DNA from: a virus
Reading direction: 5' to 3' (one strand)
Length of the DNA stretch: 37,541 nucleotides
UHGV virus genome: UHGV-0082335
Shown: positions 1-37,541 of the stretch, piece after piece
How positions within the stretch are numbered: position 1 is the first letter of the stretch
Layout: each line of letters starts with the position of its first letter
Notes under the pieces: model-generated
Seen by the model: only the letters and a program-made list of their open reading frames with translations
Told to the model about the DNA's origin: nothing
Databases searched by the model: none
Position numbers and translations under genes: made by a program

Positions 1-85
1 CATGGTTCGCGTCAGGTCGTTGACAGCCGCACTCCATGACGGGTAAAAAGTGGATAAAATAATTTTACCCACCGGATTTTTACCC

Positions 86-1243
86 ATGCTCACCGTTAAG
101 CAGATTGAAGCAGCAAAGCCGAAAGAAAAACCATACCGCCTTCTCGATGGTAATGGCCTGTACCTTTATGTCCCTGTATCCGGGAAAAAGGTATGGCAGC
201 TTCGCTACAAGATTGACGGTAAGGAGAAAATCCTGACTGTCGGAAAATATCCGCTTATGACTTTGCAAGAGGCAAGGGATAAAGCATGGACTGCGAGGAA
301 AGACATCTCGGTTGGCATCGATCCGGTAAAGGCGAAAAAGGCTTCGTCTAACAACAATTCCTTTAGTGCGATTTACAAGGAATGGTACGAGCACAAGAAG
401 CAAGTCTGGTCAGTAGGCTATGCAAACGAACTTGCCAAAATGTTTGACGACGACATTTTACCCATCATCGGCGGCCTTGAAATTCAGGATATTGAGCCGA
501 TGCAACTGCTGGAAGTAATCCGCAGATTTGAAGATCGCGGTGCAATGGAGCGAGCCAACAAAGCCCGCAGAAGATGCGGAGAGGTTTTCCGTTACGCTAT
601 TGTCACCGGAAGGGCTAAATATAACCCGGCACCTGACCTTGCAGACGCCATGAAAGGATACCGCAAGAAGAACTTCCCGTTTCTTCCTGCAGACCAGATC
701 CCGGCATTCAACAAAGCACTTGCAACATTTTCAGGAAGTATCGTATCGCTCATTGCCACCAAGGTTTTACGCTATACAGCCCTAAGAACGAAAGAGCTTC
801 GTTCCATGCAATGGAAGAACGTCGATTTTGAAAACAGGATTATCACCATCGACGCCAATGTGATGAAGGGCCGCAAGATTCATGTAGTACCGATGTCAGA
901 CCAGGTAGTTGAACTTCTCACTACGCTAAGCTCAATCACCAAACCAGTATCAGAGTTTGTTTTTGCCGGGCGCAACGATAAGAAGAAGCCAATCTGCGAG
1001 AACGCGGTATTGCTTGTGATCAAACAAATCGGCTATGAGGGTCTGGAAAGCGGTCACGGATTCAGGCATGAATTCAGCACAATTATGAACGAGCACGAAT
1101 GGCCTGCTGACGCTATTGAAGTGCAACTGGCACATGCCAACGGCGGATCTGTGCGTGGGATTTACAACCATGCTCAGTATCTAGAAAAGCGCAGAGAAAT
1201 GATGCAATGGTGGGCGGATTGGATTGATGAAAAGGTGGAGTGA
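86..1243 (+). CDS. int: Tyrosine integrase, P4/IntS-type (385 aa); the six-frame ORF begins at GTG 50 but ATG 86 (MLTVKQIEAAKPK...) is the likely start
   Basis: N-terminal MLTVKQIEAAKPKEKPYRLLDGNGLYLYV is typical of P4-family arm-binding domains; the C-terminal catalytic region (RHEFST..., LAHANGGSVRGIYNH) fits a tyrosine recombinase. From memory it closely matches E. coli IntS of the argW-linked cryptic prophage. Confidence 0.9.
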   Translation: MLTVKQIEAAKPKEKPYRLLDGNGLYLYVPVSGKKVWQLRYKIDGKEKILTVGKYPLMTLQEARDKAWTARKDISVGIDPVKAKKASSNNNSFSAIYKEWYEHKKQVWSVGYANELAKMFDDDILPIIGGLEIQDIEPMQLLEVIRRFEDRGAMERANKARRRCGEVFRYAIVTGRAKYNPAPDLADAMKGYRKKNFPFLPADQIPAFNKALATFSGSIVSLIATKVLRYTALRTKELRSMQWKNVDFENRIITIDANVMKGRKIHVVPMSDQVVELLTTLSSITKPVSEFVFAGRNDKKKPICENAVLLVIKQIGYEGLESGHGFRHEFSTIMNEHEWPADAIEVQLAHANGGSVRGIYNHAQYLEKRREMMQWWADWIDEKVE

Positions 1244-1268
1244 CCAACCTTAACCACTATCGGATAGT

Positions 1269-1305
1269 ACAAAGCTTTGCAATCCAGACAAGGCTTTGTT
1301 TTGTC
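1269..1305 (+). terminator. Weak hairpin plus T-rich tail downstream of int
   Basis: ACAAAGC(1269-1275)/GCTTTGT(1293-1299) stem followed by TTTGTC; lies in the 91-bp gap between the convergent int and tailspike genes. Confidence 0.3.
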
Positions 1306-1334
1306 TAAGTTTGGTCACATTAGATGTGAAATCT

Positions 1335-3338
1335 TCAAATCAGCCCATAAATAACATTATGCAAATGAAGAGAGCCTGCTTCACCGGAAACATCAAAATC
1401 AATCCTAACTTTGCTTGCTCCAGGAGGAACAATATCTATTAATGCGTAGAAATTCCATGTGGAGCCTAGTGGAATTGTAAATGTTGCTTTTCCCTGAACA
1501 GAGTTCCCTTCTTTATCAAAAAACTCAATACCAGAGATTGTTGTCACTTGATTCTTAGCCCAAAAACCTAACTGGAAATATCGTCCTGGTGAGCAGTCTG
1601 AGCACTCCTGATAAAATTTTGCAGATGCTCCTATAGATGGTATTGCTACATACAAAGACCTGGAAAACATAATATCATTTGGAACATCAGAATCCGTTCC
1701 TGCTGTAACAACACCTGAACCAGTTTGTTGAAGGCTCCAGTTAGAGTAGTTTAAAAACTGTCCACTTCCATTTGATAGCGAATTTATGTATGGACTAACT
1801 ATGTTCCCTTTATCCCACTGAGTTGTTATAAATCCAGATCGTGGATAGCATCCATATGACATTATTTTTTTACTATTACCTCCAACTACCTGTCTAGTTG
1901 CTGATCCTGTCGCCAAATCCATTTGGTCAAATAAAGGCAATGAGCAATTTGTTAATGAAAGTACTGAATCATCATTTACAACAAACGGAACTGAACTATA
2001 TCCAGAGGGAGTAAGTAGCGTTGTATCTTTAATGCTTATTCTTGTGCTTCCAGATGCAGAGAACGCCACAAAGCTTTGACCTGGCTGAAACTCAATATTT
2101 CCACTTGAGTAAACAACGGTTGCGTTATCTTCAATAAAAACAGTAGAATCAAAATAACCTTCTTTCTTACCTGATGGCATAGAGCAACAGTTAAAAATAA
2201 ATTGACCATTTCTAATTGTCAATGGACCTCCATTATCAACAACCCAACAATTATTAAATGTCATTACCTCGCCTGAGTTTGATGGAGAATTAAATATAAT
2301 TGTGTTGTTTAGACATCTTGATATTGTTACTTTGTCAAATAAAATTCTATATGAATTATCAAGAAACTCAATTCCAGCAGATGATATGAATGAAGAATTA
2401 CTTATTCTTAACTCTGATAATTCACCAGTGCCAATACCTCCAAGTAAAATCTTTTTAGATCCTAGCATCTTAAAAGATATGCCATCTAAAATTGATGTTG
2501 CATTTATTTCATCCCTATTATCATAAGAAATATTAGAGTTGCTTAACCTAATTGCATAATCGCCTGATATCCCATTAATCTCAGTTAAAACGCATTTATT
2601 CGATCCTCTTATCCCACCCTTCGCGAAATCAATATCAATTAAAGACGAGAATTCTCCACTACATGGAACAACGCAATCATAACCTAGAGAGTTTATTTTA
2701 TTAATAAATAATGCAATATCCCCAGCGCCGCTGTAACCAGCGTCATATACAGAAAACTCAAGGCTTGGGTTTATTCTCTTCCAATTTACACCGTTACCTT
2801 CTAAAACCATTACGTTATCAACTGCAATTGACTTGTCTACAGCTACAACAAACCCACCACCAAGTTCGAGTCCGGATACGTATGATTTTAAATATAATTT
2901 ATCAGATATCGACATTCCTTGTATATCTTTAAGGGAGTTAGCGCTCTCTACCATTCCAATGTATTTGTATCCAATATTACTTGATAGTTTTATAGATAAC
3001 TGATCAGGATCATACTTCAGCACATTAGGAAAATAAAACTGCTGCGCACCATATGCATCATAAACAGCCATAGAATGGCCTTGCACAGTTACGAACTTGG
3101 CAATCTGCCCGTTATATACCGGGTAACCAGCAGCGTTAATGATGATTGGTTGCGAAACAGGAACGTGAGAACCGTCTTCGTTTTCCACATAAACCTGAAT
3201 CTGGTTTTCAGGATTTACCGGGTCAGTGTCAATTTTACCGATATAAATTTTGCCATTGGCTACGGCTTTAAAAGAACGAGCCATAGTGAAGAGTTGCGAA
3301 GGCATCGATACGATCACATTGGCTGTAATGTCTGTCAT
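1335..3338 (-). CDS. Tailspike protein (667 aa): P22 gp9-type N-terminal head-binding domain fused to a divergent receptor-binding domain
   Basis: First ~110 aa ([46 protein letters not shown]...LKYDPDQ) match the P22 tailspike head-binding domain as I recall it; the remainder is unrelated to the P22 endorhamnosidase domain and is Ser/Asn/Gly/Ile-rich, consistent with a beta-helix. Confidence 0.9.
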
Positions 3339-3395
3339 TTAATTTGCTCCAGATACAAGGAATCGCCGCAGCGTAGCTACGGTGAATTTTGGGCA

Positions 3396-3420
3396 TAAAA
3401 AAACCCAGCCGAAGCTGGGT
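3396..3420 (-). terminator. Intrinsic terminator downstream of ant
   Basis: On the minus strand: ACCCAGC-UUCG-GCUGGGU stem-loop (3403-3420) followed by a 7-U run (3396-3402). Confidence 0.65.
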
Positions 3421-3438
3421 CGTTGCGTTGGTTATCTG

Positions 3439-4317
3439 TCAGTAGTTATGTACTGAAGGAGGCAATTCTTTATTCTTAAGTCTCATCCATGCGGAAAGAT
3501 TCGTTGGTCCGTCTGGCTCATTAATATCAACATCTCGTGTGTGGTTTATTAAAACGTCTCTCGCCATTCCGATAACATACGAGAATTCATGACCGTAGTC
3601 GTAGCATCTGCCGGAATAGTTCGATTGAATTTGTTTTAGCGCCGGATACAGTTCGCGGAATAATGCCTGTGAGCGGTTGGCATAATCCCATAACCATACA
3701 AGGCTGTTTGCTTCTTTTGCAGAAAGCTCGTTGGTTTTCTTCTCTTGTTTGCCAATGAACTCACCTTCAAGCACTACCCTGTGGATGTACTCTACGGCCA
3801 GCGGGATTTGTTCAATTGAAAGTTCATCAATGCTGTCAATACCAAAACGCTGATGAACCATATTGTATGCATCGTCATAGCGAAGTCCTTTCTTTCCTAC
3901 CAGCATGTTTACTGCATCGCGTAGCGGTGTTCTTTCCTCAACAGTGGTTTTCTTTCCTTTTACATACTCGCCATGTTTGCGAATTGAAGGCAGAACTTCT
4001 GCTGTTACCCACTTGCGGAATTTGTGCGGGACTGAACCTTTATTGACTGCATCGCGGCAGCGCAGAACCAATGTATACATACCTGATTCGCTCACAATGC
4101 TTAGATTCTGCTCACCACCAAGGGTGTAACTTAAAGTTACTCCCTTTTCATCGTCATCAAGTGCAGTAAGCGCCTTGCGTGAGTTAGTCAAATCTAAAGC
4201 ATCACAAACATCTTTAGCTACAAACCACGGCTCACCGCACTTGTTGATGACGCGGATTTCACTGTCGCCGAATTTGAAGATGGTGAAATCGTTTTGTGCC
4301 TTTGCTATACTTTTCAT
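3439..4317 (-). CDS. ant: Antirepressor Ant (292 aa)
   Basis: N-terminal antirepressor-type domain ([16 protein letters not shown]) and the position immediately downstream of arc, as in P22 immI. Confidence 0.85.
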
Positions 4318-4383
4318 GTCAATATTTCCTAATCCGATTTGTTGATGCCGAAGCCCTGACTGTTACAGCAGTTGGGGCTTCAA
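4314..4383 (+). ncRNA. sar: Candidate sar-like antisense RNA covering the ant RBS and the arc-ant intercistronic region
   Basis: Inferred by analogy with P22 immI. Possible promoter GTGAAA-17 nt-TATACT (-10 at 4302-4307) inside the ant 5' end; hairpin GAAGCCC...GGGCTTC at 4349-4381. No direct evidence of transcription. Confidence 0.3.
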
Positions 4384-4385
4384 CT

Positions 4386-4547
4386 TTACGCACCAATGCG
4401 CCCTTCCTTCTTAAAGCTTTCCATTACTCGCTGATAAATCTCAGAATTAACAGACCGACCATTTTCTTCCGCCACCTTGCGTACCAAATCCAATACTTCT
4501 TTAGGCCACCGCAAATTGAACTGTGGCATTTTGCTCATTCCTTTCAT
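4386..4547 (-). CDS. arc: Arc repressor (53 aa; true start at the internal ATG 4547, not ORF start 4610)
   Basis: MKGMSKMPQFNLRWPKEVLDLVRKVAEENGRSVNSEIYQRVMESFKKEGRIGA is essentially the P22 Arc sequence as I recall it (ribbon-helix-helix). Confidence 0.9.
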   Translation of the reverse strand: MKGMSKMPQFNLRWPKEVLDLVRKVAEENGRSVNSEIYQRVMESFKKEGRIGA

Positions 4548-4561
4548 GTTCACCTCACAAT

Positions 4562-4582
4562 ATAGGTCCACGGTGGACCTAT
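4562..4582. promoter_or_regulatory. Mnt operator (Omnt), perfect 21-bp palindrome
   Basis: ATAGGTCCACGGTGGACCTAT is perfectly self-complementary and matches the P22 mnt operator as I recall it; it sits at the predicted Pant start site. Confidence 0.8.
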
Positions 4583-4586
4583 TGAG

Positions 4587-4615
4587 AATATAGTAGAGTG
4601 CTTCTATCATGTCAA
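4587..4615 (-). promoter_or_regulatory. Pant promoter (-35 TTGACA 4610-4615, -10 TATATT 4587-4592) with the Arc operator (4590-4610) in the spacer
   Basis: Consensus -35 and near-consensus -10 with 17-bp spacing on the minus strand; the spacer ATAGTAGAGTGCTTCTATCAT matches the 21-bp Arc operator as I recall it. Confidence 0.7.
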
Positions 4616-4637
4616 TACACTAACTTGGAGTGATGGC

Positions 4638-4892
4638 ATGGCTAGAGATGATCCGCACTTTAACTTCCGTATGCCTTTGGAAGTAAGAGAAAAATTGAAA
4701 TTAAGAGCCGAGGCTAACGGAAGGTCAATGAACTCTGAGTTATTACAAATCGTTCAGGATGCACTATCAAAACCATCACCGATTACAGGATATCGCGACG
4801 AAGCTGAACGCTTGGCTGATCAGCAGGCTGAGCAGTTCAAGGCTATAGTGTTTGAGACACTTAAAAAGATTTATGAAAAGGATTTGAAATGA
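4638..4892 (+). CDS. mnt: Mnt maintenance repressor (84 aa)
   Basis: MARDDPHFNFRMPLEVREKLKLRAEANGRSMNSELLQIVQDALSKPSP closely matches P22 Mnt as I recall it; GGAGTG RBS; divergent from arc across the operators. Confidence 0.9.
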   Translation: MARDDPHFNFRMPLEVREKLKLRAEANGRSMNSELLQIVQDALSKPSPITGYRDEAERLADQQAEQFKAIVFETLKKIYEKDLK

Positions 4893-5224
4893 GATTTCTA
4901 TCACTGTTCTTGTTAGCAGTTGTCTCTTCTTCCAGTGCTGAGCTGCGCGAGCTTCAAACGGGTAATGACCTTCTTTACAACATTCAACAAGGTAAAAAGG
5001 GTGATGATTTTTCATCGCTTTACATTACTGGATATTTGCGCGGAGTAACTGACTCATTGATACTAATTGGTTCTCTATGTCCTCCTGATGGCGTTGACAT
5101 GTATCAATACACCGATATCGTTGAGAAATATCTAAACAAAAACCCAGAATCAAGAAATGAGAGTGCAGTTATACTAACCGCCCTAGCAGTAGGAAAAACA
5201 TTTCCGTGCAAAAAGAATCAATAA
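4889..5224 (+). CDS. Small secreted protein (111 aa), start overlaps the mnt stop (ATGA)
   Basis: N-terminal signal peptide MRFLSLFLLAVVSSSSA; helix-like mature region with two Cys (SLCPPDG, FPCKK); visibly AT-rich; translationally coupled to mnt. Confidence 0.6.
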   Translation: MRFLSLFLLAVVSSSSAELRELQTGNDLLYNIQQGKKGDDFSSLYITGYLRGVTDSLILIGSLCPPDGVDMYQYTDIVEKYLNKNPESRNESAVILTALAVGKTFPCKKNQ

Positions 5225-5239
5225 CAATAAGGGCTTAAA

Positions 5240-5629
5240 ATGAAATTGATTATAGCAATGGCTTTCCTTGTCTTCTCGTTTTCTGTCTCAGCAGAGTGCT
5301 GGGTCGTTGGAGATATGCACGGAATAAGCTATTCAGAACGAAATAATTTTCAACCGGAAGAAGATGGTTTTAGTGGAACATTCATCATTAAGACAAACGG
5401 TGAAGATGCCAGTATCACATATTCTGGGACGGATGCGGGCGGCATGGCTTACAAAGCATTGTCTAAAAACTCCATCATTGGAATCGGCGCGAATGGCGAA
5501 ACTCAACGAGTTATCGACTCATGGGTAATACATCCTAATGGAACAGTTTTAATGTCGAAAACCATTTCTGGTTATGGGAATATGGATTCAACCAAAGCTT
5601 TTGTTGGAAAAGTAAAAAGAAAATGTTAA
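5240..5629 (+). CDS. Small secreted protein (129 aa)
   Basis: Signal peptide MKLIIAMAFLVFSFSVSA; mature protein begins EC..., ends ...KRKC (two Cys), Gly/Ser/Thr-rich; AT-rich; RBS-like AAGGG upstream. Confidence 0.6.
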   Translation: MKLIIAMAFLVFSFSVSAECWVVGDMHGISYSERNNFQPEEDGFSGTFIIKTNGEDASITYSGTDAGGMAYKALSKNSIIGIGANGETQRVIDSWVIHPNGTVLMSKTISGYGNMDSTKAFVGKVKRKC

Positions 5630-5653
5630 CGATTGAATCCAATTCCCCATACG

Positions 5654-7495
5654 TTACTGCTGTGTTGCCTCAGTAGCAAGCAGCGGCCTGATGGCATTTG
5701 CAGCGTTACTCAACGCTCTTTCATAGGCTGGCGTTCCAGCTTTAGTGTTTGCCAGACGTAAGAGAGCATTCCTTGCTGCTTTGGACTCATACAAACGCAT
5801 CATTGCACCAAAGCCAGCCTCAAGCCCCATTGATACACCAAGAGTCGCAGTTGCGCCAATCGTCCTTATCCTGTTGGCTTGTGATTGCCCCGTCTGAGTT
5901 ACTACATTTGCGGTGTCTGACCTTGCTGTTTGCTGTAGAACTTCATGAAGAGCATCAAGCTCTTTCATGTGCTTTCCAGAAAAAATAGTGTTGTAAATTT
6001 CACCGCCTGACTGAGATTTCAGCTTATTAACTTCAGTGATGAACTTGGCTGGAGAGTCACCGGCCTTTTCCGCTATTTTGCTGACGTAAGCTGCACGCAT
6101 AGCATCTTTCCCTTTATCATCCAGGGCGCTCCATATTCGTTTCACGTCAGATGGTTTTCTGCTTAATACAACGGTATTTATAAGTTCAGGACTGGCTTCA
6201 CTGCTTGCCTTGTTGAGCTTGTTAGCAATGTTTTTATTAAGCACCTTATTATAAACGTTTGCATAATCAGAATTTGCTTTAAGGTATTTTGCTGCGTCTG
6301 ATGCACCGAGGTTTTTAGCAACTGCGTTACGAAGGTCTTTTGACATTGCATTCTCTACCATATTGGTAGCTGCTTTTGCCTGGTTGGGGAAGACCATAGC
6401 ATCTCCCTGAACATTAGATCTAAATGCTGTTCTGTGCTGACGCAAGAGATCAAACGTAACATCCAAATCAGTTGCAGGGTTTGCTAATTCTTCACGTAGG
6501 TTACGCAAGGATGTAAGCAGGCTTTGATTGGCAGACGTCCCAAGCCGTTCCTGTCTTGCGATCGCTGTATTCAGAGCATTCATGGTATTTGTGGTATCAA
6601 CTGCGGCATTACCCATTTTATTGGTGACGTCATTGATAACAGCGCCAGCGGCATCCTTCCGCCCCCTTAACGTGGTGGTAAGAGATTTCACCACATCATC
6701 AGGGTTGTACTCACCAAAACGGTCAAAATAATTACTTACCAGCTTACTACGCGTTGCATATTGCTCCGCTCGCTTTGAGCCTGTCCCGAGCAAAGCCCCC
6801 TCGGCATCCTGAGTTAGGCCGCGAGTGAAAGCATTTTTCGGCGGGATAACATCAGATGTCATTGGTGTCACGCCCATCGATTCTGATGTGGCAATTTTCT
6901 TCGCCACTTCTGGCGCAATATCACCTTTTATAGCCGTTATTCCACGCCCTATTCCCTTTGCTGCTGCGGAAAGAACACCCTGAGTGGCAAGGTTAACTCC
7001 GGCATTTTTAGCTGCATTTTGTGCGAAATCGCCTTTCTGATTTGCGGCCTCTGCCAGTGATCCAATAGCCATGCTTCCTGCCGTTCCAACTCCTGGAACT
7101 AAATACCCACCAATTGTTTCACCGGCTTGCGCGTAGGGGTCTGTCGGTCTGTCTACTGGACGATAAACATCATCCAAAACCTTGGGTCCACCAAGCCCCT
7201 GACTGATTGCATTAATCAGACTTGCGCCGCCCTGCAATACGTCAAATGGTATGTTTACCAGACCACGACCAGCCTGTTCTGCAATTTGCCCTGCACTTTG
7301 ACCACCAGTGAGCCAATCGCCAGCTTGTTGCATCAATGATGGTTCTTCCCGTGTTGGTGCATTATTGGCCTGATTAACTGTTTGTTGCTGAACAGCCTGA
7401 CCAGCAAAATACTCATCAATGGCGGTGCCAATATCTTCGGTGCTCGTACCATCAGGAAAGGTAAATGTCTTACCGTTTGCAGTTACTTTCATCAT
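5654..7495 (-). CDS. Ejection (injection) protein, P22 gp16 homolog (613 aa)
   Basis: N-terminus [32 protein letters not shown] and size match P22 gp16 as I recall it; position 16-20-7 conserved. Confidence 0.85.
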
Positions 7496-8907
7496 TCCAC
7501 CGTAAATTGAATGCCTGATTTTGAGGTATATGATCCAACCTGATTCCGTGGTTCTCCTGAAGGTGTCGAATCTTGTGCTGGCGCTGCGTCAGTATTCATT
7601 GACATATACCGCTTAACGGCACTCCCCAATGATTCACCTTTTTTAACATCCAACCCCAATATCTGACCGCCATTACGCGATTGTCCAGGGTTGCCATTCG
7701 CGCTCATCCACTCGGCTTTAAACTCATTAAACTGCGCGTTTCGTCGCTCAAGGTTTGCCATTGCATCAAGCCATCTTGCGACCGTCTCAGGGTTATCCAT
7801 GTCAGTTGGCGCACCCTGTCGAACGATCTCAACGTCTTTATCCGTTGCTGGGCCGGGAGGTAGGAATTTAAGAACCTGACTGTTAACAAGGGCATTTTGG
7901 CGAATGCGCAAATCACGCAATGTTGTATCGCTTCCGGTAAGTTTTGCGAACATGTTCTGTGCGTTACCGAACAAACCTGTCGTTGGTTTTTCTGCTCTGA
8001 ACTGTTGAGCAAGCGCACTCATAGAATTGGCTGAGTTTGATGATGCTGTAGCATTGTTTACAGCCGTCTCGATGCCTTTTTCCATGTTTACTGACAGCTT
8101 AGGTGCTTCGCTAATCAACTGCTGAGCCTTTTCCTGCGCTTGCTGCATCTTAAACCCGAACTCTTGCTGATCCAGAGCCAAGCGTTGTGCTGCGATATTG
8201 TGCCCAGTCATTGCTGACTGATAGGAAAGGTTTTGCCCTCTCGCCTGAAGTGCTTCACCAGCCTGATTGCTGCGGATTGTCTCTGCCAGCCTGCCTCGGT
8301 CAATCTCACGACCAGCCATCTTGTCCTGAACAGCAAACGCCTTTTCTGGTCCAAGCGCACCGAGAGACATAGTAGTCAGCATGTGTGATAGCTGCTCTGG
8401 ATTCTGGATACCTGTCTGAATCATCCAGTCAGCATTAGCACCAACGCGATTTAACCTGTCCTTGTTGTCAGTAATGAATTTACTGTAGGCTTCCGGTCCC
8501 TGAGAAAGAGCGACGTTAGCCCTCATGGCTAAATCGCCCATATCGTTGCGTTGCTGATCATTAAGACCGGAAAACGCCTGTTGTGCCTGTGCAACAAACG
8601 CTGGATTTTCCTGGGCAAACTTAAATAGTCCCGATGGATCACCAGAAGCCCATGCATCAGCGTGAACCTTATTGAACGCACTAATAGCTTTCTGTTGCTG
8701 TTCCTGATTGTAAATATCAGCAACTCCAGCCAGACCACGTAACGCGGTCAGGCCAACGTTATTTGCACCTGAGCGAGCCAGTTCATTGTTTTCGCGGATC
8801 AGACCAAGCGTTGCGTTAATGTCGCTTGCCTTTGGCGCATTCTCATTTTGCGTACCGATGCCAGCCAGAAAACCACCAGAATTAATACCCTGTTGCCACG
8901 TAGCCAT
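7492..8907 (-). CDS. Ejection protein, P22 gp20 homolog (471 aa)
   Basis: Size and synteny with P22 gene 20; ATGA overlap with the gp16 gene. Confidence 0.8.
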
Positions 8908-8917
8908 TGATTACCCC

Positions 8918-9613
8918 TTAATAAAGCAGTGAACCAAGCAGACCGATACCAGCACCGATACCAGCACCCCACGGAGTTGATGAACCAATTAATTTCGCAA
9001 GTCCAGCCCCAGCAATAGCACCAGACGCACCTCCGCCAATAGCAGATTGCATTGCTGATGGTCTGTTGGCATTTGCCGCTGCAAGAGCCGCACTTTGCTG
9101 CGAAATCTGACTCATGTTGTTGGCATATGTCTGCCCGGCGTTTGCCTGACCTTGCAGTGCGCCAAGACCAATATTTGCCAGATTCTGGTAGTTGTTCATC
9201 TGACCAGATAGCCATTGCTGACCAAGCGTTGGTGCGATTGTTGCTAACTGATTACCGGTTGCAGTGGAACCCAATCCACCTGTTGCTTCCGCTGCCGCCA
9301 GACTCTGATAGCGAGCCTGACCAGCAAGATCTTTGTACTGCTGAGAGTTGTAATACTGGTTAAGTGCCTGACCTTGCCCTTCCAGAGACGATAAGTTCTC
9401 GAGGCTGCCGACATACTTATCAGCCAGAGGAGTAAACGGCTTCAGGTTGTTCATGATGGTGTTGAACTGCTGATTTTGCAGGTCTGCGGCATACTTCTGA
9501 GATTCTGCTGCATACTTTGCGCTTTTATCAGAGCTGCCACCTTTCCCGCCTTTTTCAGGGCAATAAGGTTCCTCGCCGCGCAGTTTTCTGCCCAGCTTAA
9601 ATGCATATAACAT
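8918..9613 (-). CDS. Ejection protein, P22 gp7 homolog (231 aa)
   Basis: Size and synteny; Gly/Ala-rich C-terminus typical of gp7. Confidence 0.8.
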   Translation of the reverse strand: MLYAFKLGRKLRGEEPYCPEKGGKGGSSDKSAKYAAESQKYAADLQNQQFNTIMNNLKPFTPLADKYVGSLENLSSLEGQGQALNQYYNSQQYKDLAGQARYQSLAAAEATGGLGSTATGNQLATIAPTLGQQWLSGQMNNYQNLANIGLGALQGQANAGQTYANNMSQISQQSAALAAANANRPSAMQSAIGGGASGAIAGAGLAKLIGSSTPWGAGIGAGIGLLGSLLY

Positions 9614-9615
9614 GG

Positions 9616-10074
9616 CTATCTCCCGTGATTCAGGAAGTCGATTAGTTCTTCGCGTGTGGCGCTGTAAAAAGTCACGTCATCCACGCCTTTAAAGTATTTC
9701 TTGATGGTTCCGACACGCTTAAGGCCAATCATTGCGCAGTAAATCTGCCCGTGGCGGAATTTGCGTGCGGCGAACGATGTGACGCACTGAACGGTGGTGT
9801 TAGTCAGAATGTATCGCCAGAACGCCAGCCCGATTTCCTTGCTGAAGCCGCGAATCTCTGGCAGGTACATGGCGTGGCAATCGAATGTCAGCGGCTGAAT
9901 CTCCTGATAGTAAACAATGCCGCCGAACTGCCCGTGCACGTTCACCTCAAAGTAACGGCAATCAGGTTTGTAGTCGTATCCATCACCGTTGTTGCTCCCG
10001 GCGATAATGTCAGGGTGATTTCCTACTGCTTCGATCAGGTCGATGTTTCGCGTTGGTTTGAACTGAATCATCAC
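9616..10074 (-). CDS. P22 gene 14-position protein (152 aa), virion assembly/ejection accessory
   Basis: Called by conserved position between the tail needle and gp7 genes; sequence not recognised independently. Confidence 0.55.
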
Positions 10075-20720: not shown

Positions 20721-20866
20721 AGCGTCTTACCTTTTAGAAAGATGAGCCTGTTCGCACAGAAAAGCCGCCCCGAGATGGTCGCCACCATATACGGCAATTC
20801 TCAGGCTCAGCTTTCTGAAAGACTCGGGATTGTTACGCGCTGCGATGCGCGGTTTACTGCAGATGT

Positions 20867-20890
20867 AAAAAAGCCCCGCAAATGCGAGGC
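20867..20890 (-). terminator. Intrinsic terminator about 175 nt downstream of Rz
   Basis: Minus strand GCCUCGCA-UU-UGCGGGGC followed by UUUUUU. Confidence 0.5.
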
Positions 20891-21064
20891 TAAATCCTGG
20901 TATTTGTAATGACTGGCTCTTATCTCAACGCAGCCCCTTACCGCGCGCCAGATGCTCAATATCAAGCATCAGCAATGAGATGTTTAATCTGGATTCACTC
21001 CAGAAGTGATCATCACCCTGTCTACAGAGCCAGATGTGAAGGATGATGAGTAAAATTATCGCTA

Positions 21065-21532
21065 TCATCGAAGGCATTGCGTCCTGATGTATTCCTGAAG
21101 CGTTCTCAGTGCTGTTTGGTCGCGGATAATTCCGTCCCGGATATCGAGAACGTTTCGTCCAGCAACTGGAGAGAGTTCGACGGTGGCATCATTGCCCATG
21201 CCGGAGGCGCTGGAGGTTTCGGCTGAGGATGGCACAGGGCATTTTCCTTTGACGAGCACCCTGCCACCATTATCAAGCTTGCGACGAAGAGCATCATTTT
21301 CAGCTTTCGCATCAGCTAACTCCTTCGTGTATTTTGCATCGAGCGCAGCAACATCACGTTGGCGCACCTGCATGTCAGTAATTGTCGAGTTCGCCAGCTT
21401 CAGTTCTCTGGCATTTTTGTCGCGCTGGGCTTTGTAGGTAATGGCGTTATCACGGTAATGATTAACCGCCCATGACAGACAGACGATGATGCAGATAACC
21501 AGAGCGGAGATAATCGCGGTTAATCTGTTCAT
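21065..21532 (-). CDS. Rz: Spanin inner-membrane subunit Rz (155 aa)
   Basis: [47 protein letters not shown]... is near-identical to lambda Rz as I recall it. Confidence 0.9.
21106..21312 (-). CDS. Rz1: Spanin outer-membrane lipoprotein Rz1, embedded in the +1 frame of Rz
   Basis: [21 protein letters not shown]... (lipobox MVAGC) followed by a proline-rich stretch, entirely within Rz as in lambda. Confidence 0.8.
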
Positions 21533-22005
21533 ACCTCAATCTCTCTGACCGTTCCGCCAGCTTCTTTGAATTTTGCAATCAGACTGTCAGCCTTATGCTC
21601 GAACTGACCATAACCAGCGCCCGGCAGTGAAGCCCAGATATTGCTGCAACGGTCAATTGCCTGACGAATATCACCACGATCAATCATCGGCAAAGCGCCA
21701 CGCTCCTTAATCTGCTGCAATGCCACAGCATCCTGGCTTTTCGGAGAGAAGTCTTTCAGGCCAAGTTGCTTGCGGTAGGCATCCCACCAACGGGAAAGAA
21801 GCTGGTAACGTCCGGCTGCTGTTGATTTGAGTTTGGGGTTTAGCGTGACAAGTTTGCGAGGGTGATCGGAGTAATCAGTGAATAGCTCTCCGCCAACAAT
21901 GACGTCATAACCATGATTTCTGGTTTTCTGCCGTCCGTTATCAGTTCCCTCTGACCATGCCAGCATATCGAGGAACGCCTTACGTTGATTATTGATTTCC
22001 ACCAT
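21529..22005 (-). CDS. R: Endolysin R, lytic transglycosylase (158 aa)
   Basis: [51 protein letters not shown]... is near-identical to lambda R as I recall it. Confidence 0.95.
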
Positions 22006-22312
22006 CTTCTATTCCGGCTTTTTTAGCAGCGAAGCGTTTGATAAGCGAACCAATCGAGTCAGTACCGATGTAGCCGATGAACACGCTCGTTATATAAGCG
22101 AGATTGCTACTTAGTCCGGCGAAGTCGAGAAGGTCACGAATGAACCAGGCGATAATGGCGCACATCGTTGCGTCGATTACTGTTTTTGTAAACGCACCGC
22201 CATTATATCTGCCGCGAAGGTACGCCATTGCAAACGCAAGGATTGCCCCGATGCCTTGTTCCTTTGCCGCGAGAATGGCGGCTAACAGGTCATGTTTTTC
22301 TGGCATCTTCAT
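21989..22312 (-). CDS. S: Holin/antiholin S with dual-start motif (107 aa)
   Basis: [39 protein letters not shown]... matches lambda S, including the Met1-Lys2-Met3 dual start. Confidence 0.95.
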
Positions 22313-22732
22313 GTCTTACCCCCAATAAGGGGATTTGCTCTATTTAATTAGGAATAAGATCGATTACTGATAGAACAAATCCAGGCTACTGTGTTTAGTA
22401 ATCAGATTTGTTCGTGACCGATATGCACGGGCAAAACGGCATGAGGTTGTTAGCGCAACCTCCTGCCACCCGCTTTCACGAAGGTCATGTGTAGAAGGCC
22501 GCAGCATAACTATCACTGATGAATTCAGGATAGCCAGTGGCTACGGCTCAGTTTGGGTTGTGCTGTTGCTGGGCGGCGATGACGCCTGTACGCATTTGGT
22601 GATCCGGTTCTGCTTCCGGCATTCGATTAATTCAGCACAAAAGGAAGAGCGCTAGTCTACCTCTATCGATTAACGGGCTTGTGGGGCAGTATCGCCGATT
22701 CACCTAACGCTCTTCCTTTTGTGATTGTAACG

Positions 22733-22764
22733 CAAAAAGCCCCGAGCTATTAACTCAGGGCTTT
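22733..22764 (-). terminator. Promoter-proximal intrinsic terminator of the late leader (tR'-equivalent)
   Basis: Minus strand AGCCCUGAG-UUAAUAG-CUCGGGGCU followed by UUUUU, roughly 30-55 nt downstream of the PR' start. Confidence 0.55.
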
Positions 22765-22797
22765 ATTTAACGAGTGCATTTATCCATCGTTGGGTCA

Positions 22798-22826
22798 AAT
22801 TTACCCAACTTTATTCAAAAAGTCAA
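22798..22826 (-). promoter_or_regulatory. Late promoter PR' with Q-utilisation region (-35 TTGACT 22821-22826, -10 TAAATT 22798-22803)
   Basis: TTGACT-17 nt-TAAATT on the minus strand between Q and S; sequence through about +17 parallels the lambda PR'/qut region as I recall it. Confidence 0.75.
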
Positions 22827-22868
22827 TATCATGCCATTAATATGTTGCCATCCGTGGCAATCATGCTG

Positions 22869-23492
22869 CTAACGTGTGACCGCATTCAAAATGTTGTCTG
22901 CGATTGACTCTTCTTTGTGGCATTGCACCACCAGAGCGTCATACAGCGGCTTAACAGTGCGTGACCAGGTGGGTTGAGTAAGGTTTGGGATTAGCATCGT
23001 TACAGCGCGATATGCGGCGCTTGCTGGCATTCTTGAATAGCCGACACCTTTGCATCTTCCGCACTCTTTCTCAACAACTCTCCCCCACTGCTCTGTTTTG
23101 GCTATATCAACCGCACGGCCTGTACCGTGGCAATCTCTGCATCTTGCGCCCGGCGTCGCGGCACTACGGCAATAATCCGCATAAGCGAATGTTGCGAGCA
23201 CTTGCAGTACCTTTGCCTTAGTATTTCCTTCAAGCTTTGCCACGCCACGGTATTTCCCCGATACCTTGTGTGCAAATTGCATCAGATAGTTGATAGCCTT
23301 TTGTTTGTCGTTCTGGCTGAGTTCATGCTTACCGCAGAATGCAGCCATCCCGAATCCGGCCTGTGATTGTGCCATCCCCATAGCAGCCATCACATCAGTA
23401 CCGGAAAGAGAGTCAGAAGCCGTAGCCCGTGGTGAGTCGCTCATCATCGGGCTTTTTGGCGAATGAAATTTAGCTACGCTTTCGAGTCTCAT
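22869..23492 (-). CDS. Q: Late antiterminator Q (207 aa)
   Basis: MRLESVAKFHSPKSPMMSDSPRATASDSLSGTDVMAAMGMAQSQAGFGMAAFCGKHE... is essentially lambda Q as I recall it. Confidence 0.95.
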   Translation of the reverse strand: MRLESVAKFHSPKSPMMSDSPRATASDSLSGTDVMAAMGMAQSQAGFGMAAFCGKHELSQNDKQKAINYLMQFAHKVSGKYRGVAKLEGNTKAKVLQVLATFAYADYCRSAATPGARCRDCHGTGRAVDIAKTEQWGRVVEKECGRCKGVGYSRMPASAAYRAVTMLIPNLTQPTWSRTVKPLYDALVVQCHKEESIADNILNAVTR

Positions 23493-23677
23493 GGTCTTCC
23501 CCTCTTGCCCTGTTTGACCATCAGGACGCCGTTAACTATTGCGTGACGCTCGCCTTTGCTGTCTCGGTTGTACTTGAGCACTGTTCCTCTTGCGCAGGAA
23601 AGCATCCTCGCCACTTCGGTCTGATTGCCTCGTGTCTGGATAAGAAGCTCTGGTATCGTTTGAATTGTGGCGTTCAT
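23489..23677 (-). CDS. ninH: NinH-like protein (62 aa)
   Basis: Resembles lambda NinH (..TIPDMLVEAYGNQTEVARRL.. versus TIPELLIQTRGNQTEVARML here). Confidence 0.7.
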   Translation of the reverse strand: MNATIQTIPELLIQTRGNQTEVARMLSCARGTVLKYNRDSKGERHAIVNGVLMVKQGKRGRP

Positions 23678-24036
23678 ACGTTCTCCAGTTCGGTGATTTT
23701 TATTCCAAGCCGTCCGCCTGGTACTTTCACACCACGAATTACGCGAATGTCATCGAATTGCTCGTCGTCTTCCGCAAATCCGGCGTGGATAAGGGAGTCG
23801 AGTAAACCTTTCAGGATGTTGTCGAGGTCGCGGCGGCGGGAGTCTGGAACGTCTGCGATGACTTTGATACGGAGTCGTGATTTGGTGAAAATGTCTAACT
23901 TGAGTTGGCGGATGATTTGCTGGACGTCTTTTCGGTATTTCTGGCCTTTATCGCTGATGTAGTATTGGCTTCCCCGTCTTCGCCAGTAGGTATTCAGCGA
24001 CGGTGGGTACGGAAGTGTGAATCTGTATTCTGCCAT
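23674..24036 (-). CDS. rusA: RusA-family Holliday junction resolvase (120 aa)
   Basis: Same length as E. coli RusA with the conserved DSRRRDLDN motif. Confidence 0.85.
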   Translation of the reverse strand: MAEYRFTLPYPPSLNTYWRRRGSQYYISDKGQKYRKDVQQIIRQLKLDIFTKSRLRIKVIADVPDSRRRDLDNILKGLLDSLIHAGFAEDDEQFDDIRVIRGVKVPGGRLGIKITELENV

Positions 24037-24561
24037 TTATCCTCTCCCATGATTATGGTGATACCCCAATCTTGATTCCGCCAATTTTCTGGCATTAACG
24101 GCTAGAGATATGTCATCGTATAATCCAAGAAATATCTTTTTATTATCACTGTTTATATATGCGCCCCACTTTTTATTCTTCTTATAGTAGGCAACACCCA
24201 TTACTCCAGAGCGATTATTAATAGGCTTTTTTCTGTTCCTTGAGTTCTGTTTATCATCTACAACGCGCAAATTGCATATTCTGTTATCGCTTTTAATTCC
24301 ATTTATGTGGTCAATTTCCCCATCAGGCTCGCTTCCATAAAAGGATATCCATGCGATTCTATGAGCTCGACAAACTTTTTTATTTACAGATATACGAACG
24401 TATCCTTTTTCATCTATAGAACCAGCAATCTTACCGGCATATGTTGAATTCCAGCACTCTCTTACACTTTCTCTTCTTTTGTATATAAACAAACCTGTTT
24501 CGCTATTATATTCATACAATTCATTGATTTCTTTTTGTGTTGGATATCTTTTACCGTTCAT
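24037..24561 (-). CDS. HNH endonuclease with C-terminal AP2-like DNA-binding domain (174 aa), homing-endonuclease-like
   Basis: HNH motif GEIDHINGIKSDNRICNLRVV; AP2-like segment SGVMGVAYYKKNKKWGAYI...IFLGLYDDISLAVNARKLAESRL; the gene is conspicuously AT-rich. Confidence 0.8.
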   Translation of the reverse strand: MNGKRYPTQKEINELYEYNSETGLFIYKRRESVRECWNSTYAGKIAGSIDEKGYVRISVNKKVCRAHRIAWISFYGSEPDGEIDHINGIKSDNRICNLRVVDDKQNSRNRKKPINNRSGVMGVAYYKKNKKWGAYINSDNKKIFLGLYDDISLAVNARKLAESRLGYHHNHGRG

Positions 24562-24848
24562 GACTTAATCTTCCCCTCCTTCAGCAGTATCGCCTGCGTC
24601 CTGATCACGCCTTCGAGGTGGTAAAGTCTGGCGTCTTTGTTGTCGAGAATCCGGGTGCGTCGGTCGATCTCCGCGTGGCAGTCACTACAAGCCCATGCGC
24701 CGATCAGGTCGTCAGGCTTCATTCCCGTTCCGCAAATTCCAGCCATCCGGTAATGTGCCAGAACTGTAGTTTCAGGATTACCATTGCATACGCCGTAAAT
24801 ACGTACCTGGCATTCTCTGCCGCGTGCTTCTTTGCGTAGGTTAGCCAT
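24558..24848 (-). CDS. Cys-rich nin-region protein (96 aa), YbcO-like
   Basis: Four-Cys pattern (CQVRIYGVC...CSDC); position upstream of rusA resembles the DLP12 ybcO-rusA arrangement; identity from memory only. Confidence 0.5.
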   Translation of the reverse strand: MANLRKEARGRECQVRIYGVCNGNPETTVLAHYRMAGICGTGMKPDDLIGAWACSDCHAEIDRRTRILDNKDARLYHLEGVIRTQAILLKEGKIKS

Positions 24849-25570
24849 TAAGCAGCCTCCCCTGTTACTTTCAGCATTCCGTTATCGAGCAGCTTTCTGG
24901 TCAGCCACTGTTGACCACGCCCGGTGATTTTTGTGGTGAACGATATCTGTATTCCGTGATTTGTGTTGACCGCTGTTTCTTTCACTGTGAAATAGCCGCG
25001 ATCCATATATTCCTGCATTGGCACATTGCGCCGGGAACCTGAAGCAATAAGGATTTTGTGATCGCGCATCCACGCAAACAGTTTGTTTGGACCAATACCG
25101 ACAACCTTTGCAAAGTTTCCAATCAAAATTCCGCTGGCCTCGCCAACGCGATCGGCAAACTCAACTTTAGGTGCGGCAATTGCGAGCTGGTTTTCTAGTT
25201 GCATTTTCTGCTCAGCAAGATCAGCAGCAAGGCGCAACGCTTCTGGTAGCGTTTTGGGGATATTAACCGCAGCTTCTTCAAGCTCTCGCCAGCGGTCAAC
25301 AAGGCGAGCGGTGAATTCCGGCGACAACTGGGCAACAACGACAATACTGTCTCGCTTACCTTGTTCGCCCTCGAAGACGTAATGCTCGTACTGAACATTG
25401 AACCCTAAGTTATTGATTCTTTCGGAAACCTCAATTTGAGGAAGCCGGATAACACCATTTTTAGCCAGCGTTTCGATGGTACGTTTCACATTGTCATGAC
25501 GCTTACCAACCAACTCAGCGATTTCAATGCTTGTCATTTTGATGGCATTGCCATTTATTAACTCATTCAT
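24848..25570 (-). CDS. Rha-family phage regulatory protein with C-terminal antirepressor (KilAC/ANT) domain (240 aa)
   Basis: N-terminus ELINGNAIKMTSIEIAELVGKRHDNVKRTIETL is typical of the Rha domain; C-terminal half resembles antirepressor C-terminal domains. Confidence 0.75.
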   Translation of the reverse strand: MNELINGNAIKMTSIEIAELVGKRHDNVKRTIETLAKNGVIRLPQIEVSERINNLGFNVQYEHYVFEGEQGKRDSIVVVAQLSPEFTARLVDRWRELEEAAVNIPKTLPEALRLAADLAEQKMQLENQLAIAAPKVEFADRVGEASGILIGNFAKVVGIGPNKLFAWMRDHKILIASGSRRNVPMQEYMDRGYFTVKETAVNTNHGIQISFTTKITGRGQQWLTRKLLDNGMLKVTGEAA

Positions 25571-25739
25571 CGTCTTCTTCCTCGTACATTGAGCTATTCG
25601 GATCGCTCATCAGTTCTGCGCAGCAATCGGAGCACACGTGAACTTCCAGCACATGCAGCTTCTGACCGCAGTTAGCGCACGTTAAAGCCCGCTCGACGCT
25701 TTCTTTCTGGTATTGAAGGGATTGGGATGGGCTAAGCAT
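25563..25739 (-). CDS. ninF: NinF-like protein (58 aa; start at internal ATG 25739)
   Basis: [49 protein letters not shown] matches lambda NinF as I recall it. Confidence 0.65.
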   Translation of the reverse strand: MLSPSQSLQYQKESVERALTCANCGQKLHVLEVHVCSDCCAELMSDPNSSMYEEEDDE

Positions 25740-26139
25740 GGCTTTCACCATTAAAAAGTCGCTTGTAAGCATCAATGTCTCGTTTTGCTTCACCGAGCTT
25801 TCGTCTTAATTCCATGTTTTCTGATTCAAGCTTTTCCATGTCTTGTTGGTATCGATCGCGGTGTTCTTTCCATGCTTTTTGATACGCCTTCATGTATGTC
25901 ATGTTGGCCTTTCTCTTTGCCTGACGAACTGCGTGGTGGTTTTTCACAAACCAGTCAGGGTCGTTAAATGCTGCTCTGGCGCATGTATACCAATAATTTG
26001 TTGCCTCCCTGTTTAGCCAATAAATACTGATAAATGGCAACCGGATAGACACCATTTTTCGTTGTGACTCTTTCTCGCCAAACATGTGGCCTTTTTTGAT
26101 GCTAAGTCCAAATCCAGGTTGAATTAAAAGCATTGTCAT
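25732..26139 (-). CDS. Hypothetical nin-region protein (about 135 aa; start probably ATG 26139, overlapping the ninE stop)
   Basis: ORF between ninE and ninF; basic, helical C-terminus; no assignable function. Confidence 0.5.
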
Positions 26140-26312
26140 TTCCTCGCACGATGTCTTAGCCACCGGATATCCCACAGGTGAGCCGTGTAGTTGAAGGTTT
26201 TTACGTCAGATTCTTTCGGGATTGGCTTGCGTTTATTTCTGGAGCGTTTCGTTGGAAGGTATTTGCAGTTTTCGCAGATGATGTCGGTGATACTTCGTCG
26301 CTGTCGCCTCAT
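26136..26312 (-). CDS. ninE: NinE-like protein (58 aa; start at internal ATG 26312)
   Basis: [53 protein letters not shown] matches lambda NinE as I recall it. Confidence 0.65.
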
Positions 26313-26836
26313 GCCGCCCTCCTGACGCCCTGCCCGATCGCCATCAATGCCGCTTTGGATACGGTAGTAAACATCCGTCGAGGACTGATGAACGGTCGCC
26401 AAATCAGCAGCATGGAGCCTTTGCTGTTTCCCTTCTTCTCCAGCCCTGTCGATGGTTCGATAAAATTAATCCGTCCATCAGTGATAATGCGAACTTCGTC
26501 GACACTCTCCAGAGCCTTGCTGAACCATCCGACTGACATATCCTCTGGCACAAGCATAACTACCGTCTGTCGCTGTTGTATGCACTGCTCAGCGGCTTTT
26601 TCCACCCACGGCCTGATATTGCTGTACGGTGGGTTATTCCAGATTGCACCGTGGCTTACCCACTCAGAATTGAGCGCGTCGTCGGCCTCAGTTAGCCAGT
26701 GAGCACACAGAGCATTTTTGTCGCTCGCTGCCGAATCCAGCCAGAATCCAAACTCAATATCCAGTGCATCAAAAAGCCAAAGCGGCGTTTGCCAGCAGTC
26801 CTTGTCGTGTGCTGGCGTATTTGATTTGATAGTCAT
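26309..26836 (-). CDS. Phage DNA N6-adenine methyltransferase, Dam-like orphan MTase (about 175 aa; start ATG 26836)
   Basis: Catalytic NPPY motif ([10 protein letters not shown]); ATGA overlaps at both ends; no adjacent restriction endonuclease gene. Confidence 0.75.
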
Positions 26837-27279
26837 GCAGCCTTTCCTTTTCGTTGTGACCATTCATACTCTCGCCGGGAGTCATCACTCCACCGCACGT
26901 TGCGCTCTGAGCCGAACCAGAACATGATTTCGATAAGCTCAGTCATGCTGGCCTTTCGCATTTTGCTGGTACGCACGCCAAGCATAACAACGCCACCGTC
27001 GATACCAGGCGCACTTCTTTGCTCCATTTTTTTGGTCTTAAGCCACAGGGCAGTGAACAGGTCTTTCCAGTCTTCCGGCGCCAGCCGTTGACCATGCCAT
27101 AGCACCTGACGCGAAACATCGTTCAGCATCGGCCACATACGGTCATTCTGCGCTTTGCTGCGTTTGGGTTCTCTAACGTGGACTTCGTGGGGTGACTTGT
27201 CGTCGATGGGTAGTGAGAGAATGGCGTCTATGGCGTTATTTCTGATTGCTTCGTTGCGAAGTATGTATATTTGCTTCAT
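26833..27279 (-). CDS. ninB: NinB (Orf-family recombination mediator, 148 aa)
   Basis: Aligns with lambda NinB from the first residues (MKQIYILRNEAIRNNAIDAI... versus MKKLTFEIRSPAHQQNAIHAV...; ..LNDVSRQVLWHGQ..). Confidence 0.8.
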   Translation of the reverse strand: MKQIYILRNEAIRNNAIDAILSLPIDDKSPHEVHVREPKRSKAQNDRMWPMLNDVSRQVLWHGQRLAPEDWKDLFTALWLKTKKMEQRSAPGIDGGVVMLGVRTSKMRKASMTELIEIMFWFGSERNVRWSDDSRREYEWSQRKGKAA

Positions 27280-27613
27280 CGAAATTCTTCTCTTTAATTC
27301 CAGCGGCTCTGATAGCTTTCATCACTGCAATTACCGTTTTGTCCTTCCCATCCTCATGCCCCATCGCATAAGCACCTTCTTCACCATCTTTCCAAAAGTC
27401 GTCATTCGATTCGGGCCAGTCGATATCCAGTTCAATAGCTGCTCGCGATGCCTGCCACGTTTGCCAGTGGCCTTGAACATCGTCCATCACGTATTGACCA
27501 CCAATATCACCACTGCCAATTTCATGGTGATTTTCAGGGTAACGGATAAGGTCTGATGATTCGCCTCCACGTCGCAACCAACTTTCTTCAAACTGCTTTC
27601 TTGATTCGTCCAT
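27236..27613 (-). CDS. Hypothetical acidic protein (125 aa)
   Basis: ORF between the helicase and ninB; overlaps the ninB start by 44 nt in another frame; no recognisable motif. Confidence 0.45.
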   Translation of the reverse strand: MDESRKQFEESWLRRGGESSDLIRYPENHHEIGSGDIGGQYVMDDVQGHWQTWQASRAAIELDIDWPESNDDFWKDGEEGAYAMGHEDGKDKTVIAVMKAIRAAGIKEKNFDEANIHTSQRSNQK

Positions 27614-27630
27614 CGGTACTTACCCTCAGT

Positions 27631-27837
27631 TCAACTCACAAAACGCCACGCCATTTTTGCTACAGCGACAGGAATAACACCGATAATCACCCACAGGAAA
27701 ATGCTACCGAAAAGCACACCCACCAGGTCTTTACCTTCGCCTACCAACCGGACAAAACTTCCGACAATCACAATGAACGTCGACACCATCCACATAGCAC
27801 CGAGAATCCTCAATGCAGAGAAAATTAACTCAGCCAC
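27631..27837 (-). CDS. Small membrane protein (68 aa, two predicted TM helices)
   Basis: Two hydrophobic segments (AMWMVSTFIVIVGSFV and VLFGSIFLWVIIGVIPVAV) separated by a short charged loop. Confidence 0.5.
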   Translation of the reverse strand: MAELIFSALRILGAMWMVSTFIVIVGSFVRLVGEGKDLVGVLFGSIFLWVIIGVIPVAVAKMAWRFVS

Positions 27838-27909
27838 GATTTACTCTCCCCCAAATAAAAAGGCCTGCGATTACCAGCAGGCCTGTTACAAGCTCAGTGA
27901 TGTAGATGG

Positions 27910-29286
27910 TCATACGTCAGCCCCTTGTGCATATCGCCTGCCACGTGCAGCGGGTGCATTTGATGTTGTACAAATCTGTCTGGCTTCATCCTGGTCACAT
28001 GCAACAAAGTGTCCGTTACAGAACCGCTGGTAAACCGTACCAAGCGAGCCAAAACGGTTTTTCGTCACAATGATTTCAGCAAATGGCGCGGCGCTACTGT
28101 TCTCGTCATATACCGCTTCCCGATAGAGCATGATGATTGAGTCTGCGTCCTGTTCAATGCTTCCTGAATCACGCAAATCTGCGTTTGTCGGGCGTTTGTT
28201 TGGTCGCTTCTCAACATCGCGCGAAAGCTGACTCAGGGAGATAACCGGTGTTTTCAGGTCTTTCGCCATCGCCTTCAGGCTTCCGGAGATGTGAGCAATT
28301 GCGAGGTCGTTGCGATCTGCTTTCGGCTTCTCAATCAGGCCAAGATAATCCACCATGATGAGTGACAGGTTTGGATTTTCCTGTTTGTGCCGTTCTGCGA
28401 TTGAGCGTATTTCTTCGACCGATAACCGCGAGGCATCGACTACCCATACATCCAAATCTGCAAGCTGACTCATGCCGTTAGCAACGCGCGCCCAGCCTTC
28501 GTCATCCATCGAAGCAGGATTTCGCAGCACGCTAACCGGCATCCTCCCGGCGTTGGCAATGCTTCGCTCTGCAATCTGCAATGCGCTCATTTCCATCGAG
28601 AAAATCAACACTCCGCGCCGGACGTCAGAACCAGGAATAACGCGGCTTGCAACGCCTTCGGCAATCTTCAGCGCCAGTTCGGTTTTCCCCATACCAGGAC
28701 GAGCAGCGATTATCACAAGGTCTTCCGCGTTCATCCCTCCGGTGATGGCATCAAGTTCTTCGATTCCGGTCTTCAGGGTATCGGACTCTTCTCCGTTCCT
28801 CAGACGCCTGTCAAGCGTGTCAGTGTAGTCGGTGATGATTTCCCCTAACCGTACAGGTTTAACCTCGTCACGTGGCTTTCTGATGGCTGAAAGACGCTTT
28901 ACAAGTTCATCCATCGCCTGACTCGATGCGTCGATGGTTCCGCTCTGAATTGGTTCACGCATTTCATCCATGATTTCCAGCACCAGACGGCGGTGATAGT
29001 TATCCGCGACCATTCCGGCATATCCCTTCAGGTTTGCGGCACTCGGGCAGTTTTTGCTGGTCATCAGGATTGACGTGAAATGCTCCTCTCCGCACGCCTC
29101 GGCAACCATCAGCGCGTCGATTAGGTTTCTGTTTCTCGCCTGCTTGCGGATAACCTCGAAGGCTTTCCGGTAGAGCGGAATTGAAAACGCTTCCGGCTCC
29201 AGCGTTGCCAGAACGTCACTGGCAGTTGGTGTTAATCCACCAATCAGCAAGCCACCGATAACGCTCGCTTCGATATCCTGTTTCAT
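27910..29286 (-). CDS. Replicative DNA helicase, DnaB family (458 aa)
   Basis: Walker [10 protein letters not shown] and DnaB-like C-terminal domain; corresponds to P22 gene 12. Confidence 0.9.
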
Positions 29287-30113
29287 GCAATCCCCCTGTC
29301 TGCAAACTTCCCTTCCCGTACTCCCGTTAACGAATCTTCCCTCAGCAGGTAATCAAAATCTGCCGTCCAGCCCGTGTCGTTGTCTCCGAAGTAAAACGGC
29401 TTGGCCTGATGCACAAACGCCCTGACATACGCTCTGAAACCGTCCACGTTTGGCGTTTTCAGTTGCGGGATGATTTTCTTCAGGCGGCGTTTGCGTTTCT
29501 CGTTGACCGCAACAGCATGTGGAAGTCTGTCACCGACTTCGGTGTTGTAGGCGTTCAGGAAGGATTCGTAGTCGATTCGTTCTGCCTTGCGACGTTCAGG
29601 TTTAACCTGCCCATCGCCGCCCCCGTTAGGGGGTAAGGGGGTATTTGTATTTATTGTCTTTTGTATATTGTCTTTTGTGTTTGACTGATTCGGTAAATTG
29701 CTTTTTACCGATTTGGTGAAGGTTTGTTTTACCGAATTGGTAAATGTTTTACCGAATCCGTTAACTTTCGTTTTCCACTCGGAAATGTTTGTATTCATAC
29801 CAACTTGACGCCCCACCTGAATGAGAACTCCCATTCTGATAAGCTCGTTTTTGGCGGTAGAGCATTTGGTTGGTGCCATGCCAGTGAGTTCAGCGAACTG
29901 TTCGTTTCCGATCCAATCTATTTTTTTGTTGTAACCGTATGTCTTGCGCCACACAGCCATAACAATCAGTAACTGATGTAGAGTAAGTCCAGAAAGCATG
30001 GCGGCTTCTAACAGTGTGTTTGCAGTCCGAGTGTAGCCATCTTCGAGTTCTGCCACGCGATGCTCCACGACCTCCAGTTGAGGCCTGTAATCAGCTAACT
30101 TAACGACGCCCAT
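29283..30113 (-). CDS. Replication initiator, lambda O / P22 gp18-like (276 aa)
   Basis: Position between cII and the helicase; O-like N-terminal region; iteron array lies inside the coding sequence. Confidence 0.8.
29688..29757. repeat. Putative origin iterons (TTTACCGAAT copies in both orientations) with adjacent AT-rich region
   Basis: ATTCGGTAAA (29688-29697), TTTACCGAT (29704-29712), TTTTACCGAAT (29727-29737 and 29747-29757); flanked at 29641-29680 by GTATTTGTATTTATTGTCTTTTGTATATTGTCTTTTGTG. Confidence 0.6.
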
Positions 30114-30293
30114 GTTTCACTCCTGCTTTGGCTAGTCTGTAAACACCAACAAGGCGCTCTGCGAACGCCCTGTTATTTGCTGCGGCTACCACTAATCCCT
30201 CAGGTGAATCAGGGTGTCGAATCTCTTCTTTTTCCTGGTATTTCTTACGACGTTTTGTCATAATGACTCCTGTGGATTGATCCAGTAATTCCC

Positions 30294-30590
30294 TCAGAAT
30301 TGCATATCAATTTGCTTAGAGTCCCCGGCGGCCACCGGGGATTTTTTCTTTGTGATTTCATCAAGCGCATACTTAAAAGCCCTGCTAATCGGACTGATGT
30401 CTGATGCCATTCCGAAAGCACACAAGACCGAAGCAATAAATCTCCAGTCCGTTCTGCTTATCTTCGATTCATGACAGCCAATCATCTTTGCCAGACCGCG
30501 CTGGGTAAGCGTTGACAGGTTGATGAGTAAATCTGTTTCTGCGCGATCAACGTCGCGCTGTGATAGTTTGCTGTAACTTGTTTGTTCCAT
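30294..30590 (-). CDS. cII: CII-family transcriptional activator (98 aa)
   Basis: HTH region GLAKMIGCHESKISRTDW parallels lambda CII (VGVDKSQISRWKRDW); position between cro and the initiator gene. Confidence 0.7.
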   Translation of the reverse strand: MEQTSYSKLSQRDVDRAETDLLINLSTLTQRGLAKMIGCHESKISRTDWRFIASVLCAFGMASDISPISRAFKYALDEITKKKSPVAAGDSKQIDMQF

Positions 30591-30675
30591 TTCTTAAGAT
30601 TTCCAGTAGTGAATAGTTAGTTGAAAGGTATGCGTGGAAACGCATATGGCCTTAGTTGGTCAGATATCTTGGAAC

Positions 30676-30720
30676 TCGCTTTTCAGCGACGTAGGACGAA
30701 TGTCCGTTGTTACAAAGAGC
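30676..30720 (-). promoter_or_regulatory. nutR: boxA (GCTCTTTGTAACAACGG) and boxB hairpin (UCGCU-GAAA-AGCGA)
   Basis: rrn-like boxA followed by a 5-bp stem/GAAA loop hairpin (30676-30689); the same architecture with a compensatory stem change occurs upstream of N. Confidence 0.55.
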
Positions 30721-30731
30721 GGATCCGCTTA

Positions 30732-30947
30732 TTAAGCGGCTTTGTGTTCCGGCGGGAACACGTCATCAAGACTGACTTTTGCGCCTAACTTGTTTAGGCA
30801 CGCAACAAGAGCACGGCATGTTTTAAGGTCTGGGAAGCGACGACCAGATTCCCAATGTCCGATAGCTCCCTGTGTGCATCCAACTGCCTTAGCAAGTGTT
30901 GTTTGAGAGATATTCAGTGACTCTCGATATTTTCGTAGGTTGCTCAT
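30732..30947 (-). CDS. cro: Cro-like HTH repressor (71 aa; start at internal ATG 30947)
   Basis: MSNLRKYRESLNISQTTLAKAVGCTQGAIGHWESGRR carries an XRE-type HTH; GGAGGG RBS; divergent from cI. Confidence 0.7.
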   Translation of the reverse strand: MSNLRKYRESLNISQTTLAKAVGCTQGAIGHWESGRRFPDLKTCRALVACLNKLGAKVSLDDVFPPEHKAA

Positions 30948-30972
30948 ATGCCCTCCATAGTAACCATAACGC

Positions 30973-31002
30973 AATAATACGATATGTACTTTTAGAATGC
31001 AA
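30973..31002 (-). promoter_or_regulatory. PR promoter (-35 TTGCAT, -10 TATTAT, 17-bp spacer)
   Basis: Minus strand TTGCAT-17 nt-TATTAT about 25 nt upstream of the cro start; overlapped by an operator-like site. Confidence 0.6.
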
Positions 31003-31047
31003 ACAAAAAATACATCTTGTGCATGGATGATTTTAGTACAGAGCGTA
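30978..31047. promoter_or_regulatory. OR operator cluster: three TAC-N5-GTA sites
   Basis: TACGATATGTA (30978-30988), TACATCTTGTG (31011-31021, imperfect), TACAGAGCGTA (31037-31047); the same motif lies in the PL spacer. Confidence 0.45.
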
Positions 31048-31064
31048 ATAATAAGGGTATGAAA

Positions 31065-31718
31065 ATGAAATGGTATGAACTGGCTAGATCCAGAATGAAA
31101 GAGCTCGGCATAACTCAAGAGAAGTTAGCCGAAGAGCTTGGTATGACGCAGGGTGGAATTGGTCACTGGTTGCGCGGATCTCGTCATCCATCTCTTGACG
31201 AGATTGGTGTGGTGTTTAAATACCTTGGTATTGATAACGTCTCATTCAACCACGACGGTACATTTTCACCTGTTGGCGAATACTCATCTGCCCCCGTTAA
31301 AAAACAATATGAGTACCCTGTTTTTTCTCATGTTCAGGCCGGTATGTTCTCGCCTGAGCTTAGAACCTTTACCAAAGGTGATGCGGAGAGATGGGTCAGC
31401 ACAACCAAAAAAGCCAGTGATTGTGCGTTTTGGCTTGAAGTTGAAGGTAATTCCATGACCGCGCCAACAGGATCCAAGCCAAGCTTTCCTGACGGGATGT
31501 TAATTCTCGTTGACCCTGAGCAGGCTGTTGAGCCAGGTGATTTCTGCATAGCCAGACTTGGTGGTGACGAGTTTACCTTCAAGAAACTGATCAGGGATAG
31601 CGGTCAGGTGTTCCTACAACCACTAAACCCGCAATATCCAATGATTCCATGCAATGATAGCTGTTCCGTAGTAGGGAAAGTTATCGCCAGCCAGTGGCCT
31701 GAAGAGACATTTAGTTAA
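31065..31718 (+). CDS. cI: CI-type prophage repressor, HTH plus LexA-like S24 peptidase domain (start ATG 31065; ATG 31059 also possible)
   Basis: N-terminal HTH ([20 protein letters not shown]); C-terminal domain ...[50 protein letters not shown]...[11 protein letters not shown] closely parallels P22 C2 as I recall it. Confidence 0.85.
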
Positions 31719-31749
31719 CAGCCTCACCACTCTAAAACACACAACAATA

Positions 31750-31778
31750 ACCCGACCTTAGCGTCGGGTTTTCTTTTT
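31750..31778 (+). terminator. Intrinsic terminator downstream of cI
   Basis: ACCCGAC-CTTAGC-GTCGGGT stem-loop followed by TTTTCTTTTT. Confidence 0.75.
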
Positions 31779-31844
31779 CCAAAATATAAACCCATTAAAT
31801 ACAAAGCGTTATAAAAAACTAAACCATATTTAGAACATTTTGTA

Positions 31845-31873
31845 TTGACTCAGTAAAGTACACATCGTACTAT
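31845..31873 (+). promoter_or_regulatory. PL promoter (-35 TTGACT, -10 TACTAT) with OL operator in the spacer
   Basis: TTGACT-17 nt-TACTAT; spacer holds GTACACATCGTAC (TAC-N5-GTA motif, 31859-31869); AT-rich upstream region. Confidence 0.65.
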
Positions 31874-31918
31874 TTAGCCATCAGCAGGAAGCTGGAAGCC
31901 AAACGGAACAGACTGGCA

Positions 31919-31966
31919 GGCTCTTTAAACAACGTCGAACACTCGACTACGTGGCTGAAAAGCCAG
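31919..31966 (+). promoter_or_regulatory. nutL: boxA (GGCTCTTTAAACAAC) and boxB hairpin (UGGCU-GAAA-AGCCA)
   Basis: rrn-like boxA at 31919-31933; hairpin at 31953-31966 with the same GAAA loop as nutR and a compensatory stem change. Confidence 0.6.
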
Positions 31967-32063
31967 ATCACCCAACCACATAAGCTGTGGGATGCAATGC
32001 CGAAGCAACCGTCTCAGGAGGGGCTTCGAGATTGCATCGCCAAAGTTTATTCGGGAGGAATCT

Positions 32064-32336
32064 ATGTCCAGAAAAACAGAATTTAAAGGAACCGCAGCTT
32101 CTCGCCGTAGAGCTCGTCGTGCAAATCTGCAAAGTCAGGAGGCGATCAGCTCCGACAAGCTACACAGGCCAACCCCTTCACGAGTGGTCTTGCAATGCAA
32201 GCGCAAACCAGCAATGAGAGCAGAAGTGATAACTCTGACAACGTTGACCAGAAAATATGAAGGTTCAACTTGTCTTCCGAACGTAGCCATTTACGCGGCA
32301 GGCTACCGGAAATCAAAACAACTGACGGCGAGATGA
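32064..32336 (+). CDS. N: N-like antitermination protein (90 aa; start at internal ATG 32064)
   Basis: Arginine-rich motif near the N-terminus (TAASRRRARRANLQ) as in lambda/P22 N proteins; GGGAGG RBS; first gene after PL/nutL. Confidence 0.7.
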   Translation: MSRKTEFKGTAASRRRARRANLQSQEAISSDKLHRPTPSRVVLQCKRKPAMRAEVITLTTLTRKYEGSTCLPNVAIYAAGYRKSKQLTAR

Positions 32337-32394
32337 CTTGTGTTGGTCGCCAGAAAATGAAATTAGGCAGCAAACCACTTATTTGAGGTGAGAT

Positions 32395-32865
32395 ATGACA
32401 AAATCATGGAGCGTACCTTTTCCTGAATCAGAAACTGAACATGATGGAATGCCTGTTTTCTGGAGATTCCAGGCGACAGTTGAAGAAGATGGAATCAAAA
32501 TATTAGCACTTCAATATATAGCTTTTCATCAGACAGAGCATTATGCATGGTTGGTTCCTGCGCATTGGATTGTTAATTTTAAACCAGCACCAAATCAGTG
32601 GTTACAGGAATGGAAACAAAGGAGAAATAGATATGCAATTAAGAAAGTAGCAAAAAATGCAGAAAGATCTTTTGCATTCCCAACGAAGAAACTTGCCATT
32701 GAGAGTTTATTGCGCCGGAAGAAATACCATTTAATGAGAATCAAACAAGATTTGGCTGTTGTATCAACTCTTGTTGATGGGATGAAGAATATTGATACAT
32801 CAACACCAGATATTGAATATAACTTTGGACACAACCAAGAAACAGAAAATTGGGTATTCTACTAG
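32395..32865 (+). CDS. Hypothetical protein (156 aa), AT-rich moron-like gene
   Basis: RBS GAGGTGAG; markedly AT-rich; followed by its own strong terminator; no recognisable motif. Confidence 0.6.
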   Translation: MTKSWSVPFPESETEHDGMPVFWRFQATVEEDGIKILALQYIAFHQTEHYAWLVPAHWIVNFKPAPNQWLQEWKQRRNRYAIKKVAKNAERSFAFPTKKLAIESLLRRKKYHLMRIKQDLAVVSTLVDGMKNIDTSTPDIEYNFGHNQETENWVFY

Positions 32866-32890
32866 GCCGCATAGTCGGCCTTTATTTTTG
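32864..32890 (+). terminator. Strong intrinsic terminator after the 156-aa ORF
   Basis: AGGCCG-CATAGT-CGGCCT followed by TTTATTTTT. Confidence 0.8.
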
Positions 32891-33047
32891 GCATAAACAA
32901 CAGAATAAACACTGCACTGTGTATTCATTCCAACGAGTGAATACACGGAGCAATGTCGCTCGTAACTAAACAGGAGCCGACTTGTTCTGATTATTGGAAA
33001 TCTTCTTTGCCCTCCAGTGTGAGGGCAATTTTTTTGACGGAGGATAT

Positions 33048-33359
33048 ATGAAATTACGTGTCTGGCATATCCCGCAAGTACCTATGAAGCCGTTCATTGT
33101 AGAAGTGGCAAGTGTTGAAGAGGGTGTTCGCCTGATGGACGCACTGGCTGATTATGACGCCTTTCAGTATGACAACAACATCAAGCCTGATTACTGCAAT
33201 GCTAACGGCCTTGAGATGTGGGATGAGAGCCTTACCGATGAAGATTTATCAGAGATGGGGCTTACTGATCGCTGGGTGGATTGGTACAGCGAATGCCAAT
33301 GTTACGACGACCCACGTAAATATCTCGAAAGCCTGAAAGAAGAAACATCAGCCGCCTAA
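33048..33359 (+). CDS. Hypothetical acidic protein (about 104 aa; start at internal ATG 33048)
   Basis: ORF in the early-left operon (MKLRVWHIPQVPMKPFIVEV...); contains a CQCYDDP motif; function unknown. Confidence 0.5.
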   Translation: MKLRVWHIPQVPMKPFIVEVASVEEGVRLMDALADYDAFQYDNNIKPDYCNANGLEMWDESLTDEDLSEMGLTDRWVDWYSECQCYDDPRKYLESLKEETSAA

Positions 33360-33434
33360 GTGCGGCTTTACCGCATACCAATAACGCTTCACTCGAGGCG
33401 TTTTCGTTATGCAATCAAACAGAAGGAGCATCCT

Positions 33435-33605
33435 ATGCAACAGTTCGCTATTGCAGGGGCGGCATCGGTTCGCCCTTTCAACCCGATTTTATCGGTGCAG
33501 CATTCACGAAAAAATATTTTAACCGGAGCAGACTTTAAACAACCTCGCGTTAAGAGCTTGCTGGATCGTCTTGTTGAGTTTCTGAATCAAAAGGTACAGC
33601 CATGA
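33435..33605 (+). CDS. cIII: CIII-like small protein (56 aa; start at internal ATG 33435)
   Basis: MQQFAIAG... start and ..SLLDRLVEFLNQ.. segment resemble lambda CIII (MQYAIAGW..., SLLERITRKL...); AGGAG RBS 7 nt upstream. Confidence 0.45.
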   Translation: MQQFAIAGAASVRPFNPILSVQHSRKNILTGADFKQPRVKSLLDRLVEFLNQKVQP

Positions 33606-33766
33606 AAAAACCAACTTACGAGGAACTGGAAGAAGCCCTGAAAGAGCTTAGAAGAATGGCTTTCGCCCGACGCACTAACTCTCACAACTGCGGCCCATTT
33701 CAGTACTCTGATTTATGCGAGGACATCATTGAGGTAACTCAACTGATTAAGGTCGTTAAGCAATGA
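33602..33766 (+). CDS. Small hypothetical protein (54 aa)
   Basis: Hand-translated ORF not in the supplied track: MKKPTYEELEEALKELRRMAFARRTNSHNCGPFQYSDLCEDIIEVTQLIKVVKQ; ATG overlaps the cIII-like stop. Confidence 0.35.
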   Translation: MKKPTYEELEEALKELRRMAFARRTNSHNCGPFQYSDLCEDIIEVTQLIKVVKQ

Positions 33767-33840
33767 GCATTGCGGATACATGGTCAGACGAAGAATTCAT
33801 TCGTCAGATGAAAGAATTAATCGGTAACGAAGGAGATATT

Positions 33841-34011
33841 CATGTCACTTGCAACCACAGTGAAGGAGAGCAAGTTACAGAGACGCATGTACACGCAGCA
33901 GGCGTTAATGTATCGCCAGAAGGGAGATCGTGAAGGTGTTCGCGTATTTTTAAATGCGGCAAAGACTGAAGTATTAAATCAGCGTTATTTCCTTGGGCCA
34001 TGTCCATTCTG
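33841..34011 (+). CDS. Small hypothetical protein (56 aa); an alternative 56-aa ORF at 33763-33933 overlaps in another frame
   Basis: Strong RBS AAGGAGA 5 nt upstream of ATG 33841; product MSLATTVKESKLQRRMYTQQALMYRQKGDREGVRVFLNAAKTEVLNQRYFLGPCPF. Which frame is expressed is unresolved. Confidence 0.3.
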
Positions 34012-34022
34012 AGAACAATCAT

Positions 34023-34628
34023 ATGAGCAAAGAATTTTACGCAAGACTGGCAGCTATTCAGGAGAATCTGAACGCGCCAAAGAATCAGTACAACTCATTC
34101 GGTAAATATAAATACAGAAGCTGCGAAGACATTCTTGAAGGCGTTAAGCCGCTACTGAATGGCCTGTTTTTATCAATCAGCGATGAAGTTGTGTTGATTG
34201 GTGATCGGTATTACGTGAAAGCAACGGCAACTATTACCGATGGCGAAAACAGTCATACGGCAACCGCACTAGCACGAGAGGAAGAAAGCAAGAAAGGAAT
34301 GGATTCTGCACAAGTTACGGGAGCTACAAGCTCTTATGCACGCAAGTATTGCCTCAATGGTTTGTTCGGCATTGATGATGCGAAAGATGCAGATACAGAC
34401 GAGCATAAACATCAGCAGAACGCAGCAGCAAAGCAATCAAAACCATCACCTACATCTGAACAGGTTCTAAAAGCATTCACTGACGCAGCAATGCAGAAAA
34501 ACACCGTAGAAGAGCTTAAACAGGCGTTCGCCAAAGCGTGGAAGATGCTCGAAGGCACACCGGAGCAGCACAAAGCGCAGGACGTTTACAACATCAGACG
34601 AGGCGAATTAGAAGGAGCGGCAGCTTAA
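34023..34628 (+). CDS. erf: Erf single-strand annealing protein (about 201 aa; start at internal ATG 34023)
   Basis: MSKEFYARLAAIQENLNAPKNQYNSFGKYKYRSCEDILEGVKPLL... matches P22 Erf as I recall it. Confidence 0.8.
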   Translation: MSKEFYARLAAIQENLNAPKNQYNSFGKYKYRSCEDILEGVKPLLNGLFLSISDEVVLIGDRYYVKATATITDGENSHTATALAREEESKKGMDSAQVTGATSSYARKYCLNGLFGIDDAKDADTDEHKHQQNAAAKQSKPSPTSEQVLKAFTDAAMQKNTVEELKQAFAKAWKMLEGTPEQHKAQDVYNIRRGELEGAAA

Positions 34629-35011
34629 TGGCACATTCGATTACTGTAAGACTAAACAAGCCCGCAAGAGAGTTTCAGGCCGGGGAAAATATCGGATTCA
34701 ACATCCGTGCTGGCGTTCAGTATTACGATCGCCAGACAAAAAAGAAAGAATGGACAAACTACAGCGCCGTTGTATTTGCCAAGCCGGGAGCGCAAGTGGA
34801 TTACTACCGTAGTGTTCTTGTTGAAGGTGGCATTGTTGAAATTACCGGAGAAAACATCAGGGTTGATGTTTATCAGGGGCAAAATGGTCAATCAATCACT
34901 CTTGAATTACTGAATGCAAAGATTGGATTTGCAGCTTCAGGAAATGGCCCGCAGCAGCAAAGTAGTAACCAGCAGAACACTCCTGTATACGACGATTCCA
35001 TCCCATTCTGA
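34628..35011 (+). CDS. Small single-stranded DNA-binding-like protein (127 aa) with SSB-type acidic C-terminal tail
   Basis: C-terminus ...PVYDDSIPF resembles the E. coli SSB tail (DDDIPF); preceded by a Gln/Gly/Asn-rich linker; start overlaps the erf stop (TAATG). Confidence 0.6.
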   Translation: MAHSITVRLNKPAREFQAGENIGFNIRAGVQYYDRQTKKKEWTNYSAVVFAKPGAQVDYYRSVLVEGGIVEITGENIRVDVYQGQNGQSITLELLNAKIGFAASGNGPQQQSSNQQNTPVYDDSIPF

Positions 35012-35034
35012 TTCAGAAAAATAAGGATTTAATT

Positions 35035-35331
35035 ATGCCAGCGCCTCTGTATGGTGCGGATGACCCGCGCCGCTGTTCCGGCAATTCCGTATCGGAGGTG
35101 CTGGATAAATTCAGGAAAAACTACGACCGGATAATGTCTCTACCGCAGGAAACGAAAGAGGAAAAGGAATTTCGCCATTGTATATGGCTTGCAGAGAAAG
35201 AAGAACGCGAGCGAATTTACCAGACATCAATCCGACCATTCCGCAAAGCCACATATACCCACTTCCCTGAATATATCGACCCGCGCCTGCGTAATTACCG
35301 CTCACGCTATGGCGCCATCAGTAATGACTGA
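35035..35331 (+). CDS. Abc2-like anti-RecBCD protein (98 aa)
   Basis: Position just downstream of erf as in P22; sequence resembles my recollection of P22 Abc2; unverified. Confidence 0.5.
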
Positions 35332-35341
35332 GGAATTTACC

Positions 35342-35506
35342 ATGAGAGGACTTGCATACAACCCCGGCATTCTTCCTGCAGAAATGATTATTCGCCAACG
35401 CGTAAAGCCAATGCCATCGAGAGAGGAATTGCTTAAGAGAAATTCTTTTCCATCAGTGAATCAAAACAAATATCTGAATGCAATGTTGCGGAGTGGGAAG
35501 AAATGA
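35342..35506 (+). CDS. Small hypothetical protein (54 aa)
   Basis: Internal ATG 35342 with GAGGAA RBS ([21 protein letters not shown]...); the upstream part of the listed ORF overlaps the abc2-like gene in another frame. Confidence 0.35.
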
Positions 35507-36063
35507 AACAAATGTCACTAATTGAGATGGATGGATTTCTGAAAGGTAAATGCATCCCACGAGATTTAAAGGTTAACGAAACAAACGCTGAATATCTGGT
35601 GCGTAAATTTGCTGAAGCGGAGGCCAAGATTTCGGCTCTGTCCGAAGACCACCAGAAAGCGATTGAGTCAATTAAGCAGGCTGATTCGGCTGTTAAGTTG
35701 GCACACGAGAAGTTTTCAGCGCTGGCGGCGGAGAATGCGGGGCTGAAGTCTGGCGCTATGGACGAAATCAAGGTTATCAACCGTGGAGGTCAGGCATATT
35801 GCGTAAAAGATGGAGTGCAAGTTAATCCCATGTATGCAAGAGGGTGGAATGACTATCGCGCAAAGTCTATGCAATCAGACACCCCAGCCACCGATGCTTT
35901 CCTGGCTGAAGTCCGGGCTAAGGCGTTTGATGACCTTTGCGCGGCGTTCGTTAAGCACGCGTCGGTGTCCGGGCTGGACGATGGCGACTGCGTTACGGTG
36001 AAAGAGGCGACTGACGCCCTGCTGCATTGTGCGGAACAGCTTCACGAGGGAGTGCATTCATGA
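35503..36063 (+). CDS. Hypothetical early-left protein (186 aa)
   Basis: ORF with ATGA overlaps at both ends; no recognisable motif. Confidence 0.5.
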
Positions 36064-36302
36064 GCAACCTACTACCATGTCCATTCTGTGGCGGCGCAGC
36101 GCACGTTGCCAGCGAAGCAGATCACCCTGAATATGGCTCCGGCGGTCGATTCTATTTCGTTCGATGCGGTACGTGTCGCGCTCAATCTGGTAGCAAATAT
36201 GCAGCGCCTGGAAATGACTGCGCGATTTTTTATTCAGAGGTTAGAGCAGAGTGGAATCAGCGAGCAAAGGAGGCAACCAGTGAGCGGAAAAAGAATGACT
36301 AA
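36060..36302 (+). CDS. Lar-family restriction alleviation-like zinc-ribbon protein (80 aa; start at internal ATG 36060)
   Basis: [12 protein letters not shown]...CGTC: CPFCGG plus CxxC zinc-ribbon pattern characteristic of Lar-type proteins. Confidence 0.55.
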   Translation: MSNLLPCPFCGGAAHVASEADHPEYGSGGRFYFVRCGTCRAQSGSKYAAPGNDCAIFYSEVRAEWNQRAKEATSERKKND

Positions 36303-36504
36303 CAGAGAGCTTGTTGATGCCGCGATTAAGCTTGCTGGTGATTTTTATTCAATGATGGGGTACACGCATCGCCCAGGCTTCAAATATTGGGAGTCTCCGC
36401 ACCCGCAAGAGCAACTGGTATTTCAAATGGCCTGCCGTGCTTTTGAGGTTATTCGCGGTTCTGATGTGATGGACGCCGTTGCCGACTTGGAGGATGAAGA
36501 GTGA
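36295..36504 (+). CDS. Hypothetical protein (69 aa; GTG 36280 with AAGGAGG RBS is an alternative start)
   Basis: MTNRELVDAAIKLAGDFYSMMGYTHRPGFKYWESPHPQEQLVFQMACRAFEVIRGSDVMDAVADLEDEE; overlaps neighbours at both ends. Confidence 0.4.
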   Translation: MTNRELVDAAIKLAGDFYSMMGYTHRPGFKYWESPHPQEQLVFQMACRAFEVIRGSDVMDAVADLEDEE

Positions 36505-37226
36505 ACAAGATTGACTACCAGGCACTGCGTGAAAAGGCAGAGAAAGCAACGTGTGGCGAGTGGTCGCTCGAATATGGAGAGGGCCGATTTGATGGTGATG
36601 ATGCGCTAATTCATCGTGAAGTTGTTGGATATCTTCCCATTTGCAGAATTGAAGGAGCGCATCCTGAAAGCGGTTTCGATGAAGATTTCCAAATGGAACA
36701 GCAGGCCAATGCTGAATTCATCGCCGCAGCCAATCCGGCTACCGTGCTGGCATTACTGGATGAACTGGAAAGAAACCAGCAATACATCAAACGCCGTGAC
36801 CAGGAGAACGAGGATATTGCGCTAACGGTAGGGAAGCTGCGCGTTGAGCTGGAAGGCAAAGACAGCAAAATAGCCAATCTTACCGCCGAACGCGATGCTC
36901 TTCGTGAAGGTGAGATGGGCGACGCTAGGCATAGCAACACACGGGCCGCAGCTGATATCTACTTCCAACTGGTCGAGGAGTGCGAAATCCCTGCTGGCGG
37001 ATCTCTGGTCGAGTACGTTGACGATATGCGCGAGAAGCTGGAAGCCGCAGAGAAGCGCATTGCAGAACTGGAAGCACGGGAGGTTGTACTGCCGCGTGCG
37101 CACGATGTTCACCCATTAGGGCCGCAGTCGGCGAAAATTTTTTGTGAGTTTCACCGGAGTATCGTGAACAGATGCGCCGATGAGATTCGCAAGGTTGGCG
37201 TCAAAGTCAGCATCAAGGGGAATTAG
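36501..37226 (+). CDS. Ead/Ea22-like protein (241 aa)
   Basis: N-terminus MNKIDYQALREKAEKATCGEWSLEY... and central coiled coil are typical of the Ead/Ea22-like family of lambdoid prophages. Confidence 0.65.
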   Translation: MNKIDYQALREKAEKATCGEWSLEYGEGRFDGDDALIHREVVGYLPICRIEGAHPESGFDEDFQMEQQANAEFIAAANPATVLALLDELERNQQYIKRRDQENEDIALTVGKLRVELEGKDSKIANLTAERDALREGEMGDARHSNTRAAADIYFQLVEECEIPAGGSLVEYVDDMREKLEAAEKRIAELEAREVVLPRAHDVHPLGPQSAKIFCEFHRSIVNRCADEIRKVGVKVSIKGN

Positions 37227-37230
37227 GGAT

Positions 37231-37541
<311 letters not shown>

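Follow-up and report, generated by a model that had tools for sequence, protein, structure and literature searches.

A P22-like prophage tailspike with a horizontally acquired receptor-binding cassette homologous to the CBA120 tailspike 4 body and predicted to target the E. coli O78 O-antigen

The tailspike encoded in the 37,541-nucleotide window (the whole stretch of viral DNA analysed, UHGV-0082335) is a chimera in which a P22-type head-binding domain is joined to a horizontally acquired receptor-binding domain (RBD), as supported by breaks in both base composition and DNA similarity at the domain junction, where the preliminary description had also proposed one. The RBD is an exchangeable cassette homologous to the body of tailspike 4 (TSP4) of phage CBA120, carried here on the spike of a P22-like prophage, and probably targets the O78 O-antigen. 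The gene and the elements on either side of it are arranged as follows.

1335 to 3338, minus strand: complete tailspike gene, 667 codons with an ATG start in the open reading frame list and a stop codon at 1335-1337
50 to 1243, plus strand: IntS-type integrase gene from the open reading frame list, convergent with the tailspike gene across a 91-bp gap and forming the conserved flank to the right of the cassette
3402 to 3421, minus strand: hairpin resembling a terminator, in the interval that separates the tailspike start from the antirepressor gene (3439-4317), a pattern match only from a consensus scan

The protein matches phrog_4217 ('tail protein') end to end (E 2e-264), and an identical tailspike is present on six public contigs, with ENA ERZ28580596 and Logan contigs among the sources of the exact protein. 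The genes for Arc, Mnt and Ant lie directly upstream, placing the tailspike at the end of the P22-type virion gene block, past the ejection-protein genes and the arc/mnt/ant immunity I region. The ant and int neighbours flank the tailspike likewise on one independent public contig, in the one place shown, and the gene order there agrees with that of the window. Virion, replication and immunity genes of P22-like type form a full set in the window, including those for the P22 coat, portal, gp10, needle knob and injectosome translocase, and the phage is apparently a complete P22-like (Lederbergvirus) prophage. All related genomes examined have a P22-like prophage beside a tRNA-Arg gene, next to yfdC, with int adjoining the tRNA-Arg gene, and the window integrase DNA is 95-97% identical to int of HK620, Sf6, CUS-3 and others. 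The hairpin upstream of the tailspike has an 8-bp stem with five G-C pairs followed by a T run, and the consensus scan finds no terminator in the 91-bp gap between the tailspike and int genes. The homologous tailspike-int region of HK620 has an annotated terminator.

The two parts of the chimera meet at codon 113/114.

3000 to 3338, minus strand: head-binding domain for virion attachment (PF09008), aa 1-113, with the conserved YDPDQ motif at its end
1321 to 2999, unstranded: horizontally exchanged receptor-binding cassette (RBD), comprising codons 114-667, the stop codon and ~15 nt beyond it

Residues 1-113 cover positions 1-113 of the 113 in the Pfam Head_binding profile PF09008 (E 6.6e-67, 223 bits against a score cut-off of 24 bits), and the PDB matches of this region are the N-terminal domains of Sf6 gp14 and P22 gp9, in keeping with the P22-type domain of ~110 codons that had been proposed at about 3000-3338. 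The AlphaFold2 (AF2) model of aa 1-126 is unreliable (pLDDT < 50) because few aligned sequences share the N-terminal part, and the domain is assigned from the sequence matches instead. At the DNA level the head-binding region is 81.7-96.5% identical to the 5' ends of the tailspike genes in the P22-like phages listed (N7 96.5, CUS-3 95.0, HK620 91.6, Sf6 88.6, epsilon34 86.8 and g341c 81.7%), and the alignments stop at gene nt 338-342 in all except phiv205-1, which stops at nt 215. In CUS-3 an annotated 'boundary sequence' lies under the matched region. Similarity to phages HZ41, 611R6 and HK633 returns on the 3' side of the cassette at window ~1315-1320. The cassette is therefore placed at ~1321-2999, its bounds being set by the loss of similarity behind codon 113 and its return some 15 nt beyond the stop codon.

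The base composition changes near the same junction, with a G+C content of 42.7% (GC3 41%) in codons 1-114, 35.4% (GC3 24%) in codons 115-667 and 47.7% elsewhere in the window. No other 1.66-kb stretch of the window has a G+C content as low as that of the RBD, and the best low-GC segment with two change points spans 1296-3040; a compositional break, on which the preliminary description had made its reading depend, is thus present, and its hand count of 15 G+C at 2341-2400 is reproduced exactly on computation. The RBD is also rich in Ser (13.7%), Gly (10.5%), Ile (9.0%) and Asn (7.2%), the four residues that had been named, with Leu likewise at 7.2%. It is extremely improbable that the AT-richness simply follows from the Ser, Asn and Ile content of the protein, or from local selection, with the gene having belonged to the phage lineage throughout, an explanation favoured by the abundance of amino acids with AT-rich codons and by a GC change point at window 3038-3040 that lies ~40 nt off the similarity break. 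When the RBD amino acids are recoded with the resident codon usage, taken from 14 other genes of the window phage, the expected G+C content is 44.4 +/- 0.7% compared with 35.4% observed (z = -12.3), and so the break is not due to protein composition; the head-binding part gives z = -1.4 in the same test, bearing out the contrast that had been drawn between an AT-rich RBD and a head-binding domain of ordinary composition. The drop in GC3 from 41% to 24%, the fall in DNA identity to sister phages from 82-97% to undetectable at codon 113/114 with its return 15 nt past the stop codon, and the presence of the same RBD in at least six phage groups whose N-terminal anchors are unrelated all argue for transfer. 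Homologous RBD segments are also below their own flanks in CBA120 (39.5 compared with 42.9% G+C) and vB_EcoM_ECOO78 (42.2 compared with 50.7%), and among these three measured members of the family AT-richness is highest in the window allele (GC3 24% compared with 31% and 34%). The very AT-rich synonymous sites thus indicate a cassette from a lower-GC gene pool that is not adapted to the window genome. Neither megablast nor blastn gives a DNA-level match to the RBD in the phage collection, and therefore no donor can be named.

The RBD can be divided by comparison with TSP4 into a neck, a small insertion module, a beta-helix body and a C-terminal beta-sandwich.

2964 to 2999, minus strand: helix forming a neck or linker, aa 114-125, immediately following the recombination junction (AF2 helix 111-118)
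2778 to 2942, minus strand: D3' module, aa ~133-187, inserted between neck and beta-helix as a small open-face beta-sandwich
1794 to 2741, minus strand: beta-helix body D3, aa ~200-515 with approximate bounds, the presumed O-antigen-binding and hydrolytic domain
1338 to 1793, minus strand: C-terminal D4 beta-sandwich module, aa ~516-667, carbohydrate-binding-module-like (AF2 strands 545-666)

The AF2 model has pLDDT values of 75-96 across most of aa 127-667, with weaker regions at ~471-530 and near the C terminus, and its top Foldseek match is chain A of PDB 5W6H (5w6h_A, E 2e-60, 558 aligned columns), the structure of the CBA120 TSP4 body, followed by Klebsiella K2 depolymerase tailspikes. 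HMMER likewise matches aa 113-667 to 5W6H (E 5e-213), and the comparison over neck, D3', beta-helix and D4 indicates the same fold; with an end-to-end alignment of this kind and 58% identity, the term "divergent" that had been applied to the RBD does not hold. TSP4 has an alpha-helical neck between head and body (PMC8825819, PMC7506556), and HMMER pairs tailspike residue 113 with residue 144 of the 5W6H chain. The bounds of D3' are those of TSP4 residues 503-557 (PMC7506556) transferred through the BLASTP register, in which residue 123 is paired with TSP4 residue 493, and in this region the model has strands at 126-130, 147-150 and 162-168 and a helix at 134-138 (pLDDT 83-95). In D3 it contains a series of short beta-strands at 221-495 (pLDDT mostly 80-96), and this series together with the match to 5w6h_A suggests that the beta-helix-like region foreseen in the preliminary description is correct; the model is of a monomer, and its best structural matches are trimeric tailspikes. 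An alignment of 37 sequences has the majority of its invariant columns within D3, where the invariant acidic residues D207, D221, D237, E253, E309, E324, D335, E357, D368, E416 and D457 are candidates only for catalytic roles, and no validated catalytic residues of TSP4 were found in the secondary literature on it. Local Foldseek matches to TmCBM61, CBM4-2 and CBM11 (TM 0.5-0.66, normalised to the target) are putatively assigned to D4, by inference because the Foldseek output gave no query coordinates. TSP4 D4 is likened to carbohydrate-binding proteins and described as a twisted beta-sandwich of antiparallel type (PMC7506556); this and the Foldseek matches are consistent with the carbohydrate-binding beta-sandwich that had been suggested at the C terminus, and both motifs quoted for it, [15 protein letters not shown] at aa 575-589 and KVRIDFDV at aa 643-650, are present in D4. 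The local Pfam search gives no family for the RBD, the library having been searched without PF27114, and precomputed annotations record a weak PF27114 'Phage_tail_beta' match on relatives.

The homology to TSP4 carries the assignment of the target. BLASTP against TSP4 gives 58% identity over 545 of the 554 RBD residues with one gap, well within the definition of a receptor-binding protein (RBP) subtype, for which an experimentally validated member must match no less than 60% of the RBD at 30% identity or more (PMC10408124), and the protein therefore belongs to the O78 subtype by this definition. CBA120 TSP4 is stated to cleave the O78 O-antigen of E. coli lipopolysaccharide (PMC8825819, PMC10408124, PMC7506556), and transplantation of TSP4 aa 480-1036, or of the whole tsp4 gene, results in infection of or spotting on O78 strains (PMC9965104, PMC11414711). 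The transplanted unit aligns with tailspike aa ~110-667. A review notes that the O78 host of TSP4 was predicted through prophage tailspike homologues (PMC6966330). The preliminary description had called the specificity unknown, a view it tied to the C-terminal region aligning to no characterised tailspike of known specificity; CBA120 TSP4, a reported O78 O-antigen cleaver (PMC8825819), is such a tailspike, and the RBD aligns with it and with the tailspikes of phages propagated on O78 strains. The analysis shows the domain layout, the bounds of the cassette, its foreign composition, the homology and fold, and the enrichment among O78 genomes; from the homology we infer the O78 specificity of this allele, its hydrolase chemistry, its trimeric state and where its catalytic site lies. 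With 58% identity to the only biochemically validated member, the specificity may have shifted.

RBD homologues with 55-69% identity occur in tailspikes of phages from several families and genera, and an O78 host is named in at least 12 of the 40 phage records listed, including ECOO78, EC1-UPM, AVIO78A, ASO78B, phiWAO78-1, phiHAO78-1 (host APEC E19057, typed O78:H4) and XT18/32/73. The closest phage homologue among the matches listed, Dpo42 of vB_EcoM_ECOO78, removed Maneval-stained capsule and reduced biofilm, and its substrate was called capsular polysaccharide (PMC5539073); with the EC1-UPM host being typed O78:K80, these observations would favour a capsule depolymerase directed at a capsular polysaccharide such as K80, historically paired with O78, or at an O-antigen capsule. 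This is unlikely, as the polymer was not chemically identified in the Dpo42 study (PMC5539073), the association seen is with the O78 wzy/wzx locus, and two sources state that TSP4 cleaves the lipopolysaccharide O-antigen of O78 (PMC8825819, PMC10408124). An O-antigen capsule would have the O78 repeat unit, and the capsule and O-antigen readings may therefore coincide.

The association with the O78 locus comes from 5,426 complete E. coli genomes, 18 of which carry the RBD and 40 the O78 wzy, with an overlap of nine (Fisher p = 1e-15). Each distinct allele is found in an O78 genome, namely the 99% group, the 93% ZY22049 allele and the 70-80% homologues (E7, H10407/SEC470 and APEC17). The other 9 of the 18 carriers are not O78 (seven O100, one O35 and one O145). 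They would fit an allele that has drifted to another or broader specificity, such as O100, O35, O145 or an O78-like antigen of Salmonella or Citrobacter, as would Salmonella enterica, including subsp. diarizonae, in which 667-aa P22-type tailspikes with RBDs 77-86% identical occupy the same tRNA-Arg/yfdC site, and the related RBDs of Citrobacter, the carriers in the two genera together spanning 66-86% RBD identity. Drift is nevertheless improbable. The prophages inspected in the non-O78 carriers are defective, and a defective prophage is uninformative on current adsorption. The O35 and O145 carriers XB2 and NC22 have the same tailspike (WP_048943226.1) and integrase proteins as the O78 strain ACN001 and represent one prophage that is differently deleted; isolateD and Survcare253, the O100 genomes inspected, share one 15-kb remnant, and the other five O100 genomes are assumed to be alike from identical or near-identical coordinates. 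The chromosomal flanks are virtually identical to those of strain TW14425, typed O78 from its annotated rfb locus (a literature search linking TW14425 with O78 returned no match), and an 18.5-kb flank is 99.98-99.995% identical between O78, O100 and O35 strains. RBP subtypes are moreover reported to keep their serogroup down to ~30% identity (PMC10408124). The decayed copies common to O78 strains point to O-antigen switching after lysogeny in the nine exceptions. The O100, O35 and O145 carriers were accordingly rejected as an argument against O78 specificity on account of the shared defective prophages and near-identical flanks. As a side illustration that adds no new principle, decayed prophage tailspikes would keep the ancestral O-type of lineages that later changed serogroup.

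No usable result came from searching for an O-antigen of Salmonella akin to E. coli O78. The AT-richness of the allele and its close relatives in Salmonella enterica prophages at the same site leave room for a recent origin of the cassette in some low-GC phage lineage not yet sampled, with recognition of something other than the classical O78 repeat, such as a shared or modified epitope spanning E. coli, Salmonella and Citrobacter; this is distinctly improbable and, if true, would make it a cross-genus host-range module.

For a spike directed at the O78 O-antigen, the proposed sequence of events begins with the cassette, which recombined into a P22-like gene exactly after YDPDQ and ~15 nt beyond the stop codon. 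Residues 1-113 would dock the tailspike trimer onto the tail hub, and aa 114-667 (neck, D3', beta-helix and C-terminal beta-sandwich) would form the exchangeable cassette homologous to the TSP4 body. By homology, this body is predicted to bind and then hydrolyse the O78 O-antigen of E. coli lipopolysaccharide, which may let the virion progress down to the outer membrane. The host range of a phage whose spike digests the O78 O-antigen would therefore be O78 strains.

Exchange of the RBD after a conserved head-binding domain is textbook for P22-like phages, and the modular swap seen here carries little weight for basic biology. There is some practical use in that the window supplies a temperate phage, apparently intact, whose spike is predicted to be of O78 type. 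Since avian pathogenic and enterotoxigenic E. coli include O78 among their major serogroups, the protein could serve typing, engineered pyocins and depolymerase work.

The tailspikes of P22, Sf6, HK620 and CUS-3 share the head-binding domain (82-96.5% DNA identity where alignable), the gene position and the swap point with the window tailspike, whereas their RBDs have no sequence relationship to its own and digest different polysaccharides. Salmonella O-antigens and a Shigella flexneri O-antigen are among the targets of this group, and the endosialidase tailspike of CUS-3 is annotated as acting on K1 polysialic acid. The 91-bp gap between tailspike and int in the window differs from P22 and Sf6, which have O-antigen-modifying genes at this place. 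E. coli O18 is one of the polysaccharides cleaved within the group (PMC10408124 Table S1).

CBA120 TSP4 (ORF213, Kuttervirus) resembles the window tailspike in the neck, D3', beta-helix D3 and beta-sandwich D4, and its experimental transplant unit (aa 480-1036) corresponds to the natural cassette here (PMC9965104). The N-terminal region of TSP4 is unlike that of the window protein, with a ~340-aa baseplate anchor of gp10-like domains and a D1-D2 head (PF18668) by which it forms part of a branched four-spike complex in a myovirus (PMC8825819), whereas the window protein, with its 113-aa P22 head-binding domain, is the only type of spike of a podovirus. PF18668 (Tail_spike_N) is absent from the window tailspike even at E <= 1 and is present in TSP4 and the Dpo42-like protein. 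As only the body is common with TSP4, the window tailspike as a whole is therefore not a member of the Ackermannviridae branched-complex family, and the coding G+C content of its RBD is 35.4% compared with 39.5% in CBA120.

Dpo42 (ORF42 of the Jilinvirus vB_EcoM_ECOO78) and the ep3 tail protein have the closest RBDs among the matches listed (68.5-68.7% over 550 aa by tblastn), Dpo42 being 63% identical over a longer BLASTP alignment. Recombinant Dpo42 has depolymerase and anti-biofilm activity, and its phage was isolated on an O78 strain (PMC5539073). It differs in an unrelated N-terminal region of ~190 aa (a PF18668-type anchor), in coming from a virulent myovirus and in a substrate that was called capsule. 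The RBP of the Lederbergvirus prophage RHB17-C10 (CP057690.1), which lies outside the complete genomes searched, combines a P22-like anchor with an O78-subtype RBD at a boundary at aa 123 (PMC10408124), the subtype having been assigned in silico (PMC10408124 Table S1, Fig. 7). Likened by published architecture and not by sequence, it is the same kind of chimera as the window gene, and the catalogue of PMC10408124 already lists an O78-type body on a Lederbergvirus anchor.

The tailspike gene runs on the minus strand from an ATG start over 667 codons (1335-3338), exactly as the preliminary description placed it, and is the last virion gene of the prophage. The sole Pfam domain in the protein is PF09008 (Head_binding), which matches residues 1-113 (E 6.6e-67); these residues form the P22/Sf6 virion-attachment domain, and by this domain and its gene position the tailspike is a member of the P22-like gp9 family. 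A PDB sequence search with residues 113-667 returns one overwhelming match, 5W6H_A, the "tailspike protein 4" (TSP4) of phage CBA120 (E 5e-213), with the alignment covering chain residues 144-697 and reaching the C terminus. By BLASTP the full 1,036-amino acid TSP4 (ORF213) aligns over 545 residues with one gap, 58% of them identical and 75% positive. The AlphaFold2 model, calculated from a 37-sequence alignment, has pLDDT values of 75-96 across most of residues 127-667 and is weaker at about 471-530 and near the C terminus. Foldseek likewise ranks 5w6h_A first among the PDB matches of the model (E 2e-60) and Klebsiella K2 capsule depolymerase tailspikes next, and local matches of ~150-175 columns to the carbohydrate-binding modules (CBM) CBM61, CBM4-2, and CBM11 probably belong to the C-terminal module. 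Both the sequence and the fold predicted for the receptor-binding domain (RBD, residues 114-667) show homology to a tailspike body that cleaves O-antigen.

The published domain order of TSP4 is a neck helix, a small domain D3' (residues 503-557), the β-helix D3, and a large C-terminal β-sandwich D4. The limits of the RBD domains were carried over from TSP4 through the alignment.

3000-3338, minus strand: PF09008 Head_binding, residues 1-113, Pfam match
2964-2999, minus strand: neck, residues 114-125, mapped from TSP4
2778-2942, minus strand: D3', residues ~133-187, mapped from TSP4
1794-2741, minus strand: β-helix D3, residues ~200-515, mapped from TSP4
1338-1793, minus strand: D4, residues ~516-667, mapped from TSP4

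This mapping bears out the β-helix body proposed earlier, as do the model and the Foldseek matches, and likewise the proposed carbohydrate-binding-type terminal β-sandwich, which corresponds to D4, where the local CBM matches probably belong. The structural reading was good; its appeal rested on an "unknown specificity" that dissolves at the first database search, with the RBD homologous to the TSP4 body.

TSP4 is reported to cleave the O78 lipopolysaccharide (LPS) O-antigen and to be used by CBA120 to infect O78 strains (PMC8825819; PMC10408124). Two engineering studies show its body to be a portable specificity module: residues 480-1036, equivalent to approximately residues 110-667 of the window tailspike, produce spots on an O78 strain when grafted onto another Ackermannviridae phage (PMC9965104), and phage S117 forms plaques on E. 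coli O78 once it carries the tsp4 gene (PMC11414711). When residues 114-667 are compared with the phage collection by tblastn, 48 records match at 55-69% identity, in phages differing widely in N-terminal anchor and virion type (Jilinvirus ECOO78 and ep3, Kuttervirus, Gamaleyavirus, Kagunavirus, Justusliebigvirus, and siphoviruses), with an O78 host named in at least 12 of the 40 records listed, either in the host field or as a strain typed O78 here. The closest phage homologue in this search (68.5%) is ORF42 of vB_EcoM_ECOO78, the characterised depolymerase Dpo42 (PMC5539073). A capsule substrate rather than LPS, as the capsule-staining result for Dpo42 (PMC5539073) would suggest, is less likely, and the capsule may be the same polymer as the LPS O-antigen in another form. 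The window allele is likely to be specific for the O78 O-antigen. By analogy with TSP4, the tailspike trimer would bind O78 O-antigen chains along the β-helix and hydrolyse them, so that the virion reaches the outer membrane; D4 may help to bind the polysaccharide, and the host range of the phage would be O78 strains. The catalytic carboxylates of the CBA120 tailspikes are thought to be at subunit interfaces (PMC7506556). The acidic positions invariant in the family alignment (Asp-207, Asp-221, Asp-237, Glu-253, Glu-309, Glu-324, Asp-335, Glu-357, Asp-368, Glu-416, and Asp-457) can only be offered as candidate catalytic residues.

Of 5,426 complete E. coli genomes searched, the full tailspike gene is present in 14 at 93-99.7% identity and an RBD homologue, by a more sensitive search, in 18. 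RBD carriers are strongly enriched among O78 genomes. The O-antigen locus of strain TW14425 has annotated O78-family wzy and wzx genes, and wzy of this type, present in 40 of the 5,426 genomes, occurs in 9 of the 18 carriers compared with ~0.13 expected (Fisher p = 1e-15). These are TW14425, VTB97022v, H3, ACN001, ZY22049, E7, SEC470, H10407, and APEC17. Each distinct allele (the 99% group, the ZY22049 allele at 93%, and the homologues of 70-80% identity in other prophage proteins) is found in some O78 genome. H3, with different flanking alleles, has a different defective prophage and a spike 99.7% identical, consistent with a separate acquisition.

The nine non-O78 carriers (seven with O100 wzy, XB2 with an O35 locus, and NC22 with an O145 locus) suggest a shifted or broadened specificity, as do relatives in Salmonella and Citrobacter. 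A wider protein search finds 667-amino acid P22-type tailspikes in Salmonella enterica with RBDs 77-86% identical, and 765- and 678-amino acid proteins with related RBDs in Salmonella, E. coli, and Citrobacter. The S. enterica tailspikes (GCA_016492965.1, GCA_022993425.1, GCA_029322075.1, and run SRR14432261; loci L015-L018), including those of subsp. diarizonae, are in prophages at the same int/yfdC/mlaA site, and the related RBDs of Citrobacter sit on other anchors. A shift is made less probable by the non-O78 exceptions being clonal and defective, and by receptor-binding protein (RBP) subtypes being reported to keep their serogroup down to ~30% identity (PMC10408124). One 15-kb prophage remnant without head, lysis, or replication genes is present in identical form in the O100 strains isolateD and Survcare253, and the other five O100 carriers are assumed from identical or near-identical coordinates to be the same clone. 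XB2, NC22, and the O78 strain ACN001 have the same tailspike (WP_048943226.1) and integrase (WP_048943225.1) in one prophage, present as three copies with different deletions. TW14425 (O78), isolateD (O100), and XB2 (O35) share an 18.5-kb chromosomal flank at 99.98-99.995% identity. From the shared remnants and flanks the nine do not look like independent infections, and the simplest reading is that one clonal lineage was lysogenised while O78 and its rfb locus switched afterwards.

The O100-, O35-, and O145-typed strains carry decayed copies, with an O78-type tailspike, of the tRNA-Arg-site prophage of the O78 strains TW14425 and ACN001 (NZ_CP135488.1, NZ_CP076305.1, NZ_CP162303.1, and NZ_CP109953.1; loci L005, L006, L008-L011, and L014). 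A decaying prophage tailspike thereby appears to record the earlier serogroup of a lineage after O-antigen switching. The rfb region of isolateD (L005 17709-37289, NZ_CP135488.1) is a tandem hybrid: a partial O154-family cluster (galF, rfbBDAC, wzx, and glycosyltransferases) comes first, then IS1 and another galF, and last a complete O100-family cluster. This arrangement has the appearance of an O-antigen locus replacement caught midway.

At the DNA level the RBD is sharply delimited. A megablast of the tailspike gene against 50,697 phage records matches only the first 338-342 nt, with identities of 96.5% (N7), 95.0% (CUS-3), 91.6% (HK620), 88.6% (Sf6), 86.8% (epsilon34), and 81.7% (g341c); the alignment with phiv205-1 stops earlier, at nt 215. 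From this limit and the junction sequence (...AAG TAT GAT CCT GAT CAG / TTA TCT ATA AAA CTA TCA...), similarity stops after codon 113, where the conserved YDPDQ motif ends. The CUS-3 record has a depositor-annotated "boundary sequence" beneath the matching region. On the 3' side, similarity to HZ41, 611R6, and HK633 returns at about 1315-1320, ~15 nt past the stop codon, and spans the convergent integrase gene at 95-97% identity. These breaks define an exchanged cassette of approximately 1321-2999, an extent that nearly coincides with the codons for residues 114-667. No DNA-level donor for the RBD is found among the 50,697 records.

Codons 1-114 have a G+C content of 42.7% (GC3 41%) compared with 35.4% (GC3 24%) for codons 115-667 and 47.7% for the rest of the window. 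No other 1.66-kb stretch in the 37.5 kb has a G+C content as low as that of the receptor-binding part, fitting two change points puts the low-GC segment at 1296-3040, and the earlier hand count of 15 G+C at 2341-2400 is exact. The computation puts the proposed compositional break between the two parts far beyond chance. That the AT-richness is intrinsic and no sign of transfer is contradicted by the sharp similarity breaks and by synonymous sites: recoding the same amino acids by the codon preferences seen in 14 further genes of the phage gives 44.4 ± 0.7% G+C, 12 standard deviations above the observed 35.4%, so the drop is not a by-product of a Ser/Gly/Ile/Asn-rich protein. The head-binding part lies at most 1.4 standard deviations from its recoded expectation. 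The cassette has foreign composition and edges that are sharp recombination joints; as first proposed, the tailspike is almost certainly chimeric with a horizontally acquired RBD. The RBD is also lower in G+C than its flanks in CBA120 (39.5 versus 42.9%) and ECOO78 (42.2 versus 50.7%), so the AT-richness seems to move with the cassette, and of the three copies measured the one in the window is the most AT-rich.

The window looks like a complete P22-like prophage, with genes for coat, portal, terminase, gp10, an Sf6-type needle knob, an injectosome translocase, a DnaB-type helicase, a CI-type repressor, Arc, Mnt, and Ant.

50-1243, plus strand: integrase, converging on the tailspike with 91 bp between
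3402-3421, minus strand: strong terminator-like hairpin (8-bp stem and T run) between the antirepressor gene and the tailspike start codon
4638-4892: mnt
4889-5224, plus strand: 111-amino acid ORF, Pfam PF18602 "Rap1a immunity proteins" (E 9.7e-15, above cut-off)
5240-5629, plus strand: 129-amino acid ORF, no family, signal-peptide-like N terminus

The integrase gene adjoins a tRNA-Arg gene beside yfdC in every related genome, and by TW14425 (L001 23254-23489) window position 1 is 77 nt from it. The integrase start faces the tRNA-Arg gene (1-49 side), placing the attachment site upstream of int as annotated in HK620, and the left att core probably falls a little beyond the window edge. The interval between the tailspike and integrase stop codons (1244-1334) contains no O-antigen-modifying gene of the gtr or oac type and, by consensus scan, no terminator. 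P22 and Sf6 have O-antigen-modifying genes at the matching position. The 4889-5224 ORF overlaps mnt by 4 nt directly downstream and, with the 5240-5629 ORF, lies within a low-GC patch (36-39% in 5001-5400), where P22 has sieA. Its Pfam match makes the 4889-5224 ORF a possible moron, an orphan type VI secretion immunity gene carried by the prophage. An IS66 interrupts the antirepressor gene in TW14425 (L001 16526-19900) and an IS2 the tailspike gene in VTB97022v (NZ_CP178670.1 1481770-1485112). No NCBI accession covers the exact tailspike protein, which occurs in six public contigs, one a 357-kb scaffold from a human gut metagenome assembly. It belongs to a 90%-identity cluster of 152 members; those listed are all from E. 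coli, and most bear only the name "phage head-binding domain-containing protein."

The window tailspike would work like TSP4 of CBA120. It is not a whole-protein member of the Ackermannviridae tailspike family, as it has neither the anchor nor the D1-D2 head, and PF18668, present in TSP4, is absent. The RBD falls within the O78 RBP subtype as published (PMC10408124). According to a review, the O78 host of TSP4 was predicted by way of homologous prophage tailspikes, in which sequence and host O-antigen are correlated (PMC6966330). The combination of a P22-like anchor with an O78-type RBD is already known in kind, since a Lederbergvirus O78 RBP is listed in PMC10408124: the prophage RBP of strain RHB17-C10, with its anchor/RBD boundary at residue 123, is by its published description the same combination as the window tailspike, and Fig. 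7 of that paper shows Lederbergvirus and Kagunavirus O78 spikes.

Follow-up and report, generated by a model that had tools for sequence, protein, structure and literature searches.

Gene organization downstream of mnt

The 37,541-nucleotide stretch of DNA analysed here (in the following "the window") is an E. coli prophage of the P22-like type, and its positions 4300-5700 match several complete chromosomes of E. coli at 100% identity. Two open reading frames, denoted ORF1 and ORF2, occupy the interval between the maintenance repressor gene mnt and the ejection genes. The genes and sites of the locus are listed below.

1335-3338, minus strand: tailspike gene
3439-4317, minus strand: ant
4386..4547, minus strand: arc, 53 aa, beginning MKGMSKMPQF (Pfam Arc, E 3e-30; the 162-nt form is called by PGAP in an identical locus)
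4582-4610, plus strand: Pmnt-like site, TTGAGA-17-TATCAT (consensus scan; putative function)
4615-4587, minus strand: Pant-like site, TTGACA-17-TATATT (consensus scan; putative function)
4638..4892, plus strand: mnt, maintenance repressor, 84 aa (Pfam Arc and Repressor_Mnt)
4889..5224, plus strand: ORF1, Rap1a/Tai4-family protein, 111 aa, predicted signal peptide at residues 1-17
5094..5121, plus strand: promoter-like site inside ORF1, TTGACA-16-TATCGT (consensus scan only)
5240..5629, plus strand: ORF2, Hex-family protein (PHROG 2651), 129 aa, predicted signal peptide at residues 1-18
5654..7495, minus strand: gene 16, ejection protein, 613 aa (ORF list; PF26808 Phage_P22_gp16 on homologs)
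7492-8907, minus strand: gene 20, ejection protein, converging on the ORF2 side from the right

The mnt gene shares 84.6% DNA identity with that of P22. Its stop codon overlaps the start of ORF1 (ATGA at 4889-4892), with an AAGGA Shine-Dalgarno sequence upstream, and gene 16 is convergent with ORF2 at a stop-to-stop gap of 24 bp. The corresponding P22 interval comprises orf59a, the t_mnt terminator, the PsieA promoter and sieA, the end of which lies 22 bp from the gene 16 stop. SieA is expressed in the lysogen and blocks DNA injection of P22-like phages at the gp16/gp20 conduit (PMC10883804). The sequence-only reading had placed both frames at these coordinates, with the ATGA overlap, at the position where P22 carries sieA; the coordinates and the overlap were verified, and the near-identical spacing to gene 16 (24 bp for ORF2, 22 bp for sieA) bears out the position. 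Its description of both frames as AT-rich holds for ORF1 (~37% GC) but not for ORF2 (~43%), which is similar to the neighbouring genes (43-51%). By sequence comparison, ORF1 and ORF2 are real genes and not chance reading frames, a status backed by profile matches (E 1e-14 and 1e-44 for ORF1, 2e-60 for ORF2); intact homologs of 30-100% identity hold the equivalent position in many prophages.

The Pmnt-like and Pant-like sites overlap within 4582..4615 and are divergent, an arrangement as annotated for Pmnt and Pant of P22. ORF2 lies downstream of the Pmnt-like promoter, whereas the corresponding place in P22 contains both t_mnt and PsieA as a separate promoter, and a sequence scan between mnt and the ORF2 stop found no terminator-like site. 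Since a Pmnt-like promoter is followed by no such site up to ORF2, ORF1 and ORF2 may plausibly be co-expressed with mnt. More speculatively, and by analogy with PsieA driving sieA in P22, the site at 5094..5121 could drive ORF2 separately.

ORF1 is a Rap1a/Tai4-family protein in a phage context

ORF1 matches Pfam PF18602 over profile positions 1-90 of 90 (E 9.7e-15; 55.3 bits at a cut-off of 27.7) and phrog_3870 with E 1e-44, while searches of NCBIfam and PADLOC gave no match. Judged by sequence rules only, the N-terminus resembles a signal peptide (MRFLSLFLLAVVSSSSA, followed by E), with an n-region, a hydrophobic core and a predicted cleavage site between SSA and E; a lipobox is absent. The mature protein of ~95 residues would have the size seen in Rap1a/Tai4. 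ORF1 contains exactly two cysteines, C64 and C107, which align with both cysteines of A. tumefaciens Tai4 and are invariant in 7/7 relatives. The AlphaFold (AF2) model, computed with seven relatives in the input, is all-helical, as had been guessed, with four main helices and a short turn (mean pLDDT 81). A Foldseek search of the PDB with this model returned Rap1a (3zfi/4bi8), the Ssp1-Rap1a complex and A. tumefaciens Tai4 (6ije) as the best seven matches, with TM-scores to the target of 0.73-0.78; the following matches fall to chance level. Identity to the solved Rap1a and Tai4 is about 24-26%.

According to English et al. 2012 (PMC3533786), Rap1a/Tai4 proteins are marked by a Sec signal peptide, location in the periplasm, a conserved disulfide and dimer formation. 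Members of the same family are not necessarily toxin-binding, as Rap1b and Rap2b bound no toxin (PMC3533786). From sequence and model together, ORF1 is assigned to the Rap1a/Tai4 family, and what the sequence-only reading offered as a guess proves right given the full-profile match to PF18602 and the top fold matches. The assignment as such is not new, since the NCBI pipeline already names ORF1 a 'Rap1a/Tai family immunity protein' (RefSeq/PGAP). Searched against PDB sequences, the ORF1 family profile matched weakly only (Tai4, E 0.13), and no cognate effector is therefore proposed.

Six related ORF1 clusters (64-98% identity) all reside in P22-like prophages, with hosts including E. coli and Serratia. 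Five of the six follow mnt directly, and three of those five share the ATGA overlap of the window; in all, the gene comes after mnt in six diverged lineages of P22-like phages. In a Serratia fonticola prophage, the slot after the ORF1 relative is taken by a second Rap1a paralog, 33% identical. Among 5426 complete E. coli genomes, ORF1 occurs in 26. Neither in the window nor in any of the relatives examined was an effector gene found near ORF1, its neighbours being mnt and ORF2 or gene 16; ORF1 is therefore an orphan immunity gene. Distant Rap1a/Tai genes are present on Pseudomonas syringae conjugative plasmids and in the environmental phage DSL-LC04, and a literature description of phage-borne Rap1a/Tai4 was not found. 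What is noteworthy about ORF1 is its unusual, regulated phage context and not its family.

ORF2 belongs to the Hex family

The N-terminus of ORF2 is likewise signal-peptide-like by the same kind of sequence rules (MKLIIAMAFLVFSFSVSA, followed by E; predicted cleavage between VSA and E) and provides the single hydrophobic segment of the protein. There is no lipobox, and the cysteines are exactly two, C20 and C129. Signal peptides, absent lipoboxes and two cysteines apiece had been described for both proteins; signal-peptide-like N-termini and the other two features are seen in both. The AF2 model of ORF2 is an all-beta, closed barrel of 10 strands (pLDDT 86), in line with the earlier expectation of a beta-rich protein.

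When phage genomes were searched by tblastn, ORF2 aligned over its full length with a repressor-adjacent gene in 434, Sf6, HK633, HK446, Sf101 and Huey. Pairwise comparison with 434 Hex gives 29% identity over 133 columns (BLASTP, E 8e-15). Hex and ORF2 match the same PHROG 2651 (E 1.4e-58 and 2e-60, respectively), of which Sf6 gp38 (gene 38) is also a member. On these sequence matches, ORF2 is a member of the Hex family (PHROG 2651). Current annotation does not make this link, listing ORF2 as a 'hypothetical protein' and PHROG 2651 as 'unknown function'. Hex being the 'heterologous exclusion' gene of 434, the homology lends support to the superinfection-exclusion role that had been suggested for the locus.

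The 434 record lists hex as 'repressor protection protein' and shows its start overlapping with the stop of cI. The order cI followed by a Hex-family gene, with start/stop overlap, is found in 434, Sf6 and one metagenomic prophage; a repressor gene also adjoins the Hex-family gene in HK633, HK446, Sf101 and Huey. The Hex-family genes of 434 and Sf6 have no Rap1a neighbour.

A profile search of 1.8 billion representative proteins yielded at least 132 clusters at 50% identity for the PHROG 2651/Hex family, nearly all members being 120-140 residues long. Over 61 aligned members, signal-peptide features are present in 56, with alanine at position -1 in 49, and 56 members have two or four cysteines. 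Typically, one cysteine follows the predicted cleavage site (A-x-C-W) and one is C-terminal (G-x-C). Only 2/61 members end in an aromatic residue. Signal peptide, even cysteine numbers and the scarcity of aromatic ends argue for a soluble periplasmic barrel and against an outer-membrane protein; sequence and model together suggest, for the family, a beta-barrel that is soluble in the periplasm and closed by an N-to-C disulfide. ORF2 had no match in Pfam, NCBIfam or PADLOC. A Pfam scan of the 61 members gave nothing consistent, with none matching an immunity or inhibitor family, and comparison of PDB sequences with ORF2 and with the 61-sequence family profile produced chance-level matches only. 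A relationship of ORF2 to the MliC/PliC or Tsi families, raised beforehand, was checked and none was found; nor was any profile or specific fold match to MliC/PliC/Ivy-type lysozyme inhibitors.

Three assignments of ORF2 to known exclusion or envelope proteins were considered and rejected. It is not a SieA homolog, given the absence of sequence similarity, the one hydrophobic segment and the all-beta fold. An outer-membrane barrel of the Lom/Ail/PagP type would carry a C-terminal aromatic beta-signal and membrane-spanning strands, which ORF2 lacks, and a Cor/Llp-type lipoprotein exclusion factor would have a lipobox.

The Hex literature comprises genetics and one biochemical study. According to Susskind and Botstein, as cited in PMC3564112, lambda imm434 lysogens of Salmonella exclude P22 and hex- lysogens do not. 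The hex and cI genes share a transcript from PRM (Shkilnyj et al. 2013, PMC3564112), and phage release by hex- lysogens is 30-fold higher, an effect that depends on recA (PMC3564112). In vitro, a 6-kDa Hex fragment blocks cleavage of the 434 and P22 repressors, and the authors proposed that Hex blocks RecA-stimulated repressor autocleavage, i.e. a cytoplasmic role; this is the sole biochemical work on the family (PMC3564112). Full-length Hex was toxic when overexpressed and was not purified intact, and nowhere does the paper mention a signal peptide, the periplasm or membranes (PMC3564112). The 158-aa Hex ORF used there corresponds to the 134-aa protein plus 24 upstream codons. The N-terminus of the stable fragment, E43 in the 158-aa numbering, is E19 of the 134-aa protein and thereby the very residue after the predicted cleavage site (between ANS and ECW). 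The export signals predicted across the Hex family fit poorly with the published cytoplasmic anti-RecA role.

Distribution and mosaic structure of the mnt-gene 16 interval

ORF2 is present in 147/5426 complete E. coli genomes (~3%) versus 26 for ORF1. Gene context was evaluated in 80 viral loci and 10 look-ups. ORF2 was found in 77 of the 80 retrieved viral loci at 87-100% identity, and ORF1 in only 13 of these 77. The 24-bp gap between the ORF2 and gene 16 stops is kept in 69/76 loci. The place directly next to gene 16 is taken by Hex-family members of 30-100% identity in P22-like phages of E. coli, Salmonella and Yersinia and in metagenomic ones; relatives sharing only 30-41% identity adjoin divergent homologs of gene 16 in metagenomic phages and a Yersinia genome. 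No P22-type sieA is present in any ORF2-bearing locus (tblastn with SieA matches P22 alone). In Aeromonas, a member of the ORF2 family comes after a 172-aa membrane-protein gene, with an IS element and an integrase close by, an arrangement unlike an effector-immunity pair.

The stretch from mnt to ORF2 is a hotspot for gene cassettes. Besides ORF1, the following occupants were observed.

mnt-ORF2 interval: PEGA-like lipoprotein (21 loci)
mnt-ORF2 interval: SocA/Panacea antitoxin-like gene with a partner gene
mnt-ORF2 interval: P63C-domain protein
mnt-ORF2 interval: ClpP-like protein
mnt-ORF2 interval: P22 orf59a
mnt-ORF2 interval: another small secreted protein, directly after mnt

In prophages with ORF2 and without ORF1, DNA homology to the window starts at 5289 in all cases (blastn of 4600-7600, 78 loci), and in E. 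coli genomes the limit of homology is likewise at nt 50 of ORF2. The joint falls within ORF2, as follows.

5289..5289: left mosaic joint, codon 17 of ORF2, at the boundary of signal peptide and mature protein

The sequence-only reading had treated ORF1 and ORF2 as a pair. This part did not hold, as the two are distributed independently over E. coli genomes and viral loci. ORF2 occurs without ORF1 in about 120/147 E. coli genomes and in 64/77 viral loci, and ORF1 relatives without ORF2 are found in Serratia and at L101. Because each occurs without the other, ORF1 and ORF2 are best seen, from their distribution in sequenced genomes, as independent genes sharing one slot. That they might instead be mutually dependent subunits of one system is very improbable. 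The arrangement of a Rap1a gene with a Hex-like gene does recur in two more diverged lineages of P22-like prophages (82%/49% and 65%/49% identity), and the window-type ORF1 cassette brings its own version of the ORF2 signal peptide; both would suit such a system. Against it stand the separate occurrences just given, together with the Hex-family genes of 434 and Sf6 that lack a Rap1a neighbour, and an obligate two-gene system is rejected.

Proposed function and alternative explanations

We infer a lysogen-expressed host-protection locus, in which ORF1 would act against Tae4/Ssp-type amidases and ORF2 would provide periplasmic superinfection exclusion, and assign this reading a probability of roughly 55%. 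ORF1 would be translated by coupling to mnt through the ATGA overlap and the AAGGA Shine-Dalgarno sequence, within a transcript presumably starting at the Pmnt-like site. After export by Sec, a Cys64-Cys107 disulfide would stabilise the protein in the periplasm, where it may bind and block Tae4/Ssp-type peptidoglycan amidases delivered by the type VI secretion systems (T6SS) of competitors. A lysogen carrying ORF1 would then survive T6SS attacks that sensitive, non-lysogenic siblings would not resist. ORF2 would be exported as a soluble beta-barrel of ~111 residues, its ends tied by a Cys20-Cys129 disulfide, and may exclude incoming P22-like phages at the periplasmic stage of DNA delivery as a soluble analog of SieA. 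Interference with trans-periplasmic DNA delivery is suggested by the predicted compartment and by the sieA position beside the ejection genes.

Two other functions come into question for ORF2. It could act as published for Hex, i.e. as a cytoplasmic 'repressor protection protein' that counters RecA-stimulated autocleavage of C2/cI-type repressors and so stabilises lysogeny. The recA-dependent, 30-fold higher phage release of hex- lysogens and the inhibition of cleavage by the fragment in vitro (PMC3564112) speak for this, as does the identical annotation of hex in the 434 record. We nevertheless judge it improbable: the family-wide signal peptide, the even cysteine counts and the closed-barrel fold point elsewhere, the active Hex fragment starts at the predicted signal-peptidase site, and PMC3564112 never considered export and did not obtain the toxic intact protein. 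Moreover, in P22-like phages the gene is located beside the ejection genes and not beside the c2 repressor. ORF2 might also be a second immunity or inhibitor protein, directed against a periplasm-acting toxin such as a T6SS effector, a bacteriocin or a lysozyme-like enzyme, which would make the locus a two-gene immunity array. This is unlikely, given that 0/61 family members match Pfam immunity or inhibitor families, that ORF2 has no NCBIfam or PADLOC match, and that no effector lies beside any family member in the contexts examined. Across genera, members of the family keep to phage positions (gene 16, cI), and the family's one known phenotype is phage exclusion.

For ORF1, the target may lie outside type VI secretion. 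It could be an inert Rap paralog, or an inhibitor of the cell-wall endopeptidase of incoming virions and thus a second exclusion factor. These possibilities would agree with the failure of Rap1b and Rap2b to bind a toxin (PMC3533786), with the phage-only nature of the ORF1 lineage (phrog_3870), and with the peptidoglycan-hydrolase domain (SLT) in some gene 16 homologs, e.g. at L095. Conversely, all characterised functions in the family are neutralisation of Tae4/Ssp, and conservation over 64-100% identity of both the gene and the mnt coupling speaks against an inert gene. We therefore consider a function unrelated to T6SS effectors rather improbable and retain amidase immunity for ORF1.

A wider generalization of the preferred host-protection reading is tentative, and we regard it as possible rather than probable. 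The Hex family may be a widespread, unrecognised class of soluble periplasmic exclusion proteins that block the trans-periplasmic ejection conduit of P22-like phages, the anti-RecA role of Hex being an out-of-compartment artefact; together with ORF1, a single maintenance operon would then arm the host against both phages and T6SS.

ORF1 would represent a case of lysogenic conversion that confers type VI amidase immunity. Salmonella, Enterobacter and similar enteric competitors use Tae4 in the gut, and a phage could therefore spread resistance to a bacterial weapon among E. coli. Rare as it is (26/5426), ORF1 is conserved at the mnt slot in several diverged P22-like phages, from both E. coli and Serratia. 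Through ORF2, an uncharacterised gene carried by about 3% of the complete E. coli genomes is tied to Hex, an exclusion function defined by genetics in 1980. The predicted export signals of the family offer a testable alternative to the published mechanism and call for a re-examination of Hex; via ORF2, they also suggest that the sieA position can harbour a soluble counterpart of SieA.

Comparison with known systems

The exclusion proteins P1 Sim and T4 Sp and Imm work after adsorption, in the envelope, and Sim is exported and processed. Homology of these proteins to ORF2 was not detected, and they serve as analogies only. With P22 SieA, ORF2 shares position and orientation, convergent with gene 16 at a gap of 22-24 bp. 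In contrast, SieA lacks a signal peptide and spans the inner membrane three times, while a soluble periplasmic barrel is predicted for ORF2. With 434 Hex, ORF2 shares full-length homology (29-30% identity), the same predicted signal peptide and the A-x-C-W...G-x-C architecture; both are encoded just 3' of a lysogeny-maintenance repressor operon. The two differ in location: in lambdoid phages, Hex comes after cI within immC, while ORF2 is found in immI beside gene 16.

Rap1a of Serratia marcescens and Tai4 of A. tumefaciens, Salmonella and Enterobacter are T6SS amidase immunity proteins. ORF1 resembles them in its full-length profile match, helical fold, predicted Sec signal peptide and cysteine pair. 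Unlike them, it has no adjacent Tae4/Ssp effector and lies outside a T6SS cluster, as a phage gene that is, by its start/stop overlap, apparently translationally coupled to mnt. Acquired interbacterial immunity genes on mobile elements are known from the AID islands of Bacteroidales. Orphan immunity genes on mobile elements, as in Vibrio and in the immunity islet of Salmonella Typhi (PMC7400221), are similarly effector-less, horizontally spread and protective against other bacteria. ORF1 differs from those orphan immunity genes in its vehicle, a temperate phage, and in being wired into the lysogeny-maintenance operon.

Mosaic structure of ORF2 and gene 16

The Hex-family gene ORF2 carries a sharp mosaic joint at the boundary between its signal peptide and the mature protein, and a second stretch concerns the neighbouring gene 16:

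window 5289, junction of the ORF2 signal peptide and mature protein
window 5654-6299, C-terminal part of gene 16, approximately 215 codons

To the left of 5289, homology to the window is lost in all ORF2-bearing loci that lack ORF1, the Rap1a/Tai4-family gene preceding ORF2. Because homology stops at this point in ORF1-less loci, the ORF1 cassette brings its own ORF2 signal peptide.

On the other side of ORF2, the overall identity of the gene 16 protein is only ~60% in ten loci and ~82% in one further locus, while the DNA from ORF2 to ~6299 is still 86-93% identical in these same loci. As DNA identity holds to ~6299 despite the divergence of gp16, the comparison indicates that ORF2 and the C-terminal part of this ejection protein move together. 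Mutations that allow escape from the P22 exclusion protein SieA map to the gp16 C-terminal region (PMC10883804). One protein at the gene 16 position comes from a Serratia P22-like prophage:

L095:8536-11337, 933-aa protein at the gene 16 position

An SLT lytic-transglycosylase domain is present in this protein, so in some relatives a peptidoglycan hydrolase may be part of the ejection proteins.

The N-terminus of Hex-family proteins

Two loci bear on the N-terminus:

L089:2429-2905, phage 434 hex
L102:7016-7330, ORF2 as called by RefSeq, E. coli strain C (NZ_CP029371)

The reported start of the stable 434 fragment "sHex", E43 in the numbering of the 158-aa ORF, coincides exactly with the residue that directly follows the signal-peptidase site (ANS↓ECW) predicted for the 134-aa protein. 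Overexpressed full-length Hex is toxic (PMC3564112); despite this, export of Hex is nowhere considered in that study. In strain C, the RefSeq start is an internal Met, giving 104 aa, and the signal peptide is lost from the annotation. The locus there belongs to a prophage that lies between intS and torI and has decayed, with pseudogene fragments after gene 16, and its mnt-ORF1-ORF2 module is still intact.

Hex-like genes and their neighbours

The slot between mnt and the Hex-like gene is a cassette hotspot in loci L022-L085. Its occupants include:

PEGA-like lipoprotein (phrog_6823), in 21 loci
SocA/Panacea antitoxin-like gene with a partner
P63C protein
ClpP-like protein
134-aa protein with an HExxH motif
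105-aa secreted protein (phrog_19844), its start overlapping the mnt stop in L082

Hex-like genes also occur in other contexts:

L086:5986-6381 (+), Hex-like gene, lambdoid-type viral contig
L086:6881-7132 (-), 83-aa ORF
L003:9468-10411, distant Hex-family member and gene for a predicted 172-aa membrane protein, Aeromonas media chromosome

The L086 gene sits in the interval that separates the terminase genes from the lysis genes. The 83-aa ORF, at a distance of a few hundred bases, has a sequence (YTEAEF...TEHPEGSDLIYY) reminiscent of colicin/pyocin DNase immunity proteins and may be another orphan immunity gene. The Aeromonas member (27% identical) lies 15 bp downstream of the predicted membrane protein and beside an IS transposase, with an integrase-like gene also adjoining, in a non-phage context.

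Tandem Rap1a paralogs

A Serratia fonticola P22-like prophage carries a tandem pair of Rap1a paralogs downstream of mnt:

L001:10356-10715, Rap1a paralog of the tandem

The second paralog matches PF18602 (E 1.7e-8) and is 33% identical to ORF1. This tandem arrangement recalls Serratia marcescens, whose T6SS cluster contains Rap1a/Rap1b pairs.

Follow-up and report, generated by a model that had tools for sequence, protein, structure and literature searches.

Candidate nutL and nutR sites with a GAAA-tetraloop boxB in a lambdoid phage N module

Two composite elements and their placement

Two similar elements, one on each strand, flank the cro-cI-pL region of a virus genome, and the question raised by this locus is whether they are the nut sites of an N antitermination system and, if so, which type of boxB they carry. 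The window, the whole 37,541-nt stretch of UHGV-0082335 analyzed here, had been described in a first-pass annotation as harboring functional nut sites supported by a compensatory change in the boxB stem. On the + strand, nutL (31920-31965) begins with boxA (31920-31933; GCTCTTTAAACAAC/GCUCUUUAAACAAC/GGCUCUUUA), in which an rrn/consensus-type GCUCUUUA core is followed by ACAAC, and continues with a spacer hairpin, GUCGA-ACAC-UCGAC (31934-31947), a UACG linker (31948-31951) and boxB (31952-31965), a 5-bp UGGCU/AGCCA stem with a GAAA tetraloop. On the − strand, nutR (30720-30676) has the same order: boxA (about 30706-30721; GCTCTTTGTAACAAC/CGCUCUUUGUAACAAC/CGCUCUUUG), the spacer hairpin GGAC-AUUC-GUCC (30694-30705), UACG (30690-30693) and boxB (30676-30689), a 5-bp UCGCU/AGCGA stem closed again by GAAA. 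A boxA of the (C/U)GCUCUU(U)A kind lies 5′ of boxB at both sites, each of which has the canonical GCUCUUU.

Reading GCTCTTTAAACAAC and GCTCTTTGTAACAAC thus bears out the rrn-like boxA that had been proposed for both sites, and the short hairpin between boxA and boxB is read directly in nutL and nutR. The TACGT and the boxB hairpin said to follow it are both present, but the T of TACGT is already the first stem base and had therefore been counted twice. The second stem pair is, as claimed, G:C in nutL and C:G in nutR, and the hairpin is indeed unlike those of lambda (GAAGA/GAAAA) and P22 (GACAA), whose loops were read from the reference genomes. The boxB of the window is a true GNRA tetraloop.

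The composite of boxA, short hairpin, UACG and 5-bp GAAA-loop hairpin occurs in two copies in the 37.5-kb window, where none is expected. Searched as GCTCTTT-N(2-6)-AAC-N(8-30)-TACGT-NN-CTGAAAAG, it was found nowhere else in the 37.5 kb and gave no match in 100 dinucleotide-preserving shuffles. Bare U-GNRA-A hairpins of at least 5 bp are not rare in the window (4 seen versus 3.35 expected), and GCTGAAAAGC with one mismatch allowed is as frequent as by chance; the significance of the sites therefore rests on the composite architecture and its placement. An Rfam scan of 29500-33500 at E≤5 returned no nut-like family, its only four matches having E >3 and scores far under the gathering thresholds.

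The placement is that of a lambdoid phage, with nutL on the pL transcript before N and nutR between cro and cII. On the + strand, in the order pL, nutL, N, a consensus scan placed a pL-like promoter (TTGACT-17-TACTAT, 31845-31873), predicted to drive the nutL-N transcript, between the cI terminator hairpin (31749-31770) and nutL, and its 5′ leader CATCAGCAGGA is common to the pL leaders of lambda, P22 and HK620. On the − strand, the order is pR, cro, nutR, tR1-like interval, cII: a pR-like promoter from the same kind of scan (TTTGCA-18-TATTAT, 30974-31003) is predicted to drive the cro-nutR-cII transcript, cro (30732-30950; 72 aa, HTH_3) ends with its stop codon 10 nt before the nutR boxA, and an interval of tR1 type, defined by alignment with H-19B nutR/tR1, extends from nutR to cII (30591-30675 and 30294-30590, respectively). 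Judged by its position, this interval would be the first terminator that N would have to override.

The N gene (32064-32336, +), with GGGAGG directly upstream of its ATG at 32064, encodes a 90-aa protein of the Pfam family N_peptide (PF25694, E 8e-32). Its arginine-rich motif (ARM), AASRRRARRANLQSQE, comprises residues 11-26 (about 32094-32141), its C-terminus, CLPNVAIYAAGYRKSKQLTAR, is of the P22/H-19B type, and the protein shares 98.9% identity with the N proteins of the Stx1 converting phage, Stx2 II, 2851, YYZ-2008 and the PA phage series. A PDB sequence search with this N matched no chain, even at E≤10. Intrinsic disorder has been described for N proteins (PMC8632103). The N module also bears a recombination scar, a fossil of the 3′ end of a lambda-type N gene at 32333-32386.

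These data support the first-pass reading of functional nut sites through placement, gene context and homology; the lone compensatory pair on which it had leaned is weak evidence. Judged from sequence comparison, the sites are very probably nutL and nutR of a lambdoid phage N antitermination system with H-19B architecture, and their boxB a specificity variant.

Loop type and ARM type across N loci

This interpretation appears to be supported mainly by the wider comparison and less by the single compensatory pair of the window. The type of ARM and the type of boxB loop agree in all of 189 N loci, without exception. Loci whose ARM reads RRRxRRAxLQ have GAAA or GCAA, a variant which still fits GNRA, at 139 nutL sites and GAAA at 124 nutR sites, whereas those with RRRERLKA have GACAA at 27 nutL and 33 nutR sites and CGUCAAC at 8 nutL sites. 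Both combinations occur against backgrounds of N body and nut flank that are otherwise nearly the same. N of SI8 and N of Oslo are 80% identical overall, nearly all of the identity lying outside the ARM, and their nutL flanks differ by one base (GGTGAAAAT in SI8, GGTGAACAT in Oslo), the Oslo version being found in other tetraloop loci as well; of the loci with one identical nutR flank, 8 have GAAA and 7 have GACAA. In the window, the ARM-bearing N adjoins nutL and its ARM type matches the loop type, which suggests that it is the cognate protein.

The set also seems to be exchanged as a whole. The cro-cI-pL regions of 683R2, Dewey and Louie share 97.6-98.5% with the window, and in vB_EcoP-683R2, the one of these three loci that was read, a lambda-type N is accompanied by lambda-type boxBs in both nutL and nutR, which is evidence for a swap of the whole set.

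Pair counts were taken from a structure-anchored alignment (A4), since a whole-site MAFFT alignment (A2) put the spacer arms and the loop indel in the wrong places. The outer boxB pair varies among U-A, C-G, A-U and G-C and the second between G-C and C-G; the changes are compensatory, and all 81 of 81 cells pair, compared with 22-47% when the partner columns are slid, although the 100% is partly by construction because A4 is anchored on the hairpins. The position of the nutL spacer hairpin is occupied in relatives by GAUUC/GAAUC or GGAC/GUCC stems, and both sides change in three of the four pairs counted. The UACG linker is invariant in the 37 distinct aligned sites, and the loop-closing U-A pair is kept in every tetraloop site as well as in lambda, P22 and H-19B. 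The N/nut module is present in 759 of 5426 complete E. coli genomes (~14%), Stx phages included; a GTDB scan gave only 17 loci and is of limited statistical use.

Competing folds and other readings of the sites

The folding check suggested in the first-pass annotation failed to recover boxB. With windows of 58 nt, the predicted minimum free energy (MFE) structure of both sites is a helix between boxA, (G/C)GCUCUUU, and the boxB loop with its 3′ arm, AAAAGC(C/G), at -14.9 and -16.3 kcal/mol; enforcing boxB gives -12.8 and -12.9 kcal/mol, with P(boxB) of 0.02-0.03. Naked nutL RNA of the window likewise gave P(boxB) of 0.02-0.18 with this helix as the MFE. Neither the competing fold nor the H-19B architecture of the sites had been pointed out in that annotation.

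The helix might itself be the functional form, a switch in which boxB or boxA would stay hidden until the binding of NusB-S10 or N, giving the assembly its order. The base preceding boxA, G in nutL and C in nutR, fits the covarying base in the 3′ arm of boxB, and the title of Neely & Friedman 2000, on H-19B, contains the words "alternative NUT RNA structures". We nevertheless consider this model unlikely, as the helix is not conserved in relatives: in 75/02 nutL, this preceding base is A and the MFE is the two-hairpin fold, while the nutL sites of SI8 and H-19B have no canonical boxA at all. In HK620, the GGCAGGCUCUUUAA leader module recurs next to a boxB that is unrelated, which indicates that the G was not selected to match boxB, and the C 5′ of the nutR boxA is plain boxA consensus. 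Moreover, with 20 nt more of 5′ context, boxB does form in window-type nutR (P 0.92), and during transcription the local hairpin should form first. The idea that the base before boxA co-evolves with boxB, which would make the covariation three-way and speak for a switch, was considered separately and rejected; the match is probably coincidental.

It is more doubtful still that N recognizes another element, such as the spacer hairpin with UACG or a 4-bp stem capped by a UGAAAA hexaloop, of which the GAAA hairpin would be a mere structural neighbor. The spacer hairpin and UACG positions are as conserved as boxB, and the H-19B spacer is protected in N/NusA-modified complexes (PMC3526286). However, the spacer hairpin and UACG are unchanged between loci of different ARM types, whereas a change of ARM is accompanied by a change of the boxB loop only, and in nutL also of its stem. 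The U-A pair that closes the loop is constant in all tetraloop sites, lambda, P22 and H-19B. That the sites are inactive relics or chance hairpins beside a non-functional N, as the scar at 32333-32386 might hint, is hardly credible, since the chance expectation of the composite motif is 0, both sites and N are kept in hundreds of genomes and in phages deposited complete (2851, Stx2 II and 2B8), the stem changes are compensatory and the loop changes remain GNRA.

Proposed mechanism and comparison with known systems

Nut sites are the RNA elements at which N of a lambda-like phage is loaded onto RNA polymerase so that terminators are overridden. Taking the sites as nutL and nutR with the GAAA hairpin as boxB, the lambda and H-19B paradigms suggest that boxA (GCUCUUUA/G) on the emerging pL and pR transcripts would be bound by NusB-S10, while the spacer region would engage NusA. 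The U-A-closed 5-bp GAAA boxB would then be bound by the ARM of N, as its co-variation with the ARM suggests. By the same paradigms, the P22/H-19B-type C-terminus of N would modify RNA polymerase, which would pass Rho-dependent tR1, adjacent to nutR, and also the terminators that follow N. We infer Nus dependence, N binding and terminator read-through at these sites. Compared with the GACAA of H-19B, boxB would do without the single base that P22-type complexes extrude from the loop, and the tetraloop would be paired with a lambda-like ARM that has Glu in place of Trp18 of lambda. The extruded loop base of lambda is reported to matter for NusA-dependent complex assembly, so a tetraloop boxB cannot be assumed to work exactly like that of lambda.

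The antitermination system itself is ordinary and common, and the tetraloop boxB is probably an undescribed variant within it. The literature searched, also with the literal boxB sequences, contained no description of a natural GAAA-tetraloop boxB or of the nut sites of Stx1-Sakai/2851-type N, older literature on VT1-Sakai, Nil2 and Stx2 II lying outside this search, and no nut sites are annotated in the public records AP005154, AJ413274 and FM180578. For annotation, the value is routine: nutL and nutR are assigned within a prophage module that is very common and whose records list no nut sites. It is quite possible, if short of probable, that a widespread N class, carried by Stx phages and by about one complete E. 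coli genome in seven, recognizes a canonical GNRA tetraloop boxB with neither an extruded nucleotide nor a Trp-stacking residue. If true, the extruded base used by lambda and P22 would be dispensable for a working N-Nus complex, and swapping the ARM along with an indel of one loop base would be enough for an N specificity orthogonal to the H-19B/933W type.

Textbooks present the N-boxB interaction as a model of how peptides recognize RNA, and it is widely employed for tethering. The three boxBs whose structures have been characterized (lambda, P22 and phi21) all imitate the GNRA fold with a penta- or hexaloop (PMC12550061). A plain GNRA tetraloop in a natural and common N/boxB pair would reduce this interaction to its minimal form. 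H-19B, whose boxB is the same except for one extra loop base, is a ready-made comparison. Such a pair would allow tests of the contribution of the extruded base to N specificity and NusA recruitment, of orthogonality to the existing tethering pairs, and of N cross-talk between phages and prophages of different N types.

Among the known systems, the E. coli rrn leaders share with the window nutL the rrn/consensus GCUCUUUA core, which is not the GCUCUUA of lambda (rrn boxA UGCUCUUUA versus lambda boxA CGCUCUUA; PMC2724277), but they have boxB before boxA, can dispense with boxB and use no N protein (PMC8632103). HK620, whose nutL and nutR are annotated in NC_002730, and mEpX2 share the pL leader through GGCAGGCUCUUUAA as the same module, a lambda-like ARM (NRRRARRQAQREQ) and a loop containing GAAA. 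Their boxB, CCCGC-CGAAAU-GCGGG, differs in that GAAA is flanked by unpaired C and U, forming a hexaloop or a C.U-closed tetraloop, and there is no spacer hairpin or UACG.

P22 gp24 belongs to the same Pfam family as the window N and shares its C-terminal motif, and the P22 boxB stem GCGCU/AGCGC is likewise closed by U-A; boxA is CGCUCUUUA. P22 differs in its ARM (TRRHERRRKLAIER), in having no spacer hairpin or UACG, and in its GACAA loop, the third base of which (C) is looped out and contacts the peptide (PMC12550061); the window loop has no C, and its ARM departs from the TRRHERRRK of P22. Lambda resembles the window in having boxA then boxB, a 5-bp stem closed by U-A and a G-purine-rich loop with the GNRA fold, and its ARM AQTRRRERRAEKQAQW (N 3-18) is collinear with AASRRRARRANLQSQE, 9 of 16 residues being identical by inspection. 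The lambda loops are, however, pentaloops (GAAGA/GAAAA) that form the GNRA fold by extruding one nucleotide (PMC12027372), lambda nut sites have no spacer hairpin, and the body and C-terminus of lambda N (...GRQKIKGKSIPLI) are unrelated to those of the window N. Lambda-type recognition, with a GNRNA pentaloop, an extruded base and Trp18 stacking, is not what the four-base loop and the aligned Glu26 of the window would predict.

The closest relative is the H-19B/933W/HK97 N-nut system, reportedly described by Neely and Friedman in 1998 and 2000. H-19B and the window share a boxA-like element ending in ACAAC, then a spacer hairpin of dyad symmetry, UACG, and a 5-bp boxB closed by U-A; their N proteins also have the C-terminus CLPNVA(L/I)YAAGYRKSKQLTAR in common and belong to one Pfam family. 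The N proteins are nevertheless only 40% identical (127 aa in H-19B versus 90 aa), H-19B nutL has no canonical boxA and nutR has CGCUAUUUU, whereas boxA is canonical at both sites of the window, and the ARM is RRRERLKAKALA compared with RRRARRANLQSQ, so that GACAA with RRRERLKAKA in H-19B stands against GAAA with RRRARRANLQ here. H-19B nutR/tR1, which has been used by the Sen laboratory in N and Rho assays as a Rho-dependent terminator (PMC3526286), is collinear with the window over 148 alignment columns (mean column identity 93%), with an identical spacer hairpin (GGACAUUCGUCC) and no more than four substitutions downstream of boxB. Within boxB itself, UCGCU-GACAA-AGCGA of H-19B nutR, the sole difference is the loop C that is missing from the window, which turns the GACAA pentaloop into the GAAA tetraloop.

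Anatomy and distribution of the nut sites

The nut sites lie in a lambdoid phage immunity region that is inverted relative to the lambda map: the - strand encodes the replication genes together with cII (30590-30294) and cro (30950-30732), and the + strand encodes cI (31065-31718) and N (32064-32336, 90 aa; Pfam N_peptide PF25694, E 8e-32). Promoter-like sites fitting pL and pR are located at 31845-31873 (+) and 31003-30974 (-), respectively. Both motif sets proposed in the first-pass annotation, each comprising boxA, a short hairpin and a GAAA-loop boxB, were found. On the + strand, nutL consists of boxA (31920-31933), the spacer hairpin GTCGA-ACAC-TCGAC (31934-31947), TACG (31948-31951) and boxB TGGCT-GAAA-AGCCA (31952-31965). 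On the - strand, nutR consists of boxA (30720-30706), GGAC-ATTC-GTCC (30705-30694), TACG (30693-30690) and boxB TCGCT-GAAA-AGCGA (30689-30676). At the second boxB stem position, nutL has G:C where nutR has C:G, in agreement with the compensatory change claimed in that annotation. A composite pattern of boxA, spacer, TACG and 5-bp GAAA-loop hairpin matched only nutL and nutR in the window and nothing in 100 shuffles; a U-GNRA-A hairpin taken by itself carries no significance in the window (4 observed versus 3.35 expected).

An in-frame ATG upstream of the N start gives a 114 aa alternative (31992-32336, +), and the N CDS is approximately 345 bases in AP005154, FM180578 and AJ413274, records in which the nut sites are not annotated. 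Both the MSRKT/MTRRT starts of the homologues and a GGGAGG located 5′ of 32064 favour the 90-aa protein as the product.

The window N is 98.9% identical to that of Stx1 converting phage, Stx2 II, 2851, YYZ-2008 and the PA phage series. Of 5426 complete E. coli genomes, 759 carry the nutL-N module (at least 80% coverage), some of them in up to four copies, and strain SD134209 (NZ_CP029692.1, 2575258-2575679) matches this stretch at 100%. The same two boxBs as in the window occur in all 80 closest IMG/VR loci. Two short contigs of the 'Segatella copri' MAG JAJXBQ01 (L093 and L097) also carry E. coli-phage N genes, one of them 99% identical to the window N; their assignment to a Bacteroidota MAG is most likely a binning error.

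Co-variation of the N arginine-rich motif and the boxB loop

N loci were drawn from named phages, IMG/VR and GTDB genomes. From each, we extracted the N-terminus of N, the hairpin that follows UACG upstream of N and, on the other strand, the one that follows GUCCUACG. Among 189 loci, tallied as sequences rather than independent events, the arginine-rich motif (ARM) type corresponded to the loop type with no exception. The ARM RRR[AED][RH]RAx[LFVM]Q (46 distinct N sequences) is accompanied by GAAA at 131 nutL and 124 nutR sites and by GCAA at 8 nutL sites, the latter being the only loop variant of the tetraloop class and still GNRA. The ARM RRRERLKA (11 distinct N sequences) is accompanied by GACAA at 27 nutL and 33 nutR sites and by CGUCAAC at 8 nutL sites. 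In Salmonella phages Oslo and SPN9CC (L086/L088), one N (ARM RRRERLKAKA) is found with two unlike boxBs, GCUC-CGUCAAC-GAGC at nutL and UCGCU-GACAA-GGCGA, closed by U.G, at nutR.

The N proteins of the Salmonella SI8 type (120 aa, tetraloop) and of the Oslo/SPN9CC type (127 aa, pentaloop) share 80% identity overall and differ mostly in the ARM. Their nutL flanks, through the spacer hairpin and UACG, differ by one base, only boxB being replaced, and the Oslo version of this flank is also present in other tetraloop loci. Likewise, a single identical nutR flank, GUAAGCAACACCACUUCCAACAACGGACAUUCGUCCUACG, is shared by 8 loci with GAAA and 7 with GACAA, the ARM matching each time. The window shares its cro-cI-pL DNA with phages 683R2, Dewey and Louie (97.6-98.5%) and 720R6 (98.5% over the same stretch), and this homology breaks off at the stop codon of cro on one side and immediately short of nutL on the other; 683R2, the one locus read among these, has a lambda-type N and two lambda-type boxBs. 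These cases do show independent exchange, and thus N, nutL and nutR are swapped as a set with the immunity region unchanged. A short ORF at 32333-32386 (+), encoding MTCVGRQKMKLGSKPLI and overlapping the N stop codon, is identical to the final 17 codons of the 683R2 N (...GVTCVGRQKMKLGSKPLI); it is a fossil at the recombination joint of the N-module exchange.

In a structure-anchored alignment of nine distinct arm/loop combinations, pairing was retained in 81 of 81 cells and both sides changed in 5 of the 9 pairs, compared with 22-47% pairing and at most one such pair in slid controls. As the alignment was built from hairpins, the complete pairing is partly by construction, and what is informative is the range of pair types. 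The outer boxB pair is U-A, C-G, A-U or G-C, the second is G-C or C-G, and the three inner pairs are constant except for a single U.G. For the spacer hairpin, three stems unrelated to one another occupy the same position.

Predicted folding and function of the nut RNAs

When folded in 58-nt windows, neither nutL nor nutR adopted the two-hairpin structure as its MFE. Instead, boxA (G/C)GCUCUUU pairs with boxB AAAAGC(C/G) in both sites (-14.9 and -16.3 kcal/mol versus -12.8 and -12.9 when boxB is enforced; P(boxB) 0.02-0.03). Even the nucleotide 5′ of boxA corresponds to the boxB base that covaries. We do not think that this modelled helix is a selected switch. The nutL of 75/02 has A at this nucleotide and takes up the two-hairpin fold; a canonical boxA is missing from SI8 and H-19B nutL; HK620 carries the same leader module and the same G, yet an unrelated boxB behind them; and the C in nutR is boxA consensus. 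Furthermore, when more 5′ context is included, window-type nutR folds with boxB formed (P 0.92), because the GCGG that follows the cro stop pairs with CCGC overlapping the boxA start (GCGGAUCCGC); its inclusion shifts the predicted fold from boxB-masked to boxB-formed. This GCGG has another CCGC as an alternative partner: just upstream of nutR boxA (30721-30745, -), the cro stop codons lie within the hairpin CCGC-UUAAUAA-GCGG. The common nutL variants stay mostly in the alternative fold (P(boxB) 0.04-0.18), so this helix is a possible competitor in free nutL RNA. The folding of hairpins during transcription and the binding of proteins would both be expected to favour boxB.

The leader from nutL to the N start (31966-32060, +) is predicted to form a long, imperfect hairpin of -42.3 kcal/mol (z -4.3; none of 200 shuffles was as stable), at whose base CCCAACC just 3′ of boxB is predicted to pair with the N Shine-Dalgarno GGGAGG. 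It resembles the RNase III/translational-control hairpin of the lambda N leader.

Site anatomy, homology and ARM/boxB co-variation are shown by the sequences. In lambda, NusB-S10 binds boxA, NusA binds the spacer and boxB, the N ARM binds boxB and the N C-terminus contacts RNA polymerase (PMC8632103; PMC3177189; PMC2724277). By analogy, we infer N binding, Nus-factor use and read-through at the window sites: N derived from the pL transcript would bind the tetraloop boxB at nutL and nutR and would then take polymerase past tR1 and leftward terminators such as the terminator-like hairpin at 32864-32881.

Comparison with known boxB-N systems

Known boxBs are described as adopting a GNRA fold with an extruded base, as a pentaloop in lambda and P22 or a hexaloop in phi21 (PMC12550061; PMC12027372). 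The window loop is a plain GNRA tetraloop, GAAA, and differs, as the first-pass annotation stated, from the reference genomes of lambda (GAAGA/GAAAA) and P22 (GACAA). The matching ARM is collinear with that of lambda (AASRRRARRANLQSQE versus AQTRRRERRAEKQAQW, 9/16 identical by inspection), has Glu at the lambda Trp18 position and is carried on a P22/H-19B-type N body. A Rosenbergiella gaditana prophage (L102, NZ_JABBFR010000023.1) encodes an N-like protein with a lambda-collinear ARM, TRRDEKRKAKQMAF, with Phe at the Trp18 position, and a candidate boxB, GCGCU-GAAA-AGUGC, approximately 241 nt upstream of its ORF; it may represent a tetraloop boxB lineage of independent origin. HK620 boxB, CCCGC-CGAAAU-GCGGG, is a further candidate. 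The combination of a tetraloop boxB and its matching ARM class is apparently undescribed in the accessible literature searched and in the database annotations examined. As an antitermination system it is ordinary, and the sequences became public more than 20 years ago.

The closest experimentally studied relative is H-19B, whose nutR/tR1 element, described with 'two hairpins', has served in assays of N-dependent antitermination and of Rho termination (PMC3526286). The window cro-cII interval aligns with it base for base, with the same spacer hairpin, UACG and boxB stem and only four substitutions in the tR1 interval downstream of boxB. The sole difference in nutR boxB is CGCUGA-AAAGCG in the window versus CGCUGACAAAGCG in H-19B, that is, the GAAA tetraloop in place of the GACAA loop of the H-19B reference genome.

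Follow-up and report, generated by a model that had tools for sequence, protein, structure and literature searches.

The window analyzed here, i.e., the whole stretch of 37,541 nucleotides, is an E. coli phage or prophage of the P22/HK620 type. Between bases 12600 and 37541, about half of the sequence matches HK620 and related podophages with 96-97% identity, and the left end carries an integrase, a tailspike, ant, and sar RNA. The latter was the sole hit in an Rfam scan of the window, in which the structured element located 3' of the gene discussed below (ORF156) had no match. In the immunity region, the + strand of the window corresponds to the leftward direction of lambda, and the features of this early-left locus are listed in Table 1. 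The pL-like site matches the annotated pL of HK620 in position, and the segment following it is presumably nutL, an assignment based on how boxA and boxB are known to be arranged in lambdoid nut sites; its boxB-like hairpin was also flagged by the hairpin/terminator scan. The N allele is of the HK620 type. The 156-residue open reading frame with a good ribosome-binding site that was reported in an earlier note on this DNA is confirmed, with an ATG start and a Shine-Dalgarno sequence at the expected distance. Its 3' neighbor, described there as cIII-like, turned out to be a homolog of P22 gp17, with cIII being the next gene after it. The + strand continues past cIII with small ORFs and then with an Erf-type recombination module.

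Table 1. Features of the early-left locus of the window, in + strand order.
Feature	Position	Strand	Description
cI	31017-31718	+ strand order	
cI terminator	31749-31770	+ strand order	
pL-like sigma-70 promoter	31845-31873	+	TTGACT, 17 nt spacer, TACTAT; just past the cI terminator
Probable nutL	31919-31947	+	boxA-like GGCTCTTTAAACAAC, then boxB-like hairpin GTCGA-ACAC-TCGAC
N antitermination protein, 90 aa	32064-32336	+	PF25694 N_peptide, E 8e-32; phrog_271 N-like, E 1e-25
Remnant of lambda-type N 3' end, out of frame	32333-32386	+	MTCVGRQKMKLGSKPLI, then stop
Shine-Dalgarno GAGGTG	32385-32390	+	4 nt 5' of the ORF156 ATG; sequence inspection
ORF156, 156 aa, ATG start	32395-32865	+	phrog_1636, HK97 gp45 family
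Terminator-like hairpin 1	32864-32891	+	AGGCCG-CATAGT-CGGCCT, then TTATTTTTGG; overlaps the ORF156 TAG stop
Inverted repeat, 14-bp stem	32917-32948	+	Inside the backbone element; -18.8 kcal/mol, z -5.6
Terminator-like hairpin 2	33007-33035	+	8-bp stem and T7; -13.2 kcal/mol, z -3.6
P22 gene 17 homolog (gp17)	33048-33359	+	PF17420 GP17, E 7e-56; phrog_1510
Terminator-like hairpin 5' of cIII	33383-33402	+	
cIII	33435-33605	+	phrog_550, E 6e-19

Surroundings of ORF156 in the left operon

ORF156 starts 58 nt past the end of N, and this spacer consists of the 3' end of a lambda-type N gene, out of frame. Where N itself is of the lambda type, its stop codon is located 8 nt 5' of the ATG of ORF156, and the ORFs preceding the ORF156 homolog in three loci (L020, L036, and L088) end in GVTCVGRQKMKLGSKPLI, a stretch that the window, H-19B, and BP-4795 share almost unchanged, with a single difference. 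As the spacer is a tail of lambda-type N and the end of such an N lies 8 nt from the ATG, ORF156 and the end of N form one joined unit. A scan of positions 31600-33700 with a simple sigma-70 consensus, which leaves room for weak or non-canonical promoters in AT-rich DNA, found pL, 5' of ORF156, as the only promoter-like site. A scan for intrinsic terminators, with Rho-dependent sites outside its scope, found none on the + strand between 31770 and 32864. The lack of a promoter of its own, the distance of 58 nt from N, and the lack of an intervening intrinsic terminator together argue for co-transcription of ORF156 with N from pL. The gene should be located on the pL transcript before the first left-operon terminator, and as such would be immediate-early, with no need for antitermination. 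This arrangement does not agree with the self-contained cassette proposed in the earlier note.

The strong hairpin with a T-run that had been proposed to terminate the gene is indeed present, with the core at 32864-32881 and the T-run extending to 32891, although it is only of moderate stability (6 bp stem, -9.6 kcal/mol, z -1.8). Hairpin 2 is a better terminator, and it is also marked as a putative terminator in the annotation of HK97. Among the 72 loci that carry the ORF156 gene and extend far enough downstream, hairpin 1 is present in eight and missing in 64, while an exact-type match of hairpin 2 is found in 48, making it the conserved first terminator 3' of the gene in most phages. In HK97, H-19B, and BP-4795, approximately 40 bp that include hairpin 1 are missing, and the homology picks up directly after this gap and continues to hairpin 2.

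More than 200 lambdoid records in which the end of ORF156 is not visible contain the sequence that follows from position 32864. None of these backbone matches begins 5' of base 32863, and they cover at most 79% of the query, so that the last 17 bases of ORF156 are included in none of them. In the two records that were inspected for the preceding genes, the element follows ral and a membrane-protein gene (CUS-3) or nun and a 207-aa ORF (mEp235). Hairpin 1, which is common to the window, CUS-3, mEp235, and Bas106, constitutes the first 28 bp of this element of approximately 170 bp, whereas the inverted repeat with the 14-bp stem is invariant in the window, CUS-3, mEp235, HK97, H-19B, and BP-4795. 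The entire segment 32864-33035 folds far more stably than shuffled sequences (z -5.3). Since the element is shared by lambdoid phages that carry other genes in the same slot, it is a backbone junction, consisting of hairpin 1, the invariant inverted repeat, and hairpin 2. This corrects the view of the locus: the hairpin taken for the gene's own terminator follows unrelated genes elsewhere, and the structured element is a recombination junction that lambdoid left operons have in common rather than a part of a cassette.

The slot between N and gp17/cIII is occupied in the window by ORF156 alone. In P22, the corresponding order is 24 (N), sieB/esc (on the opposite strand, with its own promoter), ral, orf78, orf87, 17, and c3, and in lambda it is N, sieB (on the opposite strand), ral, ea10, and cIII. 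HK620 has hkaQ/hkaP in this slot, CUS-3 has ral and a membrane protein, and mEp235 has Nun and the 207-aa ORF. The description of the site as a hotspot of lambda/P22 accessory genes is well supported by this variability. In 80 related loci from IMG/VR, the ORF156 gene is preceded by at least four N alleles, or by small extra ORFs, and is followed by Ea10 (20 loci as the first ORF, 30 by tblastn), cIII (18), gp17 (10), or other genes; it moves among phages that differ in N allele, downstream genes, and virion type. No homolog of ral or sieB was found in the window or in the 80 loci, tblastn with the Ral sequences of lambda, P22, and CUS-3 gave nothing in the window, and there was no Pfam or PHROG match to Ral; this mutual exclusion of ral and ORF156 may mean only that they are alternative cargo in one slot. 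The same-strand residents with a noted function (ral and 17) aid the phage against hostile hosts, while the opposite-strand resident sieB protects the lysogen.

Family, composition, and predicted fold

ORF156 was considered to be an orphan in the earlier note, but the family is in fact widespread. The protein matches phrog_1636 with E of 1.1e-111, with residues 1-156 aligned to positions 1-156 of the 156 in the profile, and phage records contain ORFs, with or without annotation, to which it is 98-99% identical. Over all 156 residues, the identity is 98.7% to gp45 of HK97 and 99.4% to L0079 of 933W, with the same value of 99.4% for ORF20 of Min27 and for the ORF of BP-4795. The gene was detected by tblastn in 88 phage records, in 85 of them at full length. 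Its named carriers include HK97 (Gp45), 933W (L0079), BP-4795 (ORF18), phi24B (vb_24B_11c), and Min27 (ORF20), and further carriers are Stx2 phage 86, many Stx1a and Stx2a phages, the BASEL phage Bas106, and H-19B, where the gene is unannotated. Among 5426 complete E. coli genomes, 598 carry the gene, in as many as four copies each, and the annotation is "hypothetical protein" in every case. A search with the family HMM showed that the gene is absent from lambda, P22, and HK620. The window contains no paralog, and a single copy per locus was seen in the loci that were checked.

Homologs with 54-85% identity are found in Pectobacterium, Brenneria, Cronobacter, Rosenbergiella, and Symbiopectobacterium. 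When 1.8 billion representatives were searched with a profile (E <= 1e-3), the family grew by approximately 100 clusters, grouped at 50% identity, of proteins 130-160 aa long, which are found in both temperate and virulent phages. These remote clusters belong to phrog_13631, 25384, and 28215, all of them annotated as function unknown, and 77 of 91 family members match phrog_13631. No domain fusions or named members were found in the family. Scans of ORF156 and of the 91 family members against Pfam, NCBIfam, and PADLOC yielded nothing above noise; PADLOC-DB 2.0 returned no defense family for ORF156 at E <= 1, and no Pfam DNA-binding family matched ORF156 or the family even at E = 1. In a sequence search of the PDB with two family profiles, the best E values of 0.43-0.74 were at chance level. 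Literature searches for vb_24B_11c, phrog_1636, HK97 gp45, and 933W L0079 brought up nothing on this gene, nor was a published phenotype or experiment found for any family member. The sequence of ORF156 does not occur in the supplementary texts of the screen of 200 accessory genes by Silas et al.; to judge from these texts, in which no predicted model starts with M-T-K-S-W, orf184 of that study, whose origin is a region containing ral, is not the same protein. All homologs of ORF156 are functionally uncharacterized, and thus none of them is a phage protein with a known housekeeping function. ORF156 is a real, common, and already catalogued but uncharacterized phage gene located in a known variable slot, and what is new about it is only its uncharacterized function and a fold without a solved relative.

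The GC content of ORF156 is 36.3% (28.7% at third codon positions, GC3), compared to 47.1% in the window, 49.1% in N, 47.1% in gp17, and 44-49% in the adjacent genes overall. The corresponding z-score is -2.55, and equally AT-rich windows of 471 bp amount to 2.7%, in agreement with the earlier impression that the gene differs from its flanks. Homologs of ORF156 elsewhere are likewise AT-richer than their own loci, and AT-richness is thus a trait of the family. In comparisons with homologs at 57-64% protein identity, dN is 0.2-0.34 and dS is saturated, so that no dN/dS ratio can be given for these distant pairs; the saturation of the synonymous sites nevertheless indicates that ORF156 is under purifying selection. 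The ratio is 0.24 for the single close pair in the family. The gene is full length, with 156 intact codons, in each of the 80 related IMG/VR loci, and an alignment of 24 close-family sequences from several genera of Enterobacterales contains 27 invariant columns. Shortened copies are also present in databases (P0009, P0023, P0027, and P0036).

The protein is soluble, has a mass of 18.6 kDa and a pI of 9.07, and contains no cysteine. Its maximal 19-residue hydropathy of 0.62 indicates the lack of a transmembrane segment. The termini are acidic, whereas residues 74-117 include 16 Lys/Arg and two Asp/Glu. Lys or Arg is found at positions 24, 83, 84, 87, 92, 98, 108, and 109 in 70-95% of the 91 family members. 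Known anti-restriction DNA mimics are acidic, and the basic character of ORF156 is a point against counter-defense. A model predicted with AlphaFold from 91 diverse sequences has pLDDT of 95.3 and pTM of 0.82, while a model based on 24 close homologs alone (pLDDT of 60) was set aside. The former comprises a three-stranded sheet (residues 19-30, 33-46, and 50-55), short helices, a strand at 83-86, a long helix (98-130), and an ordered C-terminal tail. The family signature consists of aromatic23-R/K24, G33, E/Q46-T47, K83-K84-V85-x-K87, A94, A101, K109, and aromatic155, in which the first aromatic-R/K pair is located in strand 1, the glycine in the hairpin turn, the E/Q-T pair at the end of strand 2, and the last aromatic residue at the C terminus. 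No solved structural relative of this model was found. In a library of viral models, 12 uncharacterized proteins match it at E < 1e-3, those named being from Erwinia, Rhizobium, Sinorhizobium, Delftia, Cellulophaga, and Tenacibaculum phages. Tudor/KOW-like barrels (PipX and the C-terminal domain of UvrD/PcrA) scored far below significance, with alignments that span approximately one quarter of ORF156 at 5-10% sequence identity and have no support from Foldseek.

Possible functions of ORF156

The genes surrounding the distant homologs vary. In Pectobacterium and Brenneria prophages, and in the locus L101, the homolog occupies the distal end of the early-left operon, directly 5' of xis-int. In phages of the Bas81 type, it opens an operon that continues with ParB-like and RusA-like genes, whereas in LIET2, phi_KPN_H2, and a Vibrio phage it belongs to clusters of co-oriented small genes next to a DNA methyltransferase, RecE, or a replication initiator. 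Other homologs adjoin a Lar-type anti-restriction gene, RdgC, or an exonuclease together with a Sak4-like ATPase. No integrase or repressor was seen in the stretches examined around the homologs in Bas81, LIET2, phi_KPN_H2, and the Vibrio phage. These contexts fit a function in the lytic cycle and do not separate counter-defense from DNA metabolism; the abundance of recombination and replication genes in the neighborhoods is a point against counter-defense, as it fits a role in DNA metabolism equally well.

Our preferred interpretation, held with rather less than even confidence, is that ORF156 may be an early counter-defense or host-takeover factor acting via its conserved basic face. Such a protein would work for the infecting or induced phage and not for the lysogen, and would be transcribed from pL together with N at the very start of infection. 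Its basic face would bind a polyanionic target, either a nucleic acid or an acidic host protein, in functional parallel to the slot-mates Ral and gp17. Among anti-defense, abortive infection, and exclusion, the three roles that had been considered for this gene, anti-defense fits best, because ORF156 is found on the sense strand of pL without its own promoter, its homologs occur with no lysogeny genes in view, and sieB is located on the opposite strand.

The main alternative, although on balance somewhat unlikely, is that ORF156 is a nucleic-acid-binding accessory that serves DNA transactions or gene regulation of the phage itself rather than an antagonist of immunity, for example a cofactor of recombination or replication, a binder of DNA ends or structures, or a modulator of RNA polymerase or of N-dependent antitermination. 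The conservation of the basic face and the tight linkage of the gene to N would be in agreement with such a role, as would the operon in the window, which leads to Erf-type recombination genes, and the proximity of the remote homologs to RdgC, YqaJ/DUF3799-type exonuclease, AAA_24 (Sak4-like), RecE, ParB-like, and RusA-like genes. The recombination systems that accompany the gene are of different types, however (Red, Erf, RecT, and Sak4), no Pfam DNA-binding family was matched even at the permissive threshold, and the patchy distribution among similar lambdoid phages, with lambda, P22, and HK620 lacking the gene, argues against a core function.

A strict moron, expressed from the prophage and protecting the lysogen by superinfection exclusion or abortive infection in the manner of sieB, rex, or nun, is quite improbable. 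The foreign composition of ORF156, its frequency in E. coli prophages, and the terminator directly 3' of it in the window would suit this role, and the slot elsewhere carries sieB, nun, and hkaP, a putative exclusion gene. In a lysogen, pL is repressed, and no other promoter-like site was found upstream of ORF156, including the region between pL and the gene. The exclusion genes sieB and hkaP are on the opposite strand, with an annotated promoter in the case of P22 sieB, whereas ORF156 has the sense of pL. As to the terminator, it is part of the shared backbone element, and most loci with the gene lack it. SieB of lambda and of P22 have hydrophobic N-terminal stretches, while ORF156 has no transmembrane segment; it matches no PADLOC model, and some of its homologs are found in phages without lysogeny genes in the stretch examined. 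Furthermore, none of the coordinates retrieved from the table of gene expression in the phi24B lysogen matches those of the ORF156 homolog (7395-7865).

That ORF156 is a passenger, selfish or decaying and functionless for both phage and host, as the shortened database copies and the failure to find an annotation or phenotype anywhere might suggest, is very improbable indeed in view of the protein identity retained at saturated dS, the low dN/dS ratio of the close pair, the invariant columns, the common signature of the approximately 100 remote clusters, the intact gene in all 80 IMG/VR loci, and a co-evolution signal sufficient for a model with pLDDT of 95.

The counter-defense or host-takeover interpretation can also be given a more specific form, in which the HK97 gp45 family would represent a new structural class of immediate-early counter-defense proteins that are made together with N before antitermination, replace Ral in the slot, and neutralize host immunity of the nuclease or nucleic-acid-sensing type via the basic face. 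Such a class would extend over temperate and virulent phages of Enterobacterales, with structural relatives in Rhizobium, Delftia, Cellulophaga, and Tenacibaculum phages. We consider this narrower proposal to be unlikely.

Despite its presence in about one ninth of complete E. coli genomes, in HK97, and in the best-known Shiga-toxin phages (933W, H-19B, phi24B, and BP-4795), the ORF156 gene has no name, Pfam family, or solved structural relative. It occupies a slot that has yielded Ral, SieB, and Nun, and appears to be expressed at the very start of infection, which makes it a cheap and well-placed candidate for a new counter-defense or host-takeover activity. Tractable genetics exist in HK97 and in the BASEL phage Bas106. 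An effect of ORF156 on the induction of Stx phages or on their host range, should there be one, would make the gene relevant to how toxin genes spread as well.

Comparison with known systems

The closest counterparts of ORF156 are HK97 gp45, 933W L0079, phi24B vb_24B_11c, and BP-4795 ORF18, which are the same protein, located directly after N with the same upstream junction. The window differs from these four phages in the presence of hairpin 1, which they lack, in its HK620-type N, and in the identity of the next gene, which is gp17 in the window and cIII or Ea10 in the other phages. HK620 hkaQ is similar in its placement, being located between N and the annotated tL1, i.e., directly after N and before the first terminator, but it does not match the HMM of the ORF156 family.

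Ral of lambda, P22, and CUS-3 shares with ORF156 the slot in the pL operon and the orientation. Like ral, ORF156 is a small and presumably early, non-essential gene, and the two were never found together in the 80 loci or in the window. Their sequences, however, are not similar; Ral is a Cys-rich protein of 64-66 aa, whereas ORF156 has 156 residues and no Cys. In addition, sieB is found between N and ral in P22 and lambda, while ORF156 directly follows N, before any intrinsic terminator. P22 gene 17 (PF17420), also an early accessory gene, lies next to ORF156 within one operon and in the same orientation, and according to a note in the P22 record it permits growth on a Fels-2 lysogen (counter-exclusion). 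The two proteins are unrelated, gp17 being acidic and ORF156 basic, and since both are present in the window they are not alternatives to each other. SieB has a gene on the opposite strand, its own promoter (annotated in P22), and a hydrophobic N-terminal region, none of which is found in ORF156, encoded on the pL sense strand.

The morons of HK97 and HK022, as reportedly defined by Juhala and Hendrix, consist of a promoter, a gene, and a terminator and have a foreign composition. ORF156 resembles them in its base composition and, in the window, in the terminator-like hairpin right after the stop codon, but it has no promoter of its own, and the terminator is that of the backbone. Finally, DNA mimics of the Ocr/ArdA type are strongly acidic, whereas ORF156 is basic, with a pI of 9.07 for the whole protein and of 11.7 for its central 44 residues.

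The conserved structured element downstream of ORF156

The 156-residue ORF156 that directly follows the antitermination gene N is itself followed by a highly structured element, in which two terminator-like hairpins flank an invariant inverted repeat (Table). This element is conserved nearly base for base among lambdoid phages that carry unrelated genes on both of its sides. The element resembles a module-junction ("boundary") sequence combined with a double terminator, and a stable 3' RNA fragment could be one of its products; no family for the element was found in Rfam.

On the other side of ORF156, the segment between it and N (32333–32386) encodes, out of frame, the C terminus of a lambda-type N (…TCVGRQKMKLGSKPLI), and an N-allele recombination joint is therefore placed inside the 3' end of N. 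The N genes of the H-19B type and of the HK620 type stop early, in a different frame, and overlie this relic of the lambda-type gene.

Other elements of the left operon and a distant relative of ORF156

Two more hairpins are located near gp17, the homolog of P22 gene 17, and the left operon includes at least three intrinsic terminators inside 550 bp. The scan yielded seven terminator-like sites, compared with 2.0 expected from shuffled sequence. Two small, mutually overlapping ORFs are placed between cIII and the Erf-like gene, and no kil homolog was recognised at the position where other phages carry kil.

In L099, a related locus from a metagenomic phage, a remote homolog of ORF156 is one of four consecutive genes of similar length (154, 144, 144, and 142 aa; 4098–5888), the remaining three of which do not match the profile of the ORF156 family.

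Features of the left operon, tailspike region, and immI-like region
Feature	Position	Strand	Details
Tailspike gene	in region 1335–3338	-	667 aa
Ant-like ORF	3439–4317		
sar RNA	4319–4385		Rfam RF00262, 65.6 bits
Arc/Mnt-like ORF	4638–4892		
Highly structured element	32864–33035		~170 bp; hairpin, inverted repeat, hairpin
Invariant inverted repeat	32917–32948		14-bp stem, -18.8 kcal/mol; part of the element
Hairpin	33350–33367	-	over gp17 stop codon
Terminator-like hairpin	33383–33402	+	between gp17 and cIII
Small ORF	33602–33766		54 aa; phrog_32687 (annotated unknown function)
Small ORF	33763–33933		56 aa; phrog_2123 ("recombinase"); position of P22 arf

The tailspike and immI-like regions

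Of the low-GC islands in the window, the most pronounced falls within the tailspike region, with a minimum of 29.7% (471-bp windows). The N terminus of the tailspike resembles a head-binding domain of the P22 type, which suggests a swap of the receptor-binding domain. Other low-GC spots are found near 4600–4800 and 23800–24000. The immI-like region comprises Ant-like and Arc/Mnt-like ORFs, as well as a sar RNA, which in the immI region of P22 is the antisense regulator of ant.
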